From Monocercomonoides exilis PA203 (Eukaryota > Protista > Preaxostyla), in NCBI GenBank assembly GCA_001643675.2, contig LSRY02000022.1, positions 682,001-746,000 of the forward strand: DNA of 64,000 nt. Direction: 5' to 3'. The translations under genes were made by a program, and so were the position numbers. The notes below the pieces were generated by a model that saw nothing but the letters and a program-made list of their open reading frames with translations, was not told the DNA's origin and did no database searches. Positions 1-64,000 of this stretch are shown in pieces. Within the stretch, counting starts at the first letter, position 1. Every line of letters begins with the position of its first letter.

Positions 1-2506
1 ATAAAGTTAGTGTATATAATAATTAACGACCTTTCATCAACTTTTTGTTTCAAAATTATCAATTTTTATCAAAATTTTGAAAAAATACTCAGATTTATGG
101 GTGATTTTAAAAAATTGATTTTTCTTAAGGAACAAAACGAATTTCAAAATTCTAGTCCATACAAATGTTTTGTTATTAAATGTACTTTTTATTTATCACA
201 ATGATTTATAGAAAAAACAAGGATTGGAATTGAACCTTAAATACACCTATGCCCTTTATTTTCATCTTCCTTCCTTTCTTCTTCTCAGTGTGAGCTGAGA
301 TATCTAAAGAAGAGCAATAAAATGCTGTGTCTTCGGATCGTTTTCTTTCATAAAAGCGTCTGAGAAGCTTTAAACAGTCGGCAAATTCGGTTGTGAAGAT
401 AAGTGGATGAACATCAATTATGGAACAGTGGAGATTGAAATCTCTCGTTGCAAAAGTTGTTGTTGCGAAGTGTGACAATTCTCCAGTGTATAGAGAAAGA
501 AGCAGAAATGAAGTAGGAATTGAAAGGAGCAAAGGGAGATGAAGTGGAGGAAGAGGGGGATAAAAGAACTTGAAGTGAAATAAAAAGAAATGAAAGAGGA
601 GAAGGAGAAGGAAGAAGATTTGGTTTTGGAAACGGGCGCAGAGGATGCTGATAAAGAAGAGGATACAGCAGAAAAAGAAGGAAGGAAGAAATGCAGATTG
701 GGATAAAGGAAAATGAAATAGAACATACATCATTTGTTGGAAAATGACACTTTTTCTAATTGATTCAACTCTAAATAAGCTTTATCATTCATGTGTTGTG
801 TAAATTATTATTTTCATAAACAAAATTCAAAAGCATCAATTTAAAATTAGCGAAAATGACAATAGCTTGCTTATTAAGAACACTGATACTAAGTGAATTT
901 GAAATTTGAATATTCAAATATTAAAGTGCCGCTCAGAAAACTTGTAAATTCTTTTTTGATAAAAAGAATAAGCAAAGTGATGCACAACAAACAAAAACCA
1001 AAAATTCGATGTATGAAACAAAAAGAAATGTGATGACGTTCTAAACAAAACATTGTTTGGAGAAATTCACTCAAAATAATAAATGAAAATATTGAAGTTG
1101 ATTTGACAAAAATGCTTTTTCTGCAAAAAAAATTATCACCTTCATTTTATTCACTCTTCAATCTCTGAACTTCCCAACAAGTTCCGTGGCATTCGCAGTT
1201 GAGCGTTGCTTGTCATCCAATGTGGTGTCCTTCAGGTCAATTGCATTTGTAATCTTCACCAACGCTTCCCTTCCACCAAAGCACCCAACAAACTCTCGAC
1301 GCAGCTTTCTCAACATCGTCCGTTTTCCTACCGCTTCCAATAGGTTCTCACGAACACCATTCTCGTATGAATTCCCACTCAACCTTCTCAGGTCAGGACT
1401 TTCTCCATTCACAATCTTCTACACTGCCACCTCAGCCTCGTATTCCCCAAATGGTATCTGAAGCGTCATGCACTCTCACGCCATCATCCTTATGGAAAAC
1501 TCCACCGTCTTCTTTGTCGCGTGCCCCTTTGCACCATTTAGCAGCTCTGACGCATTCCACCGTATGCTCTTCTTCCAGAGATCATCTTCGTGCTCAAACA
1601 TTGATGAAAGAGAACGTGATTTTGTGAATTTTAAATCTTCACGGAAATATCAGAAGAATATGTGAAAACGGAGAAGATTGAAGAGATAAACGAAGTATCA
1701 GAGTCAAATAAGCTGTCTAAGTGGAGTGTAATTCAGATTACCATTTACTCCGACAATGGCGCAATCAGCGGACAGAGAGATGTTAGATTGGAGTTTGCCT
1801 TTCATTTCGCAAAAGCAGTGAAGCACGAGATTGTCAAACTTGAACATGATATATGCAGCTGTTTGTTCTCTTTCTTGTTATGATCCAATATCCATTTCTT
1901 TCTTCTGGTTCTTTCCACAAAGCAGTTTTTACAGATTAAATTTTTGATCAATAAATCATAATTAAATAAACAATTTTTCATATCATAACAAAAGATTAAA
2001 TGAAAAATAAAAAAGAATGATTAATTTGTAATTTTCCTTAGTCAAAAATGATTGTTAAAATTTAGCAACATAAAAGAATAATGACAAATAATAGAACATA
2101 AATGATAAATACAATTTCAACACAAATAATAACTCATTTTTAATTCACACTCCATTTTCAATCAAGAAAATGATTATATTAATAGTTGTTCATTTTTAGC
2201 GAATGATGAATAATCATTATCACCAAAAACAGTGTTGTGAAAAGATGTAAGAAAAACATACTTTGAAAGAATGATTTCTTCTCGTATCAATGAAAATATA
2301 CATTTTTAATGAATTTACAATTTCCCTTTGAATTCTATTATAATGTGAGCTATTTTGGTTTGTGGAAAATTTTAAAAATAAAGAAATGTCTTCCGTTTGT
2401 GATAAATATCTAAATGGTGCACAAAAGTTTTTGGATATATAATTATTTATTTCATAAAATACAATAACGGGAAGATCTATAATTTTTCAAAAAGAATAAC
2501 CCATAT

Positions 2507-2746
2507 GTCAAAATTTTTTTGAAAATTCGCAAATGTTTAATTCTCAAATAAATCAAAAATTTCATATCTTGATCAAATTTCTGTTTCCACTCACGAATCT
2601 TCTTTAGAACGTTTGAAATGGCATTATCCAGAAATAACCTTTAGATTGGAGAAGTGTAGTGTATGTTAACAAAAATTACATAAAAATATGAATATTTTAA
2701 TTTATTTGAGAAATACACAGTTGCGACTTTTCAAAAAGAATTACGC
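2507..2746. mobile_element. 240-bp MITE (Sola-like family), degenerate TIRs, ATAT TSD
   Basis: ATAT at 2503-2506 and 2747-2750. Internal sequence and TIR (TTTTTGAAAAxTCGCAAATGT...TTGCGACTTTTCAAAAAGAA) match the copies at 9773, 9972 and 34006. Length is 240 bp. Confidence 0.8.
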
Positions 2747-2749
2747 ATA

Positions 2750-3350
2750 TTGATAATTAAATCTGATAAAATATTATAATCATCAATCACATTTTTCATC
2801 AACGAAAACCTATTCCTCAAATTTTCAATGGTAGATGCTTGAAGGTGATAAAGATCAATAAAAGTTGGTTTTATTAATTTCAGTAATCCACATTTCTTTA
2901 TCAACCTGCGTGCCCATTTTTTGCTGATTTTCATGACTTCAGGTTTTGGTGATCATTCCTTCTTTTTCTTCATCATCACATTTTCTGACTATCAAAAATG
3001 CATAATAAAAAATAAAACAAACATAAAGCAACACACAAATCTGATAATGTCTGAAATTATAAATTTGTTTGTTGATTATATTTGAGCAATTGCACAATCT
3101 TTTATTTCCTTGATTTCTTCTTTGCAAAATAACCCAGGTCTGCCAGCATGTTGAGGATCACGCCCTGCTTTTTTTGAAGCCATATGCCGGTAAATGGAAA
3201 AATGAGTAATAATTTTATCTTTCACAAGATCTGAAGGTCTAATTCCATCTTGTTTCAGAAGATAATCAACTTTTTCCACTTTTGAAGGGAGCCTGCGAAA
3301 CTCTGCTGAGGCCTTAATCGGTGATTATTGATTGAAATGGAAAGGCGATG
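2750..3350 (-). pseudogene. N-terminal fragment of a pogo/Tc1-mariner (DDE_1/CENP-B HTH-type) transposase
   Basis: ORF 3076-3279 (GRPGLFCKEE) and ORF 2731-2934 (KWARRLIKK...IINM) resemble HTH_psq/CENP-B HTH plus the IxNMDE motif. The fragment is cut at IINM by the MITE at 2746. Confidence 0.5.
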
Positions 3351-3371
3351 TTTCCTTTGCTTTTTTTATAT

Positions 3372-3459
3372 GGCAAAATTTTTTTGAAAAGTCACAAAAT
3401 ATTAATTGATCTGAAAATCAGATCACAAATGATCAGAAAATGTTGATCATTCCGTCACC
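3372..3459. mobile_element. 88-bp mini-element, inverted copy of 18179-18266
   Basis: Its reverse complement aligns with 18179-18266 (ACGGAATGATCAACAT.TTCTGATCATTTGTGATCTGATTTT.AGATCAATTAATATTTTGT). ATAT on the left flank. Confidence 0.75.
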
Positions 3460-4473
3460 AAAAAAAAAAAAAAAAATTATAAATCAAACAAATGCAATTT
3501 GAATTTTATTCTCAAAGCAAAAAATCTCAAATTTGTCAAGAACAAAAAAAGTATTAGAAATAGTGATCAAATAACACAGAGAATCAACTATTTATATATT
3601 ATTTGGAACACATAAATAATGAAAAGAAAGTGAAGCAATCCTTCATTGAGTGTTTGAATGGTATTGTATTATCTTTGTTTTTCATAATTAAAAAAAAATT
3701 TGTTTTCATTTGCAAAAGGAAAATATACCAAAGTTCTGTTTCATTGTGGAATTTTGTACGATTTTCTAAATAAAAAAGACAAAGTTTTGCTCCTGCAAAC
3801 ATTTTTGAATGTTGTGAAGGAGCACGAGCTGTTTCAAGCGGGGTGGAGTTGCACAAAGAACAACATTGTTCATGCCAAAAGAATGCTGAAACGTCATGAT
3901 TATGGAGTAATTCGTTCATCAAAGCCCTACACTCCAACCGCTCGAAAACGTTTTCATATATCATTAATTTAACCTTTTTTAATATTTTTTGAAGCAATGA
4001 CTCATTTCAATTTTTCGTTTTGTGAATGGTGGCTTAAAAAACACACCACAGAATGTTGCTTGAAAAAAAGGAAAAAACGTAATTCTGTTATTGAAGAATT
4101 GTCTGTAGATGATATGGTGTTTCTGAATACAAAGAAAGAAAAAGAAATACCAAATAAACCTTCTCCAAACTTGATGGAATATGATAATCATTTTCTTTAT
4201 ATAAAAAAGAACTCCATTGGAGAAAACAAACGAAATACTTCATTGAAATCCAAAGAAGAACTTGAATCAAATCAATTCATATCAAAAACAAACTTCTTTC
4301 AAAAACATAGAGATTACATTACAATAATAAACAATAAAAATTTATCAAATGTTCAATTTGATATATCAAAAGATTAAATAAGCAAAAATCAAATAAGAAA
4401 TAAACGTATTAATTCTTCATAGGAGTATCGATTTTCATCACACACTGCATACTCAGCTGCCGCCTCTCGAACC

Positions 4474-6083
4474 ATGTCTTCCGCCTGTTCATACAGCGCT
4501 GCAAGTTCCAGCTGCTCATCTGATACAATTTTCCAAACTTCTTTCTCGCATTTTCTGACTGAAATAAATAAAGGTAATCTATTTGATTATGAGAATAATA
4601 TAAATGGTACTCATATGAATTTAGCAATTGAAAACTCTATAGAGAAAACATTTCATTCATCAAATATCGAAACAAAAAATTCTAAAATGAAAAAAATGAT
4701 GATATCCACATTTTTGAAAGAATCTTCAAATGATATAATTGATCAAACTTTGAAAAACGGAGATGAAAAATGGTTCGAGAATGAAATACGTATTATTTAT
4801 GGATCCAAATATTCGCTTTGGAAGCAAATGTTGAAGGAAATTGTTGTCAAACTTAGCTATTCGCACTTTTACGCACTTTCAAAAAATATTAGAAAATCAA
4901 AAAGAAGAGCTTATGTGTGTAATTTGTGTGCTCGAAGAGAAATATTATCGAAGATTCAAAGAATCAGACATTTAACGTTGAAGGAAAAAGAAGAAAAAAG
5001 AGTATTAGAAATTCATCAAATAATCCAGAACAAACAGAGAAATTATTATCATCAATGTATTGAAGAACTTTCATTCGGAAAAATGATTGCAATTCTCGAT
5101 TTCAAACAAAACTGGTGCCTTCCAATAAAACAATCCCAGGTGAGCAGAGTTTTTTTTACGAAAAGAAAGAAATATCTCACCTGAGAGTTGTTATTTATCA
5201 ATCACAACACAATAAACATTACAAATCAAGTTTCCACTTTTGTTCAGAAGTGTTTTCCAAAAACAGTCGATATTCTTTTGAATGCCTTGAAAATGCACTT
5301 GATCTCACTCTTCAATCATTATGTTCAAACAGATCGCTCAAAGTTTGGACCGACTGCGGTCCCCATTTCCGGAATGGTGCATTCCTCCACTTCGTCCTCC
5401 ATCCTTCATCTTCCATTTTTAAAAAATTCTCATCCACTTCGCTTTCCTTCTTTGCTGAAGGTCACGGAAAAAGAGAGGTTGATGGAGAATGTGGGGTCCT
5501 CTCAAGAAAAGCGCAGAACTCCCGAGAGGACATCTCATCTGTTGATGAGCTAATCTCTTTTTTCAAAAAAAGATTTGACTCATCAACAAATGAGATAGGA
5601 AGTGCGCCGATCAATAGGCACTTCCTCACATACGAACCGCGGCTTCATGTGAGAGTCTCACCGAAACTGAGGGTTAAAGATTTAAAATTAAATCTTATAT
5701 GGAGCAGCGAAGAAGGAAGAATTTTCGCTGCTCCATACAACGAAGAAGAAAATACAAGATGGAGTGAAGTGAGGGTTGCTGTTTCTTTTGAAAGAGCGAA
5801 GAAACAAGCAACAAGCAAGATATACTCTTGCATCTCTTCTCCAATTGGAAAGCAAACACTTTCACTTATTTTGGGAAGATTAGAAGAAGAAAAAGACAAT
5901 CATTCAATATCAAAATTGCTTCCCTGCGAAGAAGGAACAGCCGAAGGAACTGATAATTTTGATTATGAACCAAGACGCACTTATTCTCAAAATGTTTGCC
6001 AATGGGATGTTGAATACGAAAAAAGAAGGAAGGAAGCTATTGTTCTCATTGATGAAGAAGACTATGAAGAAAAGATAAGTTGA
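4474..6083 (+). pseudogene. Sola2-like DDD transposase, frameshifted (ORFs 4474-5184 and 5115-6083); upstream pieces 3700-4377 probably belong to it
   Basis: Motifs CNLC, ILDFKQNW, VWTDCGPHFRN and FFAEGHGKREVDGECG match the Sola2-type DFxEN / SDxCxxQ(F/Y)KN / HGKxxxDG catalytic blocks. The frame changes near the T-run at 5150-5157. Confidence 0.7.
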
Positions 6084-9000
6084 ACGATAACAAGCGACAA
6101 TGATGATGCTAACTATTAAATAAATCTGAACTTTGAATGAAAAGAGAAGCGTGAAGATAATGCTTGTCTCCAAACGTTTTGAATATTCAAAATCTTTGTG
6201 ACATATCTTCAAAATGTTCTTTTTCTCAGCATCTCTTTCAGCTCAAATCCATTGTTCCTCCAGCGGCATCTCCATCGTCACCATCTCAAATGCCTTCTGA
6301 TTTTTTCTCACTGAGTCATTCACTAATTCCCTCAAATTATCTGCTTCATTCTTGACTTTTCTGCACAAAACAACATACAAAACAAATCCTTCGAAAGCAA
6401 TCAGAAATATTTTCAACATTGATTCCAAAACTTTCGCTTTTGATTTTCTCGTGCAATACATTTCTTTCAAATGCAACATGAGACGCATTCAAATTGCTGA
6501 CAGACATTTTCACTCTCTCCAAACTCACAATCCAGGGCTGTCACTTGTCCACCATTCATCCGAATAACGCCAACATTACCTTTTGCTGGAGAGGCATGAA
6601 GTTTGAAAATAAGTCCGTTGAGCAGAAGCACTGTTGGTGTTAGGTCATCAGTTACATTGAAGAATCCGTTGCTTTCTATTCTCAGTTCTGATTTGGCTGC
6701 AACTCCGCGGATGGTCAGCTGCTTCCCATCTCTTCTCATCTCTCTGGAAACCCAGTTGTTGTTGTTAATCTGCACAGTCGTCTGGTTCTCTTTCAGGTTT
6801 CTCAAACCCAACTTCCAATCGATCGCATGGATTCACATCGCTTCCACAGTTCGGCAACGTGCTTTTTCCTGCCTCAACAAAAATGATATCTCCTGTTCCG
6901 AAAAACAGATATTTCTTGATCGAATAGTCAATAACTGGGCTTTCAACAGAGTCCATAACCCAGAAGCTTTGCTCGGGCATGTTCAGTTCGTCAATTGTAC
7001 CAAACCACAGATCTTTTTTGATCAGCGTTTCTGGATTCCCGCAAAGCAGGAATAAGTCATTTCCCTTTGAAGCAAAATTTTCTGTGAACGTGTTTGACTT
7101 TATTGAATACTGAACATTTTACATCAAATTTCAGATGCAGTCCTCCTCCAAATCCCTGTGCTCCCTGCGCTGCACAACTCTCGTCTATTCGACACATTGA
7201 ATGCTCCCATTCCACCAAATGGAATCTCGCCTTAACACATAGCTTTCGAAAACACACAGCCACTGATCTCTACTCGCTTTCCCTGTCCAATAACGCCTAA
7301 AAAGACTGAGCCATTCCCTCCATTGCGAGTCACGTTCGACAATTCGCTCGATGCAATTTTCATTCAGCTTCATTCCCCGAATGAAATGACACTGCCACTT
7401 TCTAGTGTTGAGCCATTGACTGTTAGCTCCTTGATGTCGGCTGAAGATTCCTCGGTCAAGTGAATCAGTCCATTATGTGACAGACTCTCAACCGCTTCAA
7501 AAGTGCATCCTACTACAAATAATAATGTTCCTTGCCCTCTCAGCTCAACTGCTGCAATATCTCCAAAATCAATTCTTTTCAGCTCAAATTCAGTTAAATG
7601 AATTTCGCCTCCTGTTGCACAAAGAATGCTGAATTCGATTGCCTCGCTTTCTATATGCCTTGTCACTGAGCAATTAGCAATGCTAAAAGTTGATTGCTGG
7701 CACAGAATCAGAAACAATCGAGAATTTTCAACGAATCTTGGAGGAAACAAAAAAGAGATGTTTGAAATCGACACATCTGCTGCTGTTTCGACCAAGCCAT
7801 CACCATCCACGCTTCCGTTGCTGCAGACAAAAATTGATGTGCCTTTTGTTGTAGCCAAAATTGAAACAGAACACGAGGCAAGCCTTGTGAAGCTGTTCAG
7901 CCGGAACGATGGAAGAACAACGGCAACACCTTGTTCTTGCGCTGATCCAAATCTCAATTCAACAACTTTGCTGATTGTGTGGCAAGACACAAATGAAAAT
8001 CCGCATCCTGAGTGATAATACCCTCCATCTGTCTCGCCTTCAACGTATCCACTTCCAGATAATGAAGTCAGAAATGCAGATAAATGAATCGCATAATCTC
8101 GATTGCAGGAGACTCGCTCATACCCCAACAAATCCGTTTTGCCCATCTCCCTCCAGGAAATTTGGAAGTTATCCACTTGAACCACATAAGTCAAGTTTCT
8201 TCCATCCGCAAATATGTTGTTTCCTTTCCACGCTTTGCACTCAAAGAATGTCAGGTTTTTCAGCGAATGAATTCCATTATTATCTGAAATATGCAGATAT
8301 ATCCCTCCTCCTAATCCTTTTCCTCCATTCAATTCTTCACGGCATGGTACACAACAGATGCTGAATCTGGTATTCTTCACAGTTACATCCATATTCCCCT
8401 GTTTCTGGACAAACAAAGATCCGCCATTCAGCTCGTTTCCGTCTTCACATAATTAACTTATTTGGCATCCGTCAATCACAATCTCTGAGTCACCTCCATT
8501 CGCGTTTGAGTAAAGCAGTCCCCCATTTCCATTTTTCACGGTTATTCCGTTGAATTCGCAGCTCTGCAACGTGAATGAACTTCCTCCCTCAAACAAAAAC
8601 ATACTCTCTGAAAATGCTTTATTATTTGTTTCTGCAACAACAACAAAACCATTTGCAACAAATGTTCCACCACTAATTTTTGCAAAGCTGAAATTGATTT
8701 CGTTGCTTTCTTCTGAATTAGTTATAGAAAATCCGCAACTGTTTAATGTTAGGCTATTTCCGTTGCATTGAATGAAGGATGTTCTGGAGTTGAGCGACAA
8801 TGGCAATGCAAACGTGATATTCGTCATTGTCGCTGGCTGAGTGACTGTTATTAAAGAAGATGAATCTGTTGGAAATGGAGGAGAAATCACAATTCTTGTG
8901 TTCTTTTGCGCACATTTCACTTTCCATTCTCCAGTTGTCATTTCTGTCTCTTCGCTCCAAACAAATGAAGGATCAAGCAAAATGTCTTTGTCCGATGAAG

Positions 9001-9772
9001 AAAAACGAAGATTGGCTGAGAATGCGATTGTTGAGCAAGGATAGCCCGAGTGGCCACATCCACTGAAGTCTCTCTTGTTGTTTCCTCCAACGACTGCTGG
9101 CAGAGGAAATGGAGCAATGAAATAGAGAGCCAGAGGAATCCCATAATCCTCATTGCCATTTTCGAAGCCCATTGCATCATCGTATTCTGCTGCATTTGTC
9201 GAGATCGTCACATTCACTTTTCCAGAATTCATCAAATCTGCCAAATTCCCCTCATCAAAAAACATGTTGTTTCCTCCTTTCGCTGCATGGTTTTTTTCAA
9301 CTCCGCTCATAAAGCTGACTGAAGAAATCGAATAATCATTGAACTAACCAGCAGCCTTCATAAACAGCCCTCCCCCGTATCCGCATTGAGTTCTTGTTTC
9401 ACTTGCTCCGCACTTTGAAAACGATGAGAGCGTTCCATCTTTTCCGATGCTCAGCTTTCCGCTTCCAGCAAACGAAGCATATATCCCTCCTCCACAACCA
9501 GAGCAAGCCAAACAGTTGTAAAATGTTGCCTCTCTAATCTCAACAACATTTCCCGTATTCATCACAATATTCACTGCGCTTACATTTCCATTTGTGAGTT
9601 CAATGGATTTCATGTTGATTTTTTCCATTTTCACTGTTTTTCCATGTTCAATCGTTATGGCTGCCTTGTTGTCACATACAATTTCTTCCATTGTCGTATT
9701 CTGAAGAGTCAGCGAACCTCCGTTTGCGCATTCAATTATTCCTTCATTTGATGTGTCAGTTGTATTCGAAAT

Positions 9773-10256
9773 GGGTAATTCTTTTTGAAAAGTCGCAAAT
9801 GTTTAATTTTCAAATAAATCAAAATTTTCATATTTTGTTCAAATTTCTGTTTCCACTCACGAAATTTCTTCAGAATGAATGAAATAGCATTATCCAGAAA
9901 TATATTCTATATTAGTGAAGTTTGGTGAGTGGAAACAGAAATTTGAACAAAATATGAAATTTTTGATATATGGGTGATTCTTTTTGAAAAGTCGCAAATG
10001 TTAAATTTTTGAATAAATCAAAAATTTCATATCTCGATCAAATTTCGGTTCCCACTTATGCAACTTCTCCAAAGTGGAGGATATTATTTAACAATGCTAT
10101 TTAACACATTCATGAAAAGTTGCATAAGTGGGAACCGAAATTTGATCAAGATATGAAATTTTTAATTTATTCGAAAATAAAACATTTGCGACTTTTCAAA
10201 AAGAATAACCCATATTTGAAAATTAAACATTTGCGACTTTTCAAAAAGAATGACCC
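9773..10256. mobile_element. 240-bp MITE (outer), AAAT TSD, carrying a nested sibling
   Basis: GGGTAATTCTTTTTGAAAAGTCGCAAATG...CATTTGCGACTTTTCAAAAAGAATGACCC, flanked by AAAT at 9769-9772 and 10257-10260. Confidence 0.9.
9972..10211. mobile_element. 240-bp MITE (inner), ATAT TSD
   Basis: GGGTGATTC...GAATAACCC with long imperfect TIRs. ATAT at 9968-9971 and 10212-10215. Confidence 0.9.
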
Positions 10257-12985
10257 AAATGTTGCAAAGATCAATGTTTAGCTGCCCGATCGTGTGTGAA
10301 ATCATCAGAGGTGCTTCTGTTAATATGAATCCTTTCACCACAAGCGATATCACTGCGCTTGTTCCACCCGTGCAAATAATAAAACTGTTAGACAATGTTG
10401 TGCCTGACATAAGCATCAGTGCACACTGCTCAGACAAGAAAGATCCTGACTGTACCAGAAATAGAGCTTTCCTTCCAGATAGCGAACTTAGCAGATAAAA
10501 CTTGATGCTCGAAAAAGAAACTGTCGCTCTGCTAACAATCATTCCGTCTTGATTTTATGTCGAATTGTTGTCAACGATGAGCTGTGTCTGAGATCCAATC
10601 CCTCTTACATTTGTGGAGCCATCGGACAGAAAAATCTCTCGTGAAAGAGTGGAATTGCCATCAACAGCAATATACACTCCACTTGATGTTTTGCGCAGAA
10701 AGAATATATAATCTACGGTTGAGCATTGCTCGTCAACAAATCCACACATATACCAATCTCTTTTGTTCGTATTTCCAACACAAAACTCGCTCGGTTTGCT
10801 CCGGAGAAAAAGAACAAGAAGAATTGCAAACGAAAAATCACATTTTTCATATCTGCACAGATCAGTGAGTGAAATCAGTTGACAACAAAACTTCAACCGC
10901 TCTGCATTGATCACTTGGCTGAAATTCGTAGCCTCAATAAAAATGTTGTTGAACTGTGAAGCACGGCAGTTGGTGAATGTCATTTTGTCAAAAACAAAAT
11001 CATTTGTTGAATTTTCCAATTTCAGAAGAATCGCACCTCTAAATCCGTTGCTTCCTACTCCCTGAGCACTGCAATCTGCAAAAGTCAGCGAATCAATTTC
11101 TCCAAATCTCACTTTTGAGCCTGGTTGCATCATAATGGAAAGGCATCCTCCATTTCCACTTTCGCGTTTGCACCCATCAAACGAGATATTGTTCTATAAT
11201 AATAACTCCTCATTTGTCGGGTTGCATTCAATGACTCCTCAATTTCCAGAGCTTCGAATGACCTCTGTGAAGTTCGTGTTAGAAATTTCAGAAAATGAGG
11301 AAATTGGAGCCCTTATGAGCTGTGCGTTTGTTCTCAAAGAAGATACAATACAGGAATCAATTGAAATGCTTCCGAAAGCAATGTCAAATAATGGCTTGCT
11401 AAAAGAAGTGGGCTGAGCCCTTGTAGAAGTGACGAGAAGATGCTTCAGGTGAGCCGTCCCAGATGAACCAGAATCAGATAATATTTCAATAGTTTCTATT
11501 GCAGTGTTGTGATCAATCTCCAAAGAAAATATACTCAAATCTCCGACATTAATTGAAAACAGGGCTGCAGCACTTGACAGCATGCTTGTTCTTACGACTG
11601 ATTTGTCTGTTCCATTACCAATCACTTTGACTTTATTGCTGTTGATGGATAGCACAGAAGAAGGAGCAAAGTCTGATTCAAGCAGCATAACTTTACACTC
11701 GACATCGTCCCTCACCTTTCCAAATGCGTGTTCAATCGTTTTGCATGGAATAGAGTCGTTCAATCCACAAAGCTCATCCAAATCGTTTCCACTCTCATGG
11801 ACATATCGAGTTAGAAGCATTACCTTTACAGGAAGCCATCCGTTGTAAACTTTGCTATCGGCTGTTCCATTATAATAAACTCGCTTTTCCGTTGTCGTTG
11901 AATATGATTCAAAAAAAGGATTAGAATTAACTCCACCTCTATTTATTTTCACATCATTTCCCATTCCGTTCTTCGCATTATTTTGATGGAAAAAACTATA
12001 TCTTATCAATTGGGTCTGAACAGCTTGTTCCGAAAGTCCACTGAAGTTTATTCCTGCTCCTCCTAAAATAGTTGAATTTGTAAATATTCCATTCACTGTG
12101 TTCAAGATAAACATATTTTCTGTGATCAAAAGTGCTGAAAGGTTTACACTCGGCAAAGCATAATTAAAATATATGCAACCAGAAAAATTTCCAGCCCAAT
12201 TTTTCACAAAACGATAGTTTGAAAAAATGAAGGTTCCTGATGATTGAAGAAATTTCGGAAGTAAGTTGCATGCCATACCACGAGTTCGGAATATCGAACA
12301 ATTTCAAAAAATGATGTTTATGAATTTTTCATTTTTCTTGTGATCAACGCGGTAAATCGCTTCTCCACGATTTGCGTAACACTTGCAGAAATTTGTTAAA
12401 TCAATATTAGTATTTTTAAAATTTGAAAATTGTAAATCACCTCCATGAATGAGCTCTTCATTTTCAATTGCGCTTATTCAGTCAAATAAACGATAACGAA
12501 TATTGATTGATGCACCATGTGTAGAAGCGGCAATAATACTCTCAGATTCTTGTGCGTGTGTGTTTCCCGCTTATACCACAAAAATTAAAGTTCTCCAGTG
12601 TCAAGAAGGTTTTTGTTCCCTGACTAAATTAAACTGTTTCGTGATCCAAAAACATTATCACTCCTTAAAAAACTGCTGTCACTTCACAATGGGAACAAGA
12701 TTCAGAAATTTCGCATTTTCTGGGATGTTCGGTTTGTAAAGATATACGCAATTTCACTTGTAATATGATAATAAGAATGATTCTTGTATATGTTGAAATA
12801 AACTCTGACAGTTCATTTCACAACCAAAAAAATGTGCAATATTATGCTTCTCAATAATGCAATTGAATATGTTTTTTGTGAAATAAAAATTAGCATAGAA
12901 AAAGCTCAAAAAACATTTTTTGCTTTGATAAAAAATAATATTCAAATTTCTTTATTTTTTTAGATTTTTTTTTTTGAAAAAACGC

Positions 12986-13041
12986 ATTTCACAATTGTCA
13001 AACAAACTTTTCTATGAAAATTCGTTTGATAATTGTGAAAT
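12986..13041. repeat. Imperfect hairpin / inverted repeat
   Basis: ATTTCACAATTGTCAAAC...GTTTGATAATTGTGAAAT. Confidence 0.55.
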
Positions 13042-13429
13042 TCTTCTTTTCAAAAAATTATTTAAACAATAAATTATGTTTCTGTTTTACTGATCAAAAT
13101 TAAAATTTCAATTTTGCTTGAATTATTGTTTTATTTGCTTAAACTATTCTGTAACTGCTGATATATAAAATGTTCATAGCTTGTGTGGATTCTTTTTCTT
13201 GTTAAAAATTGAGATTCGTTAATATATCAAATTTTTATTTGATAATAATTTTTCATTGCACAGAATACGCCTGGAATTTCAATTAATGCAAAGAATCTTC
13301 CCACAAGTTTGATAAAGATGTTAAACATGCAAATCAAACGGTTTTTCTCTATCTTTTATTGAAATGCTATATTATTCAATTACAATGTTAAATTTGTTTT
13401 TTTTTGCTTGGATAATTTGCTGCAGATTT

Positions 13430-14280
13430 CAGAGCGCCATCTGTGAAGGAATTGGCGATGTGGGACAGCACAACAGATTTATTTATGGGGGAGGAAATAC
13501 TGCTGCTGAGAGTCGTGAAATACTGGAGCGAGACGATATTGATATCTTCAGTTGCAGACATTTACGAAGATAGCAAGCAATGTGGAGAGTTGGACACATC
13601 ATGCCACTCATTGAGCATTGCAGAGCAACACATTATTCTATATCTGTGCTCACAACTGTTGATCTCAAAGGAGACAGTTATTGTTGGGGAATGCAGTGCA
13701 CATAATGTCAGCATGCACTCGCTAGCATCTCCTTCAGCCGCTTTTGTATATCTGAATTCAACAATTTCTAAAGATGAAGGGATCTTTATCACAACCTCAC
13801 AGAAAGTCCAGATTGAGAGTGTATAATTTCTCATATGTAAGTTGTTTACTTATTCAGGCAGTTCTATTATTTTTGAAACAAATGGACAACTTTCTCTTTC
13901 ATTTGCCGAGTATCTTTTTACTGTGAATCAAGTAACAATCAACCTGATGTTCTCAATTCATCATTATTGAGCATTGCAAATGGAAATTTTCATGTTGATA
14001 ACTATTCAATATTATTCATTTCATTCAAGAAGCCTTCATTTTTACTTAAAAAAGATGAGATTTATATTACAAATGTGAAACTGAAACAGATTGAAGCAAA
14101 GACCGATATTTTTGAGATTGGAAATTGCGGAAGCGTTGTATTACATTGAGTATCTATGGATGAAGTGAAGCTGTCTGATAGGTGTATTATTGAAATTCGA
14201 GGTTCTGCCTAAGGAACAATTTCTATTGGAATTTCCTCATTCAACAGCTGCTCAAGGAATACAAAAGGAGCCTCTTCTCT
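13430..14280 (+). pseudogene. Fragment of the beta-helix surface-protein family
   Basis: VVKYWSETILISS...DSKQCGELDTSCHSL is paralogous to WVVKYQSETIFVSS...KQCEVPSAPCYSL at 21065-21230. Contains internal stops. Confidence 0.55.
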
Positions 14281-14320
14281 TTTGCTTCTTCCACTCTTTT
14301 TCCTTCACCTTTGCCTTCGC

Positions 14321-14393
14321 CTTCTTCAACTTCTTCAACTTCTTCAACTTCTTCAACTTCTTCAGCTTCTTCAACTTATTCAACTTTTTCAAC
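14321..14393. repeat. 9-bp tandem repeat (CTTCTTCAA)n, about 8 units
   Basis: Directly visible. Reads EEV repeats on the minus strand. Confidence 0.85.
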
Positions 14394-16163
14394 TTTTTAT
14401 TTTCGAGTGTTTTTTCAAAAATAAAATAGAAAATGAATTAATATTACATTCTCAATGTCAATTATTTTATCACTTTTTTCAAAATAATTTTTGAAAGATA
14501 ATGAAAACAAGAACAAAAAAGAGGAAGAAGAGGAAGAAAAAGAAGAAAAAGAAGGAGGAGGAAGATGAGAAGAAGAAGAAGAGGAAGGAAAAGAGGAATA
14601 TGAAGAAGGAAGAGGAAGAAGAAGATGATGCATGACAAGACATTGACTCCTCCTTTCTCCCTCTGCCTTTCCATAGCCTTGTGACACAGCTCCATACCTG
14701 CCAATCACACAGCAGCAGCCCAAAACTGATCGCCTTTTCCACCTCGTTCTTTTCAGCTGCAGTTCCACCAACTCCACAACCAACACATCCATCAGCAACA
14801 GTGCCCGCTGCCCTTATTTCTTCTTTACAGTCAGCTGCATAGACTCCATCTGCCGTTTCTGAACCACCTCCACCACCGCTCCCACCCTTGCCCCTGTTGA
14901 TACACCAAAATCACCAGCACCTGGCCATTCAGAGCCATCTTCAGCAGCGCAAAATACAATCGAACTTCCTTCTTTACTGTTCTTTTCTTAAATGGACACA
15001 GATATGCTCAAATTTCGGAGGAATTAAATTAACCCCGATGCTTCAGGAACAGTGTGAAGAAATCGTTGCAATATCACGCCTCCAGCATCGACACAAATGG
15101 TGACGGACAGCACCAAGACAGCATGTACACATCCCGAAAGATCCGCAACAACAGCGCGTGCTGCATCTGCAGAATGCTCTCTCACAAAAGAGACTCTTGC
15201 AACGAATAAGTGATCCCTCACCAAAATTCGTGAAATGATGATGATGAAAAGTCAATGAATCGCATCAACGAATCTCATCGTGCAGCGCCATAATCGCGTC
15301 CTTTTTTCATCTTTTCTTCTGCTCAGGTGTTATTCAACAGAAATCCCCAGAAACACTGATGTGTCCGCCTCCCCCTTCTCCGAGTTCAGCCCTTCAAACT
15401 CCTCAAAAGTCATCTTAATCTTCTTCTCCGACACCCCTTTAAGCACAGCGTTGATGCACTTCGTGAACATACAAAACTATACCATCAATTAGTTCTCACT
15501 CTCCTCTATGGACTCCTTTGGCATCACCTCTTTCAAACAGTGATGGTTTGTGGAACAAGAAGAACGACAGCTCGCCTCTTGTTAACTCCTCCCGCTCAAA
15601 CTTCCCAAACAGCCACACCTCCGCAAAGTCCTTCCGGAACAGCTCCACCCCGTACACCATCACCCACCGCGCTGCCTCGCTCTTCTTCTGCGCTACGAGC
15701 TTCTCCCCTAGCCGCATGCACACATAGTCTCCAAACCATAACCTTGTAACCGCAACTCCCACTAACACAGCGCTGTACTCACTCAAGTCTGTTGTGATCT
15801 TGTCTCAAAATATCCACAGAATCCACATCAGTTTCCACACTTGTGACAATTGCAGCCCTATTTTCAGCGGCTTCAACAAATGCTTCATCTGCACAGACGA
15901 CTGCAAAGTGATCGGTACCAAAAGCTCTTGCGCCGTATCGTGCGTAACTTGCCTTAGTGACCAAGAAACCGTTCTCATCCGATGCTCCATCGTCTCTTCA
16001 TGCAACTCCTTCTTTTTCTTCTGCTCCAACTTCTATTGCACAAGTTCCGTCTGCAGCTTCTCATTCATCTATTGCACAGCGCCTTCTGCATGTGTATCGT
16101 CTTTTCCTGCACTTTCGACAGAACCTTTCTTTTCGATCTTTCGCTTATCCCACATCTCGTTCA

Positions 16164-16920
16164 CTAACTTTCCACCCACCGTTGTCTTCTTCCCACAACA
16201 CTCATCCCGCTCCCCACTTTCACAACAACCCCCTTCCCGCTCGGGTCTGGCCCAACCATCACAGCGTTGCAATCCCCGATGCTTGCTGCAAGCTTCTCAT
16301 TTGAGTTTTTACGAAACCCAGAAGGCAGAATCAGCAAAGAAGAAAACGGAATCATCACTCTTTCTGCTGGGGCATTCAAAGAAGGCGTGGTAAGCGTTAC
16401 CACCAAAACAACTGTGGTCCGCTTATCATCCACATTTACCACCCCACTCTGCTGCATCTGCTGCTTCTTAACCTTCACAATCCCCACATTAGTCAACTCC
16501 ACATTCTCCTTCATCGCCAACAGCTGCTCCTTCACTTCCTTCACCTTTGGGTTGTGCTCCTCGCTCAGCTCCAGAATCTTCCTCTCCCGCATCCTTTAAT
16601 CTCGTCATTCTCCTGCAGTTGCTCCTCCAGCCCGCTCATCCCTTTGAGATCCGCACGTCGTCCCGGATCTTCTGCAGCAGCATGTAAAACTCCGAGTTCC
16701 GCTTTTCCATCTCCTGCTTCGCCTCCTCGTGCTGCTCCTTCAGCTCCCGGATCTGCCGCCCCAGCCCCTCCTTCTCCATCTCCAGCTCCACAACATGCCC
16801 CTCGCACTTCCCGTCCGTCTTGCTAAGCTTCAACACCGCATTCGCCTTCGTCCTCTCCAGGTCTTCCTTCTTGATCTTCAGCTCTTCACCTTTTCAAACA
16901 TTGCTGCACATTTTCCCATC
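16164..16920 (-). pseudogene. Fragmented coiled-coil protein gene
   Basis: Adjacent E/K/Q-rich heptad-like ORFs 16636-16836 and 16164-16592 in shifted frames. Confidence 0.35.
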
Positions 16921-18178
16921 ACTTTATCATCCAGTTTCACTCCACACACCTCAACAACTGCTATTGCAAGATCTGTGGTGAAGGATTAAAATTGATCGTT
17001 AATCCACAATAACTCATTCATATTTGCCACAAAAAATATCAGCTTACTCCACGACTTCGTGCCCACCGATGCTGCAAGCGACGGAAGCGGAGCCACAAAC
17101 AAAACTGAAATCATCGCCGAAAGCTTTTCATTGCGTATGTTCAAAATACACACGAACCACGCAGAAAGCTACGTGACTGCATATTCACGCAGCATCTTCA
17201 GCGATAGCGATATGTGCAGAACATATGCCCAAGTTATTCTGGCGCCACTATCCGCAGCCGCCTCTCGATGTTTTCCATCACTGCTGATGACGTGAAAAAC
17301 GCAGCTACCACCGATGCCTCCGAAGTATCAACTGTCGATGCAAATGAAGATGATGGGCTAATGACCTTTAGCCTTCTCCACTTTTTTTCTACTCATCCGA
17401 ATTAAAGATAAAGAAGAAAAAGACGAATGAGCCGAGCGAAAAGACGACTGATGCACGGAACCAGCCACAAGAAGATTTTTCAGATACCCCATCACTCCTG
17501 CTGGAAGCTCCAACAGCTGCACAAAGACGATATCTTCATGTGACAAGAGATTTTGATCAGTTTGAAATACTTATCTTTTTCGAGTTATTGAGCTGAACGG
17601 AACTTGATATATTCAGGCAATAAATTATGATCAAATGCAAAAGAAAGTTAAAAAGGACATGTTATTGTTGTAACCATTGAGGTTATGTTCATAATTTGTT
17701 CCTCAAAATGATAAACTTGTTCTTTCTCTGATTTGCTGTTTTTGTGCCTGTCTAATAATAAATTGTTTGTTTATTTCATTTTTTCAATTCAACATCTGAA
17801 TCTTTTTCTTTTGAGCACGTTTATTTGAATGTGATTTGAATGCTATGTGTATGAAACAATAATATTTCTTCTATCAAAAATATCGAGAAAAAACTACCAA
17901 AACGAACTTTTTTTTTCTTATTTATTTTCTAGCAATTAAAAGCATTATATAATTTAACAGAATTCAAAAGATTTTAACGAAAAATATCACCAATGAAACA
18001 AAAATCAAGAAATAGAAACATATCAATTCGTAGATTCAAGCAACACGAAAATAATATAAATCAAAAGTGAAAGTTATAAAAAAAGTTTCAAATATTTATG
18101 ATATGCAAACAATTTTTAAAAATATTTTTGAAAGAGATAGAAAAAATACAAAACATGATTTAATTTGTGAAATAATAT

Positions 18179-18266
18179 GGGAACGGAATGATCAACATAT
18201 TCTGATCATTTGTGATCTGATTTTTAGATCAATTAATATTTTGTAACGTTTCAAAAAAAAACACCC
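18179..18266. mobile_element. 88-bp asymmetric mini-element with ATAT TSD
   Basis: ATAT|GGGAACGG...AAACACCC|ATAT. One end resembles the 240-bp MITE TIR. A second copy lies at 3372-3459. Confidence 0.75.
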
Positions 18267-19283
18267 ATATGATTTATGGAAGTTTGACCATTCTTATTGT
18301 TATAATTTCTTATTGAAGAGACAAATTTTTTGACAGGCATTCAAAAGATATAATCAAGAAAGTTAATCAAGAATTGTTTTTTGATTTGGAATTGTTTTGA
18401 ATAAACATTCAAAAAAATTATTCTAGACTTAAGTGTCCTGGGTTTTGTAACTGTTTATGTTATGGTTTTGTGTCTTGTAAGATCAATCTCTGACAAGTCA
18501 AACCTGTCATTTTGTCATTTATTGATGTTCGCCTTTTTTTGAGCTGAAACTGATTAGATAATGCATTTTTTATATTTGTGAGGAAAATCATCATTTGCAA
18601 CAAAATGATCTGTTAATATGGAATTATTATATCTGATTGTTTATCCTTATTTTTGTTGGGAAATATTAATTATTAATTAATCATTCGTATTTTTTCTGTT
18701 CTTGTTTCGCTTTTCGTATAATCATTTTTGATATATTTTTTTCAAAAATTTCATGTTCTGAGAATTAACCATTAACATCAACATTTTTCAATTTTTGTTA
18801 TCTCGAAAGCATTGAGTATACAAAGATTTTAAGATTCTCACTTCGTCTTTTATTGTTTTCAGCATGCACTAGCTTATGAATTGCAGTTGCATAACATTCT
18901 AATTTTTGTTAAGTTTTCAAAAAATTTTAGAAATACCAATTCGAATATCAAAATTATTGTCGAATTGATATTTCTATACGCTTTTTATTTTATTCTTGGA
19001 ATTATATAATTGCAATTTTTTTTTAAACTGTTTTTGTATTAGAAAAAAAAACCATTTTCAAGGATGAATGAAAATATAGTGATCATCTTCTCAAAATAGA
19101 ATCAAATCATAACCTTTCATTTATTTTTGAATATTTTTTCTTTCTAACTTTTAAGCTTTTGACTCTGTTTTTCGTTCATTCTATGAAGCAGCATTAAGAG
19201 CGAATCACACAGGTCCACAATTAGCATCTCATGATAAGAAGAGCACGTCAGAAAATCCATTAGATTCGATTTTTTTGTTGCTG

Positions 19284-21330
19284 TTAAAAATATATCCTCC
19301 TAATCTCTTCATTCTTTTTTTTTCTCTCCCACATAGCTCTTCGAAACTTCTGCAATGTAAATGTCTCGATCGTTATCATTTCAATCAGTTTTGGATCCTT
19401 CTGCATTATGTCAGCCACAATTTTCTTCAGCCCCCTGCTCATGTTCTTCACCTTCTTCCGCAACATTGCAAGAGCGGCCATAAACAGCATGCTTAACACA
19501 AAGAGGAGGAGCATCGGCCATGTTGGGAGTGCATGAGCAGTTGCTTCAGCCGGGTGGGCAGAACAGGCAGGCTCAGACCTATTTTTGAAAATGAGGGACA
19601 ACGTTGCGTGCGGAACATTATCGTTCTTGCAAAACAGAACAGCAACAGAAATTTCAAAAGTGGAGTGAACCGAAGCAAATGTGGTCAGCTGAACGCGCCA
19701 CTGGGCCTTACTCTCCGACACATACCCTTCATCATCGAACTCGTTGCTATCGACAATATCCACACTATCTGCGCTTGTCACGAGGCGGAAAGTCTGTTCG
19801 CATTGCAGGAGGAGCTGCAAAAAAAGTTTAGCTCCACGAGGCTTTTGGCCTCCTAAACTGCAAGAGATAACAGCACAGGGACAAAGAATAAAAAGTAAAT
19901 GTTGGAAATGATGACTGCCAGGAGGCGCTTCTCATTCCGGATCCACAAAGAGATGCTGTCAAAAGAACATTCGTCTTCTTTCAAGTTCTCCAGAGTCAGA
20001 GAGTAAATATCAGAGTTGGTGATTTTCAGGCGGGAAGACGATCGTCTGCTTTCTGAAGGGTTATTTCGGTCAGAGGAGTTGTTCCCCACAAAATATTGTT
20101 TTTTTGACACCAACAGTACCTCCAGAGACACAAAATATTCAAGCAGTTGCGCTTGATAAATTGGGATAAATGATCGTTGATGCTGGGTTGCATATATGAA
20201 TGAGAAGATGCTGTCTCAGCAGTATCCATTTGTTATTGAAGAGCATTATATGCCAGCTCCATCAATGAATCACACGACAAGCGAGAGTTCGGGAATATTA
20301 CTCATGCTCATAGCGCTCCCTTTCAGTGTCTGTTCTTTTGCTCCGCTTCCAGATTATGGATTATGTTACAAACAGTGACAGTTGAGCAAGGTAATATGCT
20401 CAGATGGTGGAGACTCAAAAAGCACAGACGAGCCGAAGGAGGTGCTGGGACCTGTGTAAGTTCAATCGAAGAAATAAGAGTCGGAAAAAGCGAGATCTCC
20501 TTCGGCTAAAGAGGGGAGGCATATGATTCAGCACTATGAAAACACCAAATGAAACAAAGCGAATCTGGATGCAGAGGCGCTCTGGTGAAGATTGAAAGCA
20601 AAAGCCACTGAAGGAAAATATTTATGAGTGCTATGTTGTTGATAGAGGTGGAGAGGAGAAATTATGAGAAAGTGAAAACAAGATACAAGATGGAGTAGTT
20701 GAAGACAGTCAAGGGATTACCCCTGATGGCGAGCATGGAGGAGTTGAGTTGAGCTGTGTGCAGCAGGAGAGATGGAAAACAAAGCAGGATGGACAAAGGA
20801 GAGAAAGAGACTGCTGCAGGTGTGGTGTGTTGCAAAACAGCCAGAGTGAGAAAATGAGAAGTCAAAGAGGAAGACCAGATACTCGAACTGGAAGTTTGCA
20901 GAATTGGTGAAAATGGCAATGAAGTGCTTGATGGCTGTGACGAGATAGAATTGAACAAATATCGATGAATCGGTACAGAAGATTGAAAAACTGGTTGAAC
21001 TGAATGGTGCGCAGATGACTATCTGGAGCAACACCAACAGCTGAGATCAGTGAGACGGAACTATCTACTGCACTCCAAAGCTCAATGAGTAGCATGGTGC
21101 ACTGGGCACTTCACATTGTTTGCCGTTCATGTGGTTGTCTTCAGTGGAAGACACAAAGATTGTCTCGCTCTGATATTTCACAACCCACAGCAGCAGATCA
21201 TCTTCCCCTTCAAACGATTCTGTTGTGCATCCCCACAGCGCCAGCTTTTGAACAAAGGGTGCTTTGAAGCTCAGCAAGTATTGCTCTTCAAATATCTGTG
21301 ATTCGATTTGATTGCGTTTCACATCCACAT
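19284..21330 (-). pseudogene. Decayed surface-protein family gene with a C-terminal transmembrane helix
   Basis: 21065-21230 is paralogous to the 13443 ORF. 19284-19820 ends with TWPMLLLFVLSMLFMAALAML followed by a basic RKKVK stop-transfer and a cytosolic tail. Confidence 0.5.
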
Positions 21331-21959
21331 CTCTCTTAAGAAAGTGACTTTGTTTTTGTATAAAAAATTCAAAGAAACAATTTGAACCAAATAGAAGACT
21401 GCAGACAAAGTGTTTTTTGTCTTTGAAGGAAAATGTTCGTGTTTTAATATTAAAATTTATAGCCTGGTTGCAAATCAATTATTCTATGAATTAATAGCCT
21501 GATAATCATTCCAGAAAAAAAATTGATTTAAGTACTCGTTCAAAATGAACATTAAGAATGGCATTCATTTGATAACTTCAATCAAAACTGTTCAGAGAAT
21601 CCAATAAAATATGTACCACATTTTCAGACACAAATGGAAGGGATTTGTTAATGATGCTTTTCGTCAAGTTGGATGATAAAGAAAAAAAATAATTTTCATA
21701 TTCGGCAAAGTTAACTTATGTGCCAAAAATGTGGTTGATAATGAAAACGAAGGATCACCATCAATCAACTTCAGTGTTATTTCACAATCATGAACAATTT
21801 TGCCTCCTTCTATAGAGAAAGTCGATCTTGTAAATCTGAATGCAAATGTGTTCAATGGATAGACCAATTCTACAGAGTTAATAGTTCGTTCTCTGTAGTT
21901 TACAGACATTTCAATGCTTTTCTTAGTTGTAATCATTATAACGTCAATTATTCTAATTA

Positions 21960-22963
21960 GGGTCAACTTTTTAATGGGACTTTTTTCTTTATTGGCACTT
22001 TTTTGTTTTTGCATGCCAATCATTTAAAAAAGCTAGATGGGCGTCAACACTCGGATGAGTGTGTTTATAAAACAAATACATTAATTACCAGTTTGTTTTT
22101 TAAATTTTGTTTATTTTTCGTAGAGATACAGCAATTTTTTATTTATTTTGAAGTGACTTTTTTCAGCCGAGGAAGCATTTCACAAAATTTTGAAATCCAT
22201 TTTTAAAAACTACTAGCATTATTTTTTTTATATTCAAAATCTTAAGTTTAACAACTTGTTTTTTCTTTATTTTTTTCACATTTCAATTTTTTCTCAACAT
22301 GCGAATACAAATTTGAAAATTTCTTTGTTATTAAAATGATGTGTTAAAAATAAAAACATGATATGAAAATTTCACACTCTGATAAAGAAGTGTGAAAAAG
22401 GTTGAACATAAAAATTTTCGTTTTGCATCAAACAGGTGAATGGTCACAACATTTAATGATCAGCGATCAAGCTTATTCTGTTTTGATGTGTTTGAGACAA
22501 ATAGAAAATTTTTATGTTCAATCTTTTTCACACTTCTTTATCAGAGTGTGAAATTTTCATATCATGTTTTTATTTTTAACACATCATTTTAATAACAAAG
22601 AAATTTTCAAATTTGTATTCGCATGTTGAGAAAAAATTGAAATGTGAAAAAAATAAAGAAAAAACAAGTTGTTAAACTTAAGATTTTGAATATAAAAAAA
22701 ATAATGCTAGTAGTTTTTAAAAATGGATTTCAAAATTTTGTGAAATGCTTCCTCGGCTGAAAAAAGTCACTTCAAAATAAATAAAAAATTGCTGTATCTC
22801 TACGAAAAATAAACAAAATTTAAAAAACAAACTGGTAATTAATGTATTTGTTTTATAAACACACTCATCCGAGTGTTGACGCCCATCTAGCTTTTTTAAA
22901 TGATTGGCATGCAAAAACAAAAAAGTGCCAATAAAGAAAAAAGTCCCATTAAAAAGTTGACCC
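21960..22963. mobile_element. 1004-bp foldback/MITE with 460-bp TIRs and TA TSD
   Basis: 21960-22419 is the reverse complement of 22504-22963 (one mismatch seen). TA|GGGTCAAC...GTTGACCC|TA. Confidence 0.92.
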
Positions 22964-23593
22964 TATTCATTTTGACAATTGTTATTGCATATTGAACATC
23001 AATCTATTTTTTAAATTCAATCTTCTCCTGTAACGAAATGTTGGGTTATATTTTAACGTTTAATGTTACCGTAAGCCAATGAATGGACATTTCGTTGTGA
23101 ATCTCTTGAAAAGACTATTTTCAATATATTCAATAGAATACAATCAGTCGCTAATTCCACATAATTTATTGCATTTGTTTATCGAATAATCGCATTTGTG
23201 AAAAAGGAGCTTTCTAAAACATCAACTCTTTCTATTTGAAAATGATATTGAATACTTTGATTTTAATAAGCGTTTATTCAACTTGAGCAATTCAATATTT
23301 ATTGATCAAGCATTTAATCATCGAATAAAGAAAGCTTCAATACTTGTGAAGAAAAAAGTTTCAAAAATGGCTTCAAGAAAAATTTTATCAAAATCACAAA
23401 CTTTTTATTTCATTAACCTATTTATAAAAAATAAGAAAATGGTCCAAATTGAGTATTGATTAATATGGAAATTTGAAAAGTTAAATGGGTCCATGAGATC
23501 AGTTTTGACTGACACAACTTTTTTGATTTGTCATGTCACACAGGCTTAGAAAAAATATGATTTCAAAAATAATCACTCATAAACTAGACCGTC

Positions 23594-24428
23594 TTATACC
23601 AATTGGCTTCCTATTCCGCACCAATGATCGACCTTGCGGTTGCGTTGAGTTGCAAAGGCGTCCAGTGTGGTAGATACTTGAAGAACTGACAAGATTTCTG
23701 TGAGCTCGCTGTCTGCAATGCTGTAGTCTCCTGCTCTTTCCAGGGGGGACAAAGCATCAACTCTTGTGTTCAGCAACTCGGTGAGATGAACTGCTTTTAG
23801 TACTATTTTCAGTTTCTCCTTCAATGTCCATATCGTTTTGAGTGTTGGGCGAAGATTCATTTCTGCATTTCATCTGTTCACGTTGAATACAAGTTCCGAA
23901 TTGTCAAAAAAAAGCTGAAATGTGATGCACGACTTTTTGATAGGATTGGGGCAGAGTGTTTTGAGCAAGTTCTACGTCTTTTTATTCACTGAAGTTGGAT
24001 GATTGGTTTTTCACGGTGAACGGAAAACAACTGTGACAATCCGGCTGCATCCTGCTTATTCTGAGGGTTGCTCTCAAGGAGCATTCTGATGCATTTGTTG
24101 TTAGCACTGATTCTAAAATAAACACTGGATTTAGTCTGCGTATGGGGTTCTTCATCAATATCCATCTCCATTTTCTTATCTGTTGGAGGATTGACGCATT
24201 CAGCCTCATCATTCCATTCCATCTTCCTGTCGTAACTCCTTTCGGCAATAATCTGTTGATCAATTGGAGGTGCGAAGTTACGCCTGGAAGTACAAAGCGT
24301 GTTCAACTGAGCTCTCCTACGAACGATTCCAAATCCTTCACTCTGACAGTCTTGGCTCTTACACACATTGTCTCCCAAGAGTGACACAACCCTTGCAATG
24401 AAACTCTTCTTTCTTCAGTTTGACTCAT
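23594..24428 (-). pseudogene. Degenerate DIRS retrotransposon fragment (RT C-terminus / RNase H / start of MTase-like domain)
   Basis: LSPLERAGDYSI...TLDAFATQRNRKVDHWCGI and WNGMMRLNASILQQIRKWR...LTTNASE align with ORF 46594-48648. Confidence 0.88.
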
Positions 24429-24432
24429 ATAT

Positions 24433-24671
24433 GTCTAAATTTTCTGATAAGTTCTTTTTGATTAATTTTCAAATAAAACGAAAATTTCATATTTCGATCA
24501 AATTTCTGTACCCACTGACTAAATTTCGCTGAAATGGAAAAATAAACATTATCAAGATTTTATTTTCATAATAGCAAATTTTGGCAAGTGGAAACAGATA
24601 TTTGATCGAAATATGAAATTATAATTCTATTTGAAAATTAAACAAAAAGAACTTTTCAAAAAAATTTAGAC
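24433..24671. mobile_element. ~240-bp MITE variant (GTCTAAAT...ATTTAGAC ends)
   Basis: Internal AAAATTTCATAT.TCGATCAAATTTCTGT matches the MITE family. Flanks ATAT/ATTT. It abuts the DIRS fragment. Confidence 0.75.
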
Positions 24672-25434
24672 ATTTGTAATTTTTTTTTCTTTTTCTTTTC
24701 TTTTTTCTTTTTTCTTCTTTTCTTCTTTTGTTTTTTGTGAAAGATAAATGAACGTATGACTTATCATAAAACAGAAGTATATATAAAGATATTTGCTTCT
24801 TTCACTCGAATGCTTTGCCAATTAATCTATTATAATCCTTTAAGACATGCATTTGGCTCCACATCTCAGATTTTTTTTTATATTTTGTATATGTGCTGTT
24901 CACCATGTGTTGAACCCATATTCGACCCTTATTCTGCCAACTTCCCCACATCTGGCTGGATATAATTAAAAAAAGTCGAAAAAGATCAAAAATGTGACAC
25001 TCATATCTGGATTCTCAGAAGGCTCTGCAACTTAGTTTAATTTTTATTTTGTAAATTGGATTTTTCCCACACATCATACCAAAATTTATAAGAATCGCTT
25101 TGTCCGTTGTTTTTCTGCAATTTTTCAAACATGAATTTTTTTGTCATATACAGTAGGAATACAGATTTCAATGCACGAGCTTTTCATTAATTATTAACAT
25201 GCATTTCATGTGTTATTCTCCAAAGTGATGTCAAATATTCTTTATTGAATCATATTCAATAATTCTGATAGAATAGATAAACAAATTTTATTTGAAGTTT
25301 AAAATCTTAATTTCATCTATGATCAATTTTATATTTATAATAACTTCTTATATACAGAAATGTTAGTATTAAATATTTGAATTTCAAATTTGTATTTGAT
25401 ATTTCACAAAGTTGTTTAAAATAGTTCATCGCAT

Positions 25435-25532
25435 ATGAACGGCAAGAAGAGAAGCAAAAGAGGAAGACCGAAAAAGCGAGGGAGAGGAAGACCAAAAGTT
25501 TATAAGTATCCTTCAACCTCAATATGTCTCAA
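25435..25532 (+). CDS. Predicted first exon of the Helitron Rep/Hel gene, encoding two AT-hooks
   Basis: ATG 25435 gives MNGKKRSKRGRPKKRGRGRPKVYK. A phase-2 GT donor (25506 or 25533) and GCTAAT...TTTCAG acceptor (25583) splice in frame into ORF 25597. Confidence 0.65.
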
Positions 25533-25596
25533 GTTACACTTATTTAAATAATATAATTCATGTTTTATTGCTAATTATTTCAGATCCAAAACACAA

Positions 25597-28500
25597 TTGA
25601 ATGTTGTTAAAAACAAAGCTAAAATGACCATTTATGACGATGATAACGATGAAACAAATTTCGATGAAGAAGAAAATTCAAGTGTAAGTTCATCATCTTT
25701 GTATTGTGAAGATGAGAACAAACAAGCATGTTCTTCATTTCAAGCGATGGAAAAAGTCAAAATTCGTCGCAAAAATATGTTAATTTCAAATAATAATTTA
25801 CAAAACGAAAAGTTTTTTGAAAAACACGAAATTCACGAAGTGTCCATAACGTGCAGGAGAAAACAAAACAATTATTCCAACATCTTATTTTATTTGGGTC
25901 CAATGGAATTTGAATGTACTATATGTGGAGCACTGCATTTCAAATCTGAGATACAAAGAAAGAGAAATGGAATTATATATTTTAATGACTTTTGTAGTGG
26001 ATTACACAAACCTCCAATCGATATCGATCACTTTCCAGATATTCTCCGTTCTCTTTTTAATCATGAGCATCTAGAAAGTGACAATTTTTTTGAAAACATC
26101 AGAAAAATTAACTGTTTTCTTGCTTGCGGTTCTTTTTATGCAGAAACACCAGATTATTTCTCTATGCAATTCACTATTAAAGGAGAAACGAAGAGAAGAG
26201 CCTATCCTATGAAGTCATTAAGTTATGATGATCCAAAGTTTGGTCAAGTTTATATTCTTGACACAGAAGAAGCAACTGAAAAATTCAAAAGAAACACACA
26301 TAATAAGCGAGTTTTTTATAATCTATTTTCTTCTCTGTTTCAATGGTTCCGAAATTCTAATCCCTTTGCAAAAAGCTATAAAATGATGAATGATGTTTAC
26401 TCAAAGGAGCTGAAAAAGGCAATGGAAATGGGAAGAAAAATGAAAAAAGTTTGCCTCACTTTTGATCCAGAAGGCAGAAAACTTGGGAAAGAGTTTGCTG
26501 CTCCGCAATCGAACGAAGTTGCTGCAGTATTCGTCAGTGACGATGGACTGCCTCCTGTGCAGCGATTAACCATATATGCTGAAGAAGACAAGTTGTCAAC
26601 TATTGCCATGAACGATCCTTTGTGTGATCCACTTATTTATCCTTTGTTCTTTCCAAATGGAGAAGTTTACGAAGACGATAAAAAGGAGAAAGTCAAAAAT
26701 GAAGAAAATTCATCAAATGATGATGAAGTTGGATTTTCAGATGAGAAACAAAGTGATAAAAACAAATCGAATTCAGATTATGAAAGTGAAATGAAAAAAA
26801 AAGAAGATCACACAAAACAAAAAAAGAGAAGATTCAGATCAAATATTAGAACTCATGCACTCAACGTTATTGCAATCAGAAATTCATGGTCTCCAATTCA
26901 TCTTGGAGGGAAACTATTTCAACAATATATCGTGGATTCCTTCTGTCGAATAGAAGGAATGAAGACTTTGTACTATCACACACATCAACAGCAAATGTTC
27001 GGAGGTTATTATAATCAACTGAATGATGCATTAAATAACAATGATTTCGATGTAGATACTCATTCATCCTCTTCCTCTTTATCCTCTTCCTCATCTTCTT
27101 TGAATCAAAAAATATTGTTGGGAAGAAGAATAATACTTCCTTCCTCCTTTGTTGGAAGTCCTCGGTGGTCTAAACAATGCTATATGGACGCCATGAGCCT
27201 TGTTTCAAAATATGGAAAGCCAGATATCTTTCTGACTTTCACGTGCAATCCAAAATGGCCTGAAATTATCGAGAACATCGCTTCGCCGCACATTCACCAA
27301 GCTGATAGGCCAGATCTAATTGCAAGAGTATTCAAACTCAAGCTCGATGAATTAATGAGAGACATAAAGAAGGGAATACCATTCGGTTCACTCAAAGCAT
27401 ATGTATATAAAATTGAGTTTCAGAAAAGGGGACTTCCGCATTGCCATTTGCTTCTCACTTTGCATGATCAAAACAAACCAAGAACATCAGAGGATATTGA
27501 TAAATGCATATGTGCAGAAATTCCCCCTCTCAGTGAAGATGGATCAAATAATAATTTGAGAGAAATAGTATTGAGGCATATGGTTCATGGACCATGTGGG
27601 TTAGATAAACCAAATACCCAATGCATGGCTGATGGAAAGTGTCAAAAGTGCTTTCCGAAACAATTTTGTGAAGAAACAACCAAGGATAGACAAGGTTTTA
27701 TTAAATACAGAAGAAGAAAAGGTGAAGTGGTTTCATTAAACAAAAAAGAAATTGACAACAGATGGATTGTTACGTACAATCCCTACCTGCTTCGAAAGTT
27801 CAATGCACATATCAACGTTGAAATATGTTCCTCAGTTTTCAGTGTAAAATATCTTTACAAATATGTGTACAAAGGGCCAGATAGAGCTTCCATGAAATTT
27901 TCGAACAAAGAAATTGCTTTATGTTCGGATGGACCAATAACAATCACTTCCTCATCCGCATCAGCATCAGCATCAGCATCGAATTCATCTTCAATGATCT
28001 CTAATTTTGTTAAGACAGAAAATGAAAAAGAAAAAAGTGAAAAAGAAAAAATAGACGAAATCAGAAACTATATAGATATGAGATATGTCGGATCCCCAGA
28101 AGCATGTTGGAGGTTGTTCGAATATTCGATGCAAAGAATGTCACACACTGTAGTTCGTTTGGCTGTTCATCTCCCTGACAAGCAGTTTGTTTTCTTTCGT
28201 TCGGGAAAAGAATTTGAAGCCATGGAAAATGCACAACATAGAGATACAACTCTGACTGCATTCTTTAAATTGAATGCTGAGAGTCAAAAGAAATATGGAG
28301 AAAACATTTCAGATGATCCCCATGATTCAAGATCTTTGAGATATTCAGAGGTTGGAAGCAAATTCATTTTCGACAAAAAGATTCATTCCTGGAAATATCG
28401 AAGCTACAAATCAAAAATTGTCACAAGGTTGTACACAGTCAGTCCAAGAGATCAAGAAAGATATTATCTTCGTCTGCTGCTTTTGAATGCAAAAGGTCCA

Positions 28501-30321
28501 ACATCTTATGAGTATCTGAAAACATACGACAACCACATTCATAGCACTTTCAAGGAAGCCGCAGCATCTAGAGGTTTGTTATCAGAAGATTTTAACTGGG
28601 ACCAATGTTTGGAAGAAGTTGCCTCAGTTGGATCGCCAAATCAACTCCGAAAGGTATTCGCACAAATTCTGCTGTTCAACAATGTTGTGAATCCAGAGGT
28701 GTTGTGGAAGAAATTCAAAAAGAATATGTCCGAAAATTATATGATGAAAGGAGATGAGGAAAATTTTGCTTATTCAAAAGCTTACTACGATATAAACTTT
28801 TTATTTCGTTCCGAAAATAAAAATCTTGAAGATCTGATATCTGCCCCTCCCGGATATATACCCATTAAATGCATTGATGATTTATCACAAGATGATCACA
28901 TGTTATTAGCTTCAAGAAATATTCAGTTGCTAAATGAAAAACAAAAGGAGGCATTTGAGAGTATCAAAGAAAGCATTCTGAGTTCATCCCGAGGTTCAAC
29001 TGTATGCAATTGTCATTTTTTGGATGGACCTGGTGGAAGCGGAAAAACTTTTCTATATAATGTAATTTACCATTATTTGTCTGCACATTCAGTTATATGC
29101 CAATGTGTTGCTTGGACTGGGATCGCCGCAACTTTGCTTCCAAAAGGGAAAACTGTTCACTCTCTTTTTCGTCTTCCTGTGCCCATTGAGGAACATAATG
29201 CAATTTCTCTAATGGAACTGAATTCAGAAGAAGCCCAATCATTAAGAAAAGTGAAATGTGTTATTTGGGATGAGGCACCAATGGCACCGAAATATGCATT
29301 AACTGCTATCAATATTCTTCTTCAAGATCTACATGAGAACAAGGATTTTTTTGGAGGAGTTTTGATGGTTTTTGGAGGAGATTTTAGGCAACTTCCACCC
29401 GTTGTGAGAGGAGGAGGAAGGCAAGAAATGATTTCTTGCAGTATCAAGAGTTGTGATCTATGGAGTTCGTTTCAGGTCCATTCCCTATCAACAAACATGC
29501 GGACAGGAGCAGATACAGCATTTGCAAGCTTTCTCAGAAAAGTTGGTGATGGTGATTTATCGATCATGGATAAAAACAAAAAAGTTGATGTTTCACGGTG
29601 GAGAATAAATGAGGATCAACTAATTCAAAGTGTGTTCGGAAACAAATTCAACGACATGGAAGAAATAAAAATGATGAAAGATCGTTGTATATTATGCACA
29701 AAAAACGATGACACATTTGAAGTGAATAGTCAAATTCTAGATCTTATTAATTCAGAATCAAGAACTTACACCAGTGCAGATTCAGCAGAGTTTGAAGATC
29801 CCAATGACGATTACACATCATTTAGTATTGAATATTTTAATTCACTGACTCCTTCTGGATTGCCACCGCACCAGCTACATTTAAAGGTTGGAGCAATTGT
29901 TATTCTACTCAGAAATTTGGACCTCGCTAATGGCCTTTGCAACGGAACAAGGCTAATTGTGGAGCAGCTGGGGAAGCAGTGTATTAGATGCAATCCAATT
30001 TCGAATTTGTTTGATAAAAATTCTTCTGTAATTCTTGCTCCAATACTGACAACAGCCAGAGACAGGACGTTGCCATTTTGTCTCAAACGCCTGCAGATCC
30101 CGGTTCGGGTTTCTTTTGCTATGACCATAAACAAAGCGCAAGGGCAATCTTTTTCACACGTTGGGTTGTATCTTCCAAACCCAGTTTATTCTCATGGTCA
30201 ACTGTATGTTGCCATGAGCAGATGTCATTGCAGCAAAAATCTATACATTGCACTCCCTCATAAGAGAGAATATCAACAAAACAAGGTTGTAAACATCGTA
30301 TATAATGAATTAATTCAATAA
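25597..30321 (+). CDS. Helitron Rep/helicase (HUH Y2 endonuclease + PIF1 helicase)
   Basis: PDIFLTFTCNPKW, IEFQKRGLPHCHLL (HUH), KYLYKYVYKG (Y2), DGPGGSGKT (Walker A), IWDEAPM, GGDFRQLPPV, FAMTINKAQGQS and HGQLYVAMSR. N-terminal CxxC/H zinc motif. 1574 aa uninterrupted. Confidence 0.97.
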   Translation: MNVVKNKAKMTIYDDDNDETNFDEEENSSVSSSSLYCEDENKQACSSFQAMEKVKIRRKNMLISNNNLQNEKFFEKHEIHEVSITCRRKQNNYSNILFYLGPMEFECTICGALHFKSEIQRKRNGIIYFNDFCSGLHKPPIDIDHFPDILRSLFNHEHLESDNFFENIRKINCFLACGSFYAETPDYFSMQFTIKGETKRRAYPMKSLSYDDPKFGQVYILDTEEATEKFKRNTHNKRVFYNLFSSLFQWFRNSNPFAKSYKMMNDVYSKELKKAMEMGRKMKKVCLTFDPEGRKLGKEFAAPQSNEVAAVFVSDDGLPPVQRLTIYAEEDKLSTIAMNDPLCDPLIYPLFFPNGEVYEDDKKEKVKNEENSSNDDEVGFSDEKQSDKNKSNSDYESEMKKKEDHTKQKKRRFRSNIRTHALNVIAIRNSWSPIHLGGKLFQQYIVDSFCRIEGMKTLYYHTHQQQMFGGYYNQLNDALNNNDFDVDTHSSSSSLSSSSSSLNQKILLGRRIILPSSFVGSPRWSKQCYMDAMSLVSKYGKPDIFLTFTCNPKWPEIIENIASPHIHQADRPDLIARVFKLKLDELMRDIKKGIPFGSLKAYVYKIEFQKRGLPHCHLLLTLHDQNKPRTSEDIDKCICAEIPPLSEDGSNNNLREIVLRHMVHGPCGLDKPNTQCMADGKCQKCFPKQFCEETTKDRQGFIKYRRRKGEVVSLNKKEIDNRWIVTYNPYLLRKFNAHINVEICSSVFSVKYLYKYVYKGPDRASMKFSNKEIALCSDGPITITSSSASASASASNSSSMISNFVKTENEKEKSEKEKIDEIRNYIDMRYVGSPEACWRLFEYSMQRMSHTVVRLAVHLPDKQFVFFRSGKEFEAMENAQHRDTTLTAFFKLNAESQKKYGENISDDPHDSRSLRYSEVGSKFIFDKKIHSWKYRSYKSKIVTRLYTVSPRDQERYYLRLLLLNAKGPTSYEYLKTYDNHIHSTFKEAAASRGLLSEDFNWDQCLEEVASVGSPNQLRKVFAQILLFNNVVNPEVLWKKFKKNMSENYMMKGDEENFAYSKAYYDINFLFRSENKNLEDLISAPPGYIPIKCIDDLSQDDHMLLASRNIQLLNEKQKEAFESIKESILSSSRGSTVCNCHFLDGPGGSGKTFLYNVIYHYLSAHSVICQCVAWTGIAATLLPKGKTVHSLFRLPVPIEEHNAISLMELNSEEAQSLRKVKCVIWDEAPMAPKYALTAINILLQDLHENKDFFGGVLMVFGGDFRQLPPVVRGGGRQEMISCSIKSCDLWSSFQVHSLSTNMRTGADTAFASFLRKVGDGDLSIMDKNKKVDVSRWRINEDQLIQSVFGNKFNDMEEIKMMKDRCILCTKNDDTFEVNSQILDLINSESRTYTSADSAEFEDPNDDYTSFSIEYFNSLTPSGLPPHQLHLKVGAIVILLRNLDLANGLCNGTRLIVEQLGKQCIRCNPISNLFDKNSSVILAPILTTARDRTLPFCLKRLQIPVRVSFAMTINKAQGQSFSHVGLYLPNPVYSHGQLYVAMSRCHCSKNLYIALPHKREYQQNKVVNIVYNELIQ

Positions 30322-32512
30322 CGAACTGTTTTTGTCAACGCGTTTCCGAAATCAGACTTTTTGACAGTTTGTGTTATTCAATTTTATTTAATGCATAATA
30401 AATAATTTCACTGTTTATTTAATAAATAGCAATTTTTTCCACTTTTAAATATCCATATTTCTTTTTTTTCTTTTTGATCCATGACTTTTTTCATTCATAT
30501 ATGATAAAAATAAGTTTGATCGATTAAATATATTGTTTTTTTGGAGAAAAAAAGCAAAACATTAAAAAATAAAAAAATTATTATACATACAGAAACCAAT
30601 ATCAACTTTTAAAAAGGAAATATGCGTCAATTTGTTTTCACAAAAGGAGAAAGAAAGGTTTTTGCATTTGTTAATTCAAACGCAGTGATAATTTCTATGT
30701 ATAATCATGAAAATATAACATCAACGATTTTTTCAGGTCTTTATTGAAATAGCTGTAGTTAATTTTCAATTATCACTGTTTTGTTCAATTATTGTTTTAA
30801 CATCATTAATGTTATCAGAGAATTATTTCGAAAGAACAATTTTACCACATTACAATTCTTCCAATACAAATATTTATTTGTGACTAATGTTTTTTTATTG
30901 CATTTCTTTTGTTCTCTCATTTTCTGATTAAAAAGTTTTGATTTCATTCGGAAAGAGAAACATTGAATTATTTGTTTTGTGGATGATATCAAATTCGTGT
31001 TATAATAAGAATAACTTTGTCTAACAATCAAGAAAGTCACTATTTCAAAATAGTCCAATTTTGTGTTGAGTATTTTATCGGATAGTGGATCATTCAATTT
31101 TTTAATTCTTCGTAATATTTTCTAACTAAGTTGAGCAATTTCCATCAATGCAGTTATTTATTTTTTCACAAGTTTAACTTTGCAATAATATTTTGGAAAA
31201 ATCGAAAAAAATAGCTGATCTTTCAAAAATAAACTGTTTTTCATTGTAAGAATACGAATTTATTGAAAAATCATAAAATATTATATGAATAATTAAATAT
31301 AATTTGAAATTCCAAAAACAACATAAACATTACGTCAAAAAAAAACCAATTAACTTAAATTGTTCTCATCTTTCATTGACTATGAAGAAATTCTATGAAA
31401 AACCACAAATTGACTTCAAATTCGAATAATTGAATGAAAATCGGTTCAGTTATTAGAAAAGCAGATTGTAACAGCCAATTCTGTTGAAAATGAATTTTAT
31501 ATTGAAAAAATATAATTTTGAATGAAAGATACATACATTCACTTTATGCTATTTAATTTCCAAAATGTGATCACAAGCACTAACCTTTTGGCACCTTCTT
31601 CACACAGTTGAAAATACAATGGACAAAATGTGCGTTCTGATTATCAAAAAGTGCGTCAAAGTAACATATTGTAATTAATAACATGAAACATACATGCAAT
31701 TTTCATTAAAAAATCTTAATTGATTAATAAAATTCTTGTGATGTTTTCATTGATACAATTCACATTATCATGGGATGATTTGATCAGTTTTTTATTTTTT
31801 TCAACTTTTTGAAATTAATCAATTTTGACTATTAAATGTGAATTATAATCACATATTAAATAAATTTGACTGTTCAAAATTAAATAAAATCTCCAATTTC
31901 TATGTTCTTTATCATCTTGAAAAAACTTGAAAAGTTTATTTGAAAATTTTTTAATTTTTTTTAAATGAATAATAAAATAGCTGCAACTCACATATTGACG
32001 TGTTAAGCAATTGTTCTGATGCAAAATGCAATGTTTTTTGCAATTCATCTTCCAAAAATTACAATTTGAAAAAATGTGCGAAAAATTAAATTTTCCTCAA
32101 TAATATTTTTTTCTTCTTCATATTGAATATAATTGATTTATTAGCAAAACCAACTTTAAAATGTTCAATTTCACATGTAAAAAATGACCAATATTTGTTT
32201 GTTTCATATGGTTCAAAAAATGCAAACTTTTGATTTTATTGTTGATTTTTATTAATTTTTTTTAGCTTCATGTCATTTAAAAATTTTTCGATTAATGTTT
32301 CAGATAATGAGTTTTGACAGCACAAATACCCAGTTTTTAACATATTTATGATGAAATGCGTGCTTTGCACGCATTTCATATCCTATTAACATATACATGA
32401 TTTTTGATCTATTATTTTCCATAAAAAAATATTTAGAAAAATTCAATTCTTTCAATTTTGTTCGAATTGATGCCAAATTGAAAGATACATTTCGCATAAA
32501 TGTGATGATGAT

Positions 32513-32554
32513 GCGAGTGCACGCCGGCCGCGAGGCAGGCGCATGCAAACTCGT
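32513..32554 (+). mobile_element. Putative Helitron 3' terminus: GC-rich hairpin followed by CTCG|T
   Basis: TGCACGCCGGCC-GCGA-GGCAGGCGCATGCA-AA-CTCG-T is an isolated GC island 2.2 kb downstream of Rep/Hel. Confidence 0.7.
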
Positions 32555-32597
32555 TATCATTATATTTTTATTTGAGACTTTTTCGTTACCAGTGCAA

Positions 32598-32951
32598 ATT
32601 GTGCAAAAAATACCAGACAAGATCGACTTCTAAATAACCGCTAGTTAAACAATTCTTCTTATTTTCTATAAAACATACATTATCAATACAAACTCATTTG
32701 GTATTCTAGACTATCAAATTAGCTTCATTTGTACTCAGACTAATTTGATGATTGAAATCTCGTTTATCGAGGATTTTGTTTTTCTTTGAGATTCAAATCA
32801 TTTATTTTTTCTGAGTACAAATGAAGCTAATTTGATAGTCTAGAATACCAAATGAGTTTGTATTGATAATGTATGTTTTATAGAAAATAAGCAGAATTGT
32901 TTAACTTGCGGTTATTTAGAAGTCGATCTTGTCTGGTATTTTTTGCACAAT
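32598..32951. mobile_element. ~355-bp foldback/MITE with ~140-bp TIRs
   Basis: ATTGTGCAAAAAATACCAGACAAG...GTACTCAGA (32598-32739) is the near-perfect reverse complement of 32810-32951. TSD unclear. Confidence 0.8.
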
Positions 32952-33590
32952 CAGTAACAAACAACCGCAGACTGTCACTGACCTGACCCGATAGTTGGAC
33001 AAAAAAAATTTCGATTTTGATTTTTTGTCAGTCTTCTTTTTATTAACGTTTTTTGATTCATTTATGAAACAAAAAAATTATTATATGATAAAGTTATTGA
33101 AAATGATTGTTTCAACAATAAATGTTCTGACGTAAGAATAATCATTCTATCAGTCAAGAAAATATATCTTTTCTGTCAAAAGTCATAAAGAAACACATGT
33201 TCAGTTAATGTTTCAATTGTTCTGAGTTCGTTTTGAAAAGTTTTATTAATTTAAATTTCCAAATCAATATTTGAAGAATCCTGATCTATTAAGTAATTTA
33301 AAAAAAAAAATTGTTTTGTCACATTTTATATTCAGAATAATTGCAAGTTCGACATACAGAATTTGATGGAATAATTTCGATAATTTGGGAAGATATTTTT
33401 TGCTTTATGAATTTTGTTCCATTCTGCACGTTTAATTAATTCATCAATTTTGAAAATTTTCCTATGTTTTTTTTGACATGAGATTGAAAGATTTCTCATG
33501 ATAAGGATGTGGGAAAAGTTTGGAATAAATTGTTGTTTTTTTCATAAATGAAAGAATTCTGGACCATTAGATACAATGAAAATAAAAAGG

Positions 33591-33703
33591 TTTTATTCGA
33601 AATAAAATAACTTATTCAAATAAACAAAGTTTATTCGGAATAAATTATGTTTATTGAAATAAAAAAAACTTAATTGGAATAAACTCTGTCTTTTCGGAAT
33701 AAC
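33591..33703. repeat. ~20-bp-period array of palindromic TTATTCGGAATAA-like units
   Basis: Six degenerate units. A related array lies at 39647-39735. Confidence 0.6.
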
Positions 33704-34005
33704 TTTTTTTGAAAAAAATTTGTTGTGGTTTCAAAAAAATTCACTTGAATCATTTTCTTAAACAGCACAAAAAAATGAATTATAATTATCCATTTATATT
33801 TTTAAACCATATAATTGACCAGATATGTTTAAAATGAATTGCGATCAAAAAACATTGAATAGTTATTGCAAAATGAACTATGATAAAAATTTTTATTATA
33901 TTCACAAATAATAAAAGCAATCAAAATGGACTTGCAATTAGCTACAAAATATAAATGATCATTTCACAATGTTTGTTAATTCTTTATTGTAATTTTTCCA
34001 TATAT

Positions 34006-34245
34006 GGGTGATTCTTTTTGAAAAGTCACAAATGTTTGATTTTCAAATTCTTCAAAATTTTCATATTTTGATAAATATTTTGTTAACAAATATCAAACTT
34101 CACTTAAATGGAATCAATTACTTGATAATGCTATTTCAAACATTATTGAGGAGATTTGTGAGCTGAAACATAAATTTGAGCAAAATATGAAAACTTAAAA
34201 GTATTAGAAAATTAAACATTTGTGACTTTTCAAAAAGAATCACCC
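34006..34245. mobile_element. 240-bp MITE, ATAT TSD
   Basis: ATAT|GGGTGATTCTTTTTGAAAAGTCACAAATGTTT...AAACATTTGTGACTTTTCAAAAAGAATCACCC|ATAT. Confidence 0.92.
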
Positions 34246-35439
34246 ATATATTTCACATTAATGATCAAACTGAAAAAAAAACATACAATTGCAAAACTAG
34301 AAGTCATTGAATGAACAGCATTAAGCTGAAACTACTCCAGATTCCTGATAACGCATGCTGTTCGCACCTTCACTTGAAACTCTATCAATTGCAGACAGGT
34401 GAGTTCCATTTGTTTTTGAATCATTCCATTCGCACGAAGAGAAAATATATTCCTGATTGTCTGCTATCTGCTGTTTCCCCAACTTTTGCAGATTCCTTGC
34501 ACTTTTATTACTGCATTTCTTCGAGATCAATTGAACCCAATGAACAAATTGTAAGATAAAGAAAATGAAGGAAAGGAAGAAGTTGGCATGCTCAATAAAG
34601 AAGCTGAGCTTGGGTCAGATATGTCAAGGTACTTCTGTATGAGTGATGAAGAGTCTGTATCGAAAGACGATGGGGTAAGTGGCTTCGGCGGAACGTCAAC
34701 AAGAACAGAAGTAACAAACAATTGGTGTGTTGTTAGGGAGAAAAAGAAGGAGTAGCAAATGTTGAGGATATTGCGATGTGTTGAGTGTGCATCTAGACAG
34801 ATGAAAATGTGCTGTCGAATAAGCAGAATATTTGCTATGTTCACTTCTCAACCTCTGCCTTTTATTTCTGTTGCTTAATGTGCAAGTCTTGTATCGAAAG
34901 CGTCAATTTTCGATGTGCAAAACTCGTCTTTCTCCTTAGTCTTCGTCTTCGCCTTTGGCTCTTCCAGCTGCTTCTCTTTCTTCTGTTCTGCGCTCAATTT
35001 GCTTCTGAAATCCGCTTTCTTTGCCTCTTTAATATGAGCTTGTACTCCTCACTCTTCGCTTCTCGGGGTGATATGAAGCAAATGGATGACTGTGATGTGT
35101 CCGGCAGCTTCTTCCTCTAATTCCCATTTCCCCTCGATATCTATTCGCTCAATCAGCGCAGCTATCTCGCAGAAGCCGTTTAAACCTCCAAGCAGATCAG
35201 GATATACAGCTGTGGAAGATGAAATAAATCATGATGCACATTCATAGAAGCTGCAGAATGCATTGATGGCGAAGTGGAAGAAGAAGAAGAGGGAGAGGGA
35301 GAGGGAGAGGAACAGGACGATCTGTTCGAAGACAAAAAAATTTGCGGTGTCTGAACAGAGCAAATATTCCATTTCTGGCAACTGAAAAAGAAGTGCGTGC
35401 CTTGTCTTGTGCAGCCAATGAGCTGCACATGCAATCAGA

Positions 35440-36250
35440 ACAAGGATATGAAAAAAGCAGGTTTGTTGTGCTTGCCTGCTTCTTGCTTCCAGCTGCTCAC
35501 AAAGCAACTCCACAAATACTCTTGGCATGAGATTTTAGTTGCGTTTTATCAAATACTCAAATGACACGTAACCAAGTTCCCACTTGCCATACTCATCCCG
35601 CGCGAATCACTCTTGTAATTACCATCCACAACAATTTTCCGATCTTTCATTCCAGACGCTCAGCCATCCCTTCTTTTTTGTATGCTGATATTTCCAACTG
35701 CTTGATTGCAAATAAGCATAACGCAATCTCCTTTCATTTGTATTCGTTGTGTAAGATTCATAGAACGGGTTGCATGACGAAAAAAGTTTGTGATCATCTC
35801 GAAAATACACGTCGTGGTCATAAGGAGTTGAATTACTGCAACCGCAATCGTGGGAAAAGATGAAATAACAATTATGATAGTAACTTGGAGCTTCTGATTG
35901 ATACTGCCTGAAATTCAATCCTCCACCTCTTGTAGATGTATTGCACTAAATGAATTGGACATTTCTTATTTTGATTTGTGTTGTAGGAATGAAGGAGCAA
36001 TAAAACTCTCTCCATTGCAATTTGAGAAAGAATGCGAAGTATTAAAGTACTTAAACATACGTACTCTCCCCTTTGCAACATTCTGCTCCAAATTGGATTT
36101 TCTCATTTGAAATTCTACGAAAGGAAATGCTCATTCAAAATCTGTATTATATGTTTGATTTCAACTCAATTCCGTTAATCGATTCAATAAAGAATTTCAT
36201 CAATAGCCTGCCATTCCTTGCATAATTAACGCTTTTTGTTTCATTGAGTT
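35440..36250 (-). pseudogene. Fragment of the surface-protein family
   Basis: CNPFYESYTTNTNERR...KKGWL is paralogous to SNPFFESYSTTTEKRV...NGWL in ORF 11239-12276. Confidence 0.55.
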
Positions 36251-36444
36251 AAACCCTTCAAATATTGAACATCATTATGATCCATTCACATTTATGCAAA
36301 TTTCATCTTTTTTATTTGAAGTGTTTCTAGTAATTCTATTTGATCTCCAATCCTATGGTAGAAATTTCCAGTTTTTCTTTTAATTGTTTGAGACCATAAC
36401 TGTTTGAAAAAAATTTTCTGAATAGCATTTCGATGAATAAATAT

Positions 36445-39400
36445 TAAGCATCTGCGTCACATGCCTTTTGACGTGAACATTTTTGGAGTGACGTGACGTG
36501 ACAGAAAAAAACTTTTTGACACTCATTTTTTTTTTTTTTTTGAATTCCACATATGTGAAAAAAATGAAAATAATATTTACAATAAATATATATTTAAATT
36601 TTATTTTATATGATTAGCACATGATAATAATTATTTTTTTTACTTTTTCAAATTCATTTTCAAATTGAAATTGCGTAATGGGTTGTGTCGTGATCATTTT
36701 TAATGGTATAAATACCGCGGCATTCACGTCACTGTCTGTCACTGACGTGATTTAAATCAATAGTCCATTTTTTCAAATGTTTGTGTTTTTATCTTGTTTG
36801 TATGTCTTTATTAAAATTTTTATCTTGTTAAAATTCTTTTGTTTATTGTTTATGAATTATTTTTATTTTTTCGATTTTTCTTATATTTTTTCTTACTCAT
36901 TTCTATCGTTAAAGAATGTGCTTCATATGGATATGAAGCAGACAAAAGATACGCTTATTAGAACTCAAACAATGGTAGAAGTTGAGAGGTTAAGCGAAAG
37001 ATATGAATGGCTGGGAGAGGTGGATTGCGTGTGTGAGAATAAGCGTGGAGTGGTGGATATTTATCAGCAGGCAGGGAACGTCGAAAAGTGCAGAGCAGCA
37101 GTAGGGTTGGTGGAGATGGAGTTGCAGTTTCTGGTGTTTTCGATGAAATATGAAAATTGGAATAGGAGATTTGGGAAGAAAGGGGGATGTGTGGGTGGTT
37201 GAGGAGTTTATGGAGAGAGGGACGGTGTAAAGCTAGAGAAACAGGAAGAGATCAGAGGGTGGAGGGTGAATGTTTTGGAAACAAGCTCAGCATTGAGCTG
37301 AACTCAAGCTTAACGAGCAAGAGTGGGCAATGCAGGATTGTGTCGCAGCAGGCGTAGTCGGAGTGTGTTTCCGTTTCGCGCTACAAAACTTCAGTGGGAC
37401 AACAACCTGGTGGCAGAAGCGGATCGAGTTTGAAATGAGGAAGCTGGAGCAATGCCGGCTGCTTTCCTCATGATTGTGTTCAGAGCCTCCAGAAACGAGT
37501 GAGTGAGGAAATACCAATTTAAATTCTCAGGGCAGAACGCAGAGCAGCTTGTGTATTGGAGGACAGAATGAGTGGCGATTAAGGAGAGCAGAACAAAAGA
37601 TGAGGTCTCGGAGCGGGTGGTGTATTCGAGCGAGGAGCTGTTTGTTAAGAAGTGATTAAGTGAGGAACGAGAGATGAGGGCAGGAGGGGAGAAATAAGAG
37701 GAAGAAGCATGAAGAGTGGGAAATCGAGCGAAACATGAGAATGAGGGAGCCAGAGCATGCACAGAGGATGGAAGAGGAGAGGAGGCAAGAAGAAAACAAA
37801 ATGAAGGAGGATGAAGGGGAGCGTGTTGAGGAAGAGCCATCAGCGCGGGAGAAGGAGGAGGATAGAAGAGGATCGGACAGTTGCAGAGGCAGTTCAGTAT
37901 CGGGAAGAAGGGGTCATAGTTGTGCTAATGTGGAAGAGTGATTGGAGGAGTGGGCAGCAAAGTTGGAACTGCTGGAGTTGAGCATGAAAAATAATAGAGA
38001 GAAGAGGAGGAGAGAAAGAGGATGGAGGAAGAAAAAGAAGAAGCGATGGGGGAGGAGTGGGGAGCGGATGCAGAAGTGAGAGCGCAGCGAGAACGAGAAG
38101 AGCTGGAAGAGTTGAAAGAGATGAGAAGGAGAGAAGAAGAAGCCGAGACAGAAGCCAAATATGAAACTGAAAAAAGCAGAGGAGCAAAGAATGGCAGAGG
38201 AGGATGAGGAGAAGGAAATGAAGAGACTTGAAAAAGAAAAGGGAAAAGAAGAAAAGGAAAAGAGGGACGAGTAAACAAGGGCAATTTTTAAGTTGCGGAG
38301 AAGGTGGAAAGAAGGAAAAAAAAGAGAAGAAGAAGTGGATGGAGATGGGGATAAGGAGCCAAAAGAGGCGTAGCACTGGAGAAAAAGAATTCGAGAGGGT
38401 GTGGTGAATAAAAAAGGATACCAAATATCTACATAAGAATTGATTGCGTTTGGTCTTGCCAATATTATTATCATGGATTGAATAATTATAGAAATAACCA
38501 TGGCCGTGGTTGCTGATATTTTTTTCTGCAGAAATTTTTTGAAATAATTTCTGACCACTTTTTCAAGCAATTTCAGTTTGCTATTGAAAATAGATATTTG
38601 TTGGATCAAAGTTTTTCTCTCGCTCTTCAGTTTTTGCTTTTGTTGTTTTAGCACTTGGCGTGGAAGACAATTTGATGTGCTTTCGCATGCAGAGCATATT
38701 TTTTTGCCTTTTGCAAAAAGAGAAAAAAAGTAGAAAATGAAATGATCTTTAATTTAATGTGTATTTATTATTTGCTTTTAACATATACACAAAAGAAAGA
38801 ATTATTTTTCATATTCATAAGTAGTTATTCCTTGATTAAATTCTATTCAAAAATTACGAGAAAAATGATTTTTCTTGAAAAAACAAACTATTCAAAAAAA
38901 AAAAAATTAATTTTCTTAAGAAAATGTTAAAAACATAACTAAAGATCATAAAAGATGTCTATTGAAGATAAAATTTTTTTGCACATAAAAATGCAATCAA
39001 GTTTTATTCTTTTCAAAAATGAATGTGAATAAAATTGCAAAAAAGAAAACAATTCTTCAAAAACATTAACAAACAAATTGCTCAATTTGTTTGTTTATTT
39101 GTTGTGAAACTTATTTCTTTTGTGAAAGAGAAAAAGAGAACTGAGATGAAATAACATTAAATTAAGGTTTGTTATTGATAAATGGGGAAAAATTCTTTCA
39201 TTAATGAAATAAACAACGATTTGTTCCAAACTTTTTCTCATATCGAATAATTGTTATTCTGTATTTCCCATATCAAAAAAATACATCAAAATTCTAAAAT
39301 TGAGTTTAATATTTGTTTGAGAAGGATAGAACAAAATTCAGAAAGCAAAAAATTTCGTCCCAAATGTATTTGTATTTTTTTCAATAAAATATTTTGTTGG

Positions 39401-39559
39401 GAAGAGTTTTGTTCAAAACTTTATTTTGTTTTCAAATAGTTAAAGCATAACAAAACAAAACAAAACAAAACAAACACAAAAAAAAAAAAAAAAAAAAAAA
39501 AAAAGTGCCTGACACTGACTGACGTGGACTGACATTTATGAAGGTGACGCAGATGTTTA
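36445..39559. mobile_element. 3.1-kb TIR element with 16-bp TIRs, imperfect 8-bp TSD and degenerate cargo
   Basis: TAAGCATCTGCGTCAC...GTGACGCAGATGTTTA. Flanks ATAAATAT / TTAAATAT. TGACGTG and CACTGAC subterminal repeats occur at both ends. Confidence 0.6.
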
Positions 39560-39646
39560 TTAAATATTGATTATTAATCTTTATGTGTTATGATTTTTCG
39601 GCAAATTCGAACTGATTAAAAGGATCAAAAAAATTTTTGTTGAGGG

Positions 39647-39735
39647 ATTAATTGGAATAAACTTGGTCTTTCTGGAATAAACTTTGGTTATTCGGATTAT
39701 TATTTTTATTTCAATAAAATTTTCTTATTCCAATA
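39647..39735. repeat. Second TTATTCGGAATAA-like array
   Basis: TTAATTGGAATAAACT..GTCTTT..GGAATAA is shared with 33670-33703. Confidence 0.5.
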
Positions 39736-40617
39736 CCATCTATTTGGAAAAGAGTTAGCATAATTTATATTTTTGTTGATCAATCAATTTTTTATAAGTG
39801 TGTAATTTGTTTTACAAACATTTAAGATATAAAACATATATGTCTACATTAATAAAATATGAAATAATAAATATTGTTGCTGCGATTATGTTGTGCGACA
39901 ATTTATTTACCTCATAATTAATATTTTCGAAATCTTCTTTTTCATTATGAAAAAGTGAGTTTATTTGAAAAAACTCAAGATGAGACCTTCAAGAAGCATG
40001 ACGATGATTCAAAGCCCGATCTTGTACTTGAGGGTCTTTGCGAGACTCTTTTGAAAGTTTGATTTTTACTGTTTGTTAATATTTAGTAGTTTGCGAATTT
40101 AAAAAGCAACTTAACGATTTAAAGCCTATTCCTCCAAATGATCCACGTGAATCTTTTGAATTTTCAGAATCTGTTTCAAGTGGTAGTTAAATTGTCTTCA
40201 TTTCTATTCATGCATTTCTAACAAAAATAAAATACGTCAAAACAATATTTTTGAATAAATAGATGTTATTTATAACTTTTTTGCGTTTTGTATCCGAGTA
40301 TAAGTTTTTATTTTTTATTTTATAACTTATTACACTTTTTTTAAATCGTTTTCTTCATTAATTAAAAACAACGATAAATTCGAGAAATATAAATACGAAA
40401 GTGCAGCACAAATATATTATACATTTGTTATTATTATTATTATTAATTTGGGAATTATTAATCACATTATTTGTGATTAAAAGATATTATTTTTCCACAA
40501 ACTGTTTTGATAAATATCAATAAAATTTTGCACAAATGTAATAATTGCATATTGTTATGAACACAGATGTTATCAAATATCCTTTTTCATCAGTATTTCA
40601 AAAAGGACAGAATATAA

Positions 40618-41061
40618 TTCATCACCTTCTGCTTCTTCGATGGCAACACTGCAACAAATGGAAGAGGAAATGATGTGTTCTTCAGTAAAAATGCCATTAC
40701 TCAATCTCCGTTTGAGAATTGTGGATCAACAACTCCAACAAAAAGAGTGTGGAATAATGGAACTGCAGATAGCGGTGTGTACAATGGCTGGCTTCCAATC
40801 ATCAACCAGAACAAAATAGTTGCGAATGGTGGAAGTGATGTCGATGCATGTGGCAAAACACAGCAAAGCTCCTGTGCCACGGTGGAGTATGCCATCGGAT
40901 GCGTTGCTCCCTTCGGTTATGCTTCCCTCTCTCTTCTCGTTTCCACTTTCACTCTCACAAAAGCTTTCAAATCCCGTGCTCAAAATACAACAATCACAGA
41001 AAATGGAACAATTGACACAACTATTTCCTCCAGTTGCTTTAATCAGCAAAGGTCATTTTGA
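40618..41061 (+). pseudogene. Fragment of the surface-protein family
   Basis: NGRGNDV...KRVWNNGTADSGVYNGWLP...DACG...CATVEYA closely parallels ORF 11239-12276. Confidence 0.65.
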
Positions 41062-41486
41062 TTATTTTCTGATTCCTTTTCCTTGATATCTTCTCTCTCA
41101 ACTTTTGAATCTCATTTTCCTCCCTTCCCAATCCTTTCACTCAATTTTTTTCTGTTAATAAAAGACATTTCATCTTCAACAGAAATCCAGGAATGGAAGA
41201 TGCAGAATTCAAAATAAAAACATAGGAAAATGAATGGAAATGACAATGTTTTTGTTGAATATTTCAAATAATTCTCAAAAATTAACACAAATTGGAACAA
41301 TACAAAAAATGAAAACACATCAAATGAATTAGTTTCCGTTTATTTGTTCTCGCTTTATGAAGGAACAAAATATATCATTTGAATAATACATAACATTTCT
41401 TTCCAAAAAATATGAATTGTTGATTTGAAAATTATTCCTATGGTTACGATTATCGATCATTTTTTTTGAATACATTTTTGTTCTGA

Positions 41487-42761
41487 ATGCTTGATTCTGA
41501 CACAACTTATTTGATAGTAAATCAAAACGTTTCAAAAGGGAATCTTCTTCTCGATGATAACGAACAGCAACAGAATACTCAGGCAGTCAAAAAAAAATCT
41601 TATTCTTCTCGAAACATTTTTCTTGATTCATTAAAAAGTATTTCATCATTTCTTGTTGTAATGACGCACACCGTATTTTTTGATAAAACAACTTTGAAGG
41701 AGTATTCTGAAGAAGAGGCATATAAGTGGTTTGTGAACGCATTTTACACATCATTTGTTAGATGTGCAAACGCTTTATTTATGATGGTGACAGGAATTCT
41801 TATTCTTCATCCAAAACATTTGCATGATTCTCCTTTTGTCTCAATGAAAATGTTTGCTAAGAGATCACTAAATTATTTGGTGTGGGGCTTTTTGTACTAT
41901 CTGAAATATATGATGGATTTAAACTGGAAAGGCAATGTCAAAAAATCGTTTTACAAATCAGTGCTGTATATAATTGATGGTGGTGCTTCATTCTGGTACT
42001 TATACACATTACTGTTTATTCATCTTGCAACTCCATTCTTTCAGGCTGGTCTGAGAACAATTACTCGACTATCATACGAGTATTGCTTGATTTCATATTT
42101 TGTTATGTATCAAGGATTAAATGGTTTGCGGTTGCTGATTGATGGTTGGGGAAAAGGAACAAATTTTTCAAGCATGACATTTTATCTTTTAGCAGGTCCA
42201 TTTGTTTATGGATTTGCCGAAAAGGTTTCTCATCCTGAGCAAATATCTGGTTATCAGTTCGTTGAAGATAAAGAAGGAATTTTAAAATGGTTTACGAACA
42301 TTAATTGGAAAAAGCCTTGGGCAAGAGTTACAACATTTTTTGTGTTCATCGGAACTGTTTCGTTTATGTATTTGCTTTGGTCATATCGCGAATTATCGGG
42401 ACTTCCAAATGGACCATTTTTACTGCTTGATCATTGTCCATTTAACACAGTCGCCACTTTGTCCTTTTTCTTGTTCATGTATGGAAGCCTGTCTGATTGG
42501 CAACCAACTTCAAAACCAGGGAAGCTTCTGTATTGGTTTTTTTCTTCGACAGGATCTTGCACAATGGGTATTTATATGCTGAACGTACATGTGTTGTATC
42601 GGGTAATCCATGTTTACTTCCCAAAATGGCTTGGAAGAGGGTTGGATAGCTTCAATCCTTTTTGGTTTGCACTTCTGATTGGGGCAGGTGTTTATTTGGT
42701 GTGCTGGGTGATCACGTTGTTTGCAAAGAAGATTCCTGGCGTCAGGTTTTTCTTTCAGTAG
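41487..42761 (+). CDS. Acyltransferase-3 family (OafA/WecH-like) polytopic membrane O-acyltransferase
   Basis: R(x)xxLDSLKSISSFLVVMTH, ALFMMVTG, FWYLYTL and MGIYML motifs. About 10 hydrophobic helices. Intronless, 424 aa. Confidence 0.85.
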   Translation: MLDSDTTYLIVNQNVSKGNLLLDDNEQQQNTQAVKKKSYSSRNIFLDSLKSISSFLVVMTHTVFFDKTTLKEYSEEEAYKWFVNAFYTSFVRCANALFMMVTGILILHPKHLHDSPFVSMKMFAKRSLNYLVWGFLYYLKYMMDLNWKGNVKKSFYKSVLYIIDGGASFWYLYTLLFIHLATPFFQAGLRTITRLSYEYCLISYFVMYQGLNGLRLLIDGWGKGTNFSSMTFYLLAGPFVYGFAEKVSHPEQISGYQFVEDKEGILKWFTNINWKKPWARVTTFFVFIGTVSFMYLLWSYRELSGLPNGPFLLLDHCPFNTVATLSFFLFMYGSLSDWQPTSKPGKLLYWFFSSTGSCTMGIYMLNVHVLYRVIHVYFPKWLGRGLDSFNPFWFALLIGAGVYLVCWVITLFAKKIPGVRFFFQ

Positions 42762-44558
42762 CCAATTGTTTCAGTTCAAAAAGGGCAAGGTGAAATTTTT
42801 CAACTCATGTTTTGTTGGTTGGTATTGATTATTTTCGATTTGTTTATCTTAAGAATTTTCCTTTTATTCTTCAATCTTTTTTTCGATAATTGTGAATTGC
42901 ATTATTCCTTTTAGTGTGTGTTGTTCTATTGATTTTTTTGATGAAAATGAAAATTTCTTATCATTTCCACAAAAGAATTTCATTCTTTTTCATCAATCAT
43001 TGTGAAATTTTACAAATTATATTTTACAGACTTAATAATACTTTATTAGACCTATTTCCGTTTGTTTTTGTCATTTGGTATTTGTTTCAGCTGAAGTCAA
43101 AAAGTTGAACAAAAAAACAAAAAGTGCAGATCTTTTACAAAAATATTAAGTCATTTTGAATAGATACTCTTCTGGATTACGATCACTGTTTTTGATAGTT
43201 TTTTCTTTTCAAATTCTTTATAAGTTTTTCATTAAATTATATCTTTCCAAGAATATTTGAATCATTGTTTTTTCGATTTAGCTGAAAAATGCGAAATATT
43301 CATAAAGAAATTTTCGTAAAATTCAATGCTAATCATTAATAATTATTCAAACAATAAAAACACTGAATCCTTGGATAAATCTCATTCTTTTGATTTTTCT
43401 TAACTCAATTGAAGTTTCATAATGGAATGATTACAACAGATTAAAAAAACATAAATCAAGATAATAAAGTCAAAAAAAATTCATTGAAGAATGTTAGTGT
43501 GCATTATCGTGCAAAATTATGCTTTTCCATAAGAATTTTGTTTTTATTCAACGAAAACGATCAAACAAAAACTGTTTATCATAAAAAATCAAATCAAAAA
43601 CAATAAATCAATTGTATGAACGTTTTTCAAAAGAAAGCGAATGAAAATAATGAAAGAATATGAGTGGACTTAACATTTATAATTGCAAATTAGTTTAAAA
43701 TTTTCGCTGGGCATTGTTAAAAGCTATTAAACCCATAACCAATTTGAAAAAACCCGAATCGATTAACATTGACAGATTGAAAACAGACAAAGAAAAAATA
43801 GAAAATGGAAGAATAAACAGTACATTTAAAAATATATAAAAACATACAATTTGTTCACTGGAAACAAAGCAAACTTAGAAATTTAATGATCAAAGTTAGT
43901 ATATTACTTTTTATATATTGATCAAATAAAAGATTGACTTATTTTCAAAATGATTGAGTCATTTGCTATTAGTTGAATAAAATTATTTATGATTTCTTTT
44001 TTTCGTAATGATTTAATAATTCTCAAATTCGTCAATTGTGCATTTTATGATTCATCATTTTTTTTTGTTTTTGAATAAATGGGAATGTGAAGTTAGTTTT
44101 TGTTACTCACATTTTTTTTAAAAAAGAATGAGATTCTTTTTTTAACTAGTGACGGATGAGGTAAAATATGATTTGTCAAATCAGACAGCCTTTGTATTTA
44201 ACAAAAAATTTTTTGAAATTTTCAAAAAAATAAAAAGGTATTTTTTTTAGTAAATTTTATTTTTTCAAAAAAAATCATCATTTATGCAGTGTTAATAATA
44301 AAAATTTTATTGCTTGAAATTTTATTTGAAAAACATTTATGAATAGTCTTGACATTTGTAGCAATCTTTTCTCATCAGTTTTAGCTTTTTGAATTGCAAA
44401 TATGTATTTATTAGTGTCATGAGATAAATTTCCTGAATATTTAATAATTATTCTTGCAGCATATGTTTGATTAACAAAGATGTTTGTATTTGTTGATTAT
44501 CTTGCTTTCAGGTTGTATTTCCGCGTTTTTCAGATATTCAGAATAATTTATGAACAAA

Positions 44559-44842
44559 ATGAGCGAAACAAACAATTTTAAAAGAGCGAAAGAAGAAGAA
44601 AATCTTTTTGACTTTGTTGATAATAATGAAGAAGGAGAAAACGAATTTGATGGCTACGATGTTGAAGAATTCAGATTAGAGCTTACAGAAAAGTTTGCAA
44701 GTTTGCGGCTTTTTCCTCTTGATTAATTTTTCTATGATTCGAATATTTTTTATGCTTTTTAAAGAATTTCTTTCTGAACTGGGAAATTGCACAAATGATG
44801 AACAGAAACAGAAAATTGAAGAAATGAATGGACTAGTGGGTA
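44559..44842 (+). pseudogene. 5' part of a lineage-specific helical family gene, interrupted by the foldback+DIRS insertion
   Basis: MSETNNF... exon, GT..AG intron, then EFLSELGNCTNDEQKQKIEEMNGLVG, paralogous to 53909-54439. Continues at 50403. Confidence 0.75.
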
Positions 44843-45265
44843 GTGTCATATTTTTATTAGTACCCCGTTTTTTATAAGATCCTAAATTTTTTTATCTCAT
44901 ATTGCTTCACATAGAAGCTTTCATTCAATAAAAAAAATTGTAAAACAAATAATATATTATTAAAATGTTGTATACTAATTTTTTTTGAAAATTATTTCTT
45001 TGAAAAAAAGATCTGAATTTTTTTAGTTTTATTTTTTAGAAAAGAAAAACGATATTCAATTCCTTCTCTTTTATTTGAGATCACGATCAATGGGTCATCG
45101 CCCAGGATCAATGTGGTAGTGATGTGAGGGTTTATGCATTTGTTTGAAAAATCAAAACTTTGCGTTTTTAAAAACAAATTAACGCTAAGAAAAGGAATTG
45201 TGGAACACAAGACAATGTAAAAAACTTATATAAAAGAGGGGTTGGGAGTGAAAACGGTGGTGGGA

Positions 45266-45372
45266 AAAAGAGAAGGAATTGAATATCGTTTTTCTTTTCT
45301 AATAAAAGTGCATAAGCACCTTTATTTTCAAGAAAAACATCCATTCAATTCCTTCTCTTTTATTTGAGATCA
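45266..45372. repeat. DIRS internal complementary region (ICR)
   Basis: 45266-45300 is the reverse complement of 45038-45072, and 45301-45372 is the reverse complement of 49543-49614. Confidence 0.93.
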
Positions 45373-45376
45373 AATG

Positions 45377-48300
45377 TTAGTTGGGAATTTCTGATACCAT
45401 CATGACTACAGCTTTTGACACTTTCCATTCCTTCTGAATTTTTTCTTTCTTTGATTGAGCTCTTGTTCTGATAATAAACCTTTTGTCATATTTTGTATCC
45501 TCTTTTTCCTCTTCCTTTGGTTCTTCAATCTTCGAAGGCATTATTGCTTGGGAGTCGTCGGAAGCTTGGATTTTTTCGTTTCTTTTACTCATATTGTACT
45601 GCTTCTTCACAATTGCAACCTTCTTTTCATCCTTGTTCTGGCTTTCTTTCCTTCCTTTCTGTTCGACTTTTTCAGCGCGCTGTGCCTGCTTTGTCGATAT
45701 TTCTGGTGATGAAGCAATCACCTTGCCCATTGCTGAAGCCAAATCCGCCCTGAAGTAATGTTTAACCAATGTGTTTGTTTGTGGCGAAAGACGAGCAAAC
45801 TTTGCAATCTGCACTGGAGGAATACCTGCCATTGTCAAAGCCGAAATTGAGGCTGCCTTGATTGAGTATGGAGTAAATGTGTCTGGTATCCCGGCGTTGG
45901 TCAGTGCTTCCTTGGCAAGCTTGCGAATCCCTCCTGCTGTCAATGGGGCAAAAGTGTTTGTATTAAGAAGCAGACTGTTTGTGTTTGGGTTAGCTTGTTT
46001 TACTCTCTCCCACAAGGTCTTAATCGCGATAGCAGGACAAATAAGTGGCAAGTCTGATAAATACGGAACGGCAATCTCTGTGCGTGTCTCCGAAGTCTTC
46101 AGTCTCGTGTCAAGATATATTCCTTCTTCTTTAAACCTTGAATTTCTCATGTCTATTCTCTCAAGCTCTGTAAATCTGCAGGCTGAAAATAACATTGTTA
46201 ACACAATCACCTTTATTGTCAGTTGCTTAAAGCTCAATGTCTCATTCGGTCCCTGATCTGCGAAATATTTCAACAACGTCTGTGGGTTCCAAATTTCTCT
46301 GTTTTCTTTTCTCTTTGATCTGTTTGTTCTTCTGAACGCTCTGAATAGCATCTTAATGAGTGGGATATCACCTAAGCACGTATTGAAAACGAGACTGGAA
46401 TAAAAAGAAACTGCAGCTCTTGTTATCTGCAGGCACGTGAGCGACATTCCGCCATTTCTAAGGGATAAAAATACATTAGCGCAATTTGATGCCCAATCGA
46501 ATATATTGTCTGGTATTTCTTTGTGGCCACATTCCTTCCATTGCTTTCCAAAATGTGCAAAGCCAAAGAGGTATCCTTTCCACGTTGTCTCCGCTATTCC
46601 CTTGTGGCACTCTTCTGCAAGATCTGTTGCGAAAGCTTTCTGCTCCAAAGCGCGTTTCCACCATTCTTCTCCGTCACGCTGTATGGATTCAACAACACGA
46701 TCCTCAACCGTCCTGGAGGAAGACTGGCATTCGTCCATTGCATTGAAGGGCCTTTCTGTAACACTTCCTTTTGCAGCTTCCAGTCCCAGCTCCTGTGTGG
46801 TATCGACTTCAAAAGAGTGTCCCAGTTCTGGCCTCTCCAGTTCGGCAGGAGTAAGATCACTTGTGCTTTCATCCTTTTCGCTTTCTGAATCGTTGATACA
46901 ATCAGCGGCACAGGAGGGTGAGCCAAAACAACTTCGTCTTTCCATGGAACCATGAGACCATCCTCTGCAATCGGACTGTTGATGCCACACCATCTCTCCA
47001 ACTTGTGATTGTGACTTGCTGCAAACGCATCCAGTGTCGGTGTCCTCTGAGCTATCTTCAGAATCTCCAGCAGCTCTTCTGCTCGCACATCGTAATCCCC
47101 TGCTCTCTCTAGTCTTGACAGAGCGTCTGCCCTTGTGTTCTTGATGCCTGGGATGTGTGTGGCTCTCATCTCTATATGTGTTTCTTCCTTCCATCTCCAT
47201 ATCTTTCTCAGTACGGGTCTCAAGTTCTTTCCTGCATTCCATCTGTTTATATTGTAGACAACAGCTGTATTGTCCGATCTCAGATGCAGTCGACTGATTC
47301 CGTTCCTCTGGAGCGCTGGGCCAAAATGGTTGAGAGCTAACCACACCGCCATTAACTCCCTGTAATTCGATGACTGTTTCGCAAGTTGATGTGGAAACCG
47401 ATTGTGTGCGTCTAACAGTTGATTGTTGATTGACAGCGTAGCCCCCCACGCCACTTCCGATGCATCTGTTGTAATCACTGCCTGTGGGACAAACACTGGA
47501 ATTAGCTTGCGTTGAGGGCGTGATTTCAATATCTTCCTCCATTGCAGAATCTGTTGGATAATGGATGCGTTGATTCTCATCTGTCCGCTCCATCCTTGCA
47601 ACTCCAATCCTTTTTGTAAGAGGCGATACATGGAATGCAGCCATAGGGAAGTGTCTTGCTGAACGAAACGGATTGCGCTGAGTTTTCCAATGAACGAGGC
47701 GAAATCTCTTATTCTCACCTTCTTGGCTTTCACTGCTTTCACTTTCCATTTGTCCACTTCTTTCATCAATGCAATTCTTCTGTCTTCCTTCAACTGAACC
47801 TCCATTATTTCCGTGTTCCATCTGTATCCGAGGTAAACAAACTCTCTGCTGGCAGATAGGTGGCTTTTTTCCTTGTTCACTAGCAGCCCAAGTGACTCCA
47901 AAAACTGCACAATCTCTTCCGTAATTCTTCTTAAATGCATTTGATCTTGATGTAATATTAGCAGGTCGTCCAAATACGCAACAAGCCTCACATGCCATCT
48001 TCTTCTTATTTCCTTCGTCACTTTCCTCATCACATGCGTGAATATTCTGGGTGCATCTACGAATCCGAAAGGCATTCCTTTGAATACGTAATCTTTTCCG
48101 AGAAATCTGAAAGCGAGATATGGTTTGAGATTCTCTGAAACTGGGAGAAGATAATATGCCTGATGAAGGTCTATCGTCACTGCCCAATCTTCTTTCAGTA
48201 ATATTCTCTCCACTGTTCTCTCGCTGTCGCATTTGAAATGCGTTCTGAGGACCGCTGCATTCAAACGACGACAGTCTAAGATCTGCCTCCATGTTCCGTT

Positions 48301-48673
48301 CTTTTTCTTGATCAGGAATACGTTGTTCCTGTGTTTGACATCTTCCTGATTTATCTCCTCCACTATTCCGGTCCTCGTCTGTTCCTCCAACAAATCCATG
48401 AAGGCTCTTCTGTGCTCCCCGCTTGTTAGCTCGGCTCCATCTCTGTACGACATCTTTGAAAGTTTCTCTCTTTCTCTTCTGCTCTTCCACATCGCTTGGA
48501 TCCCATTTCGGATCAAATCTCCTCCTCCAATCTCTTCCCATGCCTTTAAGAACAGCACCGTCCTTCCTCCAATGATCTGATCTGGCTGCGACTCTTTCTC
48601 TGTTGCTTTCGTTAATTCCTTTGAAGACCCCGACTCCGACTGGACCATCCTGCTGCTCTCGTTCGGCTTCCAT
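45377..48673 (-). CDS. DIRS ORF3: tyrosine recombinase with a long N-terminal extension overlapping pol
   Basis: ACRFTEL (R), LKTS (K), ICPAIAI, PYSIKAAS (HxxR position) and VKHY (nucleophile Y). Confidence 0.88.
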   Translation of the reverse strand: MEAEREQQDGPVGVGVFKGINESNRERVAARSDHWRKDGAVLKGMGRDWRRRFDPKWDPSDVEEQKRKRETFKDVVQRWSRANKRGAQKSLHGFVGGTDEDRNSGGDKSGRCQTQEQRIPDQEKERNMEADLRLSSFECSGPQNAFQMRQRENSGENITERRLGSDDRPSSGILSSPSFRESQTISRFQISRKRLRIQRNAFRIRRCTQNIHACDEESDEGNKKKMACEACCVFGRPANITSRSNAFKKNYGRDCAVFGVTWAASEQGKKPPICQQRVCLPRIQMEHGNNGGSVEGRQKNCIDERSGQMESESSESQEGENKRFRLVHWKTQRNPFRSARHFPMAAFHVSPLTKRIGVARMERTDENQRIHYPTDSAMEEDIEITPSTQANSSVCPTGSDYNRCIGSGVGGYAVNQQSTVRRTQSVSTSTCETVIELQGVNGGVVSSQPFWPSAPEERNQSTASEIGQYSCCLQYKQMECRKELETRTEKDMEMEGRNTYRDESHTHPRHQEHKGRRSVKTRESRGLRCASRRAAGDSEDSSEDTDTGCVCSKSQSQVGEMVWHQQSDCRGWSHGSMERRSCFGSPSCAADCINDSESEKDESTSDLTPAELERPELGHSFEVDTTQELGLEAAKGSVTERPFNAMDECQSSSRTVEDRVVESIQRDGEEWWKRALEQKAFATDLAEECHKGIAETTWKGYLFGFAHFGKQWKECGHKEIPDNIFDWASNCANVFLSLRNGGMSLTCLQITRAAVSFYSSLVFNTCLGDIPLIKMLFRAFRRTNRSKRKENREIWNPQTLLKYFADQGPNETLSFKQLTIKVIVLTMLFSACRFTELERIDMRNSRFKEEGIYLDTRLKTSETRTEIAVPYLSDLPLICPAIAIKTLWERVKQANPNTNSLLLNTNTFAPLTAGGIRKLAKEALTNAGIPDTFTPYSIKAASISALTMAGIPPVQIAKFARLSPQTNTLVKHYFRADLASAMGKVIASSPEISTKQAQRAEKVEQKGRKESQNKDEKKVAIVKKQYNMSKRNEKIQASDDSQAIMPSKIEEPKEEEKEDTKYDKRFIIRTRAQSKKEKIQKEWKVSKAVVMMVSEIPN
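46594..48648 (-). CDS. DIRS ORF2: reverse transcriptase + RNase H + Dam-like methyltransferase-type domain
   Basis: ILDCRRLN, IDLHQAY, MPFG and YLDD (RT); TTDAS, NYRELMAV, SDN and ADALSR (RNase H); LDAFA...W...HPPVPLI...LPNW (MT-like). Confidence 0.95.
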   Translation of the reverse strand: MVQSESGSSKELTKATEKESQPDQIIGGRTVLFLKAWEEIGGGDLIRNGIQAMWKSRREREKLSKMSYRDGAELTSGEHRRAFMDLLEEQTRTGIVEEINQEDVKHRNNVFLIKKKNGTWRQILDCRRLNAAVLRTHFKCDSERTVERILLKEDWAVTIDLHQAYYLLPVSENLKPYLAFRFLGKDYVFKGMPFGFVDAPRIFTHVMRKVTKEIRRRWHVRLVAYLDDLLILHQDQMHLRRITEEIVQFLESLGLLVNKEKSHLSASREFVYLGYRWNTEIMEVQLKEDRRIALMKEVDKWKVKAVKAKKVRIRDFASFIGKLSAIRFVQQDTSLWLHSMYRLLQKGLELQGWSGQMRINASIIQQILQWRKILKSRPQRKLIPVFVPQAVITTDASEVAWGATLSINNQLLDAHNRFPHQLAKQSSNYRELMAVWLALNHFGPALQRNGISRLHLRSDNTAVVYNINRWNAGKNLRPVLRKIWRWKEETHIEMRATHIPGIKNTRADALSRLERAGDYDVRAEELLEILKIAQRTPTLDAFAASHNHKLERWCGINSPIAEDGLMVPWKDEVVLAHPPVPLIVSTIQKAKRMKAQVILLLPNWRGQNWDTLLKSIPHRSWDWKLQKEVLQKGPSMQWTNASLPPGRLRIVLLNPYSVTEKNGGNALWSRKLSQQILQKSATRE

Positions 48674-49511
48674 AGCTTCTCCTTCCTGAGAAAGAGCGGG
48701 GTCTGTGACGAAAAAACTTCTGACCTGCTCCTCCTTTTGACGGCGCCTGAACTGGGCTGGCTGAACGGAAATCCATTTTTTCCTTCGTTGCCTCGATCAT
48801 TGTTTCAAAACCTCTATATTTCCTTCGCGCACTAGCCATATCCGTTTCTAGCTCCGATTCTTTCAGGATCTGTTCTTGTCTCGATGTCAACAGCCCAGCC
48901 GCCGCTTCCGCTCTCATTTTTTCCGCTGCTTTAAACCCGAACCGCCCTTGAATTCTGGTATTTCTGGCCTCCTGGAACGCTTTTGCCGTGAGGACAAGCG
49001 CATCTGAAGCTCTCTGTCGTGCGCTATCCTTGTTGGAATCCATTTCGGCTAAGCAAAACAAAACGGCTTTGAAAGCTTGACATAGGCACATCTCCTGTTT
49101 ATATCCTGCACTATCAAGTGCATCGTTGAACCAGTTCTTGGATTTTGTAGCTGGAGGAGGCATTGGCGGTAACAAGGGGCTTAAATCGTGTAAGGAATAT
49201 TCCTGCTGAATTCTTTCCACTGAAAGAGTATGAATGTGAATGTCGAGTAAAGATTTAACGGGATCCTGCGCAAATACTTCTTCAAAAACAGATGCTGCAG
49301 CTTCGTACATGCCTTCTTCTTCTTCTCGTTTGCTCTTTTCTCTATCTGACGGCTGTGTTGAAGATTCTGTTGGCTGGTTGATAAAAGGCGGAGAAAGGAG
49401 CTGCGGCTGCGATTGGATGTTCATCTGGCTTTGCGCCCCACCTGGCAGTCCGGCTGCTTCGGTCGACGGCGTAAGTCCAGGAAATGTCGCGAACTGCGAA
49501 GATTGCAACAT
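48612..49511 (-). CDS. DIRS ORF1, gag-like
   Basis: First ORF after the 5' ITR. Helical core with an R/G/S-rich basic C-terminus. Confidence 0.75.
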   Translation of the reverse strand: MLQSSQFATFPGLTPSTEAAGLPGGAQSQMNIQSQPQLLSPPFINQPTESSTQPSDREKSKREEEEGMYEAAASVFEEVFAQDPVKSLLDIHIHTLSVERIQQEYSLHDLSPLLPPMPPPATKSKNWFNDALDSAGYKQEMCLCQAFKAVLFCLAEMDSNKDSARQRASDALVLTAKAFQEARNTRIQGRFGFKAAEKMRAEAAAGLLTSRQEQILKESELETDMASARRKYRGFETMIEATKEKMDFRSASPVQAPSKGGAGQKFFRHRPRSFSGRRSYGSRTRAAGWSSRSRGLQRN

Positions 49512-50402
49512 TGATCCGATCGTGGCGATGACCCATTGATCGTGATCTCAAATAAAAGAGAAGGAATTGAATGGATGTTTTTCTTGAAAATAAAGGTGCT
49601 TATGCACTTTTATTGATCAATGTTTTGCTCGTGTTTCCACGAGTTTTTGAAACCAAGCATTTTCCTTGTTAGCATTGTTTTTAAACTTTTCTTTTTAACA
49701 TTTTTGGTTATTTTACAAATATTGTAACTCTTTTTTTTCAATAGTTTTCATACATCACCTTTTTTTTGAAAAACGAAAATATCAACAAAAGAAATAATTA
49801 TTTGCAAAATTGATTATGTTTGAATTATATTATATTATGTATAATATTATATGGCAAAGCCTTCATAAATAATTTTTTGTGTTCAAGAAGGAAAACGTGA
49901 AAAACAAAATATCAACTTTTTCATTTTTAAATTGAAATTCTTTTTAATTTTATTTCTCACCACTTTTATTATTTGTAATACTAATTTGTTTTTCATGCAC
50001 GTATGATTAATTAAAAAAACAATAACATATTTCTTCAAAATTTCAGTTTTTCAAAAAAAAGGTGATGTATGAAAACTATTGAAAAAAAAGAGTTACAATA
50101 TTTGTAAAATAACCAAAAATGTTAAAAAGAAAAGTTTAAAAACAATGCTAACAAGGAAAATGCTTGGTTTCAAAAACTCGTGGAAACACGAGCAAAACAT
50201 TGATCAAAAAATAAAACTAAAAAAATTCAGATCTTTTTTTCAAAGAAATAATTTTCAAAAAAAATTAGTATACAACATTTTAATAATATATTATTTGTTT
50301 TACAATTTTTTTTATTGAATGAAAGCTTCTATGTGAAGCAATATGAGATAAAAAAATTTAGGATCTTATAAAAAACGGGGTACTAATAAAAATATGACCA
50401 TA

Positions 50403-51620
50403 TAATGAATTTCAGTGAATTAAAATCCGTCGTTACGGCTAAATTATTCAGTGAAATCAATGAAATGATCAAAGAAAAGAAAATGCCATTGGATTGTGCA
50501 TTGGTGCTATTGAAGCATATTGGATATCATAGTGAACTGAATAATTTTTATATAAATGGCTTTGATGAATCTTCATTGAGAAAAAGGATTCGAGAGATGA
50601 TTGCTGATGAAAATGAGGAAAATGTTGAAGATAATGAAAAAGTGATGATTGATCTTTGTGAATGTTACCTGCTGCTTTCAAGTTTTGATTTTTTTTCACC
50701 CAAAAAGTTGATTTTAGTTTGTATGTCTTGCCTTCTGAAAGTTGCATTAAAGAAAGAGGAAGATGAGGAGACACAAAAAGAAGTGGAAATGGCTTTGCTG
50801 GCTTTGTGTAATACTGAATATTATGAATGTTTATTAATATTTCGTTTATTTAATTTTTGAATATTTCTCATTCTTTGATTAGAAATTAGGAAATGAGCTG
50901 TATTTTAATTGGATCAAAGAAATCATCAAACATCACCAGGAATATCACAATCTAACTCAACTTGCGTATCAGTCTGCTTGGTACATTTTGTCTTTCCAAT
51001 TGCCCAAAGTCGAAAGTCTGGAAGCAACAGCTGTTAAAGAGCTGCATTTTGGAAGAGAAGCAGAAAAAGCAATGGAAGATCTGTCAAAGTGTGTGGATTG
51101 GAAGAGAAAAAAGAGAGAAAGAGAGAAAAAGAAGTGAAAGAAGCGTCTATTATCGAGAAATGGCTCTATGCAACTTTTTATTATTTATCCGAATGCAAAT
51201 AGTGGAATGAAGAATTTACTGGACTAATTAGCAGCATTGTGGGGTTATTTCGAGCATCAAAGGAAAATAAAGGAAAAATTTGCGATAAATGTTTTTATTT
51301 GTTGAAAGAAGCAGCAGACAAAAGAAATTCGAAAATTGATACTTTTGCGAAGGATGGCGTCATAGATGTATTTTTGGAGGAAATGATGCAATCAACTTTG
51401 GAAGATAAAAATATGTCTGATTGTTTGGATTTCTTTTTGAGCATTTCAATGTAATTAGAAGGAATGAAGGATGATGAAAAGGAAGAGGAAGAAAGAAAGG
51501 CAGCAAAAAAGGGGATATGGAAAAGATGGAAGAAGATGGATACGAAGACTGCGTTGTCAAATTTTTGAAGTTAGGTCTTAATTATATGTTTAGAGATGAC
51601 AATACAGTAATAACTATTGA
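50403..51620 (+). pseudogene. 3' part of the interrupted helical family gene
   Basis: MNFSELKSV...EETQKEVEMALLAL, then an intron, then IKEIIKHHQEYHNLTQLAYQSAW. Later frameshifts and stops. Confidence 0.75.
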
Positions 51621-53123
51621 AGATTTTTTTGTGCATCTGTAAAGCGAAGGCTCATTTCGGTTCCATTCCTTTTGTTGAAGTCACAGAAAAGCAGCAGAAG
51701 AAGAATGGAATGGAACGAAATGTCAATAGAATCACAGAAGAGGCAGATAACAGTAAATGAACAAACAAAGAGAAGAGAAGAGAAGGGAGAATTACATGAG
51801 AGAAAATGTTTCAATCCGAAGCAGCATCTTTGGCTGAGAAAAAAGCATATCCAACACAAATTGTGGATTCTTCATTTATTTCAGTCGGCCTTCTCATAAT
51901 CATCATCTGCTTCAACTTCTTCATTTCATTCAACCTTTCTCTCACAAAGCAACTATCAACATTTCACAATTAATCCATCTTCTTTTTCTTCTTTCTGTCT
52001 GTTTGTTTATGACATTGCACTTTTTATTGAATTCCATCAAATCTCATGAAGTTTTGAAAAACCATTCACAACCTCATTTTGGGTGCAACATCCCTAAAAC
52101 ATTCACAATTTCAGATCTTCATCTTCCTCATCTTCCTCATCTTCGTCACAATGAAAACAGTCATTACAATTCATTTTTTGTAGTCATTAAAGAAATAACA
52201 CATATTTCAAATCCTTCACAAAAAGCTCTTCAACAAACATGAGAAACAACACAGGCAATTTATCTTCACTTTTCTTCTTTCTCCTTTTTTCTCAGTTTCA
52301 TCATCATGTTTGTGATCATCAAAGAATGCCTTTGAATTTCAATTAGAATTTCATCTTCTTCTTTAGCATTTTGATGGAGCGACCTCATTCTTTCGAAATG
52401 CATCAAAAAAATCATGTTGTCCGAGGAAACTTGGCTGTCAAAGAATGAAGGAAAAAAAAAACAAATGAAAACACTTGGACGGAAAATAACAACCTCTCAA
52501 GAGAATGTTATTTCTTTGTCTTCTCTTTTTGCGAAGTCTTCTTTTCTCTTGCTCATTTGGAATTGAGAGCGGATATTATATTCTGAATGACTGTTTGGTG
52601 AGGCATGTGGGAAGGGAAAGAGAAGGTGGGGAATTTGGGAAAGATGGACATTTGTGGAATTGAAGCAGCAATTGGCCAGCCAGTTGACAAAAGAAAGTCT
52701 GATTTTCTTTTCTTTTCACATTCAAATTTCAAATACTCTGATTGTGAAATGGATTTTGATTCATCTTCGTTCAATGAGATCAAGTGAAGCTTGGAAAAAC
52801 AAGAGAAGAAGCTGGTGGAACACAAAACTTCTCAAAAGATATTGATGAGGTTGCTGCAGAAGATAAACAAACTTTTTCAAGAGTTTTTTTTCAAGCAACT
52901 TTTGTGTTAACAAGTTATTTGAAGAAGATTATTTTTGGAAGAAAATTGAAATTTTATCTTTTTCATATTTTTTGTTTCTTCATTTTGATGAAATGAAGTG
53001 GAATGAAAAACAAAATGTCTTAAAAATATCATCCAAACGAGCGTTTGTTTTCGCTCTTGTGAAATGAATAAAAAAAAGAAAGAAAGAAAAAATTCTTAAG
53101 ATATTAAAATTCAATTCATTTTT

Positions 53124-54578
53124 TCAAATAAACACAAAATAATTAAAAATGTTAGACGATAAATAACTATTACATTTCCTATAAAGAAAATCAAACATTC
53201 CATGAAAGCTAATGATGATATCTTCGTATCCTTCTTCTTCCATCTTTTCAAATGCTTTCCTTTTGGCTGCCTTTCTTTCAACTTCTTCCATTTTATCTTT
53301 CTTTTCTTCTTTTAATCTTGTTGAAAGAGATTCAAAAAATTGAAATCTATCAGATGTTATTTTATTATCGAGTGTTGATTGTTGAAGTTTCTCCATAAAC
53401 TCGTCAGCCACTCCACTCTTCAGCAAGTCATCAATCTTCACGGCTCTGTTTTCTGCAACTGCTTTGAATAGATATATGCACAATTCGCTAATATCTCTGT
53501 TATTCACCTTTGCCGCTCGAAATATCTGAAAAATGCTTTCAAGAACACCAACAAATCCTTCGATTCTCGATTCACACAAGTCCAGAAATTCACACAGCAT
53601 ATCCAGCCATCTCTCTAATAGAAGCTCTTCTTCTGTTTTTTTTTCTCTTTCATCTTCTTTTCTCTTCCAATCCACATTTCTTTTCAGTTCTTCGATTTCT
53701 CTTTTTGCTTCTCCAGCGAAATGCAACTCATTTAGAATCTTTCCATCAAAATCATGGCAGACCAATCCTCTTATCAAATGGTACCAAATTAATTGATAGG
53801 AAAGCTGTGTCATATTGTTATGCTCCTGATGATATTGGATTATTTCTCTGATTTCCTTCAAATACAGTTTTTTATCAATCCCCTATTTTAAAATAAAGGG
53901 AAAAAATACTAACATAACAAAAAATGTAAAAGAAGTGAACATACACAATATCCATCAATGCAACAAAAAGCCAATAAAGCCATTTCAACTTCTTTCTGTT
54001 CTTCTTCGCTTTCCTCTTTCCTCAAAGCCGCTTTTGGATAGCAAGATTTGAAAATTGATATTAATTCCGATGAAAATCCATCCTTAAGCAAAAGACAGCA
54101 TTCGCAAAGATCTCTTATCAGTGTTTCGTTCTTCTCCTCTTTTTTCTTTAGATTTTCCTCAACAATCATCTTTTCAAATCTTTCACTCAATGAAGAATAA
54201 TCAAATCCATCAATCATAAACTCATTCAGCACATTGCAATATCCAACATGCTTCAGCAGCAAAACAACATTCTCTGTAGGAAATTTCTTTTCTTCAATCA
54301 TTTTTTTTATTTTGTTGAATATTTCTTCTGTGAAAACAGATCTGAATTCTCTTTTACTCATTTCATCTGTCAGTGCATTCATCACTTCGATTTTCTGTTT
54401 CTGTTCAGCGCTGGTGCAATATTCCAGCTCAGAATACAATTCTGCAAAAGGGATTCAAAAAAACAAAATTTTTGTTCAGAATTGTTCAATTCAAATAAAA
54501 GAGCAAACTCGAAAACTTCTCGGCTTTGTTCATCATCTGCACTCTTTCTTCAGACTTTTCATTATCGCGTACACTCAT
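53124..54578 (-). CDS. Lineage-specific helical (ARM-like) family protein, 3 exons, apparently intact
   Basis: ATG 54578 (MSVRDNE...KFS), GT-AG intron ~54508-54443, exon ORF 53909-54439, second intron, exon ORF 53124-53861. Shared motifs KEVEMALLA and EIIQYHQEHxN. Confidence 0.7.
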
Positions 54579-55929
54579 TCTGCTTGTTGAAAAAAATAAT
54601 CAAAATAAGGGGCTGTGCTTTATTTGAAACAAAATTAAAGATATATGCAAACATCGTTGATTATCTTGCAAAATTACAAAGATCTCAGTACAAACTATTT
54701 TTCTTTTGCTATTTGAAAAGAAGCGAAAAATTAAGTGCAAAGAGTCCACAAAGTCAAGCTATGTGATGTCAAAAAAAATTATTCTTTAAATCTTTTTGAT
54801 AAAACCAACAATAAATTATATAAGAAAGTTTTTAGAATTTATCATTTGCATTTTGAATAGCTTTTTTTGTTCACCCGAACGTTATCAATTGATAATTCAA
54901 ACTTGAAATGTGAGATAAGAAATCTGGCAGATTAAATGTGTGAATGGAAGATATCTTTCATTTTTCTGTAAAGATGAATGAAACTGAAAGCAAAGAAATG
55001 TTATGCAAGAATAATTGACAGATTTTGTGAATGGCTGCATTTTGAGCTCATTTTTCAAGGATCATTGGGTTATGAAAGATTAAAAGAAATGAAATTCTGA
55101 AAGTTCATGTGAATTGACAAATGAACTTCAATATCGAAACATCCTTGTCGACTAGCAGAGTGTCAAGACCCAATGCTTCAATTGCCAAACGATATTGCTC
55201 CACAAAGAAAAACAAAGAAAGCAAGATCCAACCAAAAAGATACAGATTCACAAGTTTGGCTTGGCTGAAACATCAAAAGGAATTATTTTCTTTTTGTTGG
55301 GTGCCATTTCCAGATTTTTGCGTTCAAAGAAGATCTTATCCTTTCTCCTGAAAGAGATTTAGAAAAGAAGAGGAAGAAAAAGAAGGTGGAGAAGGAAAAG
55401 ATGATGAAAAATCGAATGAAAAAAATATTATCGAACAATATTCAATTGAAAATCCTTCATTGAATTCGCTATCTTCTTCTTCTTCTTCTTCACTCATTAA
55501 AACCTCCAATTCCAAAAAACAAGAACATAAAAAGGATTTTATTTCTCTGTTGTCATTTTCCAATTTCAATAAGAATCTTGTCTTTTTCTCAAGAGTGAAC
55601 AAGTTTATTTCTCGTTTCATCTATCCTAATGGTTCAAAAGCATCAAATTCATCATCTTCTTTCTCTTCCTCTTCCTTTTTTCCTCTTCTTAAATGTTTGA
55701 AAATTCTGATTGAAATTGAATGTTGAGATTTGACAGATCCAATAATGATTATCATTTATTATTCAATTTCATTGTTGTTCTTTTCCTTTTTATTTTTGTT
55801 CTGTCTCGAATCGAAGATATGAAAATTCTGTTAATACAAAATTAATCAATTTCTTGATGAAAAATGAAATGATGAAAATAGAAAAAGATAATTTTTGAGA
55901 AACAGAATAAATAATATCTCATTTACTCA

Positions 55930-57090
55930 AACACTTACAGAATAATCAGAAATATCCAACGATAAATGATCATGATATTCTTCGTTGAGAAAATCAAAGG
56001 TTTCATGAAAACAAACAATTACATAATCGTATTATTTTTCTTCATTCTTTTCAAATATCTTTCTTTTTAACTCTTTTCGTTTTGTTTCGGTAGTTTCTCC
56101 ATCTTCCTTTTTATTCAGTCTTTCAGAAATATTCAAAAAGAAATGCAAATGCTTTTCTATTATTTCTTCTTCCATAGCTGATTGATTCATTTCCTCCAAA
56201 TAGAGATCAACAGCTCCGCTTTTCAACAAGTCTTCAACATTCACAGCTCTATTTCCTGATGCTATTTTTAAAGGTCGTGTGCAAGAGAAATGAAAATCTT
56301 TTTTATCATCATTTGACACTCGAAGCACTCGAACAATGCTGCTGAAAATGTCACAATTCTCTTCGTTCCTCTTTTGGCTAAAGCCGAAGAAAAAAATAAG
56401 TGTTTGGTTCTATCTCATTGAAAAATTCGCTTCATTCTTTTCTTTATCTATCTCCTCTCATTTTCCTCTCTTCCAAGCAACACTTCTGGTTAACATTTCT
56501 TGTTCTCTTTTTGCCTCCTTCGACAAATGAAGAATATTTTTGAAAACAACCTGAATAGTATTTTTATTTTTGGTAGCATGAAGATCAAAAACGGCAAAGC
56601 ATACTGACATACAAGCTTATGAAGGTTGTAATTCTCATGATGATATCGGATTATATCTTTGGTTCTCCAGGTTAGTTCCCATTCCACTTTATCTAACAAA
56701 CAATGAAAAATAAAAAAATAAAATCATTTGTGAAATAGAAATGTTCAAATCCAAACAATATTGATGCGACAAAAGGTAGAAAAGCCATTTTTACTTCATT
56801 TTGAGTATCCTCGTTTTCCTCTTTGCTTAATGCAGCTTTCAGAAGGGAAGGCCACATATCGAAAGCAATAACGATTGGAATTTTGAATATAGTGAAACAT
56901 CGCAATCACAAAGATCAACAAGAAAGTTTTTGTTACTTTTCTCTTCTTTTCTCTTTTTATTTTCTTCATCAGAATCTTCCAACCTTTCAAACAATTTTGA
57001 AAAAAGGCAAAGAAATAAAAAAAAAATTCTTTCATTTTGTGTTTAACTGCATTATGACTGCAATCAGGTGAACTTTTCAGAGGCAATAGC
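55930..57090 (-). pseudogene. Decayed paralog of the helical family
   Basis: KEENEDTQNEVKMA, DIIRYHHENYNL and VEDLLKSGAVD motifs occur in broken frames. Confidence 0.7.
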
Positions 57091-57368
57091 CTCCTTTATT
57101 TCCGCAGTAATTATTCTTTTGACAAAAAACCATAAATTGGTCTGATTAAAAGAAAAATTCAAGAAATTACACTTTATCATTTAACAACATAATCATTGAA
57201 TCGTTGTGGTATCTTTTTCATATCGATATTTTCAGAATATTAATAGGTATTGCAACTTTCAAACTGTCATTTTGAAAGATTGTTATAGAAGTTCATATTT
57301 ATCGATTTTTCTGTTGGCTGAAAAATTTTCCTTCGTAATTCGATAAAACATTTATGCATAAAAACGAA

Positions 57369-58781
57369 ATGGAGATGCTACCAGATGATAAATGTGTTGG
57401 TATGATTAAAGAAATTCAAGTGACCGAACAGTTTTCGAGTATGAATTCTTGTTTGTTTTCCGATTTGAGAAGTTATAAATATTGTTTTTGATGCTTTCTG
57501 AAGAAATAGTGATGGAGTTGGAGCATTGTTGGGAAAATGAGCAAACGCAGAAAATCGAGAAGATGATAGGATTGGTAGAGGAAACGAATTCGTTCGAATT
57601 TTATTCAGTTTTCACAAAAGAGGCATGCAACAGAATCGATAAAATGATTAATGAAAAGAAATTTGGAGAGGAAAGCACTGTGCTGCTGCAATAGGGGGTA
57701 GGACGTTTGATGAATCTGAGAAACTTATCTCGAAAAGGCTACAACGATTCTTTGCTGTGCGAAAGGATAAAGAGAATGATTTTGGAAGAAGAGAATAAAA
57801 AAGAAATGAAGAATGGGAAGTATCTGGCGGATCTTTGTGAATGTTTTCTTTTCACAAGATATCAAATGGGTGACCCACCAAAAGAATTTCTGACAATTTG
57901 TGTGCCTTGCCTTTGAAAGGTCGCATTGAACAAAAAAGAGGATAAAGACAATTAAAAAGAAGTGGAGATGGCTTTGCTGTCTTTGAGTTGCATATACGAC
58001 CATTATGTATAAGAACTTCATGCATCATTGTAAAAGTTTTTGAATTTCTTTCTCCTTTTTATATTAGAAAATTGAAAGAGAACTGTATTTGAATGAAATC
58101 AAAGAAATCATCAAATATCATCAGGAGCATCGCAATCTGACACGACTTGCATATCAATCTGCTTGGGATTTATTGGTTAATCAATCACGCATAAATAGAA
58201 GTTTGGATGACGTTATTATGAACGAGCTGCACTTATTTAGAGAAGCTGCAAGAGAACTTGGAGAACTGACGAAATGCGTGAATCTGAAAAGAGAAGAAAA
58301 AAGAGAAGAAATTCGAAGAATGAATGAAGCGGAGACAATAATGATGAAGTGGATAAAAACTGTGGAGGCATTTTATCTGCATCTCAGGTCTTGGAAAGAG
58401 GAATATGCTGAACTGATCAGTTATCTTGCCAAGCTGGCAAAAGCAATGAGAGAAAGCGAGAGAGATATATATAAATCGCTCACCAGCGCTTTTGAGCTCA
58501 TTTCAACTTGGAAGATTTTCAGAATAGATGCTATGATGAAGTGTGGGGTTGTTGATCTGGTTCAAGATGAAATACAGCAAAACACATCGGATGATATGAT
58601 GACATATGATTGCATGATGTCTTATCGTGTTCTTTCCAGAAGGCTGAGAGAGAATGATGATAAAGGATACAACGAAGTTGGTTGGGTGGAGACGAAGAGA
58701 GAGGTGTTACAAAAGATGGAAGAAATTGGATGCGAAGATATCATCACATGTTTTCAGAAAATTTACACTTTTATTTTATAA
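57369..58781 (+). pseudogene. Paralog of the helical family (5' part broken, last exon open)
   Basis: LEHCWENEQTQKIEKM, LADLCECF and EIKEIIKYHQEHRNLTRLAYQSAW. In-frame stops in exon 2. Confidence 0.7.
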
Positions 58782-59523
58782 AGGAAAGTTTTTGTTTTAA
58801 AAATTTGTCTTATTTCCATCTTCATTTCTTTTTCTACCACCAGATTGTTTTGTGGGTTATTTTCTAATTTGATTGGTTTCAAAATTAATTTCAAACTTTC
58901 TTTTAACAATTATTTCATCAATTCAGAACTCAATCAACAGAAAAATATAATTTTTGGATATTTTTATTTTATTCAAAAAATGTCGAAATATATAGAATTT
59001 TCGAACGACAACAACAACAACAAAAAAAAAAAAAAAAAAAAAAAATGATGCAATGAAGGAACAGCAGCACAAAAAACATTCAAATACAAAAAGAAAACGG
59101 AAACACTTACCCTTCACTATCTTTAACAAAAACAAAAAATTCAGTAACATCAGGTTTAATTAGATAAATTTTGAAAATAGTCTCAGAAAATAAACAGAAA
59201 ATTATTTATACATCGATAAATGAACACGTCTATTTATTTTTTCATAATTTGAAAATATTTAAAAAATTAGAAAATTTAAAGTATCAAAAATCAAAATGTT
59301 CTCAGAAAATTGTTCATTTTTAAAAAATAAACAATAAATCTGAGTAATAAAAAAATCTGAAAACAAAGCTTCAACATGCCGACACATCCAAATAACTTTT
59401 TCAACCCTTTTCTTTTATTTGAATGTTATGGCTAAAATGAAATCGCACATAAAAAAGATCAAAAAATATTCTTATGGGTGTTTTGATAACACCCATTATT
59501 AAAATATCATAGTATTTATTGTG

Positions 59524-59844
59524 ATGGAAACAAGTGTTGCAATAAAGCTGAACGTAAATGTCGATGTCAATGAATTATTTAAATCGGCATTTAACTTTAT
59601 ATACGGAGGAACAAACTATCAGAAGCAGTCTGTTGATGGCGGAACTTGGATTTCATATACTGACGGTGAACGAATTATTTCATGCTATTTCCATCCATCA
59701 AAGAAACACTCTGCCACTGCGCAAAGCAAACTTTTAGGTGCAGTTATCAGTAACCAACGCTCCATTGCAGAGGCAGGAGAATGGGCTTGCGCCTGCTGCA
59801 AAAAGAAGATGGGAGTTGGACACACCTTCTACAATACATTGTAG
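59524..59844 (+). CDS. Lactococcin 972-family bacteriocin-like protein
   Basis: GGTW...S-x-Y-x-H-x-SKKHSAT...RS-x-A-x-AG-x-WA-x-A...FYN is the lactococcin_972 family signature with the expected spacing. 106 aa from ATG 59524, intronless. Confidence 0.8.
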   Translation: METSVAIKLNVNVDVNELFKSAFNFIYGGTNYQKQSVDGGTWISYTDGERIISCYFHPSKKHSATAQSKLLGAVISNQRSIAEAGEWACACCKKKMGVGHTFYNTL

Positions 59845-60228
59845 AAGAATTCACAATAGAATTTAGTCATACCCTATATTTTTGTCTATTTTTTGGTTTT
59901 GTATTATATTTTCATTTATTTTGGCATTTGAGCAATTTTTGTGAAACATAATAAATAATAAGTTGTGCATTAAATCGAAAGGAAAATGAAGGTTAGAGGG
60001 GAGGAGGATGAAAATTAATAAAGAAATATTCTTAAAAAAATTATTGAGGATTCAAGGTTCTAAAAAAAATTTATAATTAAAAAAAAAAAATAAAATAAAA
60101 TAAATAAATAAATTAATTAATTAATTAATTAATTAATACGTATATATTTATTGAAACGATAAAAATTCTGGTAAGATTCAAGAGAGCTGGTACCAAAAAT
60201 TCAATATAAAATTAGCAAAAAATAAATA

Positions 60229-60302
60229 GGGTCTAGTGGGAATTGAACCCAGACCCTAGTTCAATGGTCGGACATCAACCAACCACTAGACCATTATCGC
60301 AC
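60229..60302 (-). pseudogene. tRNA-like sequence (pseudo-tRNA or SINE head)
   Basis: Minus strand GTGCGATAATGGTCTAGTGG (box A-like)...GGGTTCAATTCCC (box B / T-arm). Acceptor and anticodon stems do not form properly. Confidence 0.4.
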
Positions 60303-60924
60303 CCACATTAGAACTTAAACGAATTGAGTGGGTCAATTCGAATTGATTTAGTCAATTCGTTTTTTGTTTATTTAAACGGTTTTGACTCTGTCAATTCGGT
60401 TTTATATTTATTTTTGATCACTGTTTTTCGATTTTTATTATGGAAACATTTTGATCCGATTTTTTAACATGTTTCATGAAACTTAATGTTTAGAACAAAT
60501 TGACTGAAAAACGTAACGGTGTGTGTTTTGTTATTAATTGTTTTTTTGATTGTGCATGGTTTTTTTTTCGATCAAACAATTTTATTATGATCCTAAAATT
60601 TTTGTATAAAATGTGTTTCAAGCCATATCTTGAAGCGATCTGCATTGCAAGCGAGATTAGGACAGTCAGGAGTTTCATCACAAAGATGAAGCGATAGTTT
60701 ATTTCGCATCCCGATTTCCTTTTCACTTTTTTTTTTTATAATTTTTAATTTCCTTGACTCAACATTGAAAAAATAGATGATTAGCATTTTTTTTGAATAT
60801 TTTTTTGAAAATCTTTCAACAATTTAAAAAATAAAATATTTGTTATATAAAAAAGCTACTGTTTAATATTTTTGAAAAGTGAATTGATATAACAGAAAAA
60901 TTTGTTAAAAATATCATAAGATAA

Positions 60925-61424
60925 TTACTTTTGGCTTAGCAGTGATTGTAAGGGACTTGAATTTGTGTTCTTTTTTGATGATCCTGCTTTTTCTGATTTA
61001 TTTGAAGATGTTCTGCATGAAGTTGAAGATGAGGAAGCGGTTTGAGAATTAAGAAAATATAAAGAGTCTGAAGCATTTAAACTTTCATTTTGAGAAAGAG
61101 GAATTGATGAAGATAATTGATCAAAACAGGAAAATGAAGAAACTCTGGAAGAAGATGAAAAGGAAGATGAAGATGATGAAGATGGGGAAGAAAACGCAGG
61201 AAAAGGTTGAGAAGATGTTTGAGTAAATAAATTGGTTGACTTCCATTGATTCGGAAGAAACCAAGCCTGAGAATTGTCAGATATCAGACTTTGTTCATCG
61301 GAAATGCATCTTTCTCGCTCAAGCGCTTCAATTCTTTTATTATTCCTTTGATCTTGAATTGTCTCAATTTCTTTCTCTCTTCGCTGCTTTGCTTTTTCAG
61401 CTAATAATGTTCTGTGATCACTAT
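60925..61424 (-). CDS. Predicted exon 2 of the transposase (coiled coil + Ser-rich tail)
   Basis: Candidate GC-AG intron 61516-61425 (GAG|GCTTAT...TTTAG|AT) joins in frame to 166 codons ending at TAA 60925. Confidence 0.5.
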
Positions 61425-62621
61425 CTAAATCATATTAAAAATAAAAATATGGTAAAATGAAGAAGAAAAAAAGTCACTAAAAATAAACAATAATGGTATT
61501 AAAATGGAAAATAAGCCTCCTAAATCTGCTAATAATGAAGTAATTGTGGGTGTAGGTGATTCTGTAGGATTCAGTCTATTTTTCATTTTTGATAAGTATC
61601 TCTCGTTTGTTATCTTTCTGGCTTCTATTTTTCTCATGTGACTAGCATAAAGCTCCTCCAAAAACAATGTATTTGCTTCTGCATCTTTCTTTGTGAGTGG
61701 ATTTTGTAATATATGGAAGTTAGTGAGGCAGCATGCTACGCAAAAATAGTCTGCAACCTTCACAACATCAAATAACCAAGGTTTTCTGAAGACGGTGAAG
61801 AGTGTTTTGAGTCTTCCGAAAAATCTTTCCACGATAACGCGATGTGTAGCCAATTCTGGTGTTCCCACGGGCTTTGTGATGATAGCTTCAAGCTCTGGTT
61901 TTGCTCCAATGTAAGCAGAGTCAGCTAAAATCTTTGCTCCTCCCAGCCTATGCTCGAATGTCGGGTAGTGCTCTTTGAAGATAGTGAAATCATGTGTCGA
62001 ACCAGTGTAGATGGAGCTGATCGTGCTTGCTGTCCCCACCTTGGGGTTCACTCCAACCTCCGCTTTGACACAGTAAATATGATGCTTTCCTGAATAGTAT
62101 TTTTTTCCATATTCCAGCTTTCCTCCCGGTCTGTTTGTTGGTATGACAGTGCAATCAACAACAATTCCCACATCTTTCAACTCCTCCAAACGATCAGGAC
62201 GAAAAGACAGAAAAAGTTCTGTCAGTTGATGTTTGATAGATGTTGCTGTTGAGTGCAGCAAACGAACAACCGCACTTTGTGTTTCATATTTGGATTTCGC
62301 CAGCAACAATGTCATTGTGAGCGAGCCATGATGAAGAAAATTTATTAGTAAGAAAAGTTGCTCCTCCAAAGAGTCAATTGCTTTGACCTTTCCACGATGA
62401 GGAAAAGCATTATCAGAAAGAAGCTGAGAAAGAAGATCAAATTCTGAACGACTAAATCCAGTCAATCTGAAAAATCCAGTTGACTTATCCAAAAATTTCG
62501 AACAAGCTATTTCGATAATTGTTGTGTTTTTTTCTTCTTTTGTTACATGAATATGTGTCGGAATGACATTCCTTTTTTCTACACATTTCAGAACATCCAT
62601 AAAAGTGTTTTGAGACATCAA
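61425..62621 (-). CDS. DDE_Tnp_4 (Harbinger/IS5-like) transposase, exon 1
   Basis: VVDCTVIP, YYSGKHH, GSTHD, LADSAY and RVIVERFFGRLK. Confidence 0.9.
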   Translation of the reverse strand: MMSQNTFMDVLKCVEKRNVIPTHIHVTKEEKNTTIIEIACSKFLDKSTGFFRLTGFSRSEFDLLSQLLSDNAFPHRGKVKAIDSLEEQLFLLINFLHHGSLTMTLLLAKSKYETQSAVVRLLHSTATSIKHQLTELFLSFRPDRLEELKDVGIVVDCTVIPTNRPGGKLEYGKKYYSGKHHIYCVKAEVGVNPKVGTASTISSIYTGSTHDFTIFKEHYPTFEHRLGGAKILADSAYIGAKPELEAIITKPVGTPELATHRVIVERFFGRLKTLFTVFRKPWLFDVVKVADYFCVACCLTNFHILQNPLTKKDAEANTLFLEELYASHMRKIEARKITNERYLSKMKNRLNPTESPTPTITSLLADLGGLFSILIPLLFIFSDFFSSSFYHIFIFNMI

Positions 62622-64000
62622 TTCACTCTTTTCAAAACGTCAAAAACAATGCAACCCTTTGTTTATATTTATCAAATGATCAAAAATGCACCCATGATTT
62701 AATTTAATAGTTTTGACTTTGTAAAAACCGTTTTTTATTTATTATATTTGTTTTATGTTCGTTTAAATGGTATTGGATTTATCTAACACCAAATGACTAA
62801 ATAAAATAGTTTTAGTTCTATTAGCGTGTCAAATACCCGGGAATAATTCCCTTTTTAATTATTATTAAAGATCAAGTGAAAATAAATCCCATTTTCAGTT
62901 TAAAGAAAAATGTTCTTTGTGAGTTTTAATACTTATAAAAACAAATTTGAGTGAAACAACTCAAATCTCAACAGTTCGGTTGAATGTTAGTTATATTCTT
63001 TCAATATTTTTATTTTCTAACTTCTTATTCTTTGATGATTTCTTTTTCATATTTTTCATTCAATAAATCGATGAATCCAAACTAATGCAAAAACAACAGA
63101 TGTAATTATTCACCACAATTCATGTAGAAGAATGTACAAATGTGTTTTAATTAAAATCAACAAGTTTGTTAAGTATAAATTGTTATCATATCATTATTTA
63201 GTTTGGAATTAAATATTCTAATTGTTTATGAAATAATCGCAACTATAAATGTTTTTATTGATTAAAACGTTACGAATTCTTTCCAGTTATAAGCGATCAA
63301 AAGTCTATACGAAAATGTGCTCGCGTGGAAGTTGAAAATCCAATATGCATTTATTTCGCGTATGTGAAAACAAGTCTTTTTATCATCAACACCTTCTTGT
63401 GCATGACCCATCTCAACCTCATCCCTCTCAGTGGCTGTCCACTCCTCACTGCCCAACACCACTCTGCTGCCACCATCTGCTCCTCCACTTGCACCATCCA
63501 CCCACCTTCCCTCACCAACAGCCACCACCACCACTGCCCCCTCTTCCTCTCTGCCCATGCCTCCCTCGCCCTCACAAACTTCTCCCTCATCACCCACCAA
63601 CCTGCCATCTTCTCCTTCCCCCTCTTCTCCACCACAAACAATCTCCTCCATAATGCCCACTCCCCAATCCCTGCCTCCTTCTCCATCTCCCATTCTTCTT
63701 GCTCCTCATTCATTCTCTTCTTCCGCCTCTTCCTCTTCTTCTTCCATCTGTCCCTCTTCTTCACTCACCCCACCTCCCGGCTATTATGATAGCCTCTCTT
63801 CCTTTCCACCTTCTGAATTGTCAAACTCACACAACTCTCCCTCTGCCTTCCTCAGCTCCCTCTCTGTGCATAAATCTTTCACTGTTCGTGCTGCTGCATC
63901 TCCTCTCAGAAGATCGGACGATTATTATTCGGAAAGTGGGCTGCAGCCAATCTTTCCAACATTTTTAGACAGAATTGAAGGCATTGATGTCACAGTGGCA

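Follow-up and report, generated by a model that had tools for sequence, protein, structure and literature searches.

The bacteriocin lactococcin 972 (Lcn972) binds lipid II and blocks septal cell-wall synthesis, according to the account of Martinez et al. 2008 given in PMC12612818. Laterally acquired Lcn972-like peptides have been described in Trichomonas and other metamonads (PMC12612818, Mol Biol Evol 2025; bioRxiv April 2025) and were presented as the first case of a bacterial antimicrobial-peptide gene that was acquired laterally and is conserved in Metamonada. That study proposed a deep transfer followed by within-species duplications, pointed to two invariant histidines, overlaid AlphaFold models on the structure 2lgn and took the N-terminal extensions of the metamonad proteins as likely signal peptides. 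Lcn972-like genes of T. gallinae respond to co-culture with E. coli, and recombinant Lcn972-like domains impaired the growth of E. coli (PMC12612818). Table S2 of the same paper lists a protein of Monocercomonoides exilis, XP_067727518.1. An earlier note on the DNA studied here had left the novelty of its Lcn972-like gene to be checked; the presence of such a gene in M. exilis, and the idea of a laterally acquired family across Metamonada, are already published (PMC12612818).

We analyzed the gene within a window of 64,000 nucleotides (C17:682001-746000) from the Nanopore assembly of M. exilis PA203, which consists of 101 contigs and about 82.3 Mbp with an N50 of 1,379,369 bp (PMC8767320). The explanation that we regard as probable for the locus as a whole is a nuclear gene of the metamonad branch of the Lcn972 family, derived from an old bacterium-to-eukaryote transfer and present as one of two near-identical paralogues, with a putative antibacterial role. 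The gene in the window is called copy A, and the features of the gene and its surroundings are as follows.

59524..59844, plus strand: Lcn972-like coding sequence of copy A, 106 codons plus stop (list of open reading frames, sequence, Pfam PF09683).
59524..59607, plus strand: N-terminal module, residues 1-28, as predicted from phmmer alignments, a motif and hydrophobicity scan, alignments A1 and A2 and the AlphaFold2 model.
59635..59832, plus strand: Lactococcin_972 domain, residues 38-103 (Pfam, invariant columns of alignment A1, fold match to 2lgn).
59950..59958, plus strand: overlapping AATAAA and AAATAA, candidate polyadenylation signals (sequence, end of an RNA contig at 59974).
58089..58781, plus strand: open reading frame of 230 aa, probably an exon, with no Pfam match (Pfam scan, genome family search).
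61425..62621, minus strand: open reading frame of a Harbinger/PIF-type DDE transposase (PF13359 DDE_Tnp_4, E 5.5e-20).
56188..60088 versus C17:1260848-1264779, unstranded: inverted segmental duplication of 3.9 kb that holds the Lcn972-like gene and its upstream neighbor (blastn).
C17:1261094-1261411 (L002 1492-1809), minus strand: copy B, a paralogue 520 kb away whose protein is 95% identical to that of copy A (six-frame search).
C14:2160667-2160977 (L011 about 2166-2486), minus strand: copy C, decayed and 51% identical over residues 8-68 (six-frame search).

Copy A is intact at exactly the position given by the earlier note, with an ATG at 59524 and a stop at 59842-59844 in both the open reading frame list and the sequence, and an in-frame stop lies 24 nt 5' of the ATG. 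The product of ~11.7 kDa has an identical sequence in NCBI and UniRef. All motifs that had been taken to form the full Lcn972 pattern were found, namely GTW (residues 40-42), SCYFHPSKKHSAT (53-65), AGEWACA (84-90) and FYN (102-104), although the last is not strictly terminal, as had been claimed, being followed by TL. The extra cysteines pointed out in the same note are four in number (C54, C89, C91 and C92); the same four occur in copy B, and several homologues have cysteines at similar positions. The sequence of Lcn972 is, to our knowledge, free of cysteines.

Membership in the Lcn972 family is supported by both profile and fold. The Pfam model PF09683 (Lactococcin_972) matches copy A over the entire profile (1-62 of 62) with E 4e-9 and 37.3 bits, at a gathering cut-off of 22 bits. 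The NCBIfam model of the bacterial precursor, TIGR01653, gave 26.3 bits, short of the required 32.1; it was matched only at profile positions 19-95 of 97, so that the region equivalent to the bacterial signal peptide is absent from copy A. Among solved structures, sequence matches were obtained with 9hkj (E 6e-4), which is Formosin D, deposited under the title 'Lactococcin 972 family bacteriocin', and with 2lgn (E 0.25). The designed repeat proteins 5byo and 4yxz, which carry stronger-looking scores, were discarded as relatives because these scores are artefacts of summed sub-threshold repeats.

An AlphaFold2 model of copy A, built from a 59-sequence alignment, has a mean pLDDT of 94.6 and a pTM of 0.88, and is composed of a strand (residues 3-7), a helix (15-23) and seven further strands. 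The top two Foldseek hits for this model are 9hkj (TM 0.75) and 2lgn (TM 0.81). With VIA-align, the model superposes on 9hkj with Z 10.3 over 78 residues (model 29-106, 32% identity) and on 2lgn with Z 8.0 and an rmsd of 1.8 A over 65 of 66 residues (model 39-106, 29% identity), while unrelated rows score Z 4.5 or less. On the strength of these two matches the C-terminal domain can be assigned to the Lcn972 fold with confidence, and the last ~68 residues of copy A are confidently predicted to form the Lcn972 beta-sandwich. The profile and structural matches on which the earlier note made its assignment depend are thus in place. Alignment A1, with 59 homologues, shows H57, H62 and G85 without exception and W87 and A88 in at least 90% of the sequences.

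The leader of ~37 residues had been described as non-hydrophobic, with the Sec signal gone. This agrees with the hydropathy of the N-terminal 35-37 residues, for which the maximal 10-residue Kyte-Doolittle mean, a crude measure of signal peptides, is 1.10, compared with 2.8-3.7 in signal-peptide-like homologues. However, the leader is more than the loose substitute for a lost signal that had been assumed, for its first ~28 residues correspond to a conserved module shared with many eukaryotic homologues. A phmmer search of copy A against 1.84 billion cluster representatives returned 76 matches at E <=1e-3, most of them proteins of ~100 aa. Approximately 34 of the matches align as far as residues 2-10 of copy A, and these homologues have a common architecture of an N-x-N-V-D-V-N-E-L-L motif, a short variable linker and the Lcn972 domain. 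In the AlphaFold2 model, the block pLDDT across residues 1-30 is 87-95. Residues 1-28 lie outside the aligned ranges of 2lgn and 9hkj and are therefore an addition that neither of the two solved bacterial proteins has. Altogether, the first ~28 residues of copy A are predicted with confidence to be a conserved strand-helix module and not a signal peptide.

A hydrophobic N-terminus is present in 13 of 61 short homologues and absent from the other 48. In some of the 13 (P0024 and P0033) the signal-peptide-like stretch is located upstream of the N-x-N-V-D-V-N-E-L-L motif. Two matches with a signal peptide of bacterial type (P0070 and P0073) have no N-terminal module. A separate upstream exon encoding a signal peptide was considered for copy A and rejected: the sole nearby acceptor-like AG, at 59511-59512, is not kept in copy B, the gene is free of joints in the RNA contigs, and dozens of homologues begin just before the motif.

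Relatives of copy A were found in several eukaryotic settings. The S. strix protein KAA6363257.1 (P0008) matches it with E 8.5e-12 and 38% identity, and the closest relative, at 46% identity, is encoded on a very AT-rich contig. Within the contexts sampled, all homologues that have the module, lack a signal peptide and are informatively placed lie on eukaryotic contigs. The homologue contexts include S. strix MAG proteins, one contig that also encodes proteasome PCI and UCH, contigs bearing BspA-like LRR_5 genes, another contig with a gene of the E2F winged-helix type, and another on which RCC1 and EF-hand genes occur. Judging from these sampled contexts, the N-terminal module appears to be restricted to eukaryotes. 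That the nearest kin of copy A occur in other gut protists fits an old bacterial origin.

Tandem repetition of the domain was also seen in the wider family, as four proteins of uncultured eukaryotes (P0002, P0003, P0004 and P0013) carry two to four Lcn972 domains. For instance, P0002 (L008 760-2865) has 701 aa with four Pfam stretches and adjoins genes for a proteasome PCI protein, a ubiquitin hydrolase and GH3.

A tree of 64 short homologues left 31 of its 61 forks open; it neither supports nor rejects metamonad monophyly and indicates no donor. In this tree, the M. exilis protein pairs weakly (SH-aLRT 85) with two metagenomic proteins and not with S. strix. A word-indexed protein search with copy A alone returned only the query itself, and the same search with alignment A1 returned mostly one secreted subfamily.

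The surroundings of copy A consist of repeat families of the host genome. The upstream 230-aa reading frame belongs to a family of which the best 150 of 1,741 first-look candidates were scored, all with E 5e-43 or better and about 40% identity, on many contigs. Further paralogues of it were observed in the window at 50417-54409, and RNA contigs of 34-40 nt are piled at 58075-58141, at its conserved start. A fusion of this reading frame with the Lcn972-like gene was rejected, because the identity of copies A and B falls to 79-86% in the DNA that separates the two genes, where RNA contigs are also lacking. On the other side, the Harbinger element that had been reported to adjoin the gene was confirmed in the DDE_Tnp_4 transposase on the minus strand (61425-62621), which has at least 104 matches across the genome. 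Intact transposase copies of 97-98% identity cluster on contig C62, suggesting recent activity.

The absence of immunity and ABC transporter genes, likewise claimed before, holds for the eight large neighboring open reading frames scanned with Pfam at 45-64 kb, which contain the transposase, a weak integrase-like match and unknowns only. The integrase-like match is to Phage_integrase in a 1,097-aa reading frame on the minus strand (45377-48670), at E 1.5e-4 with 22.1 bits, which does not reach the cut-off of 27.1.

Searched in all six frames, the complete genome (82,301,135 bases, 101 contigs) yielded three Lcn972-like loci, copies A, B and C, on two multi-megabase contigs. In this search copies A and B scored 37.7 and 37.6 bits with PF09683, respectively. 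Copy C is a pseudogene: it has no ATG, its frame changes directly past the H-S-A motif, and an in-frame TGA occupies the position of the second cysteine of the C-C pair of copies A and B. The copy B protein has no exact match in a collection of 15 billion proteins, in which copy A has one, and copy B may be missing from public annotation or be modelled differently there. Since the exact match in NCBI and UniRef belongs to copy A and the collection holds none for copy B, XP_067727518.1 is probably the window copy, that is, copy A.

The two arms of the inverted duplication that contains copies A and B are 92.5% identical over 3,937 blastn columns. The coding sequences of copies A and B differ at 12 of 318 positions and the proteins at 5 of 106 residues, of which four belong to residues 1-37 and the fifth, T46S, to the domain. 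For the whole coding sequence, Nei-Gojobori estimates are dN 0.020 and dS 0.112, a dN/dS of about 0.18 that derives from 12 differences, and for the domain dN 0.006 and dS 0.046. Nucleotide divergence amounts to 15.9% in the upstream intergenic region, 8.1% in residues 1-37, 1.4% in the domain and 0.8% in the first 130 nt of the 3'UTR. Residues 1-37 are significantly more diverged than the domain (Fisher p 0.005). This pattern is consistent with purifying selection on the domain, although gene conversion could contribute to the similarity of the A and B domains, since divergence of the 3'UTR is equally low.

Transcription was analyzed in Logan contigs of four metatranscriptomic runs, all of one study, in which parts of the stretch are represented. 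An RNA contig of 435 nt at depth 78 in run X1 spans 59540-59974, running from codon 6 to a point 130 nt beyond the stop. At each of the 13 sites where it departs from the window it carries the copy B letter, and the contig is identical to copy B. Copy A sequence, coding or intergenic, was not seen at comparable depth in this run. Because both copies reside in one genome and copy A is unseen in X1, carry-over of genomic DNA cannot explain the contig, which is RNA of copy B; the paralogue is transcribed. The AATAAA and AAATAA motifs at 59950-59958 lie 16-24 nt before the terminus of the RNA contig, and the same two motifs have been described in M. exilis 20-30 bp 5' of cleavage sites (PMC8767320). 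No splice joint was found at the Lcn972-like gene in the RNA contigs. Expression, on which the earlier note also made its reading depend, was observed for copy B, but not for the window gene itself in the diagnostic sites of the long contig.

In run X2, one 50-nt piece with the copy A letter at 59659 is part of a contig that doubles back on itself. This 200-nt contig (59640-59809, 'goes back 170') combines the copy A letter at 59659 with the copy B letter at 59754, and may reflect an artefact of the assembly graph, a difference between strains or a recombinant allele.

Two alternative explanations concern the status of the gene. Bacterial contamination from the polyxenic culture, or a chimera formed in assembly, has to be considered, given that M. 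exilis is cultured with bacteria and that the raw assembly required decontamination (PMC8767320). However, the gene family has three loci on two multi-megabase contigs, both flanking families exceed 100 copies spread across the genome, and the coding sequence, with a GC content of 41%, is embedded in AT-rich flanks. A candidate eukaryotic poly(A) signal precedes the end of the RNA contig by 16-24 nt, and the nearest relatives of the protein are on eukaryotic contigs. Taking into account the three loci and the genome-wide repeat families at the flanks, contamination and chimerism are excluded for practical purposes. The claim of a eukaryote-encoded gene is upheld by the same evidence together with the eukaryotic placement of its kin, and copy A is confirmed as a real, intact, eukaryote-encoded gene of the Lcn972 family. 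It is a different matter whether copy A itself is functional or a silent, redundant duplicate on its way to decay, with paralogue B alone in use. The long RNA contig has the copy B letter at every diagnostic site, the third copy has already decayed, and the locus is rich in transposons. On the other hand, the copy A reading frame is intact with only 5 of 106 residues differing from copy B and a dN/dS of about 0.18, Logan contigs drop minor variants, and the X2 piece carries a copy A letter. We consider a silent copy A quite improbable.

According to the preferred explanation, an old transfer from a bacterium to a eukaryote would have founded the metamonad branch of the Lcn972 family, and the 3.9-kb inverted segmental duplication would later have produced paralogues A and B, the third copy having decayed. 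By extension from Lcn972, the M. exilis protein may bind lipid II and block septal cell-wall synthesis, an activity that would be useful to a bacterivorous gut flagellate. We know of no residue-level lipid II binding site defined for Lcn972. Antibacterial activity, lipid II binding and an export route are putative attributes of the M. exilis protein, transferred by analogy. Delivery is the weak point of the proposal, because a protein without a signal peptide has no evident route to bacteria; unconventional release, delivery to the phagosome and release on lysis are candidate routes.

In another alternative, the domain is used inside the cell or for a purpose other than killing bacteria; the protein would be cytosolic, acting for example on intracellular or escaping bacteria, or would have a role unrelated to lipid II. 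Neither copy A nor copy B has a hydrophobic N-terminus, nor do 48 of the 61 short homologues, and the prediction gives the conserved N-terminal module a confident structure. The protein, moreover, has four cysteines but no way of entering an oxidizing compartment. However, a minority of homologues, such as P0024 and P0033, have signal peptides upstream of the same module, which implies that the family acts outside the cell or in a lumen. The bacterial bacteriocins also share the residues that are invariant here, and the T. gallinae homologues respond to bacteria (PMC12612818). On balance, we regard an intracellular or non-antibacterial use as unlikely, though less so than a silent copy A, and retain the antibacterial reading.

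The conserved and, by prediction, folded N-terminal module sharpens the question of how the protein would reach bacteria. As a tentative proposal, which we would not put at even odds, the proteins with the module and without a signal peptide might represent a eukaryote-specific Lcn972 architecture, in which the module is a functional addition (e.g. for export, targeting, oligomerization or auto-inhibition) that enables the protist to use a bacterial cell-wall inhibitor with no need of the Sec route. If lipid II is bound, a ribosomal bacteriocin of bacteria would have been turned against bacteria by a eukaryote, and, if true, this would be relevant to the way gut protists feed on or shape the microbiota.

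When compared with the solved bacterial proteins, copy A shares with Lcn972 of Lactococcus lactis (2lgn) the predicted beta-sandwich and the G-x-W, H-x4-H-S-A-T, G-x-W-A and F-Y-N motifs. In contrast, Lcn972 has a Sec signal peptide and an operon with immunity and ABC genes, and has no strand-helix module. Lipid II binding is experimentally shown for Lcn972, whereas for copy A it is presumed. Formosin D (9hkj) is the best match among solved structures in both structure and sequence, and covers only residues 29-106 of the model; literature found under 'formosin' concerned plant diterpenoids only.

The closest counterparts are the metamonad AMP-Lcn972 proteins, such as T. gallinae TGA_001351900, T. 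vaginalis TVAGG3_0964420 and S. strix KAA6363257.1. Like copy A, they have ~100-137 aa, a C-terminal Lcn972 domain and two invariant histidines, mostly lack a predicted signal peptide and occur as paralogue pairs within species. Copy A belongs to this group as a nuclear M. exilis gene homologous to the listed S. strix protein. The results on expression response and toxicity pertain to the T. gallinae set only, whereas the M. exilis genes are known from sequence and from the RNA of one paralogue. To the published family M. exilis adds two intact paralogues in an inverted duplication and one pseudogene, a structure absent from PMC12612818, as well as transcription of a paralogue and a dN/dS of about 0.18 between the copies. 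Finally, in contrast to the reading of the metamonad extensions as likely signal peptides in that paper, the M. exilis extension is predicted to be a conserved, non-hydrophobic strand-helix module.
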